Assembly: GCA_038884755.1 (NCBI GenBank)
Contig: JAWABJ010000001.1
Span: 32,001-96,000 of the forward strand
DNA from: Candidatus Norongarragalinales archaeon
Lineage (GTDB): Archaea; Micrarchaeota; Micrarchaeia; Norongarragalinales; Norongarragalinaceae
Length of the DNA: 64,000 bases
Direction: 5' to 3'
Shown: positions 1-64,000 of the stretch, piece by piece
How positions within the stretch are numbered: the first letter of the stretch is position 1
How the letters are laid out: every line of letters starts with the position of its first letter
Program-made: the position numbers and the translations under genes
Notes under the pieces: generated by a model
Databases searched by the model: none
Seen by the model: the letters and a program-made list of their open reading frames with translations, nothing else
What the model was told of the DNA's origin: nothing

Positions 1-114
1 CGTGACGAAAAGCCACGCGAAGAAGATTGCGGAGAGGGCAGACAAGGCGAAATAGGCTTTCCTTGAAAGGATGGTTTTTTGGGCTTTGAAAAACTCGCCG
101 ATTTTGTTGCCCAT
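1..114 (-). CDS. 5' end of a membrane protein (runs off window)
   Basis: ATG at 114 reads MGNKIGEFFKAQKTILSRKAYFALSALSAIFFAWLFVT, open to the window edge; follows dsbA on the same strand. Confidence 0.6.
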   Translation of the reverse strand, partial: MGNKIGEFFKAQKTILSRKAYFALSALSAIFFAWLFVT

Positions 115-161
115 AGTTTTTTTTTCCTCGCGTTCCGCATGAAAAAAAGAAAAAAGCGCTC

Positions 162-977
162 TCAGCCGGCGAGCGCGTCTATGGCCGCCTTGAACGAGGC
201 GTAAGGCTGGGCTCCGATGAGCCTTCCGCGCACGTCTCCGTTCAAGACTTGGAAGGTGAACCTTCCGCCCGAAGCGTCAGAGCTTTTGGCGACTACGAAC
301 GTCGGCGTGCCGCCAACGAACGTGTCTCCTGGAACGGTGGTTTGCAGTCCTTCGTTCAAGTGCGCATCCACGATTCCGGCTTTTTCGCCCGAATCGAGGC
401 ACTTGTTGAAACCTTGTTCGTTCAAGCCCATATCCTTAGCCCATTTTTTCAGTTCTTCCACCCCGTAGGTTGCGGTGGACCCGTCAGGCTTGAGCTTTTG
501 CTGCTCGTCGAAAATCTTGTCGTGGAATTCCCAGAATTTCCCCTGGTCCCTGGCGCATTCGACCGCTTCCGCGGATTTCTGAGCTGCAGGGTGAATTTGG
601 GTGAGCGGGAAGTGTTTGAAATAGATTTTCACGGTTCCCTTGTCCACGTAGTCTTTAAGAAGCTGCTTGTAAGTGTCGACGTAAAACCGCCTGCAGAACG
701 GGCATTGCAAGTCGGAGTATTCGATTATGGTGACTGGCGCGTTTTCGTCGCCTTTCATGGCAACGTTGTTGACGTCTGCCGTGACGCTTCCCACTTGCGT
801 GGTAGGCGTGGGCTGTACTCCGCCCGTGCCTCCCGTGGGGAAGGATTTCAATGCGGTTTTGAGTTCGTAAACACTGTTGGTGATGCCGCTTGCGGAAACC
901 CAAACCACGCCTGATAATATCAACGCCGACGCGACTATGCTTATCGCAATCATGTACTTTCCTTCGTGTTCGCTCAT
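162..977 (-). CDS. dsbA: Membrane-anchored DsbA-family thiol-disulfide oxidoreductase
   Basis: N-terminal TM; GDENAPVTIIEYSDLQCPFC, YFKHFPL, cis-Pro GGTPTF, GAQPY; start moved to ATG 977 after AGGTGG. Confidence 0.9.
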   Translation of the reverse strand: MSEHEGKYMIAISIVASALILSGVVWVSASGITNSVYELKTALKSFPTGGTGGVQPTPTTQVGSVTADVNNVAMKGDENAPVTIIEYSDLQCPFCRRFYVDTYKQLLKDYVDKGTVKIYFKHFPLTQIHPAAQKSAEAVECARDQGKFWEFHDKIFDEQQKLKPDGSTATYGVEELKKWAKDMGLNEQGFNKCLDSGEKAGIVDAHLNEGLQTTVPGDTFVGGTPTFVVAKSSDASGGRFTFQVLNGDVRGRLIGAQPYASFKAAIDALAG

Positions 978-1000
978 ATTTCCAAACCACCTTTTGTTTT

Positions 1001-1372
1001 TCAATTTTGTTGCGCTATCCTCGCGCCGTGCGCTTCGAGCCACGCGCGCAAAGCTTCTTTTTGCGTGAAGCCCACTTGCCTGTCTCCGTTTGCAGCCAGG
1101 AATGTTGGCGTTCCGCTCACGTCGTACTGCTTCCAGTATTCCGGGTTCACGAGAACGTCCATAAGCCTAACCCTGTATCCCTCTTTCGAGAGTTCTTCGA
1201 GTATTGGCGCTTGCGCCTGGCAGTGAGTGCATTGCGCGCTGTAGAAGTACATAACCGGCGAGTTTTCGTCGACGTAGCCTTTCACGCCCGCGCCGGCGGA
1301 AGCGAAAAAGAACAGAGCTCCGCCCAGCGCTGCAACGGCGATTATTATCAAAACCAGCGTCTTAGTCTGCAT
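1001..1372 (-). CDS. Membrane-anchored thioredoxin-family protein
   Basis: Signal/TM, FYSAQCTHC, YDVSGTPTF. Confidence 0.85.
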   Translation of the reverse strand: MQTKTLVLIIIAVAALGGALFFFASAGAGVKGYVDENSPVMYFYSAQCTHCQAQAPILEELSKEGYRVRLMDVLVNPEYWKQYDVSGTPTFLAANGDRQVGFTQKEALRAWLEAHGARIAQQN

Positions 1373-1447
1373 TTTTTCCCCCACCTTTACTTTTTTTCCA
1401 TTCCTTTTCCTTTCGCGCTCAAGAAAAGCTTTTGCTTTAAACCCCGC

Positions 1448-2608
1448 TCACTCAGTAACGAGCGTTTGGTTTGTCAGGGCATTCTTATAAGTAACGTTGC
1501 TTCCCAGCGAACTCATGTTCCTGAAAACGTGCCACCCGTCTTTTTCAGTGCTGCCGATCTGCTTCCAAACGCCTTCCAGCTGGGTGAATGGATAGTATTC
1601 TTCCATTTCTTCGTCTATTAAAACCGTGGGCAAGAGAGTGATGTTGTATTTTTCAATCAGTTCTTTCGCCTTGGGTTGGGTGTAGTTGTAGTAGGAGATT
1701 TCGGAGAACTGCACGCCCATCCTTCCCAGTATTCTAGAGTGCACTTCCAAATCGTAGCACGCTTTGCAATCCTGGTCGATTATGCCCATGAGGACTGCCA
1801 GTCCTTTGAGCTTTCCTGACGGAATCTCTTGGTACGGCGGCTGCACCAGCCTCCAGACCAGCGCTCCATCCTGCTCTTCGGTTCCGACGCTCTTCCAAGC
1901 ATTTTTCAATCCAAGCTCGTCGTACGCGGCTATGTCTCCGGTGATTATGATTGACGGTATTTTGGTGATGTTGTACTTTTGCGTGAGTTCCTTGCCCTGC
2001 GTGCTGTTGAACTCCCTCTCCTGCTCCTCCACAAAGCGTATTCCAGTCGTGGTTTCGAAATTGCTTTGTATAGTCGTCGCTTGCGTGCAGAGTATGCCGC
2101 AGCTAGAGTTTACCAGGCGCGTGACTTTCAGTTTTCCAACGAATTCTTTCTTTTCCAAGTCGTAGTACATTGGCCTGAGTTTGGTGAGGACGAGCGTGCC
2201 GTCAGCACTTTCCTCGCCGATTTGCCTCCACAAGTTTTTCAAGTTCGAGACTTTTGCCGTTTCTCCCGAAAGCAGTATGGCGGGGACTTTCTTTACGCCG
2301 TATTTGGCTATCAAGTCGCCGGCGTCCTTGTAAGAAACGGTCTTTTCGCTGATTATTTGCACGTCGCCGGCGGATTTTATCATGGTTACGAGCTCTTTCA
2401 AGTCAGTGCAGTACCGGCATTCGGGAACGGTTATTACCGTAAGGACCAGCTGGGCTTTCGGGGTTTGGGTTGTGACTGGCGTTGGCGTAGGCTGTCCGCC
2501 GGAAATCTGGAAGTTGCTGGACACCAGCGCGTAGCCCGCGAGAAGCACTCCCGAGGCAATCAACACGTATAGCGCGCGTTGAAGGTGTTTTTCGGAAAGT
2601 TTAGCCAT
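1448..2608 (-). CDS. Membrane-anchored protein with three tandem thioredoxin-like repeats
   Basis: CRYC, CGILC and CKAC, each followed by a L-x-x-KY-x-[VI]-x-x-x-P segment and a W-x-x-[IV]G-x-x-x-x-DG segment. Confidence 0.75.
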   Translation of the reverse strand: MAKLSEKHLQRALYVLIASGVLLAGYALVSSNFQISGGQPTPTPVTTQTPKAQLVLTVITVPECRYCTDLKELVTMIKSAGDVQIISEKTVSYKDAGDLIAKYGVKKVPAILLSGETAKVSNLKNLWRQIGEESADGTLVLTKLRPMYYDLEKKEFVGKLKVTRLVNSSCGILCTQATTIQSNFETTTGIRFVEEQEREFNSTQGKELTQKYNITKIPSIIITGDIAAYDELGLKNAWKSVGTEEQDGALVWRLVQPPYQEIPSGKLKGLAVLMGIIDQDCKACYDLEVHSRILGRMGVQFSEISYYNYTQPKAKELIEKYNITLLPTVLIDEEMEEYYPFTQLEGVWKQIGSTEKDGWHVFRNMSSLGSNVTYKNALTNQTLVTE

Positions 2609-2724
2609 TCAAAACCACTTTTACGCCACAAAGCCCTTTCGTAATAGGCGCGGAGGCTTGGGCGCAAGCAACCAACCGCCCTCTATTCATTTCGAAAACC
2701 GTTTTTTTAAACAATTGGTTTTGT

Positions 2725-2997
2725 TCAATCACTTGTTGCCTTCAGCCCCCAGTTGTATGAAACTGCAATGAGCCACCCGACGAACCCGCCGACAATCAAA
2801 CCGAGAACGATGCTGGTTACCCACGCGCCTATAGCGAACGCTGGGGAGGCAAACTGCATCATGCCGTAGTACATGCTTCCGTAAGCTCCCATCATGCCGG
2901 CTGGCGTGCCTAGAACCAGGAGCCCGAAAATCCCGTGCAGCGCCGCGCCAGTTATTGCGCCTGAGACTACAGCAGCTTTTTCACTCAATTTTTCCAT
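2725..2997 (-). CDS. Small two-TM membrane protein with Met-rich loop (DUF5676-like)
   Basis: Two hydrophobic helices, loop MMGAYGSMYYGMM, ends IAVSYNW; directly after copA. Confidence 0.65.
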   Translation of the reverse strand: MEKLSEKAAVVSGAITGAALHGIFGLLVLGTPAGMMGAYGSMYYGMMQFASPAFAIGAWVTSIVLGLIVGGFVGWLIAVSYNWGLKATSD

Positions 2998-3015
2998 TCT
3001 TAATGCCCACCTCAC

Positions 3016-5247
3016 TTAGATTTTTTCCAGCCTCAACGACAGCGCGTTTGCAACTACGCTGACGCTGCTCAACGCCATTGCCGCGCCTGCGATTGCGGGC
3101 GACAGCAGCCAGCCCGTTTGCGCGTAGAACACGCCCGCCGCAATCGGAATGCCTATGACGTTGTAAATCATGGCCCAAAACAATCCGAGTTTGATTTTGC
3201 CGAGCGTTTTTCGCCCCAACAGCAGCGCGCGCGGCGCGTCTTCGACGTCGTTTTTCATGAGGACGATGCTTCCCGACTCCATGGCGATGTCCGTTCCGGA
3301 AGCCATTGCTATTCCCACGTCAGCCTGCGCCAAGGCAGGCGCGTCGTTGATGCCGTCTCCCACCATGGCAACTACCTTTCCCTCGTTTTGGAGTTTCTTA
3401 ATTTCTCCAGCCTTGTCCGCAGGTAAAACGTTCGCCAAAACTTTTTCTATTCCCGCTTGTTTTGCTATGGCTTTCGCAGTGCGTTCGTTGTCGCCGGTAA
3501 GCAGCACGGATTGTATTCCCATCGCGCGAAGGGATTCAACGGCTTTTTTCGCGTTGTGTTTTATCGTATCTGCGACTGCTATCACGCCAATGGGCTTGAG
3601 CGTGTCGGCGCGAGCGTTGCTTTCAAACAGAACCATCGCAGTTTTTCCTTCGGTTTCTAGCTTTTCCACTCCTGCAAGGGTTTTGGAATGGTTTTTGGGA
3701 GAGCCGATGAAGTAATGCTTCGCTCCCACTTTTCCGAAAACGCCCTTACCGGCGATTGCCTTGAACGAGGAAACTTTGCTTATCCTGGCTTTCTTTGCAA
3801 GCGCGTGGCCCACTATCGCTTCTGCAAGAGGGTGTTCGCTGGGTTTTTCTAGGGAAGCCGCTATTTCGATTATTTTTTTTTCAGGATAACCTTTGTCCAA
3901 TGCAATGACACGGGTGACTTTAGGTTTTCCTTCGGTGATAGTTCCGGTTTTGTCCCAGACTATAGCGTTTATTTTTCCCGTCCTCTCAAGTGCAACGGCG
4001 CTTTTTATCAAAATGCCTTTTTCAGCGCCCATTCCAGTTCCGACCATTATTGCGGTTGGAGTTGCAAGTCCAAGCGCGCAAGGGCAGGCTATGACGAGGA
4101 CGGAGACTGCAGCGACCAAAGCAAACGAAAACGCCTGCCCCGAGAAAAGCCAAGCGGCGAACGTCAGCATGGCGATGATGATAACTATGGGGACGAAAAC
4201 TGCTGAGACTTCGTCCGCAAAACGCTGTATGGGCGCTTGCGAGCCTTGCGCTTCCTCGACGAGCTTGATTATTTGCGACAACACCGTGTCCTTTCCTACT
4301 TTGGTTGCCTTGAATGTGAGCGAGCCGTGCTTGTTTAGCGTAGCGCCGTAAACTTTCGAGCCTTTCGTTTTTTCGACTGGCAGTGATTCGCCAGTAAGCA
4401 TGCTTTCGTCAACGCTCGAGTCTCCTTCAACAACAATTCCGTCGACCGGAATTTTCTCGCCGGGCCGCACGCGAATCAAATCCCCTGCAACCACTTGCTC
4501 TATGGGAATTTCTTTTTCCCTTCCGTTGCGTATTACGATGGCGGTTTTCGGATTCAATCCCACGAGTTTTTTGATCGCTTCCGAAGCCCTGCCTTTCGCG
4601 ATTGCTTCAAGATACTTCCCGAGCAGCACGAACGTAATCAAAATCGCTCCTATCTCGAAATAATTTTCTTTCACTAGCCCGAAGAGCGATGCGACCGAGT
4701 AAAAATAAGCGGCGCTAGTGCCCATTGCGATGAGCGTGTCCATGTTCGCGCTGAAAACGCGCAACCCGGAGAGAGTTCCTTGGTAGAATTGCTTGCCTGC
4801 CCAGAACTGAACTGGCGTGGCGAGCAAAAACAAGACTAGCGTTTTGAATTGGAATTCTGGCGTGAGCATTACTAATGCGAGGGCGGGAAACGAAAGCGCA
4901 GCTGAAACAATTACTTTTAATTTGAGCTCGTGCAGTTCACTTTCCTTAAGCATGGCCACGTGGTCATGTCCCGGCATTCCCATTGCTGGCGAAGGCGTGG
5001 AGTGGCCCATTTGCTTGGACTGCATTCCCTCCTCCATTCGGGGATACGCTTTGTAGCCGGTTTGCTCGACCGTGCTTACGATTTTTTTCTCGTCGCACTG
5101 GCGTTCATCGTATTCCACCGTCGCCTTTTCAGTCGCGTAATTCACGTTTGCGCTTTGCACTCCTGGCGTTTTCTCGAGCCTGCGTTTTATCAATACGCTG
5201 CACGAGGCACAGTGCATTCCTCCTATGTCGAAAACGCCTTTCCTCAT
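3016..5247 (-). CDS. copA: Cu(I)-translocating P1B-type ATPase
   Basis: [36 protein letters not shown] and MALSS motifs of P1B-1 ATPases. Confidence 0.97.
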
Positions 5248-5248
5248 T

Positions 5249-6193
5249 TCAACCGCCAAAGCCAACCCACGCCAAAGGCCCTTTGGGCGCGTAGACCATT
5301 ATCAAAACCAGTAGTAGTCCTACGGCCACGTTTGCAGCTACGATGTTCGGGCCAGACGGGAGTTTCGCCTTTCCTTCCCTTCCACCCGCTTCCTTCCAGA
5401 TCATGTAGCTCAACCCGCCCAAAACCACCGTGCAGGCAGCGAAAAGAATGAAGAGGAATGTGATGACGTGGTCGTTCAACAGCATTATGGTAGTCATGGC
5501 GCCCATTATTCCCGCCATCAAGCCCGCCATCAGCCCTTCCAGCACGCCCATTATCCCGCAGCAATAGCCCGTGTAAGCGCCTACGGCCATTCCGAAAAGC
5601 ATTCCGACCACGCTTCCGACGAACATTCCGTTGGAAGCCGCGACAACCGCACCGGCCATGAACCCGGTCATCATTCCCAACGCCATCCCTACCATCATTC
5701 CGTTCATGCACGTGAATTCCTTGCGGTACGCGATTGAATGCCACACTGCAAAGGCGTTGGCGCTTACTGCAACGGCAGAAAGCACGAACAGCCATTTGTA
5801 ATCCGCCAGCGGAATGTTCAGCACTATGGCTGCAAGAATTTCCGCGCCTATGGTAAGCAGGAAAGACAATAGCGTTGCTTGCAACAGTGACTGCTCCACT
5901 TGAAACCCGTGCTTTCCCCCGAACATCCCGAAAACGTAGTTCTTGCCGCTTTCGAAGGGGCTTTTTTCAACAGAGTAGTCTGTTTGCAGGGGCTGGCTGG
6001 AAAGGGAATATCCTTTCTCACGGACGGCCTGGATTATTTGCTTTTCGTCTTCCGGCTCGCACTCTATCGTGATGGCGCCAGTGTACTGGTTTGCCTCGAC
6101 CAGGCTCGCGCCGGGAAAAGAGGAAACGACGCGAGAAATAACGCGGGCGCAAGACTCGCACTCGAAGCCCTTTACGTAATAAGTGAATTTCAT
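5249..6193 (-). CDS. HMA domain fused to a Met/Gly-rich multi-pass membrane domain
   Basis: GFECESC N-terminus; [26 protein letters not shown] and [13 protein letters not shown] helices. Confidence 0.8.
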
Positions 6194-6214
6194 TTTTTTT
6201 CCCCCCCGGCTTTT

Positions 6215-6418
6215 TCAACTTAAAACAGCATAACCCTCTTTTTCGATTGCTTTCTTGATTTGAGTTTCGCTTGCCGGGGGTTCGAACTCCACCTCAACCG
6301 AGTTTTTCGAGTGGTTGGCTTTCACGTGAGAAACGCCCGTTATTTCGGATATAGCGTCTTCCACGAGAATTTCGCAGCTTTTGCAGTGCATTCCTTTTGT
6401 TTTGAAGCTTTTTTTCAT
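6215..6418 (-). CDS. copZ: Copper chaperone (single HMA domain)
   Basis: KGMHCKSC ... IEKEGY; start at ATG 6418 or 6424. Confidence 0.9.
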   Translation of the reverse strand: MKKSFKTKGMHCKSCEILVEDAISEITGVSHVKANHSKNSVEVEFEPPASETQIKKAIEKEGYAVLS

Positions 6419-6423
6419 GTACA

Positions 6424-6867
6424 TCACTCTGCTACGAGCTTTCCGCGGAACATGTTCATGCTGCACCTGTAAACGAATTCTCCTGCAGGCGGAGTGAAGC
6501 GGAAAGTCTGTATCTTGCCGCTTTCAGCTACTGCCCTTATGCCGAAGTCTTTCATCACGAAAGAGCGGCTGCAGCCGGCGGTCTTGTCCGCGGTGAGCCT
6601 GAGCTCGACAGGAACGCCCGCCTTGACCCTCACCGTGGAAGGCTCGTATCCCGACGCCGTCGCCGTTATTTCGACCACCTGCGCTTTCCTTTCTTCATCA
6701 GTCGGTTGCTGTCCCGTGTTTATACCGCTTCCAGACGTCGAAGGGATTGAGAAAATCAAAAGCCCAACGCCGAGAATGCCGAGCGCAATCAAGCCTAATA
6801 GTATTAACGCACCTTTTTCCAACATAAACACCCTGCCGTAATCATGCGGATTTTTCTTGTTCCCCAC
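6424..6867 (-). CDS. Membrane-anchored cupredoxin-domain protein (CupA-like)
   Basis: TM, GYEPSTVRVKAGVPV, GCSRSF, FVYRCSMNMFRGKL; alternative start ATG 6825. Confidence 0.85.
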   Translation of the reverse strand: MGNKKNPHDYGRVFMLEKGALILLGLIALGILGVGLLIFSIPSTSGSGINTGQQPTDEERKAQVVEITATASGYEPSTVRVKAGVPVELRLTADKTAGCSRSFVMKDFGIRAVAESGKIQTFRFTPPAGEFVYRCSMNMFRGKLVAE

Positions 6868-6876
6868 AAGAAATTT

Positions 6877-7134
6877 TCAGCTTTTTTCAAAGTAATTGTA
6901 AACTTTTGCGTAAAGAGCGCCGATGGCGAATCCCGAAATCATGCTCAAGGCCAGCCCTATTGCCGTAGTAACAACATCCAGAGGTTTTGAGTTCAACAAA
7001 ATGCCGTGGAAAATGTAGTTTCCGAATGCCAGCGTCAAGTCCGGCAAGAGCGTAAAGGCAATGGCGCAAACCACGTACAAAATGCCCCACGTGCCGCCTA
7101 CAGCGTATCCTGTTTTCTTCGCGTCCAAAGCCAT
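6877..7134 (-). CDS. Small two-TM membrane protein (DUF5676-like), first gene of the cop operon
   Basis: LYVVCA, IFHG, ends YAKVYNYF; same layout as 2725-2997. Confidence 0.7.
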   Translation of the reverse strand: MALDAKKTGYAVGGTWGILYVVCAIAFTLLPDLTLAFGNYIFHGILLNSKPLDVVTTAIGLALSMISGFAIGALYAKVYNYFEKS

Positions 7135-7183
7135 TCTTTTTCCTCTGAATTCCAATTCGCTTTACATAATGCAGCGCACCGGG

Positions 7184-7210
7184 TATTTAAAGTTTTACTA
7201 CAACTGTAAA
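7184..7210 (-). promoter_or_regulatory. TATA-like box plus operator palindrome (copy 1)
   Basis: TTTACT-ACAAC-TGTAAA at 7194-7210, 2 nt from minus-strand TTTAAATA (7184-7191). Confidence 0.75.
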
Positions 7211-7214
7211 GCTT

Positions 7215-7535
7215 TTAACCCAGTATTTCGCCAAGAGTTTTTCCGGTTGCCTTACGCAGGAATGAAGGTTCAACTTGCCTGAGGCAATCGGCGTATTGCC
7301 CTGGGTGGTGAGACAAGTGCTGTACGTTCGCCTCATCCTTTAAATTCCCGCACTCGTTTCCCAAAGCCTGCGCCTGCGCAGCGAAATACTGTTCGTTGGA
7401 CTGCGTTTCCAAAAGCAGTCCGCGCGAGTCTCGGTCCAACTGGGGTTTTGACGTTGCGGCGAAAGCGCTCCAAGCCAAGACCAGCGTGGAGCCGAAAATC
7501 ACGGCGTAAAGCAGGTATTCGTTTTTCATTTCCAT
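7215..7535 (-). CDS. Small secreted/anchored protein with C...HLSHH...C motif
   Basis: Signal-like N-terminus; ECGNLKDEANVQHLSHHPGQYADCL. Confidence 0.75.
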   Translation of the reverse strand: MEMKNEYLLYAVIFGSTLVLAWSAFAATSKPQLDRDSRGLLLETQSNEQYFAAQAQALGNECGNLKDEANVQHLSHHPGQYADCLRQVEPSFLRKATGKTLGEILG

Positions 7536-7563
7536 TTCAAACCATCTCCGTTTTTTTTTTCAA

Positions 7564-8133
7564 TCACTCCAAAAACCTCGCCGCGTAAGCCGCGATTATC
7601 GCAACACTCGCGACGATGCTCGCCTTGAATGCGAAATCGAATTGCGCCGCGCTAAAATGCCTGATTACCGGGTATTTTCCGCCGATGCGAATTTTCTTGA
7701 AAACCCCCAGCATCATGATTATGCCTACGACGTTCGACAACACTCCGATAATCAGGAACAGTTCTTGGTATCGCGATAAAACCGTTGCGAAGGCGGCAAG
7801 CCCCACGAACGGGAGTGCGTCTGTGAAGTGGTGGGCGCAGCACGCGACCATGGCGCCTGTTGACATGCCTCCCGCTGCAGCAACGCCGCCCTTAGCTTTC
7901 GCCAGCGCCGTTTTTTCGGCAATCGATTTTTTGAGCGTGGCGTAGAGGTACGCTTGGGTGGCGAAGCCCATTACGAGCGCAGCAATCCACGGGAAAAGCC
8001 TTTTGAATTCTGCAGCAGCTACGTCCCACGGGTTTGTAGCAAGCATGAGCCCGAAGAATACGGCGAGCAGGAACGAGCCTCCCGCTATTCCAGCCAAAAG
8101 GGGGTGTTTCCACAACGGCGAACACGAAGCCAA
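7564..8133 (-). CDS. Multi-pass membrane protein with MVACCAHH motif
   Basis: About 5 hydrophobic helices, GMSTGAMVACCAHH; TTG start. Confidence 0.8.
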   Translation of the reverse strand: MASCSPLWKHPLLAGIAGGSFLLAVFFGLMLATNPWDVAAAEFKRLFPWIAALVMGFATQAYLYATLKKSIAEKTALAKAKGGVAAAGGMSTGAMVACCAHHFTDALPFVGLAAFATVLSRYQELFLIIGVLSNVVGIIMMLGVFKKIRIGGKYPVIRHFSAAQFDFAFKASIVASVAIIAAYAARFLE

Positions 8134-8136
8134 GCG

Positions 8137-8165
8137 ATTACCTTTACAACTTTTGTAAAAGTAAT
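8137..8165. promoter_or_regulatory. Operator palindrome (copy 2)
   Basis: ATTAC-C-TTTACA-ACTTT-TGTAAA-A-GTAAT; core 8143-8159, downstream of minus-strand TATTTAAG (8178-8185). Confidence 0.8.
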
Positions 8166-8205
8166 GGCGTGCTTCCGCTTAAATAGTTTTTGCTTTTCTC
8201 GGCGT

Positions 8206-8961
8206 TTAGCAGTCGAGGGAAACCTTGCGTTTTGCGGAATCGAGATGTCGGCAAGTGTCTTGCCTGCTTGCTGCGTAAGAATCGGCTTTGAGCTCCTCTG
8301 TGTCTACGCTGAACCCGAAGCTGCGCACTGCGGCGAAAGGCGAGAATGCCTTCAGGAGTGCGGAAGAGAACTTGAACCACGAAGATGCGTTTTTCACGTG
8401 CGCCAATTCGTGCAAGAGCACCGCCTCGATTTCCTTTTTGTTGAGAGTCTCTTGCATTCCCACACTGACGAAAATGCTGGGATTGAAGAAACCAAGCGTA
8501 AATGCAGAAGGCTTGCCGGAATCGAGTGACCGCAGTTCCGGCGTTTTGGAAAGCTTCAGCCGCCTGGCTTCGTTTTCAACGAACCTGCGCAGGCCCTGCG
8601 GCGCTTTCAAGCTCGTTTGCTTGTAATAACGCGGCAGCATTATGAATCCCGCAATCACGGTTCCGATTATGATAAGAGGCAGCGAATAGAGCAGGAATTG
8701 GGTTATTGTAACCGCGCATGTTATCGAAGCGACTTGGCAGGAAATGGACAATGCAAGGAAAACAAGCGGCGCGAACAGGAACGCCAAATGCAAATACACC
8801 AGCGAAATGCGCTGCTTGTGCGAGAGTGTTTTGTCGTTGAGTTTTAGGAACAATAGAAGCGCTAGTGCAAGCGAGGTTATCGAGAGGGTTACGTTGACGG
8901 GATTAGCGAAAAAACCTGCTACGACGTCAGCCAAATGCTCCAGCATCAGGTCTTCAAACAT
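8206..8961 (-). CDS. BlaR1-like membrane zinc metallopeptidase (M56/M48) without penicillin-binding domain
   Basis: Three N-terminal TMs, PSAFTLG...IFVSVG, EIEAVLLHELAHVK, EELKAD; directly after the BlaI-family gene. Confidence 0.85.
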   Translation of the reverse strand: MFEDLMLEHLADVVAGFFANPVNVTLSITSLALALLLFLKLNDKTLSHKQRISLVYLHLAFLFAPLVFLALSISCQVASITCAVTITQFLLYSLPLIIIGTVIAGFIMLPRYYKQTSLKAPQGLRRFVENEARRLKLSKTPELRSLDSGKPSAFTLGFFNPSIFVSVGMQETLNKKEIEAVLLHELAHVKNASSWFKFSSALLKAFSPFAAVRSFGFSVDTEELKADSYAASRQDTCRHLDSAKRKVSLDC

Positions 8962-8971
8962 TCAACCACAA

Positions 8972-9349
8972 TTACTTCTTGAAGCGCTCGTTAAAATAGC
9001 TTACAGCAGTGCTTCCGAAGCCCTCTATAAGCTTGTTGACTGCGTTTTCCAAAACCGAGTATTCCAGGTCTTTCTTCGAGGCTTTCGCGCTGTAAACGTA
9101 ATACTGCCCGCCTCTGCCGTAAAGCGCTTTGCGTGTAACCAGCTTTTTGTCGTGCAGCCTGTCGAGAATGACTGCCACGCTGGTCAAGGCGCTTTTGCTT
9201 TTCAGCTTTTTGTGAATATCGCGCACGGTCGCTTCGCGACATCTGCACAGCACTTCCAAAACCTCGCTTTCGAGCGGGCTGAGCAAAGCGTTCAATCCCT
9301 TGGTTTTCGATCCCAGCTTTTCAAAACGTAGGCCCTTCACGTCTACCAT
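8972..9349 (-). CDS. BlaI/MecI/CopY-family winged-helix repressor
   Basis: LSPLESEVLEVL, ATVRDI, TSVAVILDRLHDKKLVTR, YVYSA; no C-terminal CopY Cys cluster. Confidence 0.9.
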   Translation of the reverse strand: MVDVKGLRFEKLGSKTKGLNALLSPLESEVLEVLCRCREATVRDIHKKLKSKSALTSVAVILDRLHDKKLVTRKALYGRGGQYYVYSAKASKKDLEYSVLENAVNKLIEGFGSTAVSYFNERFKK

Positions 9350-9371
9350 AGAATGAAAATGCCACTTGCCT

Positions 9372-9408
9372 TATTTAAAGCTTTACAACAAATGCAAAGG
9401 TTTATTAA
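9372..9408. promoter_or_regulatory. Back-to-back TATA-like boxes flanking operator (copy 3)
   Basis: Minus-strand TTTAAATA 9372-9379, TTTACA-ACAAA-TGCAAA 9382-9398, plus-strand TTTATTAA 9401-9408. Confidence 0.75.
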
Positions 9409-9437
9409 ACACCTGCGACACGAAACTTTCGTAAAGT

Positions 9438-9454
9438 TTTACAAATGTTGTAAA
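9438..9454. promoter_or_regulatory. Operator palindrome (copy 4)
   Basis: TTTACA-AATGT-TGTAAA just upstream of the rightward gene. Confidence 0.8.
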
Positions 9455-9464
9455 GGTGGTTGTT

Positions 9465-10223
9465 TTGAGCGAGCACGAACGAAAGGCGCAGGACTTTTCC
9501 ATGCCCGTTTACGCGGCGATGGCGTTGTTGGTGCTGGTCTTGGCTTTCAACCAATATCAGCTTTCCACGCTTTCAAACCAGATATTGCTTTATTCAGCGC
9601 CGGCTTTGGGCGCAGGCGGCAGCGTCGGGCAGCAGCCCGCTTCTGGCGCAACCTCTGGTGCAAGCTTGCAGGCGGTTGTTGACCGCGTGATTCCCAAGGG
9701 AGTGCCGGACGTTTACGGTTCAGAGTTGGGTGTGAGTTACGACAAGCCCGTGGAAAGCCTGACGATTCTGGGAAAGCTTGACGGCGACTTGTATCCTGAC
9801 GGCACCCTCAAGTTTGCGGATTTGGATTCTGACGCGCAGCAGAGGTACGTTGCGCTGGGGAAAATGATTGCTTGCGAGTACTGTTGCGGTGCGACCGAAC
9901 TGGTTTTTTCTAACGGCCAGCCGGCTTGCGGCTGCCAGCACTCTGCAGCCATGCGCGGGCTTGCAAAGTATTTGCTTTTGAAACACCCCGACTTAGAAGA
10001 CAGTGCGATTCTTGAGGAGATGGCCAAGTGGAAGATACTGTTCTTCCCCAAGCAGCACATTTCGAAAGCGGTTTCCTTCGCTTCGTCCGGGATGGATTCG
10101 AACATAAACCCGACTGATTTGGCTTCCAACGAATTCCGGGGCTTCAAGGCCTCGTCTTCATCGCAGTCTCAGTCTTCATCCCAAAACATCGCAAACGCGC
10201 CCGACATGGTCGGAGGTTGCTGA
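9465..10223 (+). CDS. Membrane-anchored Cys-rich protein ending MVGGC
   Basis: TM; IACEYCCG...ACGCQHSAAMRG; Ser-rich linker; ANAPDMVGGC; start uncertain (9456/9465/9501). Confidence 0.8.
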   Translation: MSEHERKAQDFSMPVYAAMALLVLVLAFNQYQLSTLSNQILLYSAPALGAGGSVGQQPASGATSGASLQAVVDRVIPKGVPDVYGSELGVSYDKPVESLTILGKLDGDLYPDGTLKFADLDSDAQQRYVALGKMIACEYCCGATELVFSNGQPACGCQHSAAMRGLAKYLLLKHPDLEDSAILEEMAKWKILFFPKQHISKAVSFASSGMDSNINPTDLASNEFRGFKASSSSQSQSSSQNIANAPDMVGGC

Positions 10224-10224
10224 A

Positions 10225-10263
10225 ATGTACGGAAAAAAGAAAAAGAAAGGCGGCTGTTGCTGA
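10225..10263 (+). CDS. Putative 12-aa peptide MYGKKKKKGGCC
   Basis: ATG 1 nt after the upstream stop, GGAGGT 7 nt upstream, same GGC-type ending as both neighbours. Confidence 0.4.
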   Translation: MYGKKKKKGGCC

Positions 10264-10317
10264 TGGTTTTTTCTAAAAAGAAAAATCAAGTGAAGAAAAA
10301 ACAATGGAGGTGTTGCA

Positions 10318-10536
10318 ATGAACCAGCAGTTGGTTTTCGGAGTTTTGATAGGCGTTTTGGTAGTAGTGAGCGCGTTCCAAGCTGTGCAACTTTCGCAATT
10401 GAACGCGCAAGTGCAGTCCGGAATCGCGAAAAATTCTTTTGAACCCCGATCAGGCGGGAGCGCGCAACAATCCGGCGGAGACGTTCAGTTGCCCGCAGGA
10501 CTCGCCAACGCTCCAAACATGGTGGGCGGTTGCTGA
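10318..10536 (+). CDS. Small membrane-anchored protein ending MVGGC
   Basis: GGAGGTG RBS, TM, ANAPNMVGGC. Confidence 0.8.
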   Translation: MNQQLVFGVLIGVLVVVSAFQAVQLSQLNAQVQSGIAKNSFEPRSGGSAQQSGGDVQLPAGLANAPNMVGGC

Positions 10537-10585
10537 AGAAAATCCGCCCCCCCTCTTCACTCCCCAGTAAGGCCGCGTGTTGTTA

Positions 10586-11197
10586 ATGAAAATTTTGTTG
10601 TCTGCATTGTTTGCCTTGGTTGCGTTGGCCGTTTTAGGCAGTAGTCTTATTTCCGCCTACTCCCCGCAAAACGCCGTGATTTACAAGAACGAGGCTTGCG
10701 GTCACTGCTCTTCTTACATTTTGAGCCTATACAAATTCCTGGAATCTGCAGGAGTTAAGCAAATCGAAGTCAAGGATTTTTTGGGTGACGTACAGGCGCG
10801 GAGAGAGGTTGCAGAACTGCAAGAGCGTTTTGCAGTGCCTTTTGAAATGCAAGGGCACTTGCTTACAATCGTGGACGGAAAGTACTTGTTTGAAGGGCAC
10901 TTTCCCCTAGACGTGATGGACAAGTTTTTGCGCGAGGAAGCGCAGGACTATTCTTCGCTCGTGGTAACGCAGGATTCTATGGAGAAAGTAAGTTCTTACT
11001 TCCACCTCAAGGACGGAAATGTTTTGGAATGTCCAATAGCCCAACCCATCTCGGAATGCTCGCACAACAGACGACAGTCGCAATCGGGAGGATGGGATTT
11101 GCTTAAAGTGCGTGTTGGCGCCAACGCCGCTGTCTTGGGTTTGCTTGCTTTAGCGTTGGTGTTTCTGGTTTTGGTTTACGCGAAAGTGATAAAATGA
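10586..11197 (+). CDS. Exported thioredoxin-fold protein, DUF411/CopG-like, with C-terminal TM
   Basis: IYKNEACGHC ... VDGKYLFEGHFP resembles DUF411 YKxxxCGCC ... GYxxEGHVP. Confidence 0.7.
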   Translation: MKILLSALFALVALAVLGSSLISAYSPQNAVIYKNEACGHCSSYILSLYKFLESAGVKQIEVKDFLGDVQARREVAELQERFAVPFEMQGHLLTIVDGKYLFEGHFPLDVMDKFLREEAQDYSSLVVTQDSMEKVSSYFHLKDGNVLECPIAQPISECSHNRRQSQSGGWDLLKVRVGANAAVLGLLALALVFLVLVYAKVIK

Positions 11198-11868
11198 CCC
11201 TTGAATCCCTCCTTCCGCTCGTGGCAGTTTCAGGAGTAATTGATGGCTTGCACCCGTGCGGCTTTGCAGTGCTATTGTTTTTCATCGCGTTCCTTCTTTC
11301 GCTGGAGCACAAGCGCAAAAGCATTCTGCTCATGGGCGCCGCGTTCATTTTCGGGGTTTTCATCACTTATCTCTTGATAGGCTTGGGGATTTTGAAAGTC
11401 TTCACTTTCTTCACCCCGCACTTTATATCAAAAGTTGGCGCGCTGCTGGCAATACTAGTCGGATTAATCGACATTAAGGATGCGTTTGCAGGTACGAATA
11501 CCCTCACTATCCCTAAGTTTGCTTCTCCTCACATAAACAAGACAATTGAGAAAGCAACCATTCCCGCCGCGCTTGTCGCAGGATTGCTTGTAGGATTATG
11601 CGCGTTCCCGTGCGCAGGCGGGATTTATGTTGCGGTGTTGGGACTGTTGAACGCGCAGGCTACGGCGTTGGATGGCTTTGCGCTGCTTGTGCTTTACAAC
11701 CTGATGTTCGTCTTGCCTCTAGCGCTCGTCCTACTTTTCGCTTCAAACGCGAGCGTGATAGACGGGATAGAACGGTTCCAGCATAGGCACAAGAAGGCAT
11801 ACAAGCTTGCATTGGGGACGATAATGATCTTATTCGGGCTGCTGATTTTGTACGGCGGCTTCATGTAG
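11194..11868 (+). CDS. ccdA: CcdA/DsbD-type transmembrane disulfide interchange protein
   Basis: Six TMs, DGLHPCGF and AFPCAGGIY. Confidence 0.8.
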   Translation: MTLESLLPLVAVSGVIDGLHPCGFAVLLFFIAFLLSLEHKRKSILLMGAAFIFGVFITYLLIGLGILKVFTFFTPHFISKVGALLAILVGLIDIKDAFAGTNTLTIPKFASPHINKTIEKATIPAALVAGLLVGLCAFPCAGGIYVAVLGLLNAQATALDGFALLVLYNLMFVLPLALVLLFASNASVIDGIERFQHRHKKAYKLALGTIMILFGLLILYGGFM

Positions 11869-11892
11869 AAGGAGGAACCAATGTTCCTCCTT
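11869..11892 (+). terminator. Perfect 10-bp hairpin after ccdA (possible terminator)
   Basis: AAGGAGGAAC-CAAT-GTTCCTCCTT. Confidence 0.4.
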
Positions 11893-11925
11893 TCTAAACC
11901 TCTTCCTTAGGTGGGGGTGAATGGA

Positions 11926-12036
11926 ATGATTTGCAAGAAGTGCAAGAGGGTTTTTTACGACTGCTGCGGAATAAGCCCGGTCTGCGAAAAGTGCGCTAAG
12001 GGAATGAGCAAGTCGGAAATAGTCACGCTTCTCTAA
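11926..12036 (+). CDS. 36-aa Cys-rich microprotein
   Basis: MICKKCKRVFYDCCGISPVCEKCAKGMSKSEIVTLL with GGGGTGA RBS; below the ORF-track cutoff. Confidence 0.65.
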   Translation: MICKKCKRVFYDCCGISPVCEKCAKGMSKSEIVTLL

Positions 12037-12105
12037 ACGACGAGCAGTTCAAAAGCGCTTTAAACTTGAGCCTTCTTTTTAGTTTTGTGGGGAGGAGTTG
12101 GTAGA

Positions 12106-12858
12106 ATGTCTAGGCTTAGCGGTAAGGTTGCCGTGGTTACGGGAGGAAGCAAGGGCATCGGCGAAGGTATAGCCCGCGTTTTCGCGAAGGAAGGCGCGAA
12201 AGTCTGCATTGCGGACGTAGATTTTTCTAACGCGAAGAAAGTCGCGTCCTCCATAGGCGCGAATGCGCTTGCAGTAGCGTGCGACGTTTCAAAAATGGCA
12301 GACGCGAAAGAGGCCGTCGCGGCGACGGTCAAAAAATTCGGCAAGCTGGATGTTCTAGTGAACAACGCCGGAATATACCCTTTCAAAAACTTTCTCGATT
12401 ATTCCGACGGCGAAGACGATTGGGAAAAGACCATGGCTGTAAACCTCGACGGCGTGAAAAACTGCACGTTGGTTGCGGCTAGGCAGATGAAAAAGCAAGG
12501 CAGAGGGGGGCGGATAATAACCATTTCCAGCATCGCCGGGTTGAAAGGATATCGAGGTCTGGTTCACTATTGCGCAACCAAAGCGGGAGTGCTTGGGTTC
12601 ACGCGGGCGTTGGCTTTGGAACTGGCGCCTTTGAAAATCAACGTTAATGCAGTCTGTCCCGGGCTTATCGACACGCCGGGAGTGAGAGCTTTGGGGATGA
12701 CCAATGAAGTTGTTAACGCAACAGCCAAAGCCATTCCAGTGCAGCGCCCGGGAAAACCCGACGATATAGCGTGGGCGTGTGTGTATTTGGCGAGCGAGGA
12801 AAGCAGTTTCGTCACCGGTCAGGCGATAGTCGTGGACGGCGGCGATGTTGTAAAATAA
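12106..12858 (+). CDS. SDR-family NAD(P)-dependent oxidoreductase (FabG-like)
   Basis: TGGSKGIG, NNAG, YCATK, NAVCPG. Confidence 0.95.
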   Translation: MSRLSGKVAVVTGGSKGIGEGIARVFAKEGAKVCIADVDFSNAKKVASSIGANALAVACDVSKMADAKEAVAATVKKFGKLDVLVNNAGIYPFKNFLDYSDGEDDWEKTMAVNLDGVKNCTLVAARQMKKQGRGGRIITISSIAGLKGYRGLVHYCATKAGVLGFTRALALELAPLKINVNAVCPGLIDTPGVRALGMTNEVVNATAKAIPVQRPGKPDDIAWACVYLASEESSFVTGQAIVVDGGDVVK

Positions 12859-12877
12859 AAAGAAGGAGGAGTGTAAA

Positions 12878-13105
12878 ATGGAATTTTCGAAAGCGATGGC
12901 GTTGAGGTGCACGCTGGTTTTGGGAGTTGCGGGAATGTTGTTTTCCGGTTATTTGAGCTTTGGGGAGCTTTTCGGAGTGGGCGCGGGCGGCTCTTGCCCC
13001 GCCGCGTCTGCGGCGATTTTGGGCGTTCCCACCTGCGTGTACGGCTTCGTGATGTACGCCATAATCACGATAGTTTCCTTGGCAGGACTGACCGCGAGAG
13101 AGTGA
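12878..13105 (+). CDS. Small membrane protein resembling the N-terminal half of VKOR
   Basis: GMLFSGYLS...SC...ILGVPTCVYG. Confidence 0.6.
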   Translation: MEFSKAMALRCTLVLGVAGMLFSGYLSFGELFGVGAGGSCPAASAAILGVPTCVYGFVMYAIITIVSLAGLTARE

Positions 13106-13148
13106 ATCTGAAGCAAGGGCTATTAATTCGCGGTGCGCATTTTCTTGC

Positions 13149-14183
13149 ATGAAACTGGTTTATCGCGAAGAGGAAAAGCTGAAGCTCGTCCCGCAGTCCC
13201 TAGAGGACTTGTGGTACTTGACGAAAGTGGTTAGCGCAGGCGATGTCGTTGAAGGGTATTCCTTCCGCAGTTTCAAGGCAGAAGGCAGGAACAGGCCTGT
13301 TACTGCCGAGAAAAAGAAGGTAAAACTTGAACTGCGTTTAGACAACGTGGAGTTTGCCGAGAGCGTGAACAAGCTTCGTTTGACTGGCGTGATACTTTCA
13401 GGAAGCCCGGAGGAGTACGTTTCTTTCGGCGAGCACCATACGCTTGACGTTGAGTTGGGCGAAAGCTTCGTTTTGAAAAAACGCTTGAGCACGCTCGAGG
13501 AAAGTTTTTTACAGGAGGCATTGAAGCGCACTGCAAGAACGAAAATAACGGTCGTGGTGATGGACGAGCATTCCGCTCGACTGGCACGCATAGACGCGCG
13601 GGGCGTCAAGTTTTCAGCGGAAATTGACAACAAGGCAAACAAGCGCGATCCAAAGAACTTCGATTCCCTGCAGGCTTCGTTTTTCCTGGAACTGGCGAAA
13701 GCGATAGAAAACGAGGATACCGTTGTAATCGCCGGCCCGGGTTTTGCACGCGACAATTTCAAGAAGTTTTTGGAAGGGAAAAAACCCGAATTGCTGAAGA
13801 AAGCGCATTTCGAGCACTGCTCCACGGCAGAGCAAAGCGGGGTGTTTGAGTTGCTGAAAAACAGGGTTTTGGACAAGGTCATGAAAAACCAGCGCATTGC
13901 AATGGAATTTGCCTTGCTTGAAGAGTTGAAGATGCATATCTCCAAAAACGACGGGTTGGTGGAATACGGGGTGGAGAACGTAAACCAGGCGGTGGATTAC
14001 AATGCAGTAGAAAAAGTAATGGTTTTGGATGAATTGGTGCGAAAAGACGCGAAAGCCAACGCGCTTGTGGAAAAGGCGAGGGAAAAAGGGGCGGAAATGG
14101 TGATTTTCGATTCGAACGACAACGCAGGGCGAGAGTTCGAGGCTTTTAAGATAGCGGCTTTGCTGCGCTTTAAAATACGTTAG
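13149..14183 (+). CDS. pelA: mRNA surveillance protein pelota
   Basis: EDLWYL, LRLTGVI, GEHHTL, AGPGF, AALLRF. Confidence 0.95.
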   Translation: MKLVYREEEKLKLVPQSLEDLWYLTKVVSAGDVVEGYSFRSFKAEGRNRPVTAEKKKVKLELRLDNVEFAESVNKLRLTGVILSGSPEEYVSFGEHHTLDVELGESFVLKKRLSTLEESFLQEALKRTARTKITVVVMDEHSARLARIDARGVKFSAEIDNKANKRDPKNFDSLQASFFLELAKAIENEDTVVIAGPGFARDNFKKFLEGKKPELLKKAHFEHCSTAEQSGVFELLKNRVLDKVMKNQRIAMEFALLEELKMHISKNDGLVEYGVENVNQAVDYNAVEKVMVLDELVRKDAKANALVEKAREKGAEMVIFDSNDNAGREFEAFKIAALLRFKIR

Positions 14184-14185
14184 AA

Positions 14186-14374
14186 CTAGATTATGAATTC
14201 GTGGTCTTCACTCCTGGCTTCTCGCCTCGGGGTGGTGTGGTGGTGGAAAACCGCGATTATTACCGCTGTCAATGCTATCAAGACGATGTTTGCCGTAAGC
14301 AGGCTGAAGCCGAAAATCACGGCCAAGCCGAAAACTTCCACGCTTTCTACGTTCCACGGGTTCGCATATTCCAT
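14186..14374 (-). CDS. Small membrane protein
   Basis: 62 aa, hydrophobic hairpin, HHH tail, AAGGAGGT RBS. Confidence 0.6.
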   Translation of the reverse strand: MEYANPWNVESVEVFGLAVIFGFSLLTANIVLIALTAVIIAVFHHHTTPRREARSEDHEFII

Positions 14375-14686
14375 TTTTCTCCAACCTCCTTGGGGCGTTG
14401 GTTGGAGAAGAGGCGCCTCCTTGGGGTTACGTGTTTTTTATAAATATCAAGGCGCCCTTCCCACGCTTTTTTCCGTCTTCTTTTTTCGCCACCTCCTATG
14501 AAACGTTCAAACGCCGCATATTTATATATTTTTCCTTTTACCGAATTTCTGTATAAAATTATACTTATGCTGATATTTTATAATTTTTTGTATTTTTTAC
14601 GCTATCCCATCAGATTTTTATAGTGGGTTTTGCATAGTGTTGTTGGTGGCTGTTGTTTTTAGCTGTTAGCACGGAGAGGAACTGCT

Positions 14687-15373
14687 TTGGATTATTCTGT
14701 TTCAGACGCTGTTTCGGAAGTGCTTTCGGAAATGCATTTTCTCCGCTTTTCGCTGCAGGAAGATTTGCTTAACTACTCCGCTTTGGCGCGTTTCCTCCAG
14801 CCTTTCGTGGAGGCGAAAGTGGGCGGGGAGGCTGGTCAGGATGCCATAGTCCTTGCAGTAAAGAAATACCGCGAGTCTTTGCCCAAGGACGCTTTTCACG
14901 TGTTCAAAATCCTGGCGCAAACGAAAATTTTCCTTAGGACGGGAATGAGTTTGATTCACTTTTCTCGCACGTACGCGTTGCACAAGAAGCTCATTGACTT
15001 CCAGCACAACATAGACTGGGCTTCGGGTGAGAAGATGTACCTGCTGCAGCGGAGCGAGGAGATTTCGGTCGTTGCGCTTTCGAAATACGAGCGGGATTTG
15101 CTGGCGTTAGGAAAGGGACAGGTTTTGAAGGATTATTCCAACCTGGCGCTCGTGACCGTGCACCTTCCGAAAGAACAGTTCGATTCTTTCGGAGTGCTGG
15201 AGTACCTGGCGAGGCAGTTCAGCGACTTGGGCGTGAGCATAAAAGAGGTTTTTTCTTCGCACGACAAGGTTTCCTTCCTTTTCGAGGGAAGCAAGGCTTC
15301 GCAAGTGTATGAAAAGCTGAGCAACGCGGTCAAGGCGAGCCGCGAGTTCGTTGCCGAAAAGGCGAAAGGCTGA
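14687..15373 (+). CDS. Archaeal ACT-domain-containing protein
   Basis: LLNYSALAR N-terminus; C-terminal GVLEYLARQFSDLGVSIKEVFSSH. Confidence 0.8.
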   Translation: MDYSVSDAVSEVLSEMHFLRFSLQEDLLNYSALARFLQPFVEAKVGGEAGQDAIVLAVKKYRESLPKDAFHVFKILAQTKIFLRTGMSLIHFSRTYALHKKLIDFQHNIDWASGEKMYLLQRSEEISVVALSKYERDLLALGKGQVLKDYSNLALVTVHLPKEQFDSFGVLEYLARQFSDLGVSIKEVFSSHDKVSFLFEGSKASQVYEKLSNAVKASREFVAEKAKG

Positions 15374-15375
15374 AT

Positions 15376-16605
15376 TCAGTATTTCACGACTATTTTTTCG
15401 CCAAGGCTGGCGATGTTGCGCATGCTCAAGTCGATTTTCTGGCCAGATGTTGTCTTCACTATGAACGTCTCGTTCTTCTTGCTTATGCCGACTATCGTTC
15501 CGACCAGCCCGCCAAATTCCGTGTAAACGCTTTTGCCTTCCAAATTCATTTTAGAGAACAAGTCGTGCTTGAACTCCCTGGCAAGGTAGGCGACGAGATA
15601 CATAGCAGCAACACCGAGCAAGAGTGAGTAGAAGAAGTTTTCGAAAGACAGCGTTCCGATGACCCAGTCGGCAGCGTTAGTGAAAATGAGCCAGAACACG
15701 AGCACTCCCGCCGTTTGTATCAAATACTCTGGGAGAAAGTGGTTTTTATTTTCCGACAGCGCTTGCAGGACTTCCCCGACTATGATGAGGAGGACTGCGA
15801 CTGGCAGCAGCAAAAGCAGGTCTTTGAAAAACCAGGCGATTATTTTCGCAGTGCTTAAGGCTGCTCCGGCGTATTGCAGAGTAAAGACCCTGTTGAACGC
15901 CATCCACAGGGAAGCGACAAAAAAGGGTACGGACGCGAAATAAAAAATGAAGCTCACGTTTTCGAACGAAATGCGGAAGTTGGACAGCGCGTTGAACGCC
16001 CTTTCCTCTACTCCCAGCGCGCGCATTATCAAATACCCGCCGAGCAGTCCTATGAACAGGCGCGCGCCGAAGAATTCCGCCAGCGCGAAGAACAGCAGCG
16101 CTAGGCCCGGTATGCCGAAGACTATACGCGCGGTGTGCGGTTCCTTGAGCTTTTCTAGGACTGCAAAGTAAGTGGATTCGAGCTCTTTCGTCTGCTTTAC
16201 CGTAACCGTCTTTACGCTGTTGACTTTCACTCGCGAATTTATGAGTGGAATCGTCTGCTCGTCGGTCGCGCCGTCGCTTACGAACACGCACGCGTCGGGG
16301 GAAAGGTCGTCGATTATCTTTTCAAGCTGTTTCACCACTTCAGTGTGCGCGTGATATCCCCCGCGCGTGTCTCCGCTAATGGTGGCGATGAAAACGTTTT
16401 TCGCCTCTTCGCCCAGCTCGTCGTAAAGCTTGACTGCCGCGAAAATCGTGTTTACGTCCGAGTCTTCAGGGTCGGCTATGCCTAGCGCGTCGGCCGCGTA
16501 GATGTTTTCCTTGCGCCCTACGACCGGGCCTTTGATTTTCGCTTTAACGCCCAAGTCGTTGTCGACGTCCACGCACAACACGAGCAATCGCTTTGGTTTG
16601 GCCAT
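15376..16605 (-). CDS. DUF373-family membrane protein with C-terminal PRC-barrel-like domain
   Basis: LLVLCVDVDNDLG, DPEDSDVN, VSDGATDE, VKQTKELESTY. Confidence 0.88.
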   Translation of the reverse strand: MAKPKRLLVLCVDVDNDLGVKAKIKGPVVGRKENIYAADALGIADPEDSDVNTIFAAVKLYDELGEEAKNVFIATISGDTRGGYHAHTEVVKQLEKIIDDLSPDACVFVSDGATDEQTIPLINSRVKVNSVKTVTVKQTKELESTYFAVLEKLKEPHTARIVFGIPGLALLFFALAEFFGARLFIGLLGGYLIMRALGVEERAFNALSNFRISFENVSFIFYFASVPFFVASLWMAFNRVFTLQYAGAALSTAKIIAWFFKDLLLLLPVAVLLIIVGEVLQALSENKNHFLPEYLIQTAGVLVFWLIFTNAADWVIGTLSFENFFYSLLLGVAAMYLVAYLAREFKHDLFSKMNLEGKSVYTEFGGLVGTIVGISKKNETFIVKTTSGQKIDLSMRNIASLGEKIVVKY

Positions 16606-16661
16606 TCTAACCCCTCTAGAACATAATTCGTGAAAGGCGTATTTAAGCGTCTTTCTTGCAC

Positions 16662-17417
16662 TCAGGCAGTTTCGCAGTTGCCGGGCAGCACTGCGAAAAG
16701 CCCGTCGCTTTTCCTGAGCGAAAGCTTGCCTTTCAGGATTGGAAATAGTTCTTCCTTTTTTTTCCCGCCGGGCACCAGGAAAACGAACCCCTTCTTTTGG
16801 GCTGCCGCAAGCGCCGGCAGAGCTATGAGTTCCCCGCCTTGCGTTCCCACTGCGATTTCCAGCCGCATGTTCTTGAACCACTTCCTTTCCCCCGAAATCA
16901 GGAACGCGCCTTTGCCAACGAACTCGCCGTGCGAGTGTTTCGAAACTTGCTCTTTGCTAACGCAGTAAACGTCCGCAACCCCGCTTCCGAGCTTCCACGC
17001 GTTCGAATAGCAGGCGGCGAATTGAGCCGCTTCGCGTAAGTCTTGTTCCTTTGCTTTCGTCCCTTCTTTCAGTACGACCGCACTAGCGCCGTGGACGTCC
17101 GCATGGAAGAACAAGTCGCCTTCCTTCAGTTGCGAGGCGACGAGCGTGTCGTTTTGCTTCGCGTTCTTGCCTCCGACGCACAAGAAGCCGTTTGTCGTGG
17201 TGAAAAACCGGTATTCGTGAAACCATTTTTTCCTTTCCCTGCCCGAAGTTTGTTTTTTGGTTTCTTCCGTTTTGGTTTGTGCAAAAGCGATTTTGCGTTT
17301 TGTCTCTTCAATCGCTTTTCTTGCGCCTTCTGCCTTCCGGCGGAATTTCTTGGCTTCTTCGAAAAGCGCTTGCGCGTTTTGCATCGCGCTCTTGCGCACG
17401 TCGAGCGTTATTTTCAT
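16662..17417 (-). CDS. NFACT RNA-binding-domain protein (short Rqc2/NEMF homologue)
   Basis: WFHEYR, GGKNAKQND, FFHADVHGAS, QVSK, GAFLISGER. Confidence 0.9.
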   Translation of the reverse strand: MKITLDVRKSAMQNAQALFEEAKKFRRKAEGARKAIEETKRKIAFAQTKTEETKKQTSGRERKKWFHEYRFFTTTNGFLCVGGKNAKQNDTLVASQLKEGDLFFHADVHGASAVVLKEGTKAKEQDLREAAQFAACYSNAWKLGSGVADVYCVSKEQVSKHSHGEFVGKGAFLISGERKWFKNMRLEIAVGTQGGELIALPALAAAQKKGFVFLVPGGKKKEELFPILKGKLSLRKSDGLFAVLPGNCETA

Positions 17418-19456
17418 TTCTTTTCACTTTTTTCCGCCGGAGTCCAATTTCCCTTGCTCCAGTCTTTCTTGCTTTCGCAATTCGCCGTAAGGCACATTTC
17501 AAACGGCCGCCTGGCTTTTCTAATTACCGTAATTATGGGGGTGGAGCAAAACTGGCATTTTTTGCCTGTCGGCTTTACTAGCGCGTTTTTTGGCACTGAA
17601 AATGCGTTTTCGCATTCCGGGTAACGATTGCATGCAGCGAAAAGCCCGTATTTACCCCTGCGCAAGGCTATCTGCCCTTGCTTGCACTTGTTGCACTCGC
17701 CGAGTTCGCTCGCCTTGCGTTGAGTCTCGCCAACCGCTTCCTTGAGTTCGTTTCCGATTTCCTTTTCTTGCTTTTTAAAGTCCTTCAGGATTTTGCCCAG
17801 CACTCTCTTTCCTTCCTCTACCACTTCGTCCATCCGTTTTTTTTGCGTTTGAATTTCTTCCATTTCACCCTCGAAATGCCTCGTTAGGTCCGAGGATATT
17901 ATTTCGGGAACGTGGCGTTTCATCGCTTCGAAAACGCTCAGCCCCAGGGGTGTGACTTCAATGGATTTTCCGCTTACGTACTGCCTGTCGTAAAGCGTTT
18001 GGATGATTTCGGCGCGCGTCGCTTTCGTGCCCAGGTTTTCCGACTCTAACGCCTTGATTATGGATGCTTCAGTATAGCGTTGCGGGGGCTGCGTGAGTTT
18101 TTCGACCAACTCTAGCTTTTCTATGCTTACACTTTCGCCTTCGTCAAAATGCGGAAGTTGTTTTTCCTTCAACCGAAAGAAAGGCCCGTACACCTCAAAC
18201 CAGCCTTTTTCCGCAATCGTGACGCCATCCGCAACGTATTCTTCACTCCCGCCTTTCAGCGTTACCTTTTGCTTTTCGATTGAAGCGGGTTTTGAGAATG
18301 ACGCGAGGTACCTTCGCGCGATGAGCTCGTACAGCCGCAGGGCGTCTTTGCTCGCGTCAGGCGCCAAGCCCGTGGGGTGGATTGCCGGGTGCGCGGGATC
18401 GCTCTTGGGGCCTTCGTGGGGGGCAAAACGCTTTTCTTTAGCGAGCTGCTGGACGAAAGGCGCGAGGTGCTTTTGCAATTCCAGTTGCTTCATGATTTTC
18501 TCGTGGTTGAGCTTTGCCGGGAGCTTTTGCGAGGAAGTTCGCGGGTAGCTTATGGCTGCCGTTTCGTACAGTTCTTGCGCCAACTGCAGGGTTTTCGAAG
18601 GGGAAAGCCCTAGCGCAGCGTAAGCTTCCACTTGCAGGCTGGTAAGGTCGAAGGGGAATGGTTGCAGTTGCTTGACGCGCTTGCGTTCGATGCTTTTTAC
18701 CGCCGCGTTTTTGGAAGTGTTTTTTAACGCCGTTTCGGCGTCTTGTTTTTTCAGGAACCTTTCTTTCGCGTGGGTGAATTCCGTTCCTCTGGCGTGGGCG
18801 TACAGTTGCCAGTAAGGCGAGGGGACGAAACTCTTGATTTTCAGCTCGCGTTCCGAAAGCAAAGCCAGCGCGGGGCCCTGCACCCGCCCCATGCTGAGTA
18901 TCTTGAACCTCCCCGCGCTGCGCACCGCGCTCATCAGCGCGCGGGAAACATTTATTCCCCAAAGCCAGTCGAGAGTGTGCCTCGCTTGCCCCGCATCTAT
19001 GGTGGGGTCATCGAGGGGTTGGAGCGATGCATAAGATTCCTTCAGGTCTTCAGCCGTGAGGGTTGAAAAAAACATGCGCTTGGCTTTTTTTCCTTTCGCC
19101 AGAAACCGGATGATGTTCCCGCCGATGGTCGAGCCTTCGACGTCCCAGTCGCACGCGTTGACGACTTCAGACGCTTCTTTCGCCGTTTTTTTCAGCAGCG
19201 CGTGGTATTTTTTGGAAAAGTCGTTTTTCTTGTCTATTTCGAACGACGGAAGCCATTCGATTTCGAAAATAGGGTACCCTCCGCCCGGCGTTTTTTGTTT
19301 GAGCGAGAACAGGTGGCCGACCGCAGGCACCACGACCGCGTTTTTCTCGGGAATTTCGTAGTACGCAACGCCCCCGTGCGTTTTGCGCACAGGCTTTCCT
19401 AAAGCGAAAGCTATTTTTTCCGCTACCTTGGGCTTTTCCGCTATAATCAGTTGCAT
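17414..19456 (-). CDS. topA: DNA topoisomerase IA
   Basis: IIAEKP, ACDWDVEG, SMGRVQ, ISYPRT, GTKATR, C-terminal Zn ribbons. Confidence 0.97.
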   Translation of the reverse strand: MQLIIAEKPKVAEKIAFALGKPVRKTHGGVAYYEIPEKNAVVVPAVGHLFSLKQKTPGGGYPIFEIEWLPSFEIDKKNDFSKKYHALLKKTAKEASEVVNACDWDVEGSTIGGNIIRFLAKGKKAKRMFFSTLTAEDLKESYASLQPLDDPTIDAGQARHTLDWLWGINVSRALMSAVRSAGRFKILSMGRVQGPALALLSERELKIKSFVPSPYWQLYAHARGTEFTHAKERFLKKQDAETALKNTSKNAAVKSIERKRVKQLQPFPFDLTSLQVEAYAALGLSPSKTLQLAQELYETAAISYPRTSSQKLPAKLNHEKIMKQLELQKHLAPFVQQLAKEKRFAPHEGPKSDPAHPAIHPTGLAPDASKDALRLYELIARRYLASFSKPASIEKQKVTLKGGSEEYVADGVTIAEKGWFEVYGPFFRLKEKQLPHFDEGESVSIEKLELVEKLTQPPQRYTEASIIKALESENLGTKATRAEIIQTLYDRQYVSGKSIEVTPLGLSVFEAMKRHVPEIISSDLTRHFEGEMEEIQTQKKRMDEVVEEGKRVLGKILKDFKKQEKEIGNELKEAVGETQRKASELGECNKCKQGQIALRRGKYGLFAACNRYPECENAFSVPKNALVKPTGKKCQFCSTPIITVIRKARRPFEMCLTANCESKKDWSKGNWTPAEKSEKK

Positions 19457-19530
19457 AAACTCAAGTTTCAACCCTTCTCGTATTTAAAGCAGAAGCTTGG
19501 GGGGGAAAGCGGTCTTTCGGTTGTGCAGGT

Positions 19531-20265
19531 TCAAGACAACAGCGAGTATTTGCTCAGGTAAATCTGGACTTTCAAGACTTCCAAGAACGGCAGGACCACG
19601 AGCGATTGCGTGACGAGCGAGAGAAAGCGCGCCGCGGGCCAGGCTTTGCTTATTTCGATGAAAAGCCACGTGTTGATTATGAACAGCAGCGCGGCGACTG
19701 CGAGGAAAAGCGCAAAGTATGGCAGTTTCCTTCGAATCAGAGATACGCTTCTTGCAACTGAATGGCTTAGGCTGGTTTCTTCGAGAACCGCCGCTTGCGG
19801 CGCAAAGAGGACTATGGACGACACTACCAGCGCGAAGGCCGTTCCCCACACTTGCGGGATGCCGTATTCCGCTATGAGCAGGTTGAATCCTACTATCGCC
19901 GCGAATGCAGTTAGGAAAATGAAGAAAAGGTTGAACGTCGCCCCTTCGATGAGTTCGACGTCGCGGGAAGTGAGCCTGTTCAGAGTACGCTGGCTTTTCA
20001 CGACGACGTTTATCGACGCGATGGCGAACGCGAAGAACAACATTGAAATCAGCAGAGCGATTATTGTGACTAGGACGTCCGCCGCGCTCAAGTCGAGCTT
20101 TACGCTTCCGAGGCGGAGGAAAGTGCCGCTGAGAGCGACGAAGTTCGGCAAAAGCAGGGACAGCGGGAAAGATATCAGGAACGGGATGCTGAACGCCAAT
20201 ATTAGCTTGGAGTTTTTGAAGTAAGCGTCAACCGCGTGCAACAGTATTTCGGTAAAGCCGGACAC
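19531..20265 (-). CDS. Multi-pass membrane protein
   Basis: 244-aa hydrophobic ORF in line with neighbours. Confidence 0.75.
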   Translation of the reverse strand: MSGFTEILLHAVDAYFKNSKLILAFSIPFLISFPLSLLLPNFVALSGTFLRLGSVKLDLSAADVLVTIIALLISMLFFAFAIASINVVVKSQRTLNRLTSRDVELIEGATFNLFFIFLTAFAAIVGFNLLIAEYGIPQVWGTAFALVVSSIVLFAPQAAVLEETSLSHSVARSVSLIRRKLPYFALFLAVAALLFIINTWLFIEISKAWPAARFLSLVTQSLVVLPFLEVLKVQIYLSKYSLLS

Positions 20266-20301
20266 GTTTTATCCCGTTTTGAATTATGGTCTTCTTGTTT
20301 A

Positions 20302-21561
20302 TTAAAATGCCTTCGTGCCTTCGCCCACCAGGCAAGTCGCAAGGGCCTTGGAAACCACCGCTTCGAGAAAAACGCCCGCCTCGGCTTTCGGAAGTATCAC
20401 CGGCCTGTAGTCTTTCGTGCGGGAGAGAAAGCCGTTCTTGGTTTTTTCAGTGACCAAAACCCTTTCCCTTGCGCCGACAAACCGCTTGTTTTTTTTCTCG
20501 AGAATTTTTCTCGCCAGCGCGCTGGCTATTTCGCTCCTACTCTTTACTTCAGAGTTTTTGATTTGCTCGAGTCTTGCCGCGGGCGTTTTCGGGCGCGCCG
20601 AGTATTTCGAAACGTTCACCACATCGAATTCCGCCCATTGCAGGAAGCCGAGCGTTCGCCCGAAGTCCTCTTCAGTTTCGGTAGGATAGCCGACGATGAC
20701 GTCAGTCGCGAGCATTGCGTCGGGAAAAGCGTTTTTGATGGACTGGATGGCTTGTTTTGCCTGCTCAGCGCTATACCCCCTACGCATGTGCTTCAAAACC
20801 GAGTCGCTGCCGCTTTGTATTGCTATATGAAAGAATTTGTACAGCTTTTCGTTTTGCGCGAAAACGCGAATCAGGTCTTTTTCCATGCGCAGGAAATGCT
20901 GCGGGTTGCACATTCCCACCCTAACCCGAAAATCCCCTTCGATTTCGCAAATCCTTTCGAGCAGTTGCGGTAATGCAACTCCACAGTCCAGGCCGTACGC
21001 TCCGGTGTCTTGCGAAGTGAGCTGGATTTCCTTGGCGCCTTGCGCCACGACTCGCGCGACAGCCTCGACGATTTCGCGCGGGCGGTAGCTTTTCACCCCC
21101 CCGCGCGCGAGTTTAGTCGAGCAAAAAGTGCAGGCGGAAGCACAGCCGGAGTTTATTTGGATTCGCGCGAAAATGCCGTCCGCAAAAGGCGCGAGCGCGG
21201 GAATGCCGTTGTTTTTCGTCGCAACCGTTTTCTTTCCCGCGAATGCGTTTTCCACCGCCTCTACGATGCTTGCCTGCGAAAACGTTCCGACTAGCGAGGC
21301 TGAAGGGTTGCTTTTAGCTACAATCGCTGGCGCCGCCTGAACCAGGCATCCTGCCACGACCAGCGGCTTCGCCGTGTGCGAAACCTTGTACAGGATCTTT
21401 TGCTGAGTCGCGTCCTTGACGCTGCAAGTGTTCAGCACCACCACGTCTGCCGCGTCTTCGCTTTCAGCTATTTCGTGCTCGTGCTCTTTAAGCGTCAAAG
21501 CCATCCTGTCGCTGTCCGCCTGGTTGAAAGTGCACCCGTAAGTCCTGATGAAAACCTTCAT
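20302..21561 (-). CDS. tRNA methylthiotransferase (MiaB/MtaB-like radical SAM)
   Basis: TYGCTFNQADS, NTCSVK, CASACTFC, TRAM-like C-terminus. Confidence 0.93.
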   Translation of the reverse strand: MKVFIRTYGCTFNQADSDRMALTLKEHEHEIAESEDAADVVVLNTCSVKDATQQKILYKVSHTAKPLVVAGCLVQAAPAIVAKSNPSASLVGTFSQASIVEAVENAFAGKKTVATKNNGIPALAPFADGIFARIQINSGCASACTFCSTKLARGGVKSYRPREIVEAVARVVAQGAKEIQLTSQDTGAYGLDCGVALPQLLERICEIEGDFRVRVGMCNPQHFLRMEKDLIRVFAQNEKLYKFFHIAIQSGSDSVLKHMRRGYSAEQAKQAIQSIKNAFPDAMLATDVIVGYPTETEEDFGRTLGFLQWAEFDVVNVSKYSARPKTPAARLEQIKNSEVKSRSEIASALARKILEKKNKRFVGARERVLVTEKTKNGFLSRTKDYRPVILPKAEAGVFLEAVVSKALATCLVGEGTKAF

Positions 21562-21683
21562 TCTGCTCCCTTGCATTATGAAATAAGACTTGCGAGAAAG
21601 CATTAAAAACTCTTTCAGACATGTTTTATTTCCGAGAATCTAATTCTCGATTATTCTTTGGAAATTAAAAGGTTAGAAAAATC

Positions 21684-21884
21684 ATGGTTAAAGCCGCCAA
21701 GAATTTCGTTTGCGAGCGCTGCAAGCGCGAGAGCGCTTTCGCGCAAGAGTGCGCTTATTGCTCGCGAAAAATCTGCCGAGCTTGCGAGAAAAGTTCCGCC
21801 ACGCATAGCAAGATTTTGCGCAGCGCGATTTGCAAGAGCTGCTGGGGAGACTTGAAAAAACGGACGCGCTTCAAGAGCCTTTAA
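21684..21884 (+). CDS. Small Zn-finger protein (four CxxC)
   Basis: CERC, CAYC, CRAC, CKSC. Confidence 0.75.
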   Translation: MVKAAKNFVCERCKRESAFAQECAYCSRKICRACEKSSATHSKILRSAICKSCWGDLKKRTRFKSL

Positions 21885-21945
21885 ATTCCCGTAGCCTTAA
21901 ACTCTATTCTGGATTTTTTTAGTTTCTATTAGTTCAGGTGGGAGT

Positions 21946-22908
21946 TTGGGCAAGACTGATTTCGAGCCGTGGGTGGAAAAGTACCGTCCCCGTAAGCTGA
22001 GGGACATTATCGGGCACAAGCCAATCGTAGAGCGTTTGGAACATTTCGTTAAAAGCAAGAATCTTCCCAACATGCTTTTCGCCGGGCGCGCGGGAATAGG
22101 GAAAACAACCGCGGCGCTGGCACTGGCGAACGAGCTTTACGGGGAAGACATTTCCCAGTGTTTTGCCGAACTCAATGCCAGCGACGAGCGCGGGATTGAC
22201 GTCGTGAGGGGCAAAATCAAGGACTTCGCGCGCTCGATTCCGTTGGCTTCTGTCGATTTCAAAATCATCCTTCTCGACGAGGCTGATTCGCTCACGCCCG
22301 ACGCTCAGCAGGCGTTGCGGAGGACAATGGAGGCGTACTCGAAAAACTGCCGTTTCATTCTGTCGTGCAACTACTCTTCGCGCATTATCGAGCCGATACA
22401 ATCGCGCTGCGCCGTATTCCGTTTCAAAAGCCTCGAGGATTCCGAAATCAAGGGGATAGTCGAGGAGATTGCGAAAAAGGAAGCGGTCGGCATGGACGGC
22501 AAGGCGCTTGAGGCGATCGCGTACGTTTCGGAAGGCGATGCGCGGAAGGCAATCAATTGCCTTCAGGGCAGTGCGGAGAAAGGGAAGATAACCGACGAGC
22601 GGGTTTTCGAGGTTTCCAGCCGCGCGAGGCCCAAGGAAATCGCGGAGATGGTCGAGCTTGCGCTCAAGGGAAAATTCGGCGAAGCGCGCGGCCATTTGAA
22701 TACCGTGATGGTGAAGTACGCGATGAGCGGCGAGGACGTTTTGAACCAGATTTACCGCGAAGTCATCGCCCTGCCAGTTCCGGACGAATTGAAGGTGCAG
22801 CTGGTGGACCGCATCGGCGAGTACGATTTTCGGATGAGCCAAGGTGCGGACGAGAGAATTCAGCTTGAAGCGCTTTTGGCGCAGATAATGCTCTTTGGCA
22901 AAAAGTAA
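21946..22908 (+). CDS. rfcS: Replication factor C small subunit
   Basis: PWVEKYRP, GIGKT, ELNASDERG, DEAD, SRC. Confidence 0.97.
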   Translation: MGKTDFEPWVEKYRPRKLRDIIGHKPIVERLEHFVKSKNLPNMLFAGRAGIGKTTAALALANELYGEDISQCFAELNASDERGIDVVRGKIKDFARSIPLASVDFKIILLDEADSLTPDAQQALRRTMEAYSKNCRFILSCNYSSRIIEPIQSRCAVFRFKSLEDSEIKGIVEEIAKKEAVGMDGKALEAIAYVSEGDARKAINCLQGSAEKGKITDERVFEVSSRARPKEIAEMVELALKGKFGEARGHLNTVMVKYAMSGEDVLNQIYREVIALPVPDELKVQLVDRIGEYDFRMSQGADERIQLEALLAQIMLFGKK

Positions 22909-22953
22909 AAAGGCGGCTTTCCCTTCTTTTTATTTTCCGGGGGAAAAGCTGCG

Positions 22954-23253
22954 TTGGGAATTTCCGAGGCTTTGCATTACGCGCACGCGCTGCACATGCT
23001 TCACTACCAGAAGGAAAAGCGCGAGCGCAAGCTGGAGGAGAAAAAGCGCAAGCTGGTGAAAATAAAAGTAAAGCTCAAGGACAATCTCGACGCTTTTTTG
23101 CAGGGAAAGCAGGCGAGGGTAAGCGGGTTGAGCCGCGCTTTCTTGCGGCAGGCGCTTGCGGTGAGCGAGGAAAAGAAAAAACTCGATGCCTTGAAGGCAA
23201 GGCTGGCGTCGGCAAAAAAAGCGAGTTTTGGCTCGTCGTTGAGGCGGCAGTAG
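22954..23253 (+). CDS. Basic coiled-coil hypothetical protein
   Basis: 99-aa Lys-rich ORF. Confidence 0.5.
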   Translation: MGISEALHYAHALHMLHYQKEKRERKLEEKKRKLVKIKVKLKDNLDAFLQGKQARVSGLSRAFLRQALAVSEEKKKLDALKARLASAKKASFGSSLRRQ

Positions 23254-23747
23254 AAACTCTTTTAAAAGCCGGCAGTATAGTGTATTCATACCTAAACCCT
23301 TGAAAGGTTGGAAATAATGAGCCTAGACGAAATAGCACGACAATTCGGCAGAATCTATACTGTTATTGCTTTTCGCTGGGGCCTCTTGAACGTCAAGCTC
23401 GTGCACTTCAAGAGATCTAAGTCCAAGGACACCTTTTGAGGGGATGAAAGCTCTTCGGTTTTTGAGAAAAAAACCTGCTGACCCTTTTTGGATGGGAGTT
23501 TTCAAGAAAATCTTCCGGATGCAAATCTTGTTCAGCTTAAGCTTGGAATAGCGTAAAGTTTAGGCTGGTGTTTAGAGACTGTGGTGCGAGAGACACGAGC
23601 AACCCCAAGGAGGCAATTCCAGAAGACGCTAATGTGCCCAGTCTTCCCGCAACCACTCTGTGCAAAATTCGGAAAGATTAATTATCCATTATTTACGCCT
23701 TTATAAGCGTTTCGCTTATTGTCGTAGGGGGGGTTTTTGGGTTGTTT

Positions 23748-25616
23748 TTAGGCGATTTCTTTCTTGATTTTGGAAAGCAAGGCGTTTTTCTTCTTTCCTT
23801 CCTTTAAAGCGACACTCAAAACGTCGTAAATGTCTTTCGCGGGAATGATTTCAATGCGCTTGAGCTGCTCTTCACTCAGCACCACGTCGTCCTTGTTGGC
23901 GTAAGGCACTACGGCTTTCTTCAAACCCGCTTCTATTGCCGCTTCGACTTTCTGTGTAACTCCTCCTACTGGCAAAACCGCGCCCCGCACGCTCAGCGAG
24001 CCTGTCAACGCAACGTCTTGCCTTATGGGCGCTTCTTCCAACGCGGAAATGACCGCAGTCGCAACGCTCACGCTTGCGCTGTCGCCTTCAACGCCTTCGT
24101 AAGTCTGCAGAAACTGGATGTGAATGTCGAAAGAAGAAGTGTCTTTGCCGGTATGCCTCTTGATTATTGCCGAAACGTTTTCAACCGCTTCTTTTGCTAT
24201 GTCCCCGAGTTTTCCTGTCGCTATCGTCTTTCCTTCTTCCCGGGAGCTGGCTGGCGCGACTTCTGCGACTATTGGCAGTACAATTCCACTGTCGCCCATT
24301 ACCGCCAAGCCATTTACCTTGCCGACTTGCGCGCCGGTGGTTGTGAACACCCTGTATTCCTTGCGCATTTCAACCGCTTGCTTGGCCATTTGTTGTTCGA
24401 GCGTTTGCGCTATGCCTTTTGCCTTGAAAACGTGTTTTGCGCTTGCGAGCGCAGCGCCTTCTTCAAGCGCAACGTCCCCCGTAGCGCGTATCAATCCGCC
24501 CAGTTCGCGGAGCTTGAGCGTAAGCTTGTTTTTTCGTCCGCTGCGTTTTCTAGCTTCCTGGATTATTTCCTCTATTGCCGAAGCGTCGAAGTGCGGGATT
24601 TTCCCGTCCTTAGCTATTTCCTGCGCTATGAACTGCACGAGCTTACCTTCGTTTTCGGCGTTGTCTTCAATCGACTCTTCCATGTACACTTCGTAGCCGT
24701 ACCCGCGAATGCGCGAGCGGATTGCCGGATGCATGCGCTGCAAATCGCTGTAGTTTCCTGCGGCGACCAGCACGAAGTCGCAAGGCACCGGCTCTGTCCT
24801 GACTTGCGCTCCGGACGAGAGTTCGCTTTGTCCGGTTATCGAGTATTTCTTTTCCTGCATTGCCGTAAGCAGTTCCTGTTGGCTGCGCGGGGAAAGTGCG
24901 GAAACTTCATCTATGAACAAAACTCCTCCGTTGGCCTTGTGTATGAACCCCGCGTCTACGCGCAAGTGCGCTGGAGTTCCCAAACCCCCGCTTTGCAGGG
25001 GGTCGTGCTTTACGTCTCCGAGAAGCGCGCCGGCGCGTGCGCCGGTTGCTTCGACGAAAGGCGCGTTTTTCTTTCCGGAATTGTCGATGAGCAGCTTGGG
25101 GCCCAGCGCTTCACCGAAAAGCCTGCTTCTTCCAAGTTGCATTCCTACCGCTACGATGCCGCTTACTATGAAAAGTCCGATGAGCAGCGCTGCGGTGATG
25201 ACGTCCCCCCACTGTTGCCTTCCGAACGAAAGCAGGAAGAACGAGGAAAGAAAGAGGATGAGGATGATTACGAGGTTGAAGTTGTTGCTCGGAACGCGCA
25301 TTCTTTCTTGCTCTATTATCTTCCTTCCTTCGCCGGCCTTGACCACCCTTATTCTCGGTATGTTAGAGTCTTCCTCGTTGGCGTAGACCAGCACGTCTTT
25401 CAATTCGGCGGCGGGCACTAGTTCGCTCATCGCTTGTGCGAGCATTGACTTACCCGTGCCAGGCGTTCCAATCAAAAGCACGTTGCGCTTTTGCCTAGCT
25501 GCTTTTTTTATTATCGCTACGGCGTTCTCTTGGCCTATCACCCTGTCTACCGTCCTTTCGGGAACTTTCACTTGTGACGTGTCCTTCACTTTCAAGGCGG
25601 TTTTGAGTTTAGCCAT
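23748..25616 (-). CDS. lonB: Membrane-anchored ATP-dependent protease LonB
   Basis: [10 protein letters not shown] insert, [18 protein letters not shown], Ser-Lys dyad. Confidence 0.96.
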
Positions 25617-25714
25617 TTGCAATCCCAACATAAAATAAGCTTGCCAAACTTATTTCTTGAAGTCTTTTAATTAAATGCTTCCGTGCCTTAATCGTTTTTT
25701 GGATTGTGAGGAAA

Positions 25715-26599
25715 ATGATGCGCTTGGTGGTTTTGGGAAGCGGAGGGTCCATGCCCACAAAAGACACTCTGCCGGCCGGGTTCGCGTTCAAGTACGGCGG
25801 GGTGTATTTATTCGATTGTCCGGAAGCAGCGCAAGTGCAGCTGTTGAGGTGCGGCGTGGGTTTTGGCGTAGATGCGATCTTCCTTTCGCACTTGCACGCA
25901 GACCATTTCCTGGGGTTGTTCGGGCTGGTGCAGAGCATGGGGCTCTTGGGGCGGAAAGAAGAGCTCAAGATTTTCGGGCCCAAGGGTACGAATGAGTTCT
26001 TGTCGAAAATCTTTTCCCTGCCGCACTTGCGCCCGGTTTTTCCTATCGCTATTAAAGACGTTTCTTCCGGCGTTTTCTTCAAAACGCCTTTGTTTTCCGT
26101 GAAGGCTTTTGCGGTTAAGCACAACTGCCCTGCGCTTGGCTACGCGCTGCAAGAGCCGTCGAAGTGGAATTTCGACGAGAAAAAAGCGAAGTTGCTGGGC
26201 GTGCGCGGGAAATTGTTTTCCGACCTGCTAGCGCGCGGGAAAGTGAAAATCGGGAGGAAGACCGTGAAGCTCGAGGACGTCGCTTGTGAGAGGCAGGGAA
26301 AGAAAATAGTTTTCACTGGAGATTCCTTGCCGTGCAGGGAAATCGTGAAAAACGCCGAGAACGCCGACTTGCTTGTGCACGATTCTTGCTTCGCTTCTGC
26401 TGAAGAGGGGGCGGCGAAGGAAAAGTTTCATTCCACTTCGCGGCAGGCTGCGCAGACGGCGTCGAAGGCGAAGGTGAAAAAACTCTTGCTTTCGCACGTG
26501 AGCAACCGTTACGAGGACCGGAGCGTGGTGCTGCGTGAGGCTAAGGAAGTTTTTCCGGACAGCGTGATGGCTAAGGAAGGCATGGAATTATTTATTTGA
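25715..26599 (+). CDS. rnz: Ribonuclease Z
   Basis: LGSGGSMP, HLHADH, GDS, HST, SHVSNRY. Confidence 0.93.
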   Translation: MMRLVVLGSGGSMPTKDTLPAGFAFKYGGVYLFDCPEAAQVQLLRCGVGFGVDAIFLSHLHADHFLGLFGLVQSMGLLGRKEELKIFGPKGTNEFLSKIFSLPHLRPVFPIAIKDVSSGVFFKTPLFSVKAFAVKHNCPALGYALQEPSKWNFDEKKAKLLGVRGKLFSDLLARGKVKIGRKTVKLEDVACERQGKKIVFTGDSLPCREIVKNAENADLLVHDSCFASAEEGAAKEKFHSTSRQAAQTASKAKVKKLLLSHVSNRYEDRSVVLREAKEVFPDSVMAKEGMELFI

Positions 26600-26626
26600 A
26601 TCCCTTCTTTTTTCGGTGCGTTTGCA

Positions 26627-27115
26627 ATGGAACGGAATGAAATCGCTTTAGCAGCAATAGTCGTTTTGGTTGTTTTCGCCGCCGTGTTTTTTTTCCTTTC
26701 GGAAAAAAGCAAGTCGGGCGAGACGCTAGTGGAAAACAGCCTTTTGGTAAAGTCGGGCGATCCGGTGGGTGAAATCCAAAAGCGCATTCCCGAAAAGCGG
26801 GTTTTGATAGAGCAACGGCTTTTCGAGGGGAACAGCTCGAAAAACTCGGTTGTCACCATAATGTCTTCCGAAATAGCGAGGAGCCTGGCGTTGAGAAGGC
26901 TCAACGTTTCCGTATATGCCGTAGTCGAAGGCGGGGAGAACGTTTGTTTTGACACCGACTGCACCGGCGCGAGCGTGGCGGTGCAAATCGGAGAATGCAA
27001 TTGCGTGCGTTTCGACGAAACGCGCGTGATAGTGGAAGGGGACGAAAAGTTTTTGGTGGACCAGAGCGTGAGGGTGGGAAGGCTTCTTGGTTTTGCGGTT
27101 TTGAAGAGGGCGTGA
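26627..27115 (+). CDS. Membrane-anchored hypothetical protein
   Basis: N-terminal TM, four Cys; between rnz and pheS. Confidence 0.7.
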   Translation: MERNEIALAAIVVLVVFAAVFFFLSEKSKSGETLVENSLLVKSGDPVGEIQKRIPEKRVLIEQRLFEGNSSKNSVVTIMSSEIARSLALRRLNVSVYAVVEGGENVCFDTDCTGASVAVQIGECNCVRFDETRVIVEGDEKFLVDQSVRVGRLLGFAVLKRA

Positions 27116-27119
27116 AGAT

Positions 27120-28595
27120 ATGCTCAAGGAACTGGAAAAAAGCGTGTTGTCGAAAGTCCAGGAAAAAAGGGAGGCGGTGGAACTAGCGAAGCTGTGCGGC
27201 GTTCCCTTGTCTTCGGTGATGAGCGCGGTGGAAAGCTTGCGCGAAAGGGGTTTTGTAGCGACCGAAGTTCACGCTTCGTTCGAGTATGCCTTGACCCAAG
27301 AGGGTGCGGAAAGCGCGGTCAAGGGACTGCCTGAGGAAAAGCTCGCCCAGGCGCTGTCGAAAACCAAGAGTTCTTCAATCCAGGAATTAAAGGAAGCGCT
27401 GGCTTCGAAAAGCCCTTTGGAAGGCGGGCTTTCTCCCGAAGAGTTCGGCATCGCGCTGCAGTGGGCTAAGGCGCTTTCGCTCGTTGAAATAAGGCAGGGC
27501 TCGCTTGCGTACCGCTCGCCAGTGTCGCCCCACGCTTTGCTTTTGGAAAAAATCGGCAAGGGAACCGCTCAATCCGGTCTTTCCGAAGCTGAGTTGAAGG
27601 TTTTCGGCGAGTTGGAAAAAAGAAAGCTCGCCGAGCGGAAGGTTTTGAAGAAAGTTTTCGTGCAAGCCACGCCTTCGGGCGTCAAGGCGTTGCAGGAAGA
27701 GCGCGGCGACGTGATTACGCAATTAACTCCCCAGTTGTTGAAAACGCGCGGTTGGGAGGGTAAGAAATTCGCTCCTTATGACGTTTCGTCTCTCCACTCG
27801 ACTGGATTTTTGTACGGAAAAAAACACGCTTACAAGCAACTGCTTTTGGAAATAAGGCAAAAGCTCGTGGGTATGGGTTTCGTGGAAGAACACGGGCCGT
27901 TGGTTGAATTGGAATTCTGGAACATGGACGCTTTATTCATGGCGCAAGACCATCCTGCACGCGAGATACACGACGTTTTCCAAATCGAAGACCCGGCGCG
28001 CGGGGAGATTCTCGAAAAAAAGCTTTTGGAGAGCGTGCGCTCTGCGCACGAGAAGGGTTTGGACGGAAGCAAGGGCTGGCGTTACAAGTGGGACCCTGAA
28101 ATTTCGACGAGGTTGGTGTTGAGGTCTCACACCACGCCCGTTTCCGCCCGCAATCTCTATAAAGGCGTGAAGCCGCCTCAACGGATTTTCTGTGTAGGTC
28201 GGGTTTTCCGGCCGGATGAAATCGACTGGAAGCATTTCATCGAATTCAACCAATGCGAGGGCATAGTAATGGACGAGAGCATGAGCTTCCGTGAATTGCT
28301 GGGTTATCTGAAGGAATTCGCACTCGAAGTTTTCGGGGCAAAGGAAGTGCGCTTTGCACCTTCTTATTTTCCTTTCACCGAGCCGAGCGTGGAGCTTATG
28401 GCTAAAATCCCGGGCAAAGGCTGGGCTGAAGTGGGCGGAGCGGGAATGTTCAGGCCGGAAATGCTTAAAGCGTTGGGCGTCAATGTCCCAGTGTTAGCGT
28501 GGGGCTTGGGCATCGACCGTTTGGCGATGATTAAACTTGGGTTAAAGGACATACGCGATTTGTTCACCCAGGACTTGTCGAAGTTGAGGGCGTAA
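27120..28595 (+). CDS. pheS: Phenylalanyl-tRNA synthetase alpha subunit
   Basis: HPAREIHD, LRSHTT, YFPFTEPS, AWGLGIDR. Confidence 0.97.
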   Translation: MLKELEKSVLSKVQEKREAVELAKLCGVPLSSVMSAVESLRERGFVATEVHASFEYALTQEGAESAVKGLPEEKLAQALSKTKSSSIQELKEALASKSPLEGGLSPEEFGIALQWAKALSLVEIRQGSLAYRSPVSPHALLLEKIGKGTAQSGLSEAELKVFGELEKRKLAERKVLKKVFVQATPSGVKALQEERGDVITQLTPQLLKTRGWEGKKFAPYDVSSLHSTGFLYGKKHAYKQLLLEIRQKLVGMGFVEEHGPLVELEFWNMDALFMAQDHPAREIHDVFQIEDPARGEILEKKLLESVRSAHEKGLDGSKGWRYKWDPEISTRLVLRSHTTPVSARNLYKGVKPPQRIFCVGRVFRPDEIDWKHFIEFNQCEGIVMDESMSFRELLGYLKEFALEVFGAKEVRFAPSYFPFTEPSVELMAKIPGKGWAEVGGAGMFRPEMLKALGVNVPVLAWGLGIDRLAMIKLGLKDIRDLFTQDLSKLRA

Positions 28596-28598
28596 AAA

Positions 28599-30209
28599 AT
28601 GGTTTCTATCCGAGTAAGCAAAAAGGGGTTGTTCAAGAGAATCGGGGCGAAGGTGAGTGAAGACAAGGTTTACGAAGCGCTGCACCAGACCAAAGTGGTT
28701 TTTGAAGGGGAAGAGCGCGGAACTGTTTCGCTGGAAATAACTGCCGACAGGCCGGACTTGCTTTCGCTGCAGGGCGTTGCGCGCGCGGTGCGCGGGTTCT
28801 TGGGTATTGAAAAGGGAATGCCCAAAATGCTTTTGCAGGAAAGCCCTTTTGTGTTGCACATAGACAAGAGCGTCGCGAAAGTGAGGCCGGTCATAGCGTG
28901 CGCGCTCGTCGAGGGTGTGAAGCTTGACGGCGCGGGTTTCGAAGAGCTGATTCAAACGCAGGAAAAGCTCACGCTCACGCACGGACGGAGGCGGAGGAAA
29001 GTCGCGATCGGAGTGCACGACGCTTCGCAAATTCGGTTTCCCTTGGTTTACAAGGCCATTCCATCTTCCTCTCCAGTCCAGTTCGTGCCGTTGAACGAAA
29101 CCAGGAAAATGACCGTCGCGCAAGTGATGCGCGAGCACGAAAAGGGAATGGAATACGGGTTTACGCTTGCAGGGCAGCCGTTTTATCCCGTGATTTTCGA
29201 CGATTACGGGGACATAATTTCCTTTCCTCCCATAATCAACTCCGCCAAGACGACTGTTTCCACTCGGACGACGAAGCTGTTGCTTGACGTTACTGGAACG
29301 GATTTCGAGGCGTGCAACGCCGCGCTCAACATTTTGTGCCAGGATTTCGCAGACGACGGCGCTCGGGTTTATTCCGTCAAAACCGGCTCGAGGTGGACGC
29401 CGGAAATTGCTCCTGAAAAAATAAGTTTAGACGCGGGGAAGGCGGGAAAGCTGCTCGGCCTGCAGTTGAGCGCAAGGCAGGCTGCCGACTGCCTGCAAAA
29501 GCAGAGGCTTGGTGCAAGGGTTTCCGGAAGCAAAATTGAAGTTTCAATTCCTAGATACCGGACGGACTTCTTGCATTGGATTGACTTGGTCGAGGAAATT
29601 GCGATTGGCTACGGCTACAACGAGTTCGAACCGAAAACGCCTGGCGTTTTCACTATAGGTCGCTTGAGCCAAGAAACGCTTTTGGAGGAAAGGCTGAGGG
29701 ATTTGATGGTCGGCGCGGGGTTCGTGGAACAGTGGACTTATATCCTCACTTCGGCTTCAAAACACCCTGCAGGGGAAATAGTGAGAATAAAAAACCCTGT
29801 TTCGAGCGATTACAACGCAATTCGTTCGTCGCTTTTGCCTTCGCTTTTCGACACTCTTTCGAAAAACACGCACGAGGCTTACCCGCAAAAAGTTTTTGAA
29901 GCCGGCGAGGTGGTGGTGAAAGATGCAAAGCATCCCAACCGCACCGTTTCCCAAAGGCGATTGGGTTGCGTTTTTGCCGGCGCCCAAGCGAACTTCAGCG
30001 AAATCGCTTCGCTTGCACTGAAGGCTGCGAGAGTGCGGTGGAACGGCGTTTCTTTCAGGAAGGCCGAACGCGAGGGTTTCATCGAGGGAAGGTGCGTTTC
30101 GCTTTGGGTGGCCGGAAAGGAAATAGGCTTTGCTGGCGAAGCACACCCGTCTGCGTTGGAAAAAATGCAGGTCGAAGTGCCGGTAGTGGCGTTCGAACTC
30201 GTGGTTTGA
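28599..30209 (+). CDS. pheT: Phenylalanyl-tRNA synthetase beta subunit
   Basis: DRPDLLS, SFPPIINS, YRTDFLH, DLVEEIAIGYGY. Confidence 0.96.
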   Translation: MVSIRVSKKGLFKRIGAKVSEDKVYEALHQTKVVFEGEERGTVSLEITADRPDLLSLQGVARAVRGFLGIEKGMPKMLLQESPFVLHIDKSVAKVRPVIACALVEGVKLDGAGFEELIQTQEKLTLTHGRRRRKVAIGVHDASQIRFPLVYKAIPSSSPVQFVPLNETRKMTVAQVMREHEKGMEYGFTLAGQPFYPVIFDDYGDIISFPPIINSAKTTVSTRTTKLLLDVTGTDFEACNAALNILCQDFADDGARVYSVKTGSRWTPEIAPEKISLDAGKAGKLLGLQLSARQAADCLQKQRLGARVSGSKIEVSIPRYRTDFLHWIDLVEEIAIGYGYNEFEPKTPGVFTIGRLSQETLLEERLRDLMVGAGFVEQWTYILTSASKHPAGEIVRIKNPVSSDYNAIRSSLLPSLFDTLSKNTHEAYPQKVFEAGEVVVKDAKHPNRTVSQRRLGCVFAGAQANFSEIASLALKAARVRWNGVSFRKAEREGFIEGRCVSLWVAGKEIGFAGEAHPSALEKMQVEVPVVAFELVV

Positions 30210-30219
30210 TTTTTACGCT

Positions 30220-31722
30220 TCAAACGACGTCGATTATCACGCGCTCGACTTCGATTATTTTCACGGTTTTCAGCTGTTCCAGCGCGAAGTCGATTTTTTC
30301 TTTCCTTTCGGCGTACATTTCGAACAGGACGTCGCCCTTGTCCACGTGCTCTCCCTTGGAAACCATGAAAATCATTCCGGCTTTCTTGTCTTTCGGCGCG
30401 CCAAGCGCCCTGCAGACGCGCGATATCGCGCGGTTGTCTATGTGTTCGACGCGCCCTTCTTCGCCAGCCTTCACTATGTGCTTGTACTTTCCGGGCTTGA
30501 GGCTTTCCGGCGTCACGTTGGGGTCTCCCCCTTGCGCTTGCAGGATTTGCCTGAATTTTTCAAGCGCTTTTCCGCTCAACACCTGCCTTTTCGCGAGCTT
30601 GTAGCCTTCTTCCCTGCTTATTCCCTTCACCATGCTCAGCAGTATCCCGCTCATCGAACAGGCTTTTTCGAGCAGCGCGTGGTTGTGCTGGTTTGAAAGC
30701 GTTTCCAAAACCGTGCGGGCTTCGAGCACCGGGCCTATGGTTTCGACCAGCGGCCCGCTTCCGTCGGTGATGGTGCTTTCGACTTTCATTCCCAACAGCG
30801 AACCTATTGCGGAAAAGTCCGCCGCAAGTTCCTTCGCCGCTTTCACGTCGTTCAGCTTCGCCCCTTTTCCGACGGGCAGGTCTATCAAGACGAATTTCGC
30901 GCCTTCCGCCTTTTTTTTGGCGAGAATGCTCGACAGCAAGAGCGGCTTGGGGTCGAGGCGGAGGGGATTGCGTATTTTGATGAGCTTGTCGTCGGCCGAA
31001 GCCATGTTCAGCGCTCCTCCCCAAACGAGGCAGCCGCCGGTTTTTTTCACTACTTGGCCGACTTTTTTTATGGGCAGGGCGACCGGCGCCAAGACTTCCA
31101 TGACGTCGGCTGTTCCCGCGGCTGAGGATATCGCGCGAGAGCAGGTTTTCGGTATGACGAAGCCGAGCGAAGCCATTATCGGCACGAGAATCATGGAAAC
31201 CCTGTCGCCCGCAACGCCGCCTATGCTGTGTTCGGAAACCACCTTTCCGCTTTTGAAGTGCAGCTGCTCGCCGGACGAGTAAATCGCTTTGGTGAGTGCG
31301 ACGGTCTCGTCGGTGTTCAGCCCGCGCGTGTAGATGCCCGCGATGAAAGCCGCAAGTTCCGCTTGGCTCAGGCTTTCGGAATTCAAGTCGCGTATTATCG
31401 AGGCGATTTCCCACTCGCTTAGGATTCCGCCGTCGAGCTTTTTCCTGATCAAGTCCAGGCTGGACGGCCTTTGTATGACTTCGACCTTTATCCTGTCGCC
31501 GTTTTTCGCCTTGAGGGCGTCGGCAACTTCCCTGAAAACCCCGATAGTGCCTTGCGGGACGCAGCCCACGCAAACGTCCACCATCGCGGTTATGCTCTTG
31601 CTTCTTAGAGTGATTTTAACTCTGTCCATTATTCCCAAGTCCATTTGCTTGGCCTGGTCTTCGCTCAAGACGATTTCGTTCTGCCCTTGTTCGATGTCGA
31701 AAACCGCGGCTTTAAGTTCCAT
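30220..31722 (-). CDS. deoA: AMP phosphorylase (thymidine phosphorylase family)
   Basis: HSIGGVAG, PKTCSRAISSAAGTAD, archaeal N-terminal extension; real start MELKAAV at 31722. Confidence 0.92.
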   Translation of the reverse strand: MELKAAVFDIEQGQNEIVLSEDQAKQMDLGIMDRVKITLRSKSITAMVDVCVGCVPQGTIGVFREVADALKAKNGDRIKVEVIQRPSSLDLIRKKLDGGILSEWEIASIIRDLNSESLSQAELAAFIAGIYTRGLNTDETVALTKAIYSSGEQLHFKSGKVVSEHSIGGVAGDRVSMILVPIMASLGFVIPKTCSRAISSAAGTADVMEVLAPVALPIKKVGQVVKKTGGCLVWGGALNMASADDKLIKIRNPLRLDPKPLLLSSILAKKKAEGAKFVLIDLPVGKGAKLNDVKAAKELAADFSAIGSLLGMKVESTITDGSGPLVETIGPVLEARTVLETLSNQHNHALLEKACSMSGILLSMVKGISREEGYKLAKRQVLSGKALEKFRQILQAQGGDPNVTPESLKPGKYKHIVKAGEEGRVEHIDNRAISRVCRALGAPKDKKAGMIFMVSKGEHVDKGDVLFEMYAERKEKIDFALEQLKTVKIIEVERVIIDVV

Positions 31723-31885
31723 GCTGTTCGCTCTCCAAAGCAAATGCTTTTTATTCGCTATGCAAATATAATTGTGTTCGTTAAACCCCCCACTGGAGGG
31801 CAGGCTCGCAAGAGCAGGGGGTTTTAAAGCGTGCAGGGCAATTTGTTTTTCGTAAACACGCGTTTTTGCAAGAGGGTGTTTTTGC

Positions 31886-32986
31886 ATGGCAAGGCCAGAT
31901 TTTGACAAGATGTTCGGAAACAGGAGTTCGGTCGAGCTTCCGGGTACCGGCAAGCCTTTGACCAAGGAAGACGAGGAGTTGATGCAATTCCTGTCAGAAA
32001 GCGCACCCAAAATTGCTATTGTCGGGGCCGGCGGAAGCGGAACGAACACTCTCAACCGCCTTGCGGAGCTCAGCGTCGCGGGCGCGAAGGTTTTTGCAAC
32101 TAACACTGACGCCCAGCACTTGATGACCATCAAGGCTGACAAGAAGATTCTGATGGGCAAGATGAAGACCAAAGGCAGGGGTGCCGGAAGCAATCCTGAA
32201 GTCGGCGAGGCTGCTGCCCTCGAAACGCGGGAGGAGTTCAAGAAAGCGTTGGAAGGATATGACTTGGTTTTCGTGACTTGCGGGCTTGGCGGCGGGACTG
32301 GAACCGGAAGCGCGCATGTGATAGCTTCTTCTGCCAAGGAGAACGGCGCGCTCGTGATAGCGGTTGTCACCTTGCCGTTTACTTCCGAAGGCACCAAGCG
32401 CATGCGCAACGCGATGGTAGGGTTGGAAAAGCTCAAGAAAGTCGCCGACACTTGCATAGTCATTCCAAACGACAAGCTGCTTTACTTTGTTGCTGACCTT
32501 CCTTTGAATTCGGCGTTCAAGACGAGCGACATGGTGCTCGCGAATGCAGTCAAAGGAATAACCGAACTCATAACGAAACCTGGACTGGTGAACTTGGATT
32601 TCGCCGACGTGCGCACCATCCTGGAAAAAAGCGGGAGTGCGATGATTGGGTTGGGGGAAGTTTCTACTCCCGACCAGCGCAACAAAGTGGTGCTTGCGGC
32701 TGAAAAGGCGTTGAGTTCTCCGCTGTTGGACTTGGACATAAGGCAGGCGGACAAGGTTTTGATAAACATCACGGGCGGGAGCGACATGACTCTTGGCGAA
32801 GCCGAGGCTGCGGTGCAGGCGATAGGCGCGAGAGTAGCGAAAGAAGCGCACATAATTTGGGGCGCGGCGGTCGACAACACGATGCAGAACACGAACGTGC
32901 GAGTTCTTGCAGTTCTCGCTGGCATCAAGGACGAAGGAGCGCCCGGCGGGGAAGAGCAAGAGCCCATAGATTTGGAGTTCATTTGA
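31886..32986 (+). CDS. ftsZ: Cell division protein FtsZ
   Basis: GLGGGTGTG, NLDFADV. Confidence 0.98.
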   Translation: MARPDFDKMFGNRSSVELPGTGKPLTKEDEELMQFLSESAPKIAIVGAGGSGTNTLNRLAELSVAGAKVFATNTDAQHLMTIKADKKILMGKMKTKGRGAGSNPEVGEAAALETREEFKKALEGYDLVFVTCGLGGGTGTGSAHVIASSAKENGALVIAVVTLPFTSEGTKRMRNAMVGLEKLKKVADTCIVIPNDKLLYFVADLPLNSAFKTSDMVLANAVKGITELITKPGLVNLDFADVRTILEKSGSAMIGLGEVSTPDQRNKVVLAAEKALSSPLLDLDIRQADKVLINITGGSDMTLGEAEAAVQAIGARVAKEAHIIWGAAVDNTMQNTNVRVLAVLAGIKDEGAPGGEEQEPIDLEFI

Positions 32987-33038
32987 TTTTTCTTTCTTTT
33001 TGAAAAGAAAGAAAACGGGAAAAGGTTTTTTTTTGAAA

Positions 33039-33227
33039 ATGGTTGACTTGAGCGGAATCGGGCAGGGCGTGAGCGGGTTCATCGAGCAGTCGCAGCGCGT
33101 CATAAGCATTACTTACAAGCCTAGGGACGTGGAGTTCAGGCAAATGGCTTTCACCACCGCGATAGGAATGCTTTTGCTCGGCGTGATAGGGTTCGTGATT
33201 ACGCTCGTTTCTTTCGTGTACCGTTGA
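33039..33227 (+). CDS. secE: Protein translocase SecE/Sec61-gamma
   Basis: RVISITYKPRDVEF plus TM; conserved synteny. Confidence 0.92.
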   Translation: MVDLSGIGQGVSGFIEQSQRVISITYKPRDVEFRQMAFTTAIGMLLLGVIGFVITLVSFVYR

Positions 33228-33248
33228 TTGGGGAGTTGAAAAAACAAA

Positions 33249-33698
33249 ATGTTGTTCGCATACCGGGTTACCGCGGGGCAAGAGAGCATTGTCGCTGATT
33301 TGCTTTCCGAGAAAGTGCGCAAGTCGAGCGCGCCCATTCAGGCTATAATCGTTTCCCCCCGCTTGAAAGGGTATTTGATGGTGGAAGGGGCGGACCAGGC
33401 GGAAGTGAAAAAGCTCGTCGCAGGAGTTCCGCACGTCAAGGGGGTTTTGGCGAAGAGCATCGAGATAGGCGAAATCAAGGAGCTTTTGGAAAGCGCGCCA
33501 GTGGAAATCAACCTCGAGCGCGGGCAGCTCGTGGAAATAACGAGCGGGCCGTTCAAGGGAGAAAAGGCGAAGATAGTGCGCATCGACGAGGCGAAGGAAG
33601 ACGTGACTGTGGAGTTGGTGGAAGTGGCGGTGCCTATCCCTGTCACAATCAAGCTCGACACGATTAAAGTCTTGCCTCAAGGCCAGCAGCACGGCTGA
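33249..33698 (+). CDS. spt5: Transcription elongation factor Spt5
   Basis: TAGQE, KGYLMVE, KOW GPFKGEKA. Confidence 0.96.
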   Translation: MLFAYRVTAGQESIVADLLSEKVRKSSAPIQAIIVSPRLKGYLMVEGADQAEVKKLVAGVPHVKGVLAKSIEIGEIKELLESAPVEINLERGQLVEITSGPFKGEKAKIVRIDEAKEDVTVELVEVAVPIPVTIKLDTIKVLPQGQQHG

Positions 33699-33701
33699 GC
33701 C

Positions 33702-35420
33702 TCACGCGCTTTTGATGCATTCGGGGATTATTCTCCTTGCAACAGCAAACCCGTTTTTGATTCCGTTCCTGCAGATGTTTCCATAAACCACTTTTCCCTT
33801 GCTGGAGCTTGCGTGAATCATGGTGCACTCGCCGTAAGGCGCGTTCGGAATAGCGTTTCCAACGTAAAGCATCACGTGGCTCATAGTCTGCCACGAATAT
33901 CTTTTTCGGTTGGGGTTCACCCGCAGGAAAAGCAAATCTCCCGGAACTATGTCTTTCCGGTTTACGGCAACGCCTTTGGTCGCCTGGAGCGTTGCGAGGT
34001 GCGCGAGCGGAATTCCTATTTTCTGGTAGGCTTTCAGCGTCAATCCCGAGCAATCCACTCCCCTCGTTATGCTTTCGCCACCCCAAACGTACGGGAGGTT
34101 CAAGTACCTCTGGGCTTCCTTGATTACCTTTTGCGCCTGCTCTTGGCATTTGGACGTGGTTTTTTTGTTTTCGGGGTTGCTGACAGGCTCTAGTTCGGAG
34201 GAAACAGAATTAAATTCCTCGAGGCTCACTTGCCGTTCGTAATCCCGCTTTTCTTCTGGCGTGGTTTCAACGTGGTTGACCTTCACGACTATCGGAATGC
34301 TTTTGCTTTCCGCCTGTAGCCTCGAAAAGAAGACGAATAGTTTGTTTTGCGATTCGTCGAAGTCGAAAAACCCGTACTCGTCCGTGTCCCTGCTGGCGAA
34401 GTCGGCGTTGATTTCGAAAGAGTATTGTGTTGGCGTCGTTTGCCTGGTGGTTACCTGAAGGTAGTCTTTACCATCGCCTTCAACCCTTACTAGCGCAGAA
34501 CCCAAGTCGACCTTGGATTCAGCGGTGAATTCCAGGACGTCGGTCGGTTCGTCCTCGCTTATTTCGAGGATTACCGATTGAGGCAGCTGTGGGAATTCGA
34601 ATCCAGTGATGTCGGTTTGCTGGCTTTGCCGGGTTATGTTGGCCTGCGTTTGCTTGAGGCGGTCGAGAAAACTTTGGGGCGGCGGCGTTGGTGAACCCGA
34701 GGGGGAGACGATAGTCGCAGGAGTCGGGGTTGCCGAAGCCTCGTCTTTCGCTTTCTTCACTTCGTCCAGAAACTCGCCCAACCCTTTCGCGGTTTCCTCG
34801 ACGGTATTCTCGTTTTGCCTTGCTTTGAGCATGGCTTCGTTGAGCTTTTCCTCGAAAACCTCCCTTTCGTCGTCTTCCATGCGCTCCAACAGAGAGCTTG
34901 CCTTGCGCAAGACTGGCTCGAGGGTTTTCTTTTCCTCTTCGCTCAATCCTTTCGGCGAGAAAACGTGGATGGGCTTTTTGGCTATGGGGAACAAAGTGAA
35001 TTTTTTGCTTTCAGTCTTGCGCTCGAAAGACTGTCCCGGTCCGAGCGTAATCGCAGTATGCCTCAAGACCGGCGGTTCGCTGTTGTCGAAAAACGTGGTT
35101 TTCGCTTCAGCCCGCTCGGAGTTCGCGAAAAACACTTCCTGCGAGTTTTCGGCTACAGACGGAGGAATGACGTCTATCACTCCGAACTCGACGCCTTGCG
35201 TGCCTTGATTTTCGTAAACCACAACGTCCCCCGTGGGGGTGAAAGTTTTTTTGACTGCGACGGCCTGCCCGTCGATGGAATAGTTTTTCCCTTCGGGGGT
35301 TTTTTGCTTTGACGTCTCCAAAACAGGAGGACTGGGGTTGAGGATTGCAAGCAAGGCGAGCAGAACGAAGAAAATTGCGATGCCAACTTTGTAGTCGGAA
35401 AGTTGCATAGCATTCAACAC
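33702..35420 (-). CDS. Secreted/anchored protein with C-terminal NlpC/P60 domain
   Basis: PYVWGG...DCSGL, PGDLLF, SHVMLY, MIHAS; N-terminal TM; PT linker. Confidence 0.9.
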   Translation of the reverse strand: MLNAMQLSDYKVGIAIFFVLLALLAILNPSPPVLETSKQKTPEGKNYSIDGQAVAVKKTFTPTGDVVVYENQGTQGVEFGVIDVIPPSVAENSQEVFFANSERAEAKTTFFDNSEPPVLRHTAITLGPGQSFERKTESKKFTLFPIAKKPIHVFSPKGLSEEEKKTLEPVLRKASSLLERMEDDEREVFEEKLNEAMLKARQNENTVEETAKGLGEFLDEVKKAKDEASATPTPATIVSPSGSPTPPPQSFLDRLKQTQANITRQSQQTDITGFEFPQLPQSVILEISEDEPTDVLEFTAESKVDLGSALVRVEGDGKDYLQVTTRQTTPTQYSFEINADFASRDTDEYGFFDFDESQNKLFVFFSRLQAESKSIPIVVKVNHVETTPEEKRDYERQVSLEEFNSVSSELEPVSNPENKKTTSKCQEQAQKVIKEAQRYLNLPYVWGGESITRGVDCSGLTLKAYQKIGIPLAHLATLQATKGVAVNRKDIVPGDLLFLRVNPNRKRYSWQTMSHVMLYVGNAIPNAPYGECTMIHASSSKGKVVYGNICRNGIKNGFAVARRIIPECIKSA

Positions 35421-35539
35421 TCAAAACAAAGTCTTAAATAATTGCTTTGGGCAAGTTTTGTTGCAGCTTCTATTATTTCGAATGCGTTGTTAGATAGTTT
35501 AGTTTGGAGTTTTGAATTTCAAAAAAGGTGTTTGCACAT

Positions 35540-36034
35540 ATGGCGAGACAGACGATTGCGGCGATGGTTGAAGGCGGGAAAGCGAGCGCAGCCCCTCCTT
35601 TGGGTCCGGCTCTCGGGCCAAGCGGATTGAACATTGGCGAAGTCATTGCTAAAATCAACGAGAGGACGAAAGATTTCGCTGGGATGCAGGTTCCCATTAA
35701 AGTGATTTTTGAAAAAGGCAGCAAGACTTTCGAAATCGAAGTTGGAACGCCTCCAACGAGCGCGTTGGTGAAGAAAGAACTTGGCATCAACGCGCCGGTG
35801 AAGGAAGAGGCGGGAGTGAAAGGAAAGAAGACAATCGGAAACCTGAGCATAACGCAAATAGTGAAGATTGCGAACATGAAGCGCGATTCTTCGCTCGCTA
35901 CCACTCTCAAGCAGCAGGCGAAGGAAGTTGCCGGAACGTGCTTGAGTTTAGGAGTCACAATTGAGGGGAAGAATGCGCGAGAATTTATTAAGGTAGTAAA
36001 TGAAGGGTTGTTCGACTCGCAACTGGCGGGCTAG
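35540..36034 (+). CDS. rpl11: 50S ribosomal protein L11
   Basis: GGKASAAPPLGPALGP. Confidence 0.98.
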   Translation: MARQTIAAMVEGGKASAAPPLGPALGPSGLNIGEVIAKINERTKDFAGMQVPIKVIFEKGSKTFEIEVGTPPTSALVKKELGINAPVKEEAGVKGKKTIGNLSITQIVKIANMKRDSSLATTLKQQAKEVAGTCLSLGVTIEGKNAREFIKVVNEGLFDSQLAG

Positions 36035-36067
36035 TGTTTTTATTTTCGTTCGACTCCTATTTTTCTC

Positions 36068-36781
36068 ATGCCAAAATCGGAAGGTCCGCGACTCGAATTT
36101 GTGGAATTGTTTCCTCACGTTGGCTTGAAATCTCGTGGTAGGGTAAAGCAAGCACTAACCTCGTTTTTAAACCACCATTCGGAAGAGCAGGCGAAAAGAC
36201 TAGCAGCTTTTATTGGCGCGCACGTGTTGCACGGAAAAAGATTGAATCAAGAACGAGTAACGAGTTTTTACAAGCACGTTGGATTTTTCATTGAAAACCC
36301 TCAAGCTGTTGACGCAGTTCGAACTCTTGTCGGAGAGGCAAATGCGGTTGTTGGAAGCATGAACGCGTTCAAGAGAGACATGCAGCTATCCAAGGCAGAA
36401 GAGCGGGCGCGTCATCTACAAAGCGGGCACACTCTCGAATCTAGTTTGATAGAGTTTTCAAAACTACTTGCAAACCACTTGTCGAGCTACGGCGTCAGCG
36501 AGCAAGCCCTAAACCATTTTGCTCCTAAAGATCCCGTTGCAATCATGAGGACGCTTACTCTAGCCCGAGTTGATAGAAAGCACTTTCGAGGCCGAGAAGA
36601 TGCGATAGCATGTAATCCGTTAGAAAAAGACCGGCGCGAGAGCTGGAAGTATTACTTGAACCAAAAATTTTCCAAGGGCATTTCTCAACGTTTGTCTAAT
36701 CTTTTTGAAAACTCTAAGTCTTTCTTTCCCGTGGTTTTAAGCAAAAAAGCAAAGCCAAAACAATACGGCTTGTTTGATTAG
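36068..36781 (+). CDS. Orphan hypothetical protein, visibly AT-richer than flanks
   Basis: 237-aa ORF filling the rpl11-rpl1 gap; no motif recognised. Confidence 0.65.
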   Translation: MPKSEGPRLEFVELFPHVGLKSRGRVKQALTSFLNHHSEEQAKRLAAFIGAHVLHGKRLNQERVTSFYKHVGFFIENPQAVDAVRTLVGEANAVVGSMNAFKRDMQLSKAEERARHLQSGHTLESSLIEFSKLLANHLSSYGVSEQALNHFAPKDPVAIMRTLTLARVDRKHFRGREDAIACNPLEKDRRESWKYYLNQKFSKGISQRLSNLFENSKSFFPVVLSKKAKPKQYGLFD

Positions 36782-36860
36782 GCCTAAGCCAAACGCTAGG
36801 GAAGTTTCGCTAGGGAAAAGGTTTTAAATCCCCGGGCGAAAGTTATTTTCTGCTCGTTTT

Positions 36861-36990
36861 CCCGTTACTGGCGAAAGCTTAAGCCTGAGCTTTCGCAAAT
36901 CACTGTCTTCGAGTGAAGCCAGGAGGGGCGGCAAAGCTTTGCTTTGCAACTGCTTTAAGGAAAACCGGGTTTCCACAGAGCTTAAAGTGC
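36861..36990 (+). promoter_or_regulatory. Structured 5' leader of rpl1-rpl10-rpl12
   Basis: Several stems, including perfect GCGAAAGCT/AGCTTTCGC; TATA-like TTTTAAAT near 36822. Confidence 0.5.
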
Positions 36991-36996
36991 ATTAAA

Positions 36997-37653
36997 ATGG
37001 TTTTGCTGGACAAGAAGAGTGCGGACAATGCTTTAGCCGAAGCTATCGCGCAAAAGGGCGAGAAGAAGTTCGTGCAAAGCATCGACCTAGCAATTAATTT
37101 TCAGGACGTCGATTTCAAGAAGCAAGAGGGGAGGATAAACCTCGAAGTCATTCTCCCGTTCGAGCCCAAACCTTCGCGCGTTTGCGTTTTCGCCGACGGC
37201 CAGCAGGGGCTGGATGCGAAGAAGGCCGGGGCGGATTTGGTGGTTTCTTCAGCCGAGATAGACTCTTACGCGAAGGACAAGAAAAAACTCGGCGAGCTTT
37301 TGGAGTACTCGTTGCTTGCAGTGCCGCAGCTCATGGTTCCCATTGGAAAGTCCTTGGGCAAAGTGCTGGGCGCGAGGGGAAAAACGCCGAAACCCATTCC
37401 GCCGAATGCGAACTTGCAGAATTTGGTTTCTTCGGCAAAGCGCAGCTTGACGCTCAAGGCGAAGGGAAAATTCCTTCCCAGCGTGCACTGCATCGTGGGC
37501 AAGGAAAACATGCCCCGAGAGCAAATTTTGGAGAACATTCTCGCCGTTTTCGCTGCAATAGAGCGGCAGGGTTTCGACAAGAACGTGAAAAGCGTTTTCG
37601 TCAAGACGACTATGGGCAAGCCCGTGAAGCTGGGCGCGGCGAAAGCAGCGTAA
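36997..37653 (+). CDS. rpl1: 50S ribosomal protein L1
   Basis: KFVQSIDLAINF, LGARGKTP, VKTTMG. Confidence 0.97.
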   Translation: MVLLDKKSADNALAEAIAQKGEKKFVQSIDLAINFQDVDFKKQEGRINLEVILPFEPKPSRVCVFADGQQGLDAKKAGADLVVSSAEIDSYAKDKKKLGELLEYSLLAVPQLMVPIGKSLGKVLGARGKTPKPIPPNANLQNLVSSAKRSLTLKAKGKFLPSVHCIVGKENMPREQILENILAVFAAIERQGFDKNVKSVFVKTTMGKPVKLGAAKAA

Positions 37654-37666
37654 AGGGTCGTAAAAA

Positions 37667-38503
37667 ATGGTTTCTAAGCAGGAAAAACATGGCATCGTGC
37701 TGAAAGTCAAGGAAGAGTCTAAAAGGCATTCCGTGATTGCCGTTGCTTCGATAGATTCGCTTCCGTCACGCAATTACAGTGCGATAAAGAAAAAGCTGCG
37801 CGGGCAGGCGGACATTGTTTTCGCTAGGCACACGCTTTTGAAAATGGCTTTGGAGGAAGGGAAGCCCGAGGCGAAGGAATTGCTTTCTTTTTTGGGCAAC
37901 GGCGGGGTTTTGGTTTTTACTTCGCTTCCTGCGTTCAAGCTTTACAAGCTGTTCAAGCAGAACAAGAGCAAGTCGGCCGCAAAACCGGGACAGGTTGCTC
38001 CTTACGACATTATCATTCCCGCTGGGGAAACCAATCTTGCCCCAGGGCCAGTGCTTACCGAATTGAAACAGGCAAAAATCGACGCCAAAATCCAGGGAAC
38101 AAAAGTAGTAATCGCGAAAGATGCTGTTGTGGCGAAGAAGGGCGACGTTATTTCCGACCAGGCGGCCAAGATTCTGGTAAAGCTCGGCGTGCAGCCGATG
38201 GAAATAGGCATTGACGTGAAGGCAGTTTGGGACAACGGCCTACTCTACACGCAAGACGTTTTGGATGTGGACGAGGTTGCTTTCACCGAGAGCTTGAAGC
38301 AGGCTCACGCGCAGGCAATAAACCTCGCAGTGTTCGCGGGAATAATGAACGAAGCGACAGCGCAAATAATAATCGCCAAGGCGGCTCGCGAGGCGAACGC
38401 TTTGCAGAAACTGGTAGGCTCGAAGTCCGCCGCTCCTGCGCCGGCCGAAACTCCCGCAACGCAGGAAAGCCAGGCGACGGCGGAACCCGCCCCCGCACAG
38501 TAA
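37667..38503 (+). CDS. rpl10: 50S ribosomal protein L10 (P0)
   Basis: AKPGQVAPYDI, GETNLAPGP; synteny. Confidence 0.96.
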   Translation: MVSKQEKHGIVLKVKEESKRHSVIAVASIDSLPSRNYSAIKKKLRGQADIVFARHTLLKMALEEGKPEAKELLSFLGNGGVLVFTSLPAFKLYKLFKQNKSKSAAKPGQVAPYDIIIPAGETNLAPGPVLTELKQAKIDAKIQGTKVVIAKDAVVAKKGDVISDQAAKILVKLGVQPMEIGIDVKAVWDNGLLYTQDVLDVDEVAFTESLKQAHAQAINLAVFAGIMNEATAQIIIAKAAREANALQKLVGSKSAAPAPAETPATQESQATAEPAPAQ

Positions 38504-38532
38504 AACCGTGATTTTAGGAGTGTGAATGAAAA

Positions 38533-38826
38533 ATGAAGGACGTATACGCGGCTTTGCTCCTGCACAGTGCAGGCCAGCCCATAAGCGAGGAAAACGTCTC
38601 CAAAGTGTTGAGCGCGGCAGGCGTCAAGGAAGACGCTACGAAAGTCAAGGCGCTAGTAGCTGCTTTGGAAGGCGTTAACATCGAAGAGGCTGTGAAGCAA
38701 GCGGCTTTCGCGCCGGTTGCTGCTGCGCCCGCAGGCGAAGCCAAGAAGGAAGAGAAGAAGGACGAGGTCAGCGAAGAGAAGAAGGAAGAAGAAGCCGCTG
38801 CCGGTCTTGCTGCTTTGTTCGGTTGA
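38533..38826 (+). CDS. rpl12: 50S ribosomal protein L12 (P1)
   Basis: [10 protein letters not shown] ... [10 protein letters not shown]. Confidence 0.97.
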
Positions 38827-38860
38827 AAACCCTTTTTTTTTCAGTTTTTTCAACCCGAAC
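38817..38860 (+). terminator. Probable terminator of the r-protein operon
   Basis: T-runs after the stop inside a GGTTGAAAA/TTTTCAACC inverted repeat. Confidence 0.55.
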
Positions 38861-39077
38861 AATCTCAAGGCTATTCCTATTGCTATTTCTAAAACGGTTA
38901 AACTCGAAGTTTCTAAAGTGCTTTCAATAGTTTTGCAAAGCTTTCGTTAAGCTCTATTCTCTCCTTAAGGGCTTTGAAAGGCGTGAGCCACTAGGGTTCC
39001 GAAAAGTTTTCTTTCGAGTTGTCGTGGAAAGACAATTCCGACAAGTCTTTGCACGAGCATTCTTTTCTTGAGATGGT

Positions 39078-39491
39078 TCAGCCTGCTTTGCTTGCAGGCT
39101 GGCCGGGCAAGTTCATTATGCGCGTGCGCGGCACGTTGACGGGCGCGGAAACGTTGATGCCGAAAGCCAAGAGCGTTCCAACCGTGCTCGTTATATAGTT
39201 TATAGCCATGAGCACTTCCTCGGCTATTTCGTTGGGCATTTGCTTGGTTTTCTTCCACTCTTCGGTCATTTTCTTTCTTTCCTTGTCGTCAGCCTCGGCG
39301 TAAACCACGCCTTTGATGCGCATTTTGGCGTAATTGTCCTTGTACGTAGTGGCGTGTTCGAAGTGCAGTTCCAGGCGCTTGTCGACTTCCTTCAAGTCCG
39401 TTACTTGAATGTTTATGTCGTAACCCTTGAACTCGTTTCCATCGAGCTTTTCGGCGCCCAGCGATATTACCCTTCCACCGTTTACTTTCAT
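39078..39491 (-). CDS. Hypothetical protein, probably a conserved archaeal family
   Basis: 137-aa ORF with GGAGG RBS; beta-rich N-terminus, helical C-terminus. Confidence 0.75.
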   Translation of the reverse strand: MKVNGGRVISLGAEKLDGNEFKGYDINIQVTDLKEVDKRLELHFEHATTYKDNYAKMRIKGVVYAEADDKERKKMTEEWKKTKQMPNEIAEEVLMAINYITSTVGTLLAFGINVSAPVNVPRTRIMNLPGQPASKAG

Positions 39492-39591
39492 CGCAATCCA
39501 AACCTCCGTTAAAATGAATGTTTTGTTGCAACAGAAACAGCTTTGCTTGGAACAAAGTGTTCGGCTTTAATTATTTGGTTGCAGCGCGTTT

Positions 39592-40266
39592 TTATAAGCT
39601 AACGGTTTCGCCCACTTTCAAAACAACGGGGTTGGTTTTGGTCGAAATGGAAACGCGCCTGGCGAAATCTTCTGCGCTTGCTTTTATTCGGTCGAAAGTG
39701 TTGTAGTGCATTGGAATAGCGTTCTTCGCGCGCATTCTCTTAAGCGAGGTTACGGCCCCGATGATGTCCATGGTAAACGTGCCCCCGATGGGCACCAACG
39801 CCGTCTTCACGTCTACGCTTGCAAGATCGTAAAAATCATAAGTGTCGCCCGCGTGGTAGAGCGTTTCTCTCCCCACGCCGATGATGTAGCCTACTGGGTA
39901 TACTGATTGCGGGTGTTTTGCCGGCGTAACGCTTATTTGCGTTCCCATTAGAGTGAATGAATCGCCTTCCTGCACGGGCACGCGCGAGCGTGCCGGGACG
40001 TCGAGCAAAGCGAGGGTTTCTTCCGGCGCTACGACTTGCGCTAGCGTTCTTGATTGTATGACGCCCACGCTATAGGGGTCGCAGTGGTCGAAATGCTCGT
40101 GCGTCAGGAGAATCAAGTCGCATTTCGTGATTTGGTTGGGCGCGAGGGCGGGGGGTATCAAGCGTTCAAGCTGCCTCGGTTTAGAGTCGAGCCACGGGTC
40201 TATCAAAATAGTGCGGGGGCCCATTTCCACCAGAAAGCTCGAATGCCCGATGTAGGTTACGTTCAT
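39592..40266 (-). CDS. Metallo-beta-lactamase-fold hydrolase (UPF0173-like)
   Basis: YIGHSSF, IDPW, THEHFDH, YHAGDT, IPMHY. Confidence 0.92.
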   Translation of the reverse strand: MNVTYIGHSSFLVEMGPRTILIDPWLDSKPRQLERLIPPALAPNQITKCDLILLTHEHFDHCDPYSVGVIQSRTLAQVVAPEETLALLDVPARSRVPVQEGDSFTLMGTQISVTPAKHPQSVYPVGYIIGVGRETLYHAGDTYDFYDLASVDVKTALVPIGGTFTMDIIGAVTSLKRMRAKNAIPMHYNTFDRIKASAEDFARRVSISTKTNPVVLKVGETVSL

Positions 40267-40333
40267 TTTTTTTTGCCTTTTCGAAAGTCGTTTCAGAACA
40301 ATCTTTAATAGCATCCGTCCGTTAAAAAAAGGT

Positions 40334-41173
40334 ATGTCTAGGGGCGTGGTTTTCGGGCCCGGCGGAGTGCCCATACAGTGCAAGGGCGGCAGCATGGCCG
40401 AGGGCGTGCTCTTCACAAAGCGCTTGGGTTTGGGTGCGATTGAGTGGGAATTGGTTCACGGCGCCAAGGTGAAGCAGGAAACTGCTGAAAAAGTAGGCTT
40501 GGCAATAAAAGAAACGCGATTGCGTTTGAGCGCTCACGCGCCTTACTACATTTCACTTATTTCCCACGAGCATCCCAAACGCAAGAAAAGCTACGAGTAC
40601 GTTTTGGATACTGCCAGGGCGGTGCACTATGCTGGCGGAGGGCGGGTGGTTTTTCATCCTGGCTTTTACGGGAAGTGGGACAAGAAGAAGGCGTTCGAGG
40701 AGATGAAAGGAGAATTCGTGTTTTTGCTTGAGGAAATTAAAAAACAAAAACTCAACGCCTCGCTTTGGCCTGAAGTGACGGGAAAGCTTTCGGCTTGGGG
40801 CTCTCTGGAAGAGCTTTTGGAAATGCGCTCGCAAGTCAAAGGCATCGGGGTGTGCATAGATTTTTCGCACGTGCACGCGCGTTCTCAAGGCGGTTTGGAC
40901 TCGAAAAAGGATTTCGAGAAAACGTTCGATTTGCTTGAAAGCTATGGCCGCGGGATTCTCGACGAAATGCACGCGCACTTCCAGAGCGTAAGGTACGGTG
41001 CGAAGGGCGAGCTTTCGCACTTGGAAATAAGCGAAGACAGCCCTCCTTGGAAGCCGTTCGTGGAGATGCTTGTCGAGAGAAATTGTGGGGGGACGATCAT
41101 TTGCGAAAGCCCGGTTTTGGAGGCCGATGCGTTGCGCATGCAGAAATACTACTCTTCCCTTGCTGGAAAGTGA
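40334..41173 (+). CDS. nfo: Endonuclease IV-like TIM-barrel protein
   Basis: SAHAPYYI, FHPG, PEVTGK, DFSHVHAR, ICESP. Confidence 0.88.
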   Translation: MSRGVVFGPGGVPIQCKGGSMAEGVLFTKRLGLGAIEWELVHGAKVKQETAEKVGLAIKETRLRLSAHAPYYISLISHEHPKRKKSYEYVLDTARAVHYAGGGRVVFHPGFYGKWDKKKAFEEMKGEFVFLLEEIKKQKLNASLWPEVTGKLSAWGSLEELLEMRSQVKGIGVCIDFSHVHARSQGGLDSKKDFEKTFDLLESYGRGILDEMHAHFQSVRYGAKGELSHLEISEDSPPWKPFVEMLVERNCGGTIICESPVLEADALRMQKYYSSLAGK

Positions 41174-41219
41174 AAAACGCGCTCCATCTGTTTTTAAACT
41201 TTAATTCGCTATTTTTGTC

Positions 41220-42626
41220 ATGAACACTCAGGCTTGGGTAGAGCGCTTTTCCAAGTGCAAGGCGCCGAAACTAGCGGGCGTGCTTACGGCTTTCAACGCG
41301 AACGTCGACGCGATTGTTTTGGGGCTAGGGCAGCCGAACAGGGTTTTGGCTTCGCTTTCAGATTCCGAATTGGCCGAGGTCGAGAGGAAGAGCGACAGCG
41401 AGTTCAGGGAAGTGAAGACTCCCACGGATTTTTTCGCCGCTTTGCTGCATTCAGTGAAAACCGGCAAGGCTATGCACTTGCACGCTTCGCCGGGGGTTTT
41501 CGACTGGATAGGCAGTGTTTTCACCGCTGATGAAACTCGCATTGGCGGGCAGGCGGGAATAATGGCCAACCAGCTCGCCGCTTTCAACGACTCCGTGGTC
41601 GCTTACACTTCTTTGCTTTCCCCTTTGCAAGCTTCTTTCTTCGACCCTAAAGTGTGCTTTCCTTCGGCGAGCGGCAAAAAGCTAGCATGCCTTCCAGCGA
41701 AGAAGGCGGCGCGCAAGGGCGACGCCACCAAAGTGAATTGGATTTTCGAGTTCAAGTTCGGAGAGAAGATGAGAGCGAAAAGCGAATTTCATTCTCCTCG
41801 CGCCAACCGCCTAATAATATCTTCTCCAATCCACTACACCCCCGTTTTCGAAAACGTTGACGTGAAACAACTGGCCAAAAACGCCGGAGCTGCTTTGCTT
41901 TCGGGCTTTCAACACATTCACGACTCCAAGGAATTGCCTAAGGTTTTGAAGACCATAACCTCACAAATTTCGGAAATGAAAAAAGCGAACGCGAAAATCG
42001 CGGTGCACTGGGAGTTCGTGCCGATGGAAGACAAGAAGGCCGAAAAGCTGGTTTTGCTCGGCGTGGGGAAAGCGGTCGACAGCATGGGTCTGAATGAAGT
42101 TGAGACTGCGGAAGTGTTGAAGGCGCTTGGGGCTAAAAAGGAGGCTGACAGGCTAGGCAAGCTGGAAAATGCCTACACGCTTTACTTGGGCGGGAAAAAA
42201 CTTTTGGAGTTGCTGAAGCTCAAGAGAGTGCACTTGCATTCTTTCGGCTTCCAGCTTTTGGTTTTGAGAAAGCCTTACCCCGTTGCGGTGGAAAAAGCCA
42301 GGGACTCCTTGATTTTTTCTTCCATCGTCGCCGCCCTCAAGGCGCTAAAGGGAAGCGGCTTCATTTCAAAGAAAGAGTTTGAAGACCACAAGCTCGTGCC
42401 TTCCGAAACGGGTTTCAACCAAATCCGTGCTTTGGAGGGCGGTTTGGACGAGGAACGGGTGAAAAGGTTTTCATCGATGGAGCGGCGTTCGCTTTTGGAA
42501 AACGGCATTTTCGAGCTGAAAGATCATTACGTTATCATCGTCCCTTCTCCCATAGTTCATCCGAAAAGCACAGTAGGCTTGGGCGACGTGATTTCCAGCA
42601 TGGCTTTGACTGCCGAGAGAGGCTAG
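41220..42626 (+). CDS. ADP-dependent glucokinase/phosphofructokinase
   Basis: NANVDA, RIGGQAGIMAN, PRANRLI, STVGLGDVIS. Confidence 0.93.
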   Translation: MNTQAWVERFSKCKAPKLAGVLTAFNANVDAIVLGLGQPNRVLASLSDSELAEVERKSDSEFREVKTPTDFFAALLHSVKTGKAMHLHASPGVFDWIGSVFTADETRIGGQAGIMANQLAAFNDSVVAYTSLLSPLQASFFDPKVCFPSASGKKLACLPAKKAARKGDATKVNWIFEFKFGEKMRAKSEFHSPRANRLIISSPIHYTPVFENVDVKQLAKNAGAALLSGFQHIHDSKELPKVLKTITSQISEMKKANAKIAVHWEFVPMEDKKAEKLVLLGVGKAVDSMGLNEVETAEVLKALGAKKEADRLGKLENAYTLYLGGKKLLELLKLKRVHLHSFGFQLLVLRKPYPVAVEKARDSLIFSSIVAALKALKGSGFISKKEFEDHKLVPSETGFNQIRALEGGLDEERVKRFSSMERRSLLENGIFELKDHYVIIVPSPIVHPKSTVGLGDVISSMALTAERG

Positions 42627-42630
42627 GCTT

Positions 42631-44040
42631 ATGCTTAAGCTATTCAACTCGCTTTCGCTGAAGAAGGAAAACTTCAAGCCTCTGCACGGAAAAAGCGTTT
42701 CGCTGTACTCCTGCGGGCCGACAGTATACAACTACGCCCACCTCGGAAATTTCCGGGCGTATTTGTTTTACGACTTGCTGCGGCGTTGGCTGAAGCACGA
42801 AGGTTACGCCTTGAGAAGCGTGATGAACATCACGAACGTCGACGACAAGACCATTCGCGGTTCTCACGAACAAGGCAAAACGCTCAAGGAGTTCACCGGC
42901 TTTTACGAGCAAGCGTTCTTCCAAGATTTGAATGCGCTGGGCATAATGCCTTGCGACTATTACCCGCGGGCAACGGATTTTGTGCCGCAAATGATACAGC
43001 TTACTGAAAAGCTTTTGGACAAGGGCTATGCTTACGAGGGCGAAGACGGGAGCGTGTACTACAAAATCTCGAAATTCAAGCGCTACGGAAAGTTATCGCA
43101 TTTAAACCTCGAGAAGTTGAAGGCAGGAGGAAGCGGAAGGGTTGGGGAAGACGAGTATACGAAAGAAAACGTGAGAGATTTCGCTTTGTGGAAAGCGTGG
43201 ACTTCAGACGACCGAATGGTTTTTTGGGACTCTCCTTTCGGGCGCGGGCGTCCTGGATGGCACATCGAGTGCAGCGCCATGTCAATGCATTACTTGGGGG
43301 AAAGCTTCGACATCCACACTGGCGGTGTAGACTTGAAATTCCCTCATCATGAGAACGAAATCGCACAGAGTGAAGCTGCAACGGGCAAGCGTTTCGCGAA
43401 GTACTGGCTTCACAACGAGCATTTGTTCGTGGAAGGAAGGAAAATGTCGAAGCGGTTCAACAACTTTTACACTTTGCGCGACGTGCTTGCGAAAGGCTAT
43501 TCTGCGAAAGCCGTGCGCTTGTTGCTTTTATCTACTCACTACCGCTCGCAGTTGAACTTTACCTTCAAAGCGTTGGACCACGCTGAGAACACGGTGAAAA
43601 AGCTGAGTGAATTCGCTTTCAGGCTCAAGAGCGCGAGCGGCGGCGAGGGAGACGCGAGTTTGGACAAGGTTTTGGTTCAAACGAAAAATGATTTTGCTCT
43701 TGCTTTGAACGACGATTTGGACGTGGCGAATGCGTTGGCTGCTGTTTTCGATTTCGTAAAGGAATTCAACAAGGCGATTGACAAGAACAAGCTTTCTGCT
43801 GTGCAGGCGAAAAGCGCTCTAGAGTTTTTGAGGGAGTTAGATTCAGTGTTCGGAGTCGTGGATTGGAACGCTTCTCAAGAGGTTTCTCTTGGCAAGGAGG
43901 TGGAAAAACTCGTGCAAGAAAGGGAGAAAGCGCGAAAAGCGAGAGACTTCAAGAAGGCGGACGAAATCCGCGCGTTGCTTAAAGCAAAAGGAATAGTTTT
44001 GGAGGATACCGCGAAGGGCGTGGTTTGGAAGAAAGCGTGA
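42631..44040 (+). CDS. cysS: Cysteinyl-tRNA synthetase
   Basis: CGPTVY, HLGN, PGWHIECS, KMSK. Confidence 0.98.
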   Translation: MLKLFNSLSLKKENFKPLHGKSVSLYSCGPTVYNYAHLGNFRAYLFYDLLRRWLKHEGYALRSVMNITNVDDKTIRGSHEQGKTLKEFTGFYEQAFFQDLNALGIMPCDYYPRATDFVPQMIQLTEKLLDKGYAYEGEDGSVYYKISKFKRYGKLSHLNLEKLKAGGSGRVGEDEYTKENVRDFALWKAWTSDDRMVFWDSPFGRGRPGWHIECSAMSMHYLGESFDIHTGGVDLKFPHHENEIAQSEAATGKRFAKYWLHNEHLFVEGRKMSKRFNNFYTLRDVLAKGYSAKAVRLLLLSTHYRSQLNFTFKALDHAENTVKKLSEFAFRLKSASGGEGDASLDKVLVQTKNDFALALNDDLDVANALAAVFDFVKEFNKAIDKNKLSAVQAKSALEFLRELDSVFGVVDWNASQEVSLGKEVEKLVQEREKARKARDFKKADEIRALLKAKGIVLEDTAKGVVWKKA

Positions 44041-44865
44041 TTACAGGATTCCGCTTTGCTGGAGGACCATCATTTCCTCCCTGCTTATCTTTTCGCCCGC
44101 CTTCAGCCGGTCGTAAATCGCTTTCGCCTTGTTTTCCAGCTTCTTCTGCTGCGCTTGCATTATCCGAGCCTCGTTGCGCAATTCCCTCTGCCTCTCTTCC
44201 ATTTCCTTGAGCTTCCTTTCTCCCACGCTTTTCACCAGCGCCTCGTGTTTTTCTTCCGCAGCGCCTTCCTTTTCCTTGAGCAGTTCCATCGATTTCGAAA
44301 TGCTTTGCTGGAGTGAAGTTATGCTCTTGCTTTCGGCGATGAGCGAACCGTGAGCGGCTTGCGCCTTTTTCGAATGCTCGAGTGCCTTCTCGTGAAAGTG
44401 CTTTTCCTGTTCGATGAGCTTGCCGAGCGAAGCGCGTTCCGCAGAATAGTCTTTCAAAAGCTGTTGGAAGCCTTGCGCTTGCGGCATTTGCTTGAGCAAG
44501 TCCTTGATTTTCTTGGAAAGGTCCTTCTCTTCCTTGGGGGAAAGGTCTTCGGTTTGCAGTATCCATTCCAGCCGCTCGACTTCCTCTTGGATGGCGGCGG
44601 GGTTTCGCCCTGCCCCTTCGGAGCGCATTTTCCCGCGCATTTGCGAAAGCTTTTGCTTTGACGCGGAAATTTGCTCTTTCAGCGAATCGCGCTTGCCGCG
44701 GAATTCGTTCGCCAAAGAGTTTTCTTTATCACGCAGGACCTTGAGTTCGCTTGCCTTGGAAAAGTGCGAGCGCAGTTCGCTTATCTTGCCGCGGTTGTCC
44801 ACCGAGATGGTCCTGACTTCCCGCCTGGCGGAATCGCGTTCGTGCTTTAGCTTGCCGACGTCCAT
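44041..44865 (-). CDS. Archaeal coiled-coil protein (COG1340-like)
   Basis: LEWILQTEDLSPKEEK ... LKAGEKIS. Confidence 0.8.
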   Translation of the reverse strand: MDVGKLKHERDSARREVRTISVDNRGKISELRSHFSKASELKVLRDKENSLANEFRGKRDSLKEQISASKQKLSQMRGKMRSEGAGRNPAAIQEEVERLEWILQTEDLSPKEEKDLSKKIKDLLKQMPQAQGFQQLLKDYSAERASLGKLIEQEKHFHEKALEHSKKAQAAHGSLIAESKSITSLQQSISKSMELLKEKEGAAEEKHEALVKSVGERKLKEMEERQRELRNEARIMQAQQKKLENKAKAIYDRLKAGEKISREEMMVLQQSGIL

Positions 44866-44906
44866 TTTACAATTGCCTTTTTTAGTGTAGAAAAAGATTT
44901 TTCCTT

Positions 44907-45326
44907 TCAGTAAGTCGAATTCGGCTTTTCTTCCGGAGGCAGTTCGAGCTCGATTTCGGTTATGATTTCGTCCAGCTCGGCCCTCTGCTTTTCGAGAACT
45001 TTCTTAATCCTGCGGATGCGCTTTTCGTTCAGCGCTATCTCGCGGTATTTCCTTGCGGCCTTGTTGAAATGCTCTATGCTGAGCGTGAAATACTCTTCCT
45101 CGTTCATGCTCATGGCTATGTCGCCGAGGATTGTTCCCAAAAGCATGTTTGCTTGCACTTTTACGTCGCGCTTGATTTGGTGCGGGTTTTTCATGTTCTG
45201 CTTGATTATTTTCACGACGCGCGCGTTGGGGAACGGCAGGTTTTCGCTTTCCGCCTCCTCTTCGCTGAGCTCTTCGTTTTCTAGCTCTTCAGCCGGCACT
45301 TGCTCTTCCTTCAATTCTTCAGCCAT
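44907..45326 (-). CDS. Histone-fold (NF-YB/HAP3-like) protein with acidic N-tail
   Basis: LPFPNARVVKIIK ... TLSIEHFNKA. Confidence 0.7.
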   Translation of the reverse strand: MAEELKEEQVPAEELENEELSEEEAESENLPFPNARVVKIIKQNMKNPHQIKRDVKVQANMLLGTILGDIAMSMNEEEYFTLSIEHFNKAARKYREIALNEKRIRRIKKVLEKQRAELDEIITEIELELPPEEKPNSTY

Positions 45327-45426
45327 GTGTAAACCACCTTGAAAAATGCCCGGGTTTTGGGAATAGTTTTTCAGTCAAAACCCTCGTGTAGAAATTAGGT
45401 CGGAGGCGGTTAAAAAACCCTTTTTT

Positions 45427-45777
45427 TCAGCGTGGTTTTCGGCTGTCAGAGTACTGGCGTATGGCTTTCGCCCACGCGGTTTTCAGGGAGATTTCGCCCT
45501 TGCTTTCGAGAATGTCTTTGAGCTCCAGTTCTCCTGGTTTTTTTTGGGTGCGTATCACGCCGTGGACGTCCATCATTTCGTGAAGTTTTGCTTTGGTCAT
45601 TAGCATCAAGAAATTCCCGGCTTCTTTGTCTGAAAGCCGCGCTTTGTACTCGTTCAGCCCTCCCCACGTGTATTCGATAGGGTCTCCGGCAGCAGTAGTG
45701 AAGTGCTTGGCCATGTCCATTACTTCGTTGCGCGTTAATTTTCCTTCGTTGACCAGTTGCTTGAGCTTTTCTAACAT
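45427..45777 (-). CDS. Hypothetical protein
   Basis: 116-aa ORF downstream of the peptidase. Confidence 0.6.
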   Translation of the reverse strand: MLEKLKQLVNEGKLTRNEVMDMAKHFTTAAGDPIEYTWGGLNEYKARLSDKEAGNFLMLMTKAKLHEMMDVHGVIRTQKKPGELELKDILESKGEISLKTAWAKAIRQYSDSRKPR

Positions 45778-45790
45778 TTTTTTCCGGACC

Positions 45791-46813
45791 TCACAAAAAC
45801 ACCGCGTCTTCGAAGCGAACTCCAAAGCGCTTCGGAACGTATATTCCCGGTTCTATTGTGAAAACCATTCCTTTCGCTAAACGCACTTCCTCGAGCTTGA
45901 AGCCGTCGTGGACCTTTAAACCCAGGCTGTGCCCCAACGCCAAGCCCGCTTTCTTGAAAGAGTGTTTTCCGAAGCCGTATTCCCTTATCACTTGCTCCGC
46001 CGTTCGCGCGAGGAGCTTTCCTTTCGTTCCAGGTTTGGCGATGCGCTCTGCCGCTTTCTTCGCTTCCGCAACGGCTTCGACCGCGTCTTTGGTTTCCTTG
46101 CTTTTTCCCCAGTAGCGCGTGGTGGTGAAATCGCCGTGGTATTGCCCGCAAGTGGCGCCGCAGTCGATCAAGGCCATTTGGCTGATTTTTTCTTGCGAAG
46201 GGGTAGAGTGGGGGATTGCCGTTTTCGTGCCCGTCGCGATTATGGGCGGGAAGGAGTCCAGCGCCAGCCCCTTCCTCCTGCACGCCCATTCCATGAAGCC
46301 GGCTATTTCGCTTTCGGTGCGCCCTTCCAGCCCGCGGTCTTCCGCCTCTTGCACGCATTTTTTCGTGGCCTGCTGCGCGGTGCGGATGAGTTTTTTTTCT
46401 TTCTCGTCTTTCAGCGCCCGAAAGCCTTCCAGCTGCCGCGAATAGTTTTCGATCTTCACTTTCGCCTTTTTTTCCATTAGCCTGAATCCCACGCGGCTGG
46501 CTTCGGTGGAAAAATCCAAGCCCACGCTTTTGACCTTGTTTTTGGCGAAAAACTTTTTGTAGAAATCCTTCGCTTTCTTCCAAGCGTGCGTTTCGCCGAA
46601 CTGGGGGAAGTCTTTTTCCTTCAGGTCTTCGGTGGTGAACGCGACGCTGGAGTTTTTGGTCACGTACGCCAGGAGGGGCTCGAGAGACCCGGAGTAGTAG
46701 TATGCGTTGGCTTCCGGGTGGTTGACTTGCGTTATGACTGCGCAGTCCACGCGCATTTCCCTTTGCAGCCTTTCCACCCTTGCCTTGAAGTCGAACACCA
46801 CGCGCACCCGCAA
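45791..46813 (-). CDS. Xaa-Pro peptidase (M24B)
   Basis: IPH, DCGA, GDFT, GHSLGLKVHD, TIEPGIY, RFED. Confidence 0.93.
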   Translation of the reverse strand: MRVRVVFDFKARVERLQREMRVDCAVITQVNHPEANAYYYSGSLEPLLAYVTKNSSVAFTTEDLKEKDFPQFGETHAWKKAKDFYKKFFAKNKVKSVGLDFSTEASRVGFRLMEKKAKVKIENYSRQLEGFRALKDEKEKKLIRTAQQATKKCVQEAEDRGLEGRTESEIAGFMEWACRRKGLALDSFPPIIATGTKTAIPHSTPSQEKISQMALIDCGATCGQYHGDFTTTRYWGKSKETKDAVEAVAEAKKAAERIAKPGTKGKLLARTAEQVIREYGFGKHSFKKAGLALGHSLGLKVHDGFKLEEVRLAKGMVFTIEPGIYVPKRFGVRFEDAVFL

Positions 46814-46892
46814 GTCTTTTATTCGATTAAAATCAACTCAATTAACTTTTAGATAAGTATGCTTTGCTATTAAGCAGAATGGTGGTTTTGGA

Positions 46893-47177
46893 ATGAAGAT
46901 TTCTGAATTGACGCCGGGAACGGGAAACGTGGAGCTTGAGGCCGAAGTCGTCGGGATAGAAAAACCGAGGGAGATAAACAAGAACGGGCGGCTGCTGCGC
47001 GTGGCAAACGCCACGCTCAAAGACGATTCCGGAACCATTTCGCTGGTGTTGTGGAACGACGCTATCGACTCGGTCCAAGAGGGGAGCAAGGTCCGCATAA
47101 CCAACGGCTACGTGAACACTTGGCAGGACAAGATGCAACTCACGCTGGGCAAGTTCGGGAAGATGGACGTTCTTTGA
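46893..47177 (+). CDS. ssb: Single OB-fold ssDNA-binding protein
   Basis: DDSGTISLVLW, NGYV, LTLGKFG. Confidence 0.88.
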   Translation: MKISELTPGTGNVELEAEVVGIEKPREINKNGRLLRVANATLKDDSGTISLVLWNDAIDSVQEGSKVRITNGYVNTWQDKMQLTLGKFGKMDVL

Positions 47178-47178
47178 T

Positions 47179-48012
47179 TCAAAATCCGAGGGTTGCGAAT
47201 GCTATTACTCCGGTAAGGAGTGCGTAGAGCGTGTAGTTCCTTATTTTCTTGAGTGAAGCTGGCGTTTGGTTCAAAGCGAGGCTCCACGCGCTCACTAGAA
47301 TCAAGACGTCTGTTGCTGCAATCAAAACCATGTATGCCGGGTTTTGCGTTTGCGTCAACGGCATGAGGCTCATTACGACCGCAACGTGGAACAAGGCTAT
47401 CGCGGCGGCGACGGTTGCTTTTGCCCCTATGACCATGGGCAGGGTCTTCGCGCCTATCTTCCTGTCGCCTTTTACGTCGCGAAGCGTGAGAACAAGCTCG
47501 CGGCCCAAGCCGGCGGCGAGCGAAACCGCGATGAAAAGCATTACGAAGTAGTTTAATTGGCTTGAGACGGCGTAATTGCCGTAGAGGAACGAGATGCTCA
47601 TCGAGCTTGCTATGAACGCGTTGCCCGCCAACGGAAGTTTTTTGAATACCGGGTCGTAGAGCATGGACGCGGCCGTGAAGACCGCCGCAATCAAGAACGC
47701 GGTTTGGTTCACGAAATACGCCGCCGCGACGCCGAGAACGAACAGCGCGAGCGCAGCGTAAAAAGCGGTTTTGGGTTTTATGGCGCCTTTGACCAGCGGC
47801 CGGTCGAAGCGCTTCATCGCCTTGTCTGTTTTAATCCCGAAGTAGTCGTTCCAGGCGAACGCGCCGAGGGTGATCAGTGCTGGACCGACTGCGGGAAAAA
47901 CCATTTCCAGCGCAAAGCGCTTCGCTACGACGAACTCGCTGGCGATTACGGCAATCGCTACTATGAGCGCGTGTTCGGCGCGCGTGAGCGCAATCCAGTC
48001 TTTCAACCGCAT
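47179..48012 (-). CDS. UbiA-family prenyltransferase (DGGGP synthase-like)
   Basis: NDYF...D...RPLVKG, RELVLTLRDVKGD, TLP. Confidence 0.9.
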   Translation of the reverse strand: MRLKDWIALTRAEHALIVAIAVIASEFVVAKRFALEMVFPAVGPALITLGAFAWNDYFGIKTDKAMKRFDRPLVKGAIKPKTAFYAALALFVLGVAAAYFVNQTAFLIAAVFTAASMLYDPVFKKLPLAGNAFIASSMSISFLYGNYAVSSQLNYFVMLFIAVSLAAGLGRELVLTLRDVKGDRKIGAKTLPMVIGAKATVAAAIALFHVAVVMSLMPLTQTQNPAYMVLIAATDVLILVSAWSLALNQTPASLKKIRNYTLYALLTGVIAFATLGF

Positions 48013-48068
48013 AACTATCGTTTGCGCGCCTTGTTTTTAATACTAGGGCGGTTTGTTGCAAAGAATCT

Positions 48069-51000
48069 TCATTTCGGCGCTTGGCCTTCGAACGCGGTGC
48101 CGCCTTCGGAACCGAGCCAAACAACGTCCTGGTTAAGAGTGGAAACAAGCTGTAGGGTGCGATAGTTGATTTCACTCTTCATCAAAAGCGAGTTTGCGCC
48201 TCCTGTCTTGTCCGTCCAAGTTTGCCCCGCGTCGTGGCTGTAGAATATTCCGACCTCGTCGTTTTGCGTGTAATCGTCTTTAACCAATTCTCCCGAAGCC
48301 GCGTAAACCCGCTGCGGGTATTCGGGGTCGGTGTCGACTGCGGACAAGAAAGTGTACGGAAGCCTTCTGCTCCAAGTCCATTCGCTTCCGCTTTTAACCC
48401 CTTTCCACAATCCTCCTGACGCTCCATTTGGGCTGGTGTCGCTTTGCCCTATTTTCCTGAACGCTGCTATGTAGAGAGTTCCGTCGCTCGCCAATTCCAA
48501 ATCCCTAATGTCTTTCGGGGGCTTGATGAGTTGGTTGACCGAATCTATAATGTTGAGCTGCGTCCACGTTTGCCCGCCGTCGGTGCTCTCCCACACTCCG
48601 CCTCCCCCGCTTAAACCTTCTTGGATTCCGAGGAAAATGCGGTTCAAGTCGTTTTCGCCAACTTCAAACGCGTAGATGTTGGGGTTTGAAATTCCGAGCG
48701 TGGTTGTAATGCTTTGCCAAGTAGCCCCGCCGTCGCCGCTTTTGTACAAGCCGTTGCCGTAAACCGCGGCGAACAAGACGAGGTTGTTGCCCGCGTCCCG
48801 GAACGTTTTCAAATCAGTGATTTGCCTTGCCGGCAAACCGTTTTGCGGAATCGGCTCTCCGTTCGCGTCGCGCGCGTAGTCGCCCGGGTTGTATCCGCAA
48901 ATGCTTTTAGGCTGACCTACCGTACAAGCGAAAACTTGCACCGGCGTCCATTGCTCTTGCGGCGTGTCCATGCCCGTTATCTTGAACAGCACGCCTTTGT
49001 TGTCTTTGCCGTAATTGTTTTTGAGGCCGAACCCGACGAAGACCGATTGCGTTTGCTCGTCCGCCGCGATGGCGTAAGCGTCTTGCCCGTATTCGTTGAA
49101 AATGTCGAGCGTCATTTCGAGCGTGTAATTGTGTTTCGGTATGAACGTATTGCCGCCGTCTGAGGTTGTAGTAACGCCTACGTCGAAGTGGGCGAAAACA
49201 ACGTGCTGCGCGTCCCAAGGCAGCGGCAGGATGTCGTCGGTGTACAAAACTTCCGGCCCTTTCGTGCTCCAAGTCCCCAGCCTGCGGCCGCTCCCGCCGT
49301 AATTCACGTACGGCTCGTCGGAAATCTTGTTCGAGTAAAGCCCTTGCCACGTTGCCCCGCCGTCCTTCGACTCGTAAACTTGCGACCACGTTGCAGACAA
49401 TAGGTGGTCTGAAGGGCCTAGAGTTTTAACGAAAGTGTTCCTGAACGTTCCCGCTTCGTGCCAAGAGTCTTGGAAATTGCTCGCCGTCCACCTGCCAGAG
49501 CTTGAATCGTATTCGGGAAGCGGCCTTGTTATTTTAGCCCAAGTTGCGCCTGCATTGGCGCTTTTCCACAATCCCCTGGCCCACCAGCATCCCAAGTGGT
49601 TTCCGCTCGCGTAAACGACGTTAGCGTCGGCGGGCGAGGCTGAAACGCCCAGCCACCGTTTTCCTGAAAAAGTCGGCAGCCCGCCGTTGTCCATGGTTCC
49701 TGTGTCGGCGTCGTAGAAAGAATCGCTGCAGCCGTTGTTTGAAGGGATTGGCCGGGCGTTGGCTTTAATCCAGCTTGCCTGCTTGGTCAGGGGGTTGAGA
49801 GTTCCGACGTAAACGCCCCCGTCGGGCTGACCTTGGCCGTTGGTGAACTCGTCTACGACAACGTAGAGCTTTATTCCCTGGCCTGCGGTATAGCCCAACG
49901 CCATTTTCTTTATTCCGTACTCTGCGCTTTCGTAAGCGTTGCCGTTGGACATTGCAGGCGAAGGCAGCCCTTGGTTTTCTTGCTTCCAGCTCCAAGAGCC
50001 GTCGGGATTGTGCATTCCCCGCCAGAATCCGCCTTCATTTGGAATGGTTTGGGGGTTGTCGTATTGGTATGCGAACAACTGGGACTGGTTGGTGGGGTCT
50101 ATGTACAATCCGGCTATGGATATTCCGCCGTTGAAATTGAGGTTGTAGACCGGGTCGTTGTTGCCGCCTATTGCAACGCCGTCTTGGGCGCGTATTTTTA
50201 CCGGAGTCCAGCTCGCGCCCGTCCGGTTGTAGTACAATACCGCCCCAGCGCCTCTTACTGCGGCGTAAACGCCGTGCGTTGTCGCTTGCGTTTCGTTCAA
50301 AGCCAACGCCGTAAATGGGGCGCCGTCGTTGTTCCACCCGAAGTTGTGCTGGAGGCGGGCCCAGTTTTGCCCGCCATCAGTGCTTTCGAAAAGCCCGTGC
50401 GTCGAGGCGTAAAGCAACCCCGGGTTTTTGGTTGAGGCGGCAATGTCGTAAAACACGCCGTACCCGCCCCACCCTCCTCCAATAAAACCTTTGGACGAAG
50501 GAACCCAGTTTGCGCCCGCGTCAGTGCTTTTGTAGACTGTTCCCATGTCGTTTGTTGCATAGTATGTGGCTGGAACGAGCGGGTCTGCAATGATGTTGGT
50601 GAAAGCCCCGCCTCCGCCTATGCCTTTCTGCAGCCACAAGAAATCTCCCGGAGGCGATGGACTGGGAGAGGGTGATGGCGAAGGGCTTGGAGAAGGGGAA
50701 GGCGATGCGCTGGGCGAAGCCGACGGAGAAACGCTAGGCGACGGGGAAACGCTAGGCGAAGGAGAACCTTGCGTTTGAACTTGAATTCCAACCTCCCCGC
50801 ACCACAGCTTGTCTTGCGGAAGGATGCTTATGCAGCCTTGCGGCCTTTGCAAAGAAGCGCAAAAACTCCCGTCAGGCAAAACGTATTTAGAACGGTCGAC
50901 TTGCCCGCACGCGTTCCACTGGCTTCCAGCATAACAACTGGAATCCTTAGCCAAACGCGCCCAACAATTCGTTGCCTCGACGCTTTGCGAAGCGGGGGCG

Positions 51001-51098
51001 AAGACGAAGCTGCGGAATACAACCAGCCCCACGACCGCGATGAGCAAAACCCCTGCGAGCAGAATCATGTACTCGAATGCAGCCTGCCCGCGCTTCAC
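48069..51098 (-). CDS. Class III signal-peptide protein with Ser/Pro linker and Asp-box beta-propeller (GH74/VPS10-like)
   Basis: MKRG|QAAFEY, four-Cys domain, (SP)n, about 8 S-x-[DN]-x-G-x-x-[WF] boxes. Confidence 0.88.
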   Translation of the reverse strand: MKRGQAAFEYMILLAGVLLIAVVGLVVFRSFVFAPASQSVEATNCWARLAKDSSCYAGSQWNACGQVDRSKYVLPDGSFCASLQRPQGCISILPQDKLWCGEVGIQVQTQGSPSPSVSPSPSVSPSASPSASPSPSPSPSPSPSPSPSPPGDFLWLQKGIGGGGAFTNIIADPLVPATYYATNDMGTVYKSTDAGANWVPSSKGFIGGGWGGYGVFYDIAASTKNPGLLYASTHGLFESTDGGQNWARLQHNFGWNNDGAPFTALALNETQATTHGVYAAVRGAGAVLYYNRTGASWTPVKIRAQDGVAIGGNNDPVYNLNFNGGISIAGLYIDPTNQSQLFAYQYDNPQTIPNEGGFWRGMHNPDGSWSWKQENQGLPSPAMSNGNAYESAEYGIKKMALGYTAGQGIKLYVVVDEFTNGQGQPDGGVYVGTLNPLTKQASWIKANARPIPSNNGCSDSFYDADTGTMDNGGLPTFSGKRWLGVSASPADANVVYASGNHLGCWWARGLWKSANAGATWAKITRPLPEYDSSSGRWTASNFQDSWHEAGTFRNTFVKTLGPSDHLLSATWSQVYESKDGGATWQGLYSNKISDEPYVNYGGSGRRLGTWSTKGPEVLYTDDILPLPWDAQHVVFAHFDVGVTTTSDGGNTFIPKHNYTLEMTLDIFNEYGQDAYAIAADEQTQSVFVGFGLKNNYGKDNKGVLFKITGMDTPQEQWTPVQVFACTVGQPKSICGYNPGDYARDANGEPIPQNGLPARQITDLKTFRDAGNNLVLFAAVYGNGLYKSGDGGATWQSITTTLGISNPNIYAFEVGENDLNRIFLGIQEGLSGGGGVWESTDGGQTWTQLNIIDSVNQLIKPPKDIRDLELASDGTLYIAAFRKIGQSDTSPNGASGGLWKGVKSGSEWTWSRRLPYTFLSAVDTDPEYPQRVYAASGELVKDDYTQNDEVGIFYSHDAGQTWTDKTGGANSLLMKSEINYRTLQLVSTLNQDVVWLGSEGGTAFEGQAPK
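50648..50768 (-). repeat. Low-complexity Ser-Pro linker
   Basis: SPSPSVSPSPSVSPSASPSASPSPSP...; GAAACGCTAGGCGA repeated at 18-bp spacing. Confidence 0.85.
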
Positions 51099-51181
51099 AG
51101 AAAAATCTCCTCTTACGGTTTTCCCACCCTATGGAAATCTTAAAACGAAAGAGTGTTATTAATCCGTTTGCTTTTTCCTAC

Positions 51182-52198
51182 GTGATTTTCAAGAACGAGC
51201 TTGCGTTGAAGGCGGATTTCGTTCCCGATTCGCTGCCCGGGCGAGAGGGTGAGATAAACGAAATCGTTTTTTCCCTAGAGCCGGCTTTCGAAGGGCGCAA
51301 GGCGCGCAACTTGTTTTTGTTCGGGGCGACGGGGACAGGCAAAACGTCGTGCGTGAAAAAAGTTTTCGGGCGCTTCAACGAGGAGTCGAAAACCGCGAAA
51401 GCGGTTTTCGTCAACTGCTGGCAGAACCCGACCCGCAATTCCGTGCTTTCGCGCATTGCGGAAGCGTCCGGCGAAGCTTTGCCGCGCAGGGGTTTGGGGA
51501 CCGACGAGGTGCTCGAGCGGGTGGCGCAAGCTTTCCGGATGCAGAAAGCGTCTTGCGTTATTGCATTGGACGAGTGCGACCGTTTGCTGCACAACCGAGA
51601 GGATGCGGTTGTTTACGACTTGCTTCGCAGCGATTTCGTTTCGGCAATCGTTTGCATCACCAACGACGCGGGGTTTCTGGAAAAGATTGACGAGCGAATC
51701 CGCAGTTCTCTCCAGCCTTCCGCGCTTGAGTTTTCCCGCTATTCTCCGGTCGCGTTGAAGCGAATCCTTTCGGAAAGGGCTTCGCTTGCCTTCAAGCCCG
51801 GCGCTTGCGGCGAGGAAGCGATTGCGCTGGTCGCGGCTTACGCGTCGAAGCAGGGGGGCGACGCGCGCGTCGCAATCGAGGCGTTGTGGCGTTGCGGAAA
51901 GAACGCGGAAGCACGTGGAGCAAACAAAATAGAAAAGCGGGATTTCGAAATGCTCAAGGAAAACCCTTCCATGCAGAAACGCATGCAGGGACTGGGCGAA
52001 ATAGAAGCTAAGATAGTTGATTTGCTGAGGGAAAGCGAAGGCAAGAGCCTGCTTGCGGGAGAAATTTACTCTTCGCTGGGGTTGAACGACCGGACGCTGC
52101 GCAACCACCTCAAGCTTTTGGAGTCGAAGAAAATAATTTCCGTCGAGAGCGTGCAGTTGAAGGAAGGGCGTTCGAGCAGGATTTCTTTGCTTTTGTAA
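51182..52198 (+). CDS. cdc6: Orc1/Cdc6-family AAA+ ATPase
   Basis: LPGRE, GATGTGKT, VNCW, LDECD, RIRSSL, GDARVAI; GTG start inferred. Confidence 0.9.
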   Translation: MIFKNELALKADFVPDSLPGREGEINEIVFSLEPAFEGRKARNLFLFGATGTGKTSCVKKVFGRFNEESKTAKAVFVNCWQNPTRNSVLSRIAEASGEALPRRGLGTDEVLERVAQAFRMQKASCVIALDECDRLLHNREDAVVYDLLRSDFVSAIVCITNDAGFLEKIDERIRSSLQPSALEFSRYSPVALKRILSERASLAFKPGACGEEAIALVAAYASKQGGDARVAIEALWRCGKNAEARGANKIEKRDFEMLKENPSMQKRMQGLGEIEAKIVDLLRESEGKSLLAGEIYSSLGLNDRTLRNHLKLLESKKIISVESVQLKEGRSSRISLLL

Positions 52199-53392
52199 TC
52201 ATTTTGCAAACGCGATTTCTATCGCATCCCTATGCTTCAAAACGTGGTCTTTGCCTACCAGCTGTTTCGTCTTGACGTCCACCGCCTTGATGAAATTATT
52301 GCCTATATCACTGTGGAGCTTGAAGGCGAAATCCAATGCCGTTGCATCGCCCGGCAGCAAAAAGCAATCCGGAAGAACGTTTCCGTGCTGGTCTTCAAGC
52401 TTGTTCACGCCCGCGGGGAATATTGCTTTATAGCCGAGCACTCCGAACACGGTCTCGTCCAGCGCCTGCTGCACTCCCGTGGAACCGAACTTTTGCAGTA
52501 CGCCTTGCCTTATGAATTCCAGTCCTTTCGACTGCTGTTCGCTCAATTGCTTTAAGATTTTGAATTCGGAGTCGCCGGGGTAGTATTCGATGGCGCCGTC
52601 GCGTGCTGCCTTTCGCAACGCCATTTCAGCGACTCCCGAGCAGGCGATGATTTTCAAGTGCGGGAATTCTTTCTTGAGCGCGGCAATGTTGTTTTCGGCG
52701 TGGGGCTTGTCGGCCTTGTTGGCCGCGATTATTATTGGCTTGGTGTGTGCGCGGAGGTATTTCGCGAACGACATTGTGTCCGCCTCGTTCCACTCGCGCA
52801 ATTGCTTTTCGACCAGTCCTGTCTTGCGTATCGCGGTTTCGATGTTGAAGGGCGTTGCGCCCAACCCGCTGAGGATTTGGGCTATGGCTTCGTTCCTTTC
52901 GCTCGCGCTTTTGTACGGGGTTTTGGATATTTTCGCCCAATTGCGCTGTATTATGCCGTGAAACCACAAGTCGACTTCCTTTTCCAGGAACTCTACGTCC
53001 ATGCACGGGTCGTGCGTTCCTGCCGGAACCTCTTCACCTTTTTCGTTCGTGCCGCCGCTTGCGTCTACGACGTGTATCAACGCGTCTGCCTGCCGCAAGT
53101 CGTCCATGAACTTGTTTCCCATCCCGACTCCCTTGTGCGCGTCGGGCACAAGCCCCGCGACATCGAGTATTTCAACGGGGACATAGCGAATGCCGTTCTT
53201 GCAAAACCCGCTGCGCGGGTTGCATTGCACTCCCAACTCTCGGTCTATGCATTGCACGCGCACGAAGCCCACTCCCTTGTTGGGCTCGATGGTAGTGAAT
53301 GGGTAATTGGCTATTGCTACGTCGACGAGCGTCGCCGCGCTGAAGAAAGTGCTTTTGCCTGCGCTGGGCTTTCCCACCAACCCAACTAACAT
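52199..53392 (-). CDS. ychF: Obg-family ATPase/GTPase YchF (archaeal)
   Basis: GKPSAGKST, YPFTT, DVAGLV, NKAD, TGS domain. Confidence 0.95.
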   Translation of the reverse strand: MLVGLVGKPSAGKSTFFSAATLVDVAIANYPFTTIEPNKGVGFVRVQCIDRELGVQCNPRSGFCKNGIRYVPVEILDVAGLVPDAHKGVGMGNKFMDDLRQADALIHVVDASGGTNEKGEEVPAGTHDPCMDVEFLEKEVDLWFHGIIQRNWAKISKTPYKSASERNEAIAQILSGLGATPFNIETAIRKTGLVEKQLREWNEADTMSFAKYLRAHTKPIIIAANKADKPHAENNIAALKKEFPHLKIIACSGVAEMALRKAARDGAIEYYPGDSEFKILKQLSEQQSKGLEFIRQGVLQKFGSTGVQQALDETVFGVLGYKAIFPAGVNKLEDQHGNVLPDCFLLPGDATALDFAFKLHSDIGNNFIKAVDVKTKQLVGKDHVLKHRDAIEIAFAK

Positions 53393-53452
53393 GGTTTTTT
53401 ATTTGCCTCGCAAGGTAATTATTTCCTTTGTTTTTCGCGTGGTGGGCTTTTC

Positions 53453-54589
53453 GTGATTTGGACTGTGAAGCATGCGCCTAAGAGCGTGGACGAGATTGCG
53501 GGGAACGACGAGGCCAAAGCGCATGCGAAAAAATGGGCTTTGGATTGGGCGAGGGGCAAAAGGCAAAAGCCCCTGCTGGTTTCCGGGCCTTCCGGCTCTG
53601 GAAAAACCGCGTTGGTCCGAGCCATTGCGATCGAGTTCGGCTGGATTTTGGTTGAATCCGGGTCTTCTGACGTGAGGGACGAAAAGCGCTTGTCGAAGCA
53701 GTTTGGGCTTGGGACCACGGGTGGGCTGTGGGGGACGAGGCTGTTGTTCATAGACGATTTGGATTCTGTTTTCGACCGGGGTGAAGTGCCCGCGCTGTTG
53801 GAACTGCTTTCCAGCGCTTCGCAGCCCACGATTTTGTGCGCGAACGACGTTTGGGACCCCAAGCTTTCGAAAATAAGGTCGGAGTGTGCGAGGGTGGAAT
53901 TGAAGAAAATAAACAAGGCCGAGGTGCGCAGGGTTTTGCAGGGGATTTGCGAAAAGGAAAAGCTTGGCGTTGGAAAAGAGAAGATAGACGAGATTGTTGA
54001 GGCTTGCGGCGGGGACTTGAGGGCTGCGATAATCGACTTGCAAAGCGGTTTTGTTTCCGAACGCGAAGGCAAGGAAGACGTTTTCAAAACTCTCTCCTCG
54101 CTTTTCAAAGGCTCTTTCGACGGTGCCTTGAAGCTCGAGCCCGAGGATTTTGACTTGTTCTACTGGTGGATAGAAGAAAACATTCCTGCGGAGTACGAGT
54201 CTAACGAGGAAATTGCTCAAGCGTACGGTTGGCTTTCGAAAGCCGACGTTTTCAAAGGCAGGATTTCGAAAAGGCAGGACTGGGGCTTGCAAAAATTCGT
54301 CCGCGCCCTTGCGCTTGGTGGAGTTGCTTCGGCGAAAAAAACTCCGTACCGGAAATTTTCGCGCTACCAATTCCCTTCAATAATACGAATGCTTGGCTCT
54401 AGTAAAGGCGCTCGCGGGATGGTCAAAGAAATTTCTTTGAAAGCCGCCGCGGGGATGCACTGCTCTTCGCGGCAGGCGTTTTCCTCGCTCCTGCTCTTGC
54501 CCCCGTCCTCGTGGGAATCGCTGGGATTAAATGAAGAGGAAAAGTCGTTTTTGAAGGAATTGCAGGACGAGCGCTCTAATGCAAAATAG
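53453..54589 (+). CDS. rfcL: Replication factor C large subunit
   Basis: WTVKHAP, GPSGSGKT, GDLRAAI, WIEEN, LSKADVF. Confidence 0.9.
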   Translation: MIWTVKHAPKSVDEIAGNDEAKAHAKKWALDWARGKRQKPLLVSGPSGSGKTALVRAIAIEFGWILVESGSSDVRDEKRLSKQFGLGTTGGLWGTRLLFIDDLDSVFDRGEVPALLELLSSASQPTILCANDVWDPKLSKIRSECARVELKKINKAEVRRVLQGICEKEKLGVGKEKIDEIVEACGGDLRAAIIDLQSGFVSEREGKEDVFKTLSSLFKGSFDGALKLEPEDFDLFYWWIEENIPAEYESNEEIAQAYGWLSKADVFKGRISKRQDWGLQKFVRALALGGVASAKKTPYRKFSRYQFPSIIRMLGSSKGARGMVKEISLKAAAGMHCSSRQAFSSLLLLPPSSWESLGLNEEEKSFLKELQDERSNAK

Positions 54590-54600
54590 GGCGCGCGCCT

Positions 54601-55323
54601 TTACTTTCCGTTTTCTTCCTGCTTTTGTAAGAACTTGAAAGCCACTACCAGCGCAAACGCCGCAAGCAAAACCCAAAAGTAGTTTTTCTGGATGTCCGAA
54701 ACGCTTTTCGCGAAAAACTCGTTCACTTCCTCGCTCAAGCTTTTTTCCCGCGTGAATTCCACGTCCCACTTTCCGAGAATCGGGCCTTGCCAGGTTATGA
54801 CGTTCTTCTGCCTCTGCGGGCCGGGATCCGGCGAAACCAGTATTTCCTGTGCGTCTGCGGGGACTTCAAGCGTGAAGCTCATGCTGTTTCCCAGGCTTAT
54901 TTCGCCTCTGGAGGAAATGAGCGCAATGAGCGGCGTGTTGAGGCTGTATTTCGTCCCGCGCGAGGAAACTGGCTCCAAGCGCATCACTTTCTCCGCATCG
55001 TATTCCAGCGTGACGCTTGCCGCGTTGGGGTGGATTTCGTACTCGCGCGTCGCGACGATCCGCAGGTTGGATACGCCTCCGGAAAAGTGGTAGCCTATGT
55101 TTTTGGAAAACCGCTTCCAGTCCAGGAGCGTGCTTTGCCCCAAGTGCAGGTAGTAGTCGAACGCCTCTTTTTCCAAGTCGTTTTCCAGAAAGAAAACGCT
55201 TTTTTCGGTGATTCGCGCGTCGCCGCCTTCCAAAACCTTCACGTAAACGGAAAAAGACTGGTCTAGGTAAGCGAAGGCGCTGGCGCACAGCGCGAGAATT
55301 GCGAGAAAGGCGGTTAGCTTCAT
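54601..55323 (-). CDS. Exported protein with C-terminal TM
   Basis: Signal peptide, beta-rich body, C-terminal anchor. Confidence 0.75.
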   Translation of the reverse strand: MKLTAFLAILALCASAFAYLDQSFSVYVKVLEGGDARITEKSVFFLENDLEKEAFDYYLHLGQSTLLDWKRFSKNIGYHFSGGVSNLRIVATREYEIHPNAASVTLEYDAEKVMRLEPVSSRGTKYSLNTPLIALISSRGEISLGNSMSFTLEVPADAQEILVSPDPGPQRQKNVITWQGPILGKWDVEFTREKSLSEEVNEFFAKSVSDIQKNYFWVLLAAFALVVAFKFLQKQEENGK

Positions 55324-55386
55324 GAAAACCCTATTACCGCAATTGGCTTAAAGGGCTTTCTGCTTGATGGAATAAAGAACAAACCA

Positions 55387-55980
55387 ATGAGGGCTTTCTT
55401 TTCCTTTCCCGCAGCCTTGTTTTTCGTTTTGGCGATACTGGCTTTAGCGGCCGCACACCGCGCTTTGTCTTCCTCGGCAGCCGACGCTTCGGCTGCGGTG
55501 CTGGTTTTGGAACAAAAGCATTACGCGGACGTTACGCTGAAGAAAGTTTTATCGCAAGTTTTTTCTTTGAGCGAAGGCTTTGACGAAAAACAGTCGAGCG
55601 AAAACATCGCCGAAAACCTCGCGTCGCTCGAGGGCTTTGCCGAAGGGCATTACGCGCGGCAGGGTGTCGAAGTTTCTTTGTGGTTCGGCGCTTTCGACTC
55701 TTTCGAAGAGGGAAGGGTTTTGCGCGAAACGCTTTCTTCCGGAAGGCCGGTGCGTTGTTCCCACTGTTATGCTTTGGGCGAGTGGACTGTTGATTGGGAG
55801 GGAAGGCTGGCGCGCAAGTCGGTGGAACTGGTTTTCAACCGCAGCGTTTCCAAGCGCGGGATGGTGCATACGCCTTCCTCTTCCGAGTGGGCTGGAGAGG
55901 AAATAGCTTTCGGCGCCACGTTTTACAACCCGCGCTACAAGCTGGCGTGGGTTTCGGTCGTGCGCGAGGGGTTCGGTTGA
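55387..55980 (+). CDS. Pilin-cluster hypothetical protein
   Basis: MRA|FFS plus hydrophobic helix; CSHC. Confidence 0.65.
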   Translation: MRAFFSFPAALFFVLAILALAAAHRALSSSAADASAAVLVLEQKHYADVTLKKVLSQVFSLSEGFDEKQSSENIAENLASLEGFAEGHYARQGVEVSLWFGAFDSFEEGRVLRETLSSGRPVRCSHCYALGEWTVDWEGRLARKSVELVFNRSVSKRGMVHTPSSSEWAGEEIAFGATFYNPRYKLAWVSVVREGFG

Positions 55981-55981
55981 A

Positions 55982-56320
55982 ATGCGCAAAGCGCAATTTT
56001 CCCTGGAGTTTTTGCTTTTGCTGGCGGCTTTTTTGGCTTTTGCGGGAGTGTTCGCTTCTGCCGGCAAAGCGGTTTTCCAGAAGAGCGTTTTGCTGTCGCA
56101 AGAGGTTTCCACTGAGGAAAAGCTTTCGGGCGCATGCCTTTACATAGATTTCTTTTCCCTCGACGGGCTGCACGCCGTTTCCGGGGGCGAAAGCTTCCAA
56201 GGGTTTTCCTCTCAGGGGAGGAGGCTGTTTTTCGGGAATTTTTCCGCCGAATGCAATTCGCGCTTTCGCTTTGAAGGCGGGAAGCTGAAAGTCGAGGTTT
56301 CGGTGTTGGAGGCGCGTTGA
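55982..56320 (+). CDS. Class III signal-peptide (pilin-like) protein
   Basis: MRKA|QFSLEFLLLL. Confidence 0.8.
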   Translation: MRKAQFSLEFLLLLAAFLAFAGVFASAGKAVFQKSVLLSQEVSTEEKLSGACLYIDFFSLDGLHAVSGGESFQGFSSQGRRLFFGNFSAECNSRFRFEGGKLKVEVSVLEAR

Positions 56321-56641
56321 TTGTCTTTCTCTTGGGATTTTGCAGCGGCGACTGCAATTGTCTTGATTCTGGCGTGGGCTTTCGTTTCAGCGTTTTACAT
56401 TTCGTCGAATTCGCTGGCTTCCGGCTTGGCTTTCGCCGAGAAACAGCGCGCTGCGTTGTTCAAGGCGGATTTTTTGCTGAAAAACTGTTTTCCCGTAGGC
56501 ATAGCGCATTGCGAAGGCGGTTTCGCGCATTCGCATGAAGCCAGTGCTTCAGCCAACCTGACTTTCGGTGGCGGGAGTTTTTGCGTCAAGAGGCTGGTTT
56601 TGCAGGGCAATGCGGCAAGGGTGGTTGTGGTTTGCGTTTGA
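56321..56641 (+). CDS. Pilin-like small protein
   Basis: SFSWDF plus hydrophobic helix, several Cys. Confidence 0.6.
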   Translation: MSFSWDFAAATAIVLILAWAFVSAFYISSNSLASGLAFAEKQRAALFKADFLLKNCFPVGIAHCEGGFAHSHEASASANLTFGGGSFCVKRLVLQGNAARVVVVCV

Positions 56642-57039
56642 ACGCTTTCGCTTCGGTCGAAGCGGTTTTGGCACTGGTTTTTGCGGCAGGCGCGTTCGTT
56701 GTCATCCTGCCTTCGTTCCACCCCGCGCTTTCTTTCACGGTTCTGCACAGGCAGCAGTTTGCTCAGGATTTTGCCGAAATTTCGCTTTCCAAGCCCGAGT
56801 TTTTCCAAGCGGTTTTGGGCTTGCGCGAAGGGCGGGAGGTTTCAAAGCGCTTTTTGAAGGCAGAATATTCGAAGATTTTGGAGGGCTTGGGGGATTTTTG
56901 CGTCGAGTTGAGCGCTGGAGGCAACGCTGTGCAGGCGAATTGCGGCTTCGAAATCACGTCGAAAGCGCGCGTGTCAAGAATGGTTTTTGACGGGCGGGAT
57001 TTTTTTGAGCTTGCCGTTTCCGTGGGCTCCCGCGATTAA
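56632..57039 (+). CDS. Pilin-like protein
   Basis: RLNA|FASVEAVLAL (E at +5); start inferred. Confidence 0.65.
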   Translation: MRLNAFASVEAVLALVFAAGAFVVILPSFHPALSFTVLHRQQFAQDFAEISLSKPEFFQAVLGLREGREVSKRFLKAEYSKILEGLGDFCVELSAGGNAVQANCGFEITSKARVSRMVFDGRDFFELAVSVGSRD

Positions 57040-57470
57040 CCGCCTCGTTTTTCTTCAAAGTTAATCTGAATTTCCCGCTTGTTTTCGAACACTGCTTGGA
57101 ATTCTCCTTTTGCGAATTCGGCTTGCCCGAACTTGACTGGGAAGCCGAGTTTTTCACGCAGGGTTTTTGTTTTGCCGGCGTGCGAGTAGTCCATGTTCAT
57201 TGTTTTCGTCGTTTCGTCGAAGGAAAGGATGGTTTCGGCTTGAAAAAAGATTTTCTCCTTCAACAGCGCTCCGAATCCCATGGTTTCGGCCTGCCTTGCC
57301 GTTCCAGCAATGCGTTGGAACGCGGAAAGCTGGGTTTGGTCTGTTATGGCTTCGCGGGTTTTTTCCTGCGCTTGCGCGTAGGCGGGGGACAGTGCGAGGA
57401 GAAACGCCGCCGACGCGGCCATTACCAGCATGAACTCCACTGAAAGCTGCGCGCGTTTTGTTTGCTTCAT
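57036..57470 (-). CDS. Class III signal-peptide (pilin-like) protein
   Basis: MKQTKRA|QLSVEFMLV. Confidence 0.8.
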   Translation of the reverse strand: MKQTKRAQLSVEFMLVMAASAAFLLALSPAYAQAQEKTREAITDQTQLSAFQRIAGTARQAETMGFGALLKEKIFFQAETILSFDETTKTMNMDYSHAGKTKTLREKLGFPVKFGQAEFAKGEFQAVFENKREIQINFEEKRGG

Positions 57471-57658
57471 TTTATGTCCGCGATTTGGTCGAACGCCTTG
57501 TCGGTCGCGTTGCTCAGCACTTTTTTTCCTTTTTCGGCAGTGTTTTGCAACTGTGTTATGAGCACTAGCGCGACTGCCACGAGCGCCGCAATGACTATCA
57601 AAAGCTCGGCGGAAACCTGCGCTTCGTCGCTCATGCCCAAGAGCCCTTTTTCTTCCAT
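57467..57658 (-). CDS. Minimal class III signal-peptide pilin
   Basis: DEA|QVSAELLIVIAALVAVAL, 63 aa. Confidence 0.8.
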   Translation of the reverse strand: MEEKGLLGMSDEAQVSAELLIVIAALVAVALVLITQLQNTAEKGKKVLSNATDKAFDQIADIK

Positions 57659-57735
57659 GTCAGCAAAAACAAGCGCGCTTTCGGTTAAAGCGGTTCGGTT
57701 GATTTTTTTTAAACCGGAAGTTTAAAACTGCTTTT

Positions 57736-58341
57736 TCAGAACGAGGCTTCGAACGGGTTGGATAGCATTACGGCGAAAAGCACGGCCAGCGTTATGGCCC
57801 AAACCGCCTTGTTCCAGGCGAAAACCTTGCTGCCGTCCAGGGGGAATACAGGAATCAGGTTGAACGCGCCGAGGAAGGCGTTGACTGAAATGCCGATTGC
57901 CGCGAGGGTTGAAAACTCTGTGGAGGAACGCCCCAACGCCAAAAACCCTATTGCAAGCGCCAGGTTCACGAGCGGCCCTGCCAAGGCAATCTTGCCGTTT
58001 TGCTCTTCGCTAATGCGCTTTCCGAAGATGTAGACTGCGCCGGGCGCGGCGAAAATGAAGCTCCCGTCGGTCAGGAACGCGACGAACAGCGCGATGAACA
58101 ACCCCGTAGTCCAAGAGCGGTATTCCGCTTGCGCGCCGTATTTTATCGCGACAAACTTATGTCCCAATTCGTGCAGCACGAATCCCGCTCCCAGGGTGAG
58201 GAACACGAGCGTAAAGCGTTCGAAGGAAAAAGAGCCGACCGGGAAGAGTGTGAACGCCAACGCTATCGTAATTACGGAAATGAAAATGTGCGCGGCTTCT
58301 ACCTTTCCTATGCTGAATTTTTTTACAGCCATGTTTTCCAC
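57736..58341 (-). CDS. Site-2 protease (M50)
   Basis: HELGH, AAPGAV, AGPLVN, FNLIPVFPLDG. Confidence 0.95.
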   Translation of the reverse strand: MENMAVKKFSIGKVEAAHIFISVITIALAFTLFPVGSFSFERFTLVFLTLGAGFVLHELGHKFVAIKYGAQAEYRSWTTGLFIALFVAFLTDGSFIFAAPGAVYIFGKRISEEQNGKIALAGPLVNLALAIGFLALGRSSTEFSTLAAIGISVNAFLGAFNLIPVFPLDGSKVFAWNKAVWAITLAVLFAVMLSNPFEASF

Positions 58342-58355
58342 GCGTTTCCTGAGGA

Positions 58356-58787
58356 TTAAAAGTCGATTCGTTCGGTTTCGACGAGCTTGATTGTGTGGGG
58401 GGTGAAAACTCCCGCGTATCCCAGGATGATTCCTTCGCCTTCAGCGCCGTTGGGTAGGCTGACTTTGATTTTGCTTCCCACTTTCCCGTCTTGCAGAGCG
58501 ACTGCTGGAATCATGTCGTTGAGGAAAACGCTTTGGCTTCCCTGTTGGATTTGCCTTTGCACGAACGCGAAAACCCTGTCGCCTTTCCTTATTCCGCGCA
58601 GGGCGGGCTGTGCGAATCCCGCAAGCAATGAGACTCCCCAGCTTATGGCGATGAGCTTCCACGCTTCGTTGAAAATGCTTTGTTCGCCCAAATGCAGCGC
58701 CGCGTTGATGTATGCCGAAAGGCCGTAGGCTACCAGAGATAGTGCAGTAAGCACCATTGCAATTTTGAGGGAAAGCCCGACGTTCAT
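58356..58787 (-). CDS. Two-TM protein with small C-terminal beta domain
   Basis: IRKGDRV ... AVALQDGKVGSKIKV. Confidence 0.7.
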   Translation of the reverse strand: MNVGLSLKIAMVLTALSLVAYGLSAYINAALHLGEQSIFNEAWKLIAISWGVSLLAGFAQPALRGIRKGDRVFAFVQRQIQQGSQSVFLNDMIPAVALQDGKVGSKIKVSLPNGAEGEGIILGYAGVFTPHTIKLVETERIDF

Positions 58788-58793
58788 TTTTTT

Positions 58794-60989
<2,196 letters not shown>

Positions 60990-61120
60990 TTAAACTAAAA
61001 CCGTTGCCCTGGATTCGCACGATTAATAGGGCGTTTTTCGTTTTAAAACTTGGCTTGAACCGCGAAGGGCGAAACAAAAGGCTTTTTTTAATGGAACGGC
61101 AGAGTTTGTTGGGTATAACG

Positions 61121-62089
61121 ATGGCGAACGAGGAAGTAGTGGTTTTCATAGGGATTCTCGTGGTGATAGCGCTCATCGTGGGCGCGGTTTTCACTGCCCA
61201 GTTGCCTTTGCAGTTGGTTTTAGCGGCTTTTCTCGCCATCATAGCACTGGTCGCTTTCCACCCCAATGTTGTGGAGTTCAAGGAGTACGAGCGGGGAGTA
61301 ATGTTCCGCCTCGGAAAGTTCCGCAAGGTTGAAGGCCCGGGCTGGGTGGTCTACTTTTCCACCATAGACAGTTTCGTGAAAGTGGATTTGCGCACGCAAG
61401 TGCTGGACGTCGAGCCTCAGGAGGTGATCACGCAGGACAACGTGAAAATCACGATTGACGCGGTGATTTACTTCAGGATTGCCGACCCGCGCAAGAGCGT
61501 GGTGGAAATTCGCGATTTCCGCGGTGCGGTTTCCCATTTGCTGCGCGCGCAGCTGAGGACAGTAATAGGGCGGCTGCTTTTGGAAGAGGTTTTGGAAAAG
61601 ACTGAGGAAATCAACGTCCAGCTTTTCAACGTAGTCAAGGAAGTGGAGGACAAGTGGGGCATCGTGACTTCGCGCGTCGAGATTTCGAGCATCGAGTTGC
61701 CTGAGGGTTTGCTTTCAGCGATGCAGAAGCGTAGGGAAGCGGGAGAATACAAGGAGAAAATGGAGACTGAGGCGAGGGCGAAGCAGGTTTCGCTTGAAAT
61801 CATCGACAAGGCACTGCGTTCGATGAGCGACAGGACTATCGCGTACTTGTATTTGGACGTGCTGAAGCGCGTTGCGGAAGGAAAGAGCAACAAGATAATC
61901 TTCCCGCTGGAATTGTCGAGGTTGGCGAACTACATTTCCGAGAAAGCAGGGTGGAGTAGAGGGGAGAAGGGAGAGTTTGACGAGATTGCGAAAACCCTCC
62001 TTGCCGCGTACCACGAGCAGCAGAAGGAGACCATGAACAAGAAAATCGAAGCAGGAACTCCGGCGCAAAAGCAGCCGAAGAACAAGTGA
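61121..62089 (+). CDS. SPFH/stomatin-family protein
   Basis: EYERGVMFRLGK, VDLR, QEVITQDNV. Confidence 0.93.
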   Translation: MANEEVVVFIGILVVIALIVGAVFTAQLPLQLVLAAFLAIIALVAFHPNVVEFKEYERGVMFRLGKFRKVEGPGWVVYFSTIDSFVKVDLRTQVLDVEPQEVITQDNVKITIDAVIYFRIADPRKSVVEIRDFRGAVSHLLRAQLRTVIGRLLLEEVLEKTEEINVQLFNVVKEVEDKWGIVTSRVEISSIELPEGLLSAMQKRREAGEYKEKMETEARAKQVSLEIIDKALRSMSDRTIAYLYLDVLKRVAEGKSNKIIFPLELSRLANYISEKAGWSRGEKGEFDEIAKTLLAAYHEQQKETMNKKIEAGTPAQKQPKNK

Positions 62090-62127
62090 TTTTAAAACCA
62101 CTCCCGCCCTTTGTTTTTTCGGTAGGC

Positions 62128-62474
62128 ATGGAACTTAACGTGCAGTTGGTAGTGCTCGGCGTTTCGCTTGCACTGCAGTTTTTAGCAGTCTACTTTTCTT
62201 ACTCGATTTACCTTCGCCACAAGAATTATTTCCCTTGGCTGGCGAACACATCAAAAACAACGCGGCCGTGTCTTTCCGCAGGGTTTTCTCGCTGGTTTTT
62301 ACCGTCGACGCTTTTTCCGATTTGCATGAGGAGATAGACTTCGTGGATTTTGTGGTACTGCCGCTTGTGACGAGCGCGCTGCTCTTTTACGCGTTTTGGA
62401 GCATCAAGAGGGAGTTCGACTCCGCGGAAACTGCGGTTGAAAACAAGGTACGGCGCATAACACGCAGGCTTTAA
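62128..62474 (+). pseudogene. Small membrane protein gene split by a frameshift at an apparent micro-inversion
   Basis: N-half MELNVQ...FPWLA and C-half SFRRVF...RRL lie in different frames; the segment between reads TAALFLM on the opposite strand. Confidence 0.7.
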
Positions 62475-62480
62475 CGTTTT

Positions 62481-63326
62481 TTACCCGAGGGGGTAGGTTT
62501 CTATGAACGCGCCTATCGCGAGAAAAACTATTGCCCACGCGAGGAGTTTCGCGATGTCGTAGATTATCACCGGAAAAATTTGGCTTTTGTAGTCGCCGCG
62601 TATTATCGAAACGCTCAGGATGCCTCCTGCAAGCGCTGCAGCCAGGTACGAGAGCAGCTCGAAAATGCCGTGGGGCAGTATTCCGAGCAGTCCCAGGCTC
62701 ACGCCTGTAACCTGCCCTCCGAAAATTCCCGTCGCCCCGGTGCCCCCGTTCAATACGTATGCTTTGCTGAACTCCCCGAGGAAAACGCCTATGACCGACG
62801 CGTTCCAAATGAGTATGAACACCGCGCCGGCCCCGTATATGACCGAAAAGACGATTACGAAAAGCAAAACCTGCAAATTGTGCGTGAATATTTTTTCGAA
62901 AGCGTCGACGGTGCTTATCGCCTGCCCCAGCAGCACGCCCTGCACGTTCTTGAGCTCTTGCTTTTGCGTTTGGAAGAGCATTGCGCTGTTTTCCTGCGGG
63001 AGGACGAGATACCAAAACGCGAAGGACAACACCATGCCTAGGAAGAACGCGGCGAGAATCCTGAACGCAGAATAATGCCTGGCGAGCACGCTGCTGCCCC
63101 AGAACTTGCCTTTCTTTTCCTCTATCTCGACTTCGCACTGGAATATTTTGAGGAGGAACGGGATTGAAGGCAGGCCGATGAGGAAAAGGAACGCTGTTGG
63201 AGCCTGTTCGAGGCCTATCATGTGCACTCCGGCGACCGCTATCGAAACGAACGCGAACGACTGTAATAGTATTTCGGGGGTGCTAGGGTGGACGCACTTT
63301 TGCTCGAACCAAAATTCCAAGACCAT
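62481..63326 (-). CDS. SpoIIM/DUF95-family membrane protein
   Basis: IFTHNLQV, WNASVIG, LPHGIFEL, AFIE. Confidence 0.88.
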   Translation of the reverse strand: MVLEFWFEQKCVHPSTPEILLQSFAFVSIAVAGVHMIGLEQAPTAFLFLIGLPSIPFLLKIFQCEVEIEEKKGKFWGSSVLARHYSAFRILAAFFLGMVLSFAFWYLVLPQENSAMLFQTQKQELKNVQGVLLGQAISTVDAFEKIFTHNLQVLLFVIVFSVIYGAGAVFILIWNASVIGVFLGEFSKAYVLNGGTGATGIFGGQVTGVSLGLLGILPHGIFELLSYLAAALAGGILSVSIIRGDYKSQIFPVIIYDIAKLLAWAIVFLAIGAFIETYPLG

Positions 63327-63470
63327 TCCAAACTACCGATTTCCTTAACTGCATGCGTCTAAATAGCCTTTCGAAACAAACATTATTAAATGGAAACAAT
63401 TCAATTTTCTTTCTTTGGGTTTGTTTTTCCAAGCCGCTAGTCGCTTTTTTATCAGGCTGAATGGCGAAAG

Positions 63471-63800
63471 GTGTTTTTTTTGGGAGAGGACGAGACTGCT
63501 AGGGACGCTTACTTGCGCGGAAGGCTCGAGGGGCTGAACGAGCTCATAGGCGTTTTGAAGGAAGCCCTGTCCGGCGGCGAGGTCGGCGCTTTGGAAAAAA
63601 GCATGGTCGAGCACATTTCCGGCGAGCTCGAGGAGATAATCGACGAGCTTGAGGGCAGCGTTCCAGAGAGGCAGTTGCGGAAGGTTTCCGAGCAGCACGA
63701 GGAGTTTAAGAAGGCGGCTGAGGAAAGCAAGCCTTTGAACAAGGAGCACGTGAAAAAGGCGGACGAGCTCATGAAAAGCCTTTTGGAAATGAAGAAGTAG
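63471..63800 (+). CDS. Acidic helical hypothetical protein
   Basis: 109-aa ORF with typical codon usage. Confidence 0.7.
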   Translation: MFFLGEDETARDAYLRGRLEGLNELIGVLKEALSGGEVGALEKSMVEHISGELEEIIDELEGSVPERQLRKVSEQHEEFKKAAEESKPLNKEHVKKADELMKSLLEMKK

Positions 63801-63822
63801 GATACGAGCGTGTTTGGAATAT

Positions 63823-64000
63823 ATGGCTGAACTTATTTTTCCGGGGAAGGAGATTGCAGTTAGCGAGGAAGCGCAGGCTTCCGGCGGCACTGCGGACGAC
63901 AACGGAGTGATTTACGCCACCGTGGTGGGAAGCGCCAAGCTCGAGGGCGGGATAGCGTCCGTTTCCAATTCGAAAAGCCCGCGCTTGTTGAAGAGCGGGG
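63823..64000 (+). CDS. csl4: Exosome RNA-binding subunit Csl4, 5' part
   Basis: MAELIFPGKEIAVSEE...GVIYATVVG...LLKSG, open to the window end. Confidence 0.75.
   Translation, partial: MAELIFPGKEIAVSEEAQASGGTADDNGVIYATVVGSAKLEGGIASVSNSKSPRLLKSG

Follow-up and report, generated by a model that had tools for sequence, protein, structure and literature searches.

A BlaI-type repressor paired with a sensor-less membrane peptidase as a putative copper/thiol stress switch in a micrarchaeal genome

In the genome of a Candidatus Norongarragalinales archaeon, genes for a BlaI/MecI/CopY-family repressor and a membrane zinc peptidase are located, as had been read from the DNA beforehand, between a cop operon (7155 down to 2725) and a divergent Cys-rich/CcdA operon (9456-11868; Table 1, coordinates referring to the window, i.e., the whole analyzed stretch of 64,000 nucleotides). 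This arrangement raises the question whether the pair controls the adjacent genes in the manner of bacterial BlaI/BlaR1 systems and to which signal it may respond. A TRASH-type or CsoR-type copper regulator was not found in the 93%-complete genome. The original prediction proposed that copper or the envelope disulfide state is sensed by two loop cysteines of the peptidase and relayed by proteolysis of the repressor.

Table 1. Features of the repressor-protease locus and its flanking operons
Feature	Position	Strand	Details
DUF5676-like two-TM protein	2725..3015	-	96 aa; weak: Pfam 0.0078, below cut-off; last gene of cop string
CopA, P1B-type copper ATPase with HMA domain	3016..5265	-	Pfam E1-E2_ATPase 4.9e-65, HMA 2.8e-19
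HMA domain fused to Met/Gly-rich membrane domain	5249..6193	-	Pfam HMA 2.5e-8
HMA-domain copper chaperone, CopZ-like	6215..6466	-	Pfam HMA 5.7e-15
Cupredoxin_1-domain protein	6424..6867	-	Pfam 2.5e-14
DUF5676 two-TM protein	6877..7155	-	Pfam 4e-14; first gene behind O4
Candidate operator O4 TTTACTACAACTGTAAA	7194..7210	.	Minus strand AAGC-TTTACAGTTGTAGTAAA; head of cop operon; repeat family D2
Secreted or anchored protein	7215..7535	-	106 aa; HLSHHP and two conserved Cys; also located behind operators in relatives
Membrane protein with CCAHH	7564..8133	-	189 aa; no known family; first gene behind O3
Candidate operator O3 TTTACAACTTTTGTAAA	8143..8159	.	In 72-nt spacer after peptidase gene
Sensor-less M48/M56 membrane zinc peptidase	8206..8961	-	251 aa; Pfam, conservation, structure model
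BlaI/MecI/CopY-family winged-helix repressor	8972..9349	-	125 aa; Pfam Penicillinase_R and structure profile matches
TATA-like box CTTTAAATAA of repressor-protease operon	9371..9380	-	About 26 nt upstream of ATG 9349
Candidate operator O1 TTTACAACAAATGCAAA	9382..9398	.	1 mismatch; one base from TATA-like box of repressor-protease promoter
Candidate operator O2 TTTACAAATGTTGTAAA	9438..9454	.	Perfect palindrome arms; Cys-rich operon
Membrane-anchored Cys-rich protein	9456..10223	+	Start GTG 9456 or TTG 9465; alignment
Small protein, one TM helix	10318..10536	+	72 aa; C-terminal LPxMVGGC tail as in Cys-rich protein
CxxC protein	10577..11197	+	206 aa; weak DUF411 (CopG-like), E 0.0019, 18.3 bits versus Pfam cut-off 27
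CcdA/DsbD-like membrane thiol electron carrier	11194..11868	+	Pfam SfLAP 3.3e-10; named from HPCGF, FPCAGG

The repressor and its candidate operators

The family assignment of the repressor is confirmed by Penicillinase_R (E 2.6e-14, 54 bits versus a cut-off of 22.6), and a profile built from 25 orthologues matches the BlaI proteins of M. tuberculosis (2g9w, 8.2e-7) and S. aureus (1sd4, 8.8e-7) as well as MecI (1.8e-5) and L. lactis CopR (2k4b, 3e-5). A C-terminal Cys cluster is indeed absent, and the orthologue alignments do not contain any invariant or near-invariant Cys or His column; hence, the protein is not a direct copper sensor of the CopY kind. Its conserved C-terminus, FG.xAVxYFNERF, stops, according to a weak alignment (E 0.012), a few residues past the position corresponding to the cleavage region of MecI, which is cut at N101/F102. 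Consequently, a BlaI-type cut resulting in the loss of C-terminal dimerisation helices cannot apply as such.

Four TTTACA-N5-TGTAAA palindromes are found at the four TATA-type promoters of the locus, one at the head of each of the repressor-protease, divergent Cys-rich/CcdA, two-gene membrane and cop operons. That these promoters share palindromes, as initially noticed, is corroborated by the motif counts: allowing one mismatch, TTTAC-N7-GTAAA occurs eight times in the window versus 1.94 times expected, a value reached in 0 of 100 shuffles, with five of the eight matches falling in 6171-9454, and all three exact copies in the 926,659-bp genome belong to the locus. Likewise, four of the six genome-wide matches to TTTACA-N5-TGTAAA with at most one mismatch are located here. 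At the repressor and cop promoters the operator lies beside the TATA-like box, with O4 adjoining CTTTAAATA (7184-7192) in the same layout as at O1, and its extended AAGC arm agrees with the operator consensus from relatives. At the other two promoters, the predicted transcription start is covered, O2 lying some 29 nt beyond the first base of the TATA-like TTTATTAAA (9401-9409) of the Cys-rich operon, and O3 between the TATA-like TATTTAAG (8178-8185) and the start codon TTG 8133, 10 nt ahead of the latter. The repressor-protease transcript is predicted to be leaderless.

Among the genes behind these operators, 3016..5265 bears CPC, DKTGT and YN ... MALSS, which we take to be the motif pattern of a copper ATPase. 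The Cys-rich protein shows invariant C-x2-CC ... CGC-x-H motifs and a C-terminal VGGC that is invariant in 21/21 aligned family members. A Pfam family was not found for it, and comparison with 48,161 chains gives a single structural match with Z of at least 5, to the thiol oxidoreductase CcmH (Z 6.2, 77 residues), a value too low for a helical match to be trusted. In relatives, a neighbour family related to the CcdA/DsbD-like carrier matches DsbD_TM at 1e-12.

The membrane peptidase and its cysteine loop

With nearly identical scores, the peptidase matches Peptidase_M48 (4.9e-10) and Peptidase_M56 (5.1e-10), both above cut-offs, its sequence being equally close to M48/HtpX and M56. The chain consists of three N-terminal TM helices followed by HELAH (HExxH) at 184-188 and E223-x2-A-D, with the zinc-site residues invariant in the family, and stops after the protease domain without any sensor domain, in line with the predicted absence of a penicillin-binding one. 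The best 150 relatives from a search of 1.84 billion representatives have similar sizes of 140-270 aa. The structure model (pLDDT 88.4) suggests a BlaR1-like architecture of three TM helices plus protease domain. Its top VIA match is S. aureus BlaR1 (8ext_A, Z 12.0, rmsd 4.2, 194 residues), where model residues 27-251 are aligned with chain residues 1-286, TM region included, and is tied with Ste24 at Z 11.8. The longest alignments are those to BlaR1 entries (194-206 residues, starting at model residue 23-27), while non-BlaR1 matches with Z >10 comprise 88-153 residues and mostly cover the model from residue 94 onwards (one from 55). In a profile search against PDB sequences, HtpX and Ste24 were listed at E ≤0.01 and BlaR1 was absent.

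As predicted, a C-x6-C motif is present between the second and third hydrophobic helices, formed by C75 and C82 in SISCQVASITCAV (72-84). This proposed sensing element is highly conserved, being invariant in 39/39 first matches, present in 47/47 species-representative loci whose sequence covers the loop and kept in 173 of 175 relatives (184-member set), with a spacing varying from x3 to x19. A consistent Cys pair at this position was not found in 32 bacterial M56 relatives, 10 of which lack any Cys before HExxH. Family-wide, the TM2-TM3 loop has a mean K+R of 0.29 versus 3.6 and 5.8 for the cytoplasmic segments on either side, and this charge distribution predicts that the loop with C75/C82 faces outside and the protease domain inside. 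An extra Cys in the N-terminal segment, likewise predicted outside, occurs in 84 of 157 relatives, 29 of these having a CxxC. As a counter-point to sensing, the invariant cysteines, located where two helices end on the outer side, could simply form a structural disulfide.

Partner genes in relatives and the nature of the signal

In 43 of 48 archaeal loci, the gene immediately upstream of the protease encodes a BlaI homologue, and in the remaining five the protease lies at a contig edge; pair and operator recur across DPANN phyla. Against a background of 0.196 sites per kb, the 250 nt upstream of the BlaI homologue contain an operator with at most two mismatches in 32/43 loci, and those upstream of the Cys-rich gene in 18/31. 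In relatives, none was found in the 250 nt preceding a copA, copZ or cupredoxin homologue itself. In L013, a locus from Aenigmatarchaeota, an exact operator is placed ahead of a 4-TM gene, a homologue of the 106-aa protein and then CopZ/CopA, thus heading an operon ending in copZ/copA from a position about 0.8 kb farther upstream, and in four further loci (L009, L016, L017, and L026) an HMA/cupredoxin gene is directly 3' of the protease.

The anticipated linkage to copper genes holds within Micrarchaeota, where 11 of the 15 genomes with the protease encode a CopA homologue on the same contig, at most 15 kb away, but copA is not a constant partner across relatives. By tblastn, homologues of CopA, CopZ, HMA-TM or cupredoxin were detected in only 14/48 loci (27% identity in one case), and clustering gave HMA-domain proteins in 19/48. 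Moreover, CopA is present in 95 of 151 Micrarchaeota genomes versus about 15 with the protease, so most copA genes of the phylum work without this switch. The most constant partner is the Cys-rich family, found in 31/48 loci by tblastn and 34/48 by clustering; the latter also gave triple thioredoxin (25), the DsbD_TM/CcdA family (23) and DsbA (10). Protease and Cys-rich protein occur together in 14 of the 151 Micrarchaeota genomes (union 16), then always on the same contig and within about 3.5 kb. The constant partners are, hence, the Cys-rich surface protein and thioredoxin/DsbD-type genes, with copper genes frequent but not universal, so the input remains "copper or disulfide state" as initially worded. 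Many further neighbours are His/Met/Cys-rich, metal-type proteins.

Such partners would also be in line with a reading in which the same architecture and proteolytic relay responded to the redox state of surface thiols instead of metal, with C75/C82 forming or exchanging a disulfide, surface thiol reduction as the main output and the copper genes as passengers in some lineages. The variable Cys spacing and the extra N-terminal CxxC are easier to reconcile with this thiol chemistry than with a fixed metal site, and the resemblance to CcmH points in the same direction, albeit below the trusted level. We regard this alternative as possible but tentative, as one of the four operators heads the copper-export operon, CopA is close by in most Micrarchaeota carriers and many neighbours are of metal type. 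Copper itself oxidises thiols; hence, both inputs are hard to separate.

It is rather doubtful that the protease loop is not the primary sensor and that the Cys-rich and 72-aa proteins sense copper or oxidising equivalents and relay this to C75/C82 via their VGGC thiol arm. The close association of the Cys-rich gene with the pair, by co-occurrence and as divergent neighbour, the invariant tail shared by both proteins and the contact of the BlaR/MecR sensor domain with the TM2-TM3 loop, as described in the work on PetP (bioRxiv 10.1101/2020.07.31.226407), would fit such a co-sensor, whereas 14/48 loci lack a Cys-rich family member in the stretch examined and the operator at the Cys-rich gene itself suits a target at least as well. 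A mere HtpX-like quality-control protease sharing its operon with a repressor that answers another cytoplasmic cue is improbable: M48/HtpX models score as high as M56, a fourth TM helix and a sensor domain are missing, as is, in the repressor, the C-terminal part cleaved off BlaI by BlaR1, but the pairing is strict (43/43 assessable loci), the family is distinct from the ~300-aa HtpX-like ORFs of about 87 other Micrarchaeota genomes, which match the catalytic core only, the longest structural alignments and those spanning all three TM helices are to BlaR1, no function in a housekeeping protease suggests itself for the outward-predicted invariant Cys pair, and the repressor is without conserved ligand-type residues.

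A proteolytic relay as the favoured explanation

As best explanation, with a probability of about one half, the pair would switch on copper-export and thiol-repair genes when copper, or thiol damage caused by it, acts at C75/C82 and leads to proteolysis of the repressor. The latter is predicted to bind the four TTTACA-N5-TGTAAA palindromes, a motif nearly confined to this locus within the genome, and would thereby block TBP/TFB or RNA polymerase at the four promoters. C75/C82, bridged by Cu(I) or oxidised, might signal via TM3 to the cytoplasmic zinc site, upon which the protease may cut or degrade the repressor, possibly from the conserved YFNERF tail. Derepression of all four transcription units, the repressor-protease operon among them, would follow and last until the stress is cleared. 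Repression, ligand, proteolysis and signal (copper or disulfide stress) are what we infer from the data described above, which support, at the sequence level, the sensing by loop cysteines and the relay by repressor proteolysis put forward in the original prediction, each computational check suggested there agreeing with it.

Compared to BlaI/BlaR1, the archaeal pair is of the same type but has a protease without the antibiotic sensor. The closest known system is PetR/PetP from Synechocystis, a BlaI/M56 pair where degradation of PetR requires PetP and copper, and where the conserved M53/M58 proposed as ligands in PetP are situated in the TM2-TM3 loop (bioRxiv 10.1101/2020.07.31.226407), i.e., the one holding C75/C82 in the archaeal peptidase. 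The idea that an antibiotic-sensing design is newly reused here for metal control has, therefore, to be given up. PetR acts as activator at petJ, and sites adjoining TATA boxes could in principle activate likewise. The copper-dependent proteolytic route has so far been shown only in cyanobacteria, and an archaeal description of such a repressor-protease switch was not found in the literature; the module would represent a new archaeal form of an already known type of proteolytic copper switch. If this is true, an archaeon with a tiny genome runs its copper and thiol stress genes through destruction of a repressor by a membrane protease.

Gene content of the locus

The source genome is that of a DPANN archaeon (926,659 bp in 9 contigs, 93% complete), and the peptidase has its nearest homologues in records named Candidatus Micrarchaeota. 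For window positions 6800-10300, one DNA data set containing the sequence was found, a hot-spring metagenome, and no RNA data set. The original prediction, which had placed a BlaI/MecI/CopY-family repressor and a membrane peptidase between a cop operon and a divergent operon encoding a Cys-rich and a CcdA-like protein, described the locus correctly in every checkable point.

Features of the repressor-protease locus, in window coordinates (minus-strand string 9349 down to 2725 in its own order, then the divergent plus-strand genes, candidate operators and flanking features)
Feature	Position	Strand	Length	Details
Repressor	8972-9349	-	125 aa	first of the string; Penicillinase_R, E 2.6e-14
Peptidase	8206-8961	-	251 aa	10 nt after the repressor gene; Peptidase_M48 and Peptidase_M56, E 5e-10 each
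Membrane protein	7564-8133	-	189 aa	CCAHH motif
Cys/His protein		-	106 aa	
DUF5676 protein		-		
Cupredoxin_1 protein		-		
HMA chaperone		-		
HMA domain fused to Met-rich membrane domain		-		
CopA		-		E1-E2_ATPase, 4.9e-65; CPC and DKTGT present
DUF5676-like ORF	down to 2725	-		weak match; last of the string
Cys-rich protein	9456-10223	+	255 aa	
Small protein	10318-10536	+	72 aa	
CxxC protein		+		DUF411 match below threshold
CcdA/DsbD-like carrier		+		
Operator, repressor promoter	9398-9382			box at 9380-9371
Operator, cop promoter	7210-7194			box at 7192-7184
Operator, 189-aa gene	8159-8143			20-30 nt past TATA-like box, over the predicted start site
Operator, Cys-rich gene	9438-9454			20-30 nt past TATA-like box, over the predicted start site
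Spacer	2609-2724		116 nt	between cop string and thioredoxin/DsbA genes
Three thioredoxin-fold genes	162-2608			past the cop string
VKOR-like ORF	12878-13105		75 aa	sub-threshold match

At 93% completeness, the genome holds one strong Penicillinase_R gene and one M56 gene, and Arc_trans_TRASH and CsoR (PF02583), representing other copper regulators, were not found in it. Two weak Penicillinase_R-like matches lie outside the window, C1:663928-664149 (E 3.1e-5) and C1:479008-479247 (E 1.7e-4, with two in-frame stops), neither of them beside an M56 gene.

The three thioredoxin-fold genes encode a DsbA-like protein, a 127-aa thioredoxin and a 386-aa protein, the latter with Pfam thioredoxin-type matches mostly at residues 52-122, a weak one at 306-334 and homologues in 25 of 48 related archaeal loci. 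As no operator is present in the spacer between these genes and the cop string, they are left out of the regulon here; homologues of them do neighbour the pair in other loci. The 75-aa ORF, situated beside thiol genes, matches VKOR with E 1.3e-4 and 22.6 bits (cut-off 27.5) over the first part of the profile only and, judged by its sequence, may encode a truncated or very short vitamin-K-epoxide-reductase-like protein. Directly behind an operator stands a four-TM protein with a membrane-embedded Cys/His motif, which reads CCAHH in the 189-aa protein of the window and QVCHxxC in the family of an Aenigmatarchaeota locus (L013:6404-6832) and 10 further loci; both occupy the same position, but no blastp similarity between the two was detected at E 0.01.

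The protease and its cysteine loop

In the profile searches, both members of the pair exceed the cut-offs of the families to which they had been assigned, the repressor with 54 bits against Penicillinase_R (PF03965; cut-off 22.6), the peptidase with 39.4 bits against M56 (PF05569; cut-off 31) and 40 bits against M48 (cut-off 20.3). NCBIfam HtpX models did not reach their cut-offs with the peptidase (19-36 versus 245-422 bits). In line with the claim that a penicillin-binding domain is missing, the protease domain of the peptidase is followed by no further Pfam domain, the protein ending at residue 251. At E ≤1e-30, the family comprises 162 clusters (50% identity), the best 150 of which are all 140-270 aa in length and therefore have no fused sensor.

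The cysteines C75 and C82, a C-x6-C pair in the loop between TM2 and TM3, had been put forward as the sensing element, and their conservation is clearly borne out. Together with H184, E185, H188, E223 and P110, both are kept in 39 of the first 39 homologues (30-81% identical); they are also found in 47 of 47 loop-covering sequences from 48 species-representative archaeal loci, the window's own included, and in 173 of 175 sequences from a 184-member set including 145 further cluster representatives. H184, E185 and H188 of the HELAH zinc site and the further ligand E223 are invariant or nearly so in the larger set. The spacing between the cysteines is x6 in 111 sequences and x11 in 29, with a range from x1 to x19. 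Among 32 bacterial M56 relatives from the same contig scan, no consistent Cys pair was found at the loop position; the pair is therefore a trait of the archaeal family and not of the fold. An extra cysteine occurs in the short N-terminal segment, likewise predicted to be outside, in 84 of 157 members, 29 of which have a CxxC.

In the AlphaFold model (pLDDT 88.4), three long hydrophobic helices (21-40, 48-72 and 83-116) follow an N-terminal helix and precede a gluzincin domain, and no hydrophobic helix occurs after residue 116. By the positive-inside rule, applied family-wide, the N-terminus is predicted to lie outside together with the Cys loop, and the protease domain inside together with loop 1. 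H58, considered as a third ligand, was dropped, since model and topology place it within TM2, five residues from the cytoplasmic end.

In Foldseek, the model matches ZMPSTE24 (7e-5) and Staphylococcus aureus BlaR1 (8exp_A, 9.7e-5, TM-score 0.53). In the VIA structural comparison, BlaR1 8ext_A ranks first (Z 12.0, rmsd 4.2, 194 residues, model 27-251), at Z values tied within 1 with Ste24 (11.8); HtpX has Z 10.6. The BlaR1 alignments are the longest (194-206 residues) and begin at model residues 23-27, thus including the TM helices. Ste24, BepA, HtpX and selecase cover the catalytic part only (model 94 or later), and peptidase 3c37 aligns from residue 55. Run against PDB sequences, the profile of the protease recovers HtpX (3cqb, 2e-9), Ste24 and selecase, and no BlaR1 at E ≤0.01.

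Candidate operators, neighbours and distribution

Shared palindromes at the promoters, another element of the original prediction, were recovered by direct-repeat search, which gave a 32-nt block common to 7184, 9372 and 9428 and a 21-nt inverted match of 8140 with 9437. The operator core is TTTACA-N5-TGTAAA. With at most one mismatch, TTTAC-N7-GTAAA occurs eight times in the window versus 1.94 expected, a number reached in 0 of 100 shuffles, and five of the eight matches lie within 6171-9454. Exact copies number three in the whole genome, at window positions 7194, 8143 and 9438, and with at most one mismatch to the 12 specified bases, four of six genome-wide matches are in this locus. The four candidate sites are BlaI-family-type dyads (TACA/TGTA half-sites, spaced by 5, not 2) at four promoters; the predicted regulon is therefore local, with four units, one being the cop operon.

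At the repressor and cop promoters, the operator is positioned 1-2 bases upstream of the TTTAAATA box. The repressor ATG follows its box by about 26 nt, hence a leaderless transcript is predicted. Both this layout and that of the other two promoters would be usual for archaeal repression, by blocking either TBP/TFB or polymerase entry. A sigma-70 scan gave 8 matches versus 7.3 expected, this promoter type being bacterial and not relevant for an archaeon. Among the relatives, 32 of 43 loci have an operator (≤2 mismatches) in the 250 nt preceding the repressor gene, and 18 of 31 have one in the 250 nt preceding the Cys-rich gene, at a background of 0.196 per kb; the consensus is AAGC[T/G]TTACA-N5-[T/C]GTAAAG, and the window's cop operator possesses the extended AAGC arm.

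The contig scan yielded these 48 archaeal loci along with the 32 weak bacterial M56 loci. By record label, the archaeal ones comprise 17 Woesearchaeota, 6 Aenigmatarchaeota, 3 Nanoarchaeota, Iainarchaeum, Burarchaeum, Norongarragalinales, 11 unassigned and 8 'uncultured Methanosarcinales'. The last (L009, L016, L017, L019, L021, L027, L034 and L044, one of them a 969-kb contig) carry the DPANN-type module; their labels may be automatic and do not indicate that Methanosarcinales carry the module. In 43 of the 48 loci, the gene immediately preceding the protease encodes a BlaI homologue; the other five are cut at the contig end.

Unbiased ORF clustering from -7 to +6 kb of the protease in the 48 loci shows the Cys-rich family as the most frequent further neighbour (34 loci), followed by a triple thioredoxin (25), the DsbD_TM family and a His/Cys/Met-rich anchored family without Pfam match (23 each), HMA-domain proteins (19; CopA, HMA membrane protein and cupredoxin fusions), the 72-aa VGGC protein (12), the four-TM QVCHxxC family (11), and Lgt and DsbA (10 each). 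The anchored family of about 225 aa (L024:2080-2754 and 22 other loci) has the motifs DGKCDxCGM, HIHA and HMHATG and, from its sequence, resembles a metal-binding surface protein not described before; the window gave no detectable homologue of it. In this survey of the linkage raised by the original prediction, copper genes are thus common near the pair but not constant. Outside this genome, linkage of the operator to copA is seen in L013 (Aenigmatarchaeota), where an exact operator precedes the four-TM gene by 32 nt, followed by a homologue of the 106-aa protein and CopZ/CopA, and in L009, L016, L017 and L026 an HMA/cupredoxin gene begins a few bases after the protease.

With a probability of about one half, the pair is a proteolytic derepression switch having the predicted outward-facing Cys pair as input and copper, or thiol damage caused by copper, as signal. 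The main rival, a signal consisting purely of the disulfide state, appears rather unlikely. The original prediction had proposed that copper or envelope disulfide state is sensed by the loop cysteines and relayed by repressor proteolysis, and this interpretation is supported as far as computation reaches.

The Cys-rich partner has an N-terminal anchor, invariant C137, C140, C141, C155, C157 and H159, in its cluster visible as C-x2-CC...CGC-x-H, and a terminal V-G-G-C. An LPxMVGGC tail is common to it and the 72-aa protein, both being membrane-anchored. Found across DPANN and inherited together with the switch, the Cys-rich family corresponds to no Pfam entry, and the Atlas matches are unnamed clusters only. 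Of 48,161 chains, a single one matched the model of the Cys-rich protein (pLDDT 83) with Z ≥5, that of CcmH, a periplasmic thiol oxidoreductase (2hl7_A, Z 6.2, rmsd 3.7, 77 of 82 residues), which also comes first in Foldseek at E 1.2, where nothing was found at E ≤0.001. As the score is below the trust level for a helical match, the likeness to CcmH is a lead only. A bacterial-type prolipoprotein diacylglyceryl transferase, Lgt (PF01790, E 3.4e-77), is encoded near the module in 10 of the 48 DPANN loci (L021:1639-2379 and nine others), with neighbouring proteins beginning with lipobox-like LLTGC signals. For this reason, the C-terminal VGGC was considered as a lipobox-like lipidation signal; this was dropped, as Lgt was not found in the window's own genome (93% complete), yet the tail is kept there.

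Within a sample of 151 Micrarchaeota genomes, in which related genomes are not independent, full-length members of the protease family are present in 13, with one cut copy and one divergent copy in addition; in about 87 other genomes, the match is confined to the catalytic core of HtpX-like ORFs of about 300 aa. The Cys-rich family is present in 15 genomes, 14 of them shared with the protease, and where both occur they are on the same contig within about 3.5 kb. CopA homologues are found in 95 genomes, and on the same contig as the protease within 15 kb in 11 of its 15 carriers (within 10 kb in 9); most copA genes in Micrarchaeota are without the switch. As an accessory module, the switch goes together with the Cys-rich gene and is usually located in a copper island. 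In three genomes, the CopA homologue beside the switch is read through in-frame stops (G085:C1:709781-712104, G145:C11:87872-90070 and G147:C1:72842-75031), which may mean that copA is broken there or that the sequence contains errors.

The repressor and comparison with known systems

A profile of 25 orthologues of the repressor matched chains of Mycobacterium tuberculosis BlaI, S. aureus BlaI, MecI and Lactococcus lactis CopR (8e-7 to 3e-5), and an alignment of 44 sequences shows conservation of LSPLE, the recognition-helix region and a C-terminal FG.xAVxYFNERF. As none of the invariant or 90%-conserved columns of the 25 repressor sequences is a Cys, and the 44-sequence alignment has no conserved Cys or His, in agreement with the predicted lack of a C-terminal Cys cluster, direct copper sensing by this protein is rejected. 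Alignments to BlaI and MecI extend to about position 90-103 in these reference proteins, with the archaeal repressors ending about 5-20 residues further on, the pairwise match to MecI being weak (E 0.012 for the tail against GGFNSLVLNF, the stretch which we take to hold the N101/F102 cleavage site of MecI). By these alignments, the archaeal proteins, unlike BlaI and MecI, would stop shortly past the cleavage region, and a BlaI-style removal of C-terminal dimerisation helices could therefore probably not be copied; PetR-like degradation, or a cut at the tail, would be likelier.

The closest known system is PetR/PetP of Synechocystis sp. PCC 6803 (Garcia-Canas et al.), for which it is reported that PetR degradation needs PetP and copper (10.1101/2020.07.31.226407; PMC7896320), that PetP has no sensor domain, and that two methionines, M53 and M58, in its 14-residue TM2-TM3 loop, the part contacted by the BlaR sensor domain, are proposed copper ligands (10.1101/2020.07.31.226407). 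Both systems comprise, in one operon (here with a gap of 10 nt), a BlaI/CopY-family factor without the CopY Cys motif followed by an M48/M56 protease without penicillin-binding domain; both have proposed soft-metal ligands in the TM2-TM3 loop, two Cys here (173 of 175) and two Met in PetP; and both have an inverted-repeat operator, copper being the published signal for PetR/PetP. The switch is not categorically new. The archaeal version differs in the ligand residues, in the fourth TM helix (256-278) that PetP has after the protease domain, where the archaeal family ends, in operator spacing (TAC-N7-GTA versus GAC-N5-GTC), in the predicted regulon (copper export and surface thiol genes versus the cofactor-swap genes petE and petJ and two small genes) and in having TATA-type instead of bacterial sigma-70 promoters.

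With BlaI/BlaR1 and MecI/MecR1 of Staphylococcus, the pair has in common the repressor family, the TACA/TGTA-type dyad, the modelled three N-terminal TM helices with a cytoplasmic gluzincin domain, and the adjoining BlaI-family gene. In contrast, the archaeal protease is without TM4 and the extracellular penicillin-binding sensor, the repressor gene comes first and the targets are not beta-lactamase or PBP2a. Sensor-less M56 proteins without transpeptidase-like domain are the most abundant M56 architecture in InterPro, and such proteases are paired with BlaI-type repressors also in CenIR of Clostridioides difficile and in Rv1846c/Rv1845c of M. tuberculosis and its M. abscessus orthologue (PMC13492132). 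The CenIR paper names the mycobacterial pair as the only studied example and contains 0 occurrences of copper and PetR (PMC13492132). These pairs are bacterial and regulate other gene sets (essential genes, energy metabolism), and no conserved Cys pair has been reported from their loop.

The HtpX/Ste24 group (M48) resembles the archaeal protease in sequence and fold through the catalytic core HExxH ... E-x2-A-D, but aligns to the catalytic domain only (model 94/109-250) and has neither paired repressor nor Cys loop. Unlike HtpX quality-control proteases, the archaeal gene is strictly paired with a repressor gene, and it is distinct from the HtpX-like ORFs of the phylum. CopY senses copper itself via a C-terminal CxCx4CxC, whereas the archaeal repressor family is without conserved Cys, and the half-site spacing is 5 versus 2. 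Common to both are the winged-helix family, the TACA/TGTA dyad and control of a cop operon, predicted in the archaeon; the operator of CopY/CopR of Firmicutes is given as TACANNTGTA (PMC7253601).

In the literature covered, to which subscription papers mostly do not belong, no description was found of an archaeal BlaI/M56-type switch or a DPANN CopA-repressor switch, nor of a membrane protease relaying an outside signal by destroying an archaeal transcription factor. To our knowledge, the described archaeal copper regulators are cytoplasmic metal-binding factors of the TRASH/Lrp type. Tentatively, the DPANN module may represent a route undescribed in archaea, in which a three-helix BlaR1-like protease would read copper or thiol damage at the surface via its Cys pair and destroy the repressor on TATA-type promoters. 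The module would be fixed with an undescribed CcmH-like VGGC protein family, and this family and the protease loop might form a thiol relay, serving both to sense copper damage outside the cell and to repair it.

For the large class of sensor-less BlaR1 relatives, few of which have a known signal, the invariant Cys pair, placed where PetP has Met, offers a candidate ligand site. The switch is tied to conserved Cys/His/Met-rich surface proteins of ultra-small archaea to which no function has been assigned, and its regulon, with four operators in 2.3 kb, is small, self-contained and experimentally tractable. If the mechanism holds, regulated proteolysis would join archaeal signal transduction, and the PetRP principle would reach beyond the cyanobacterial cofactor switch, serving metal and thiol defence in a second domain of life.
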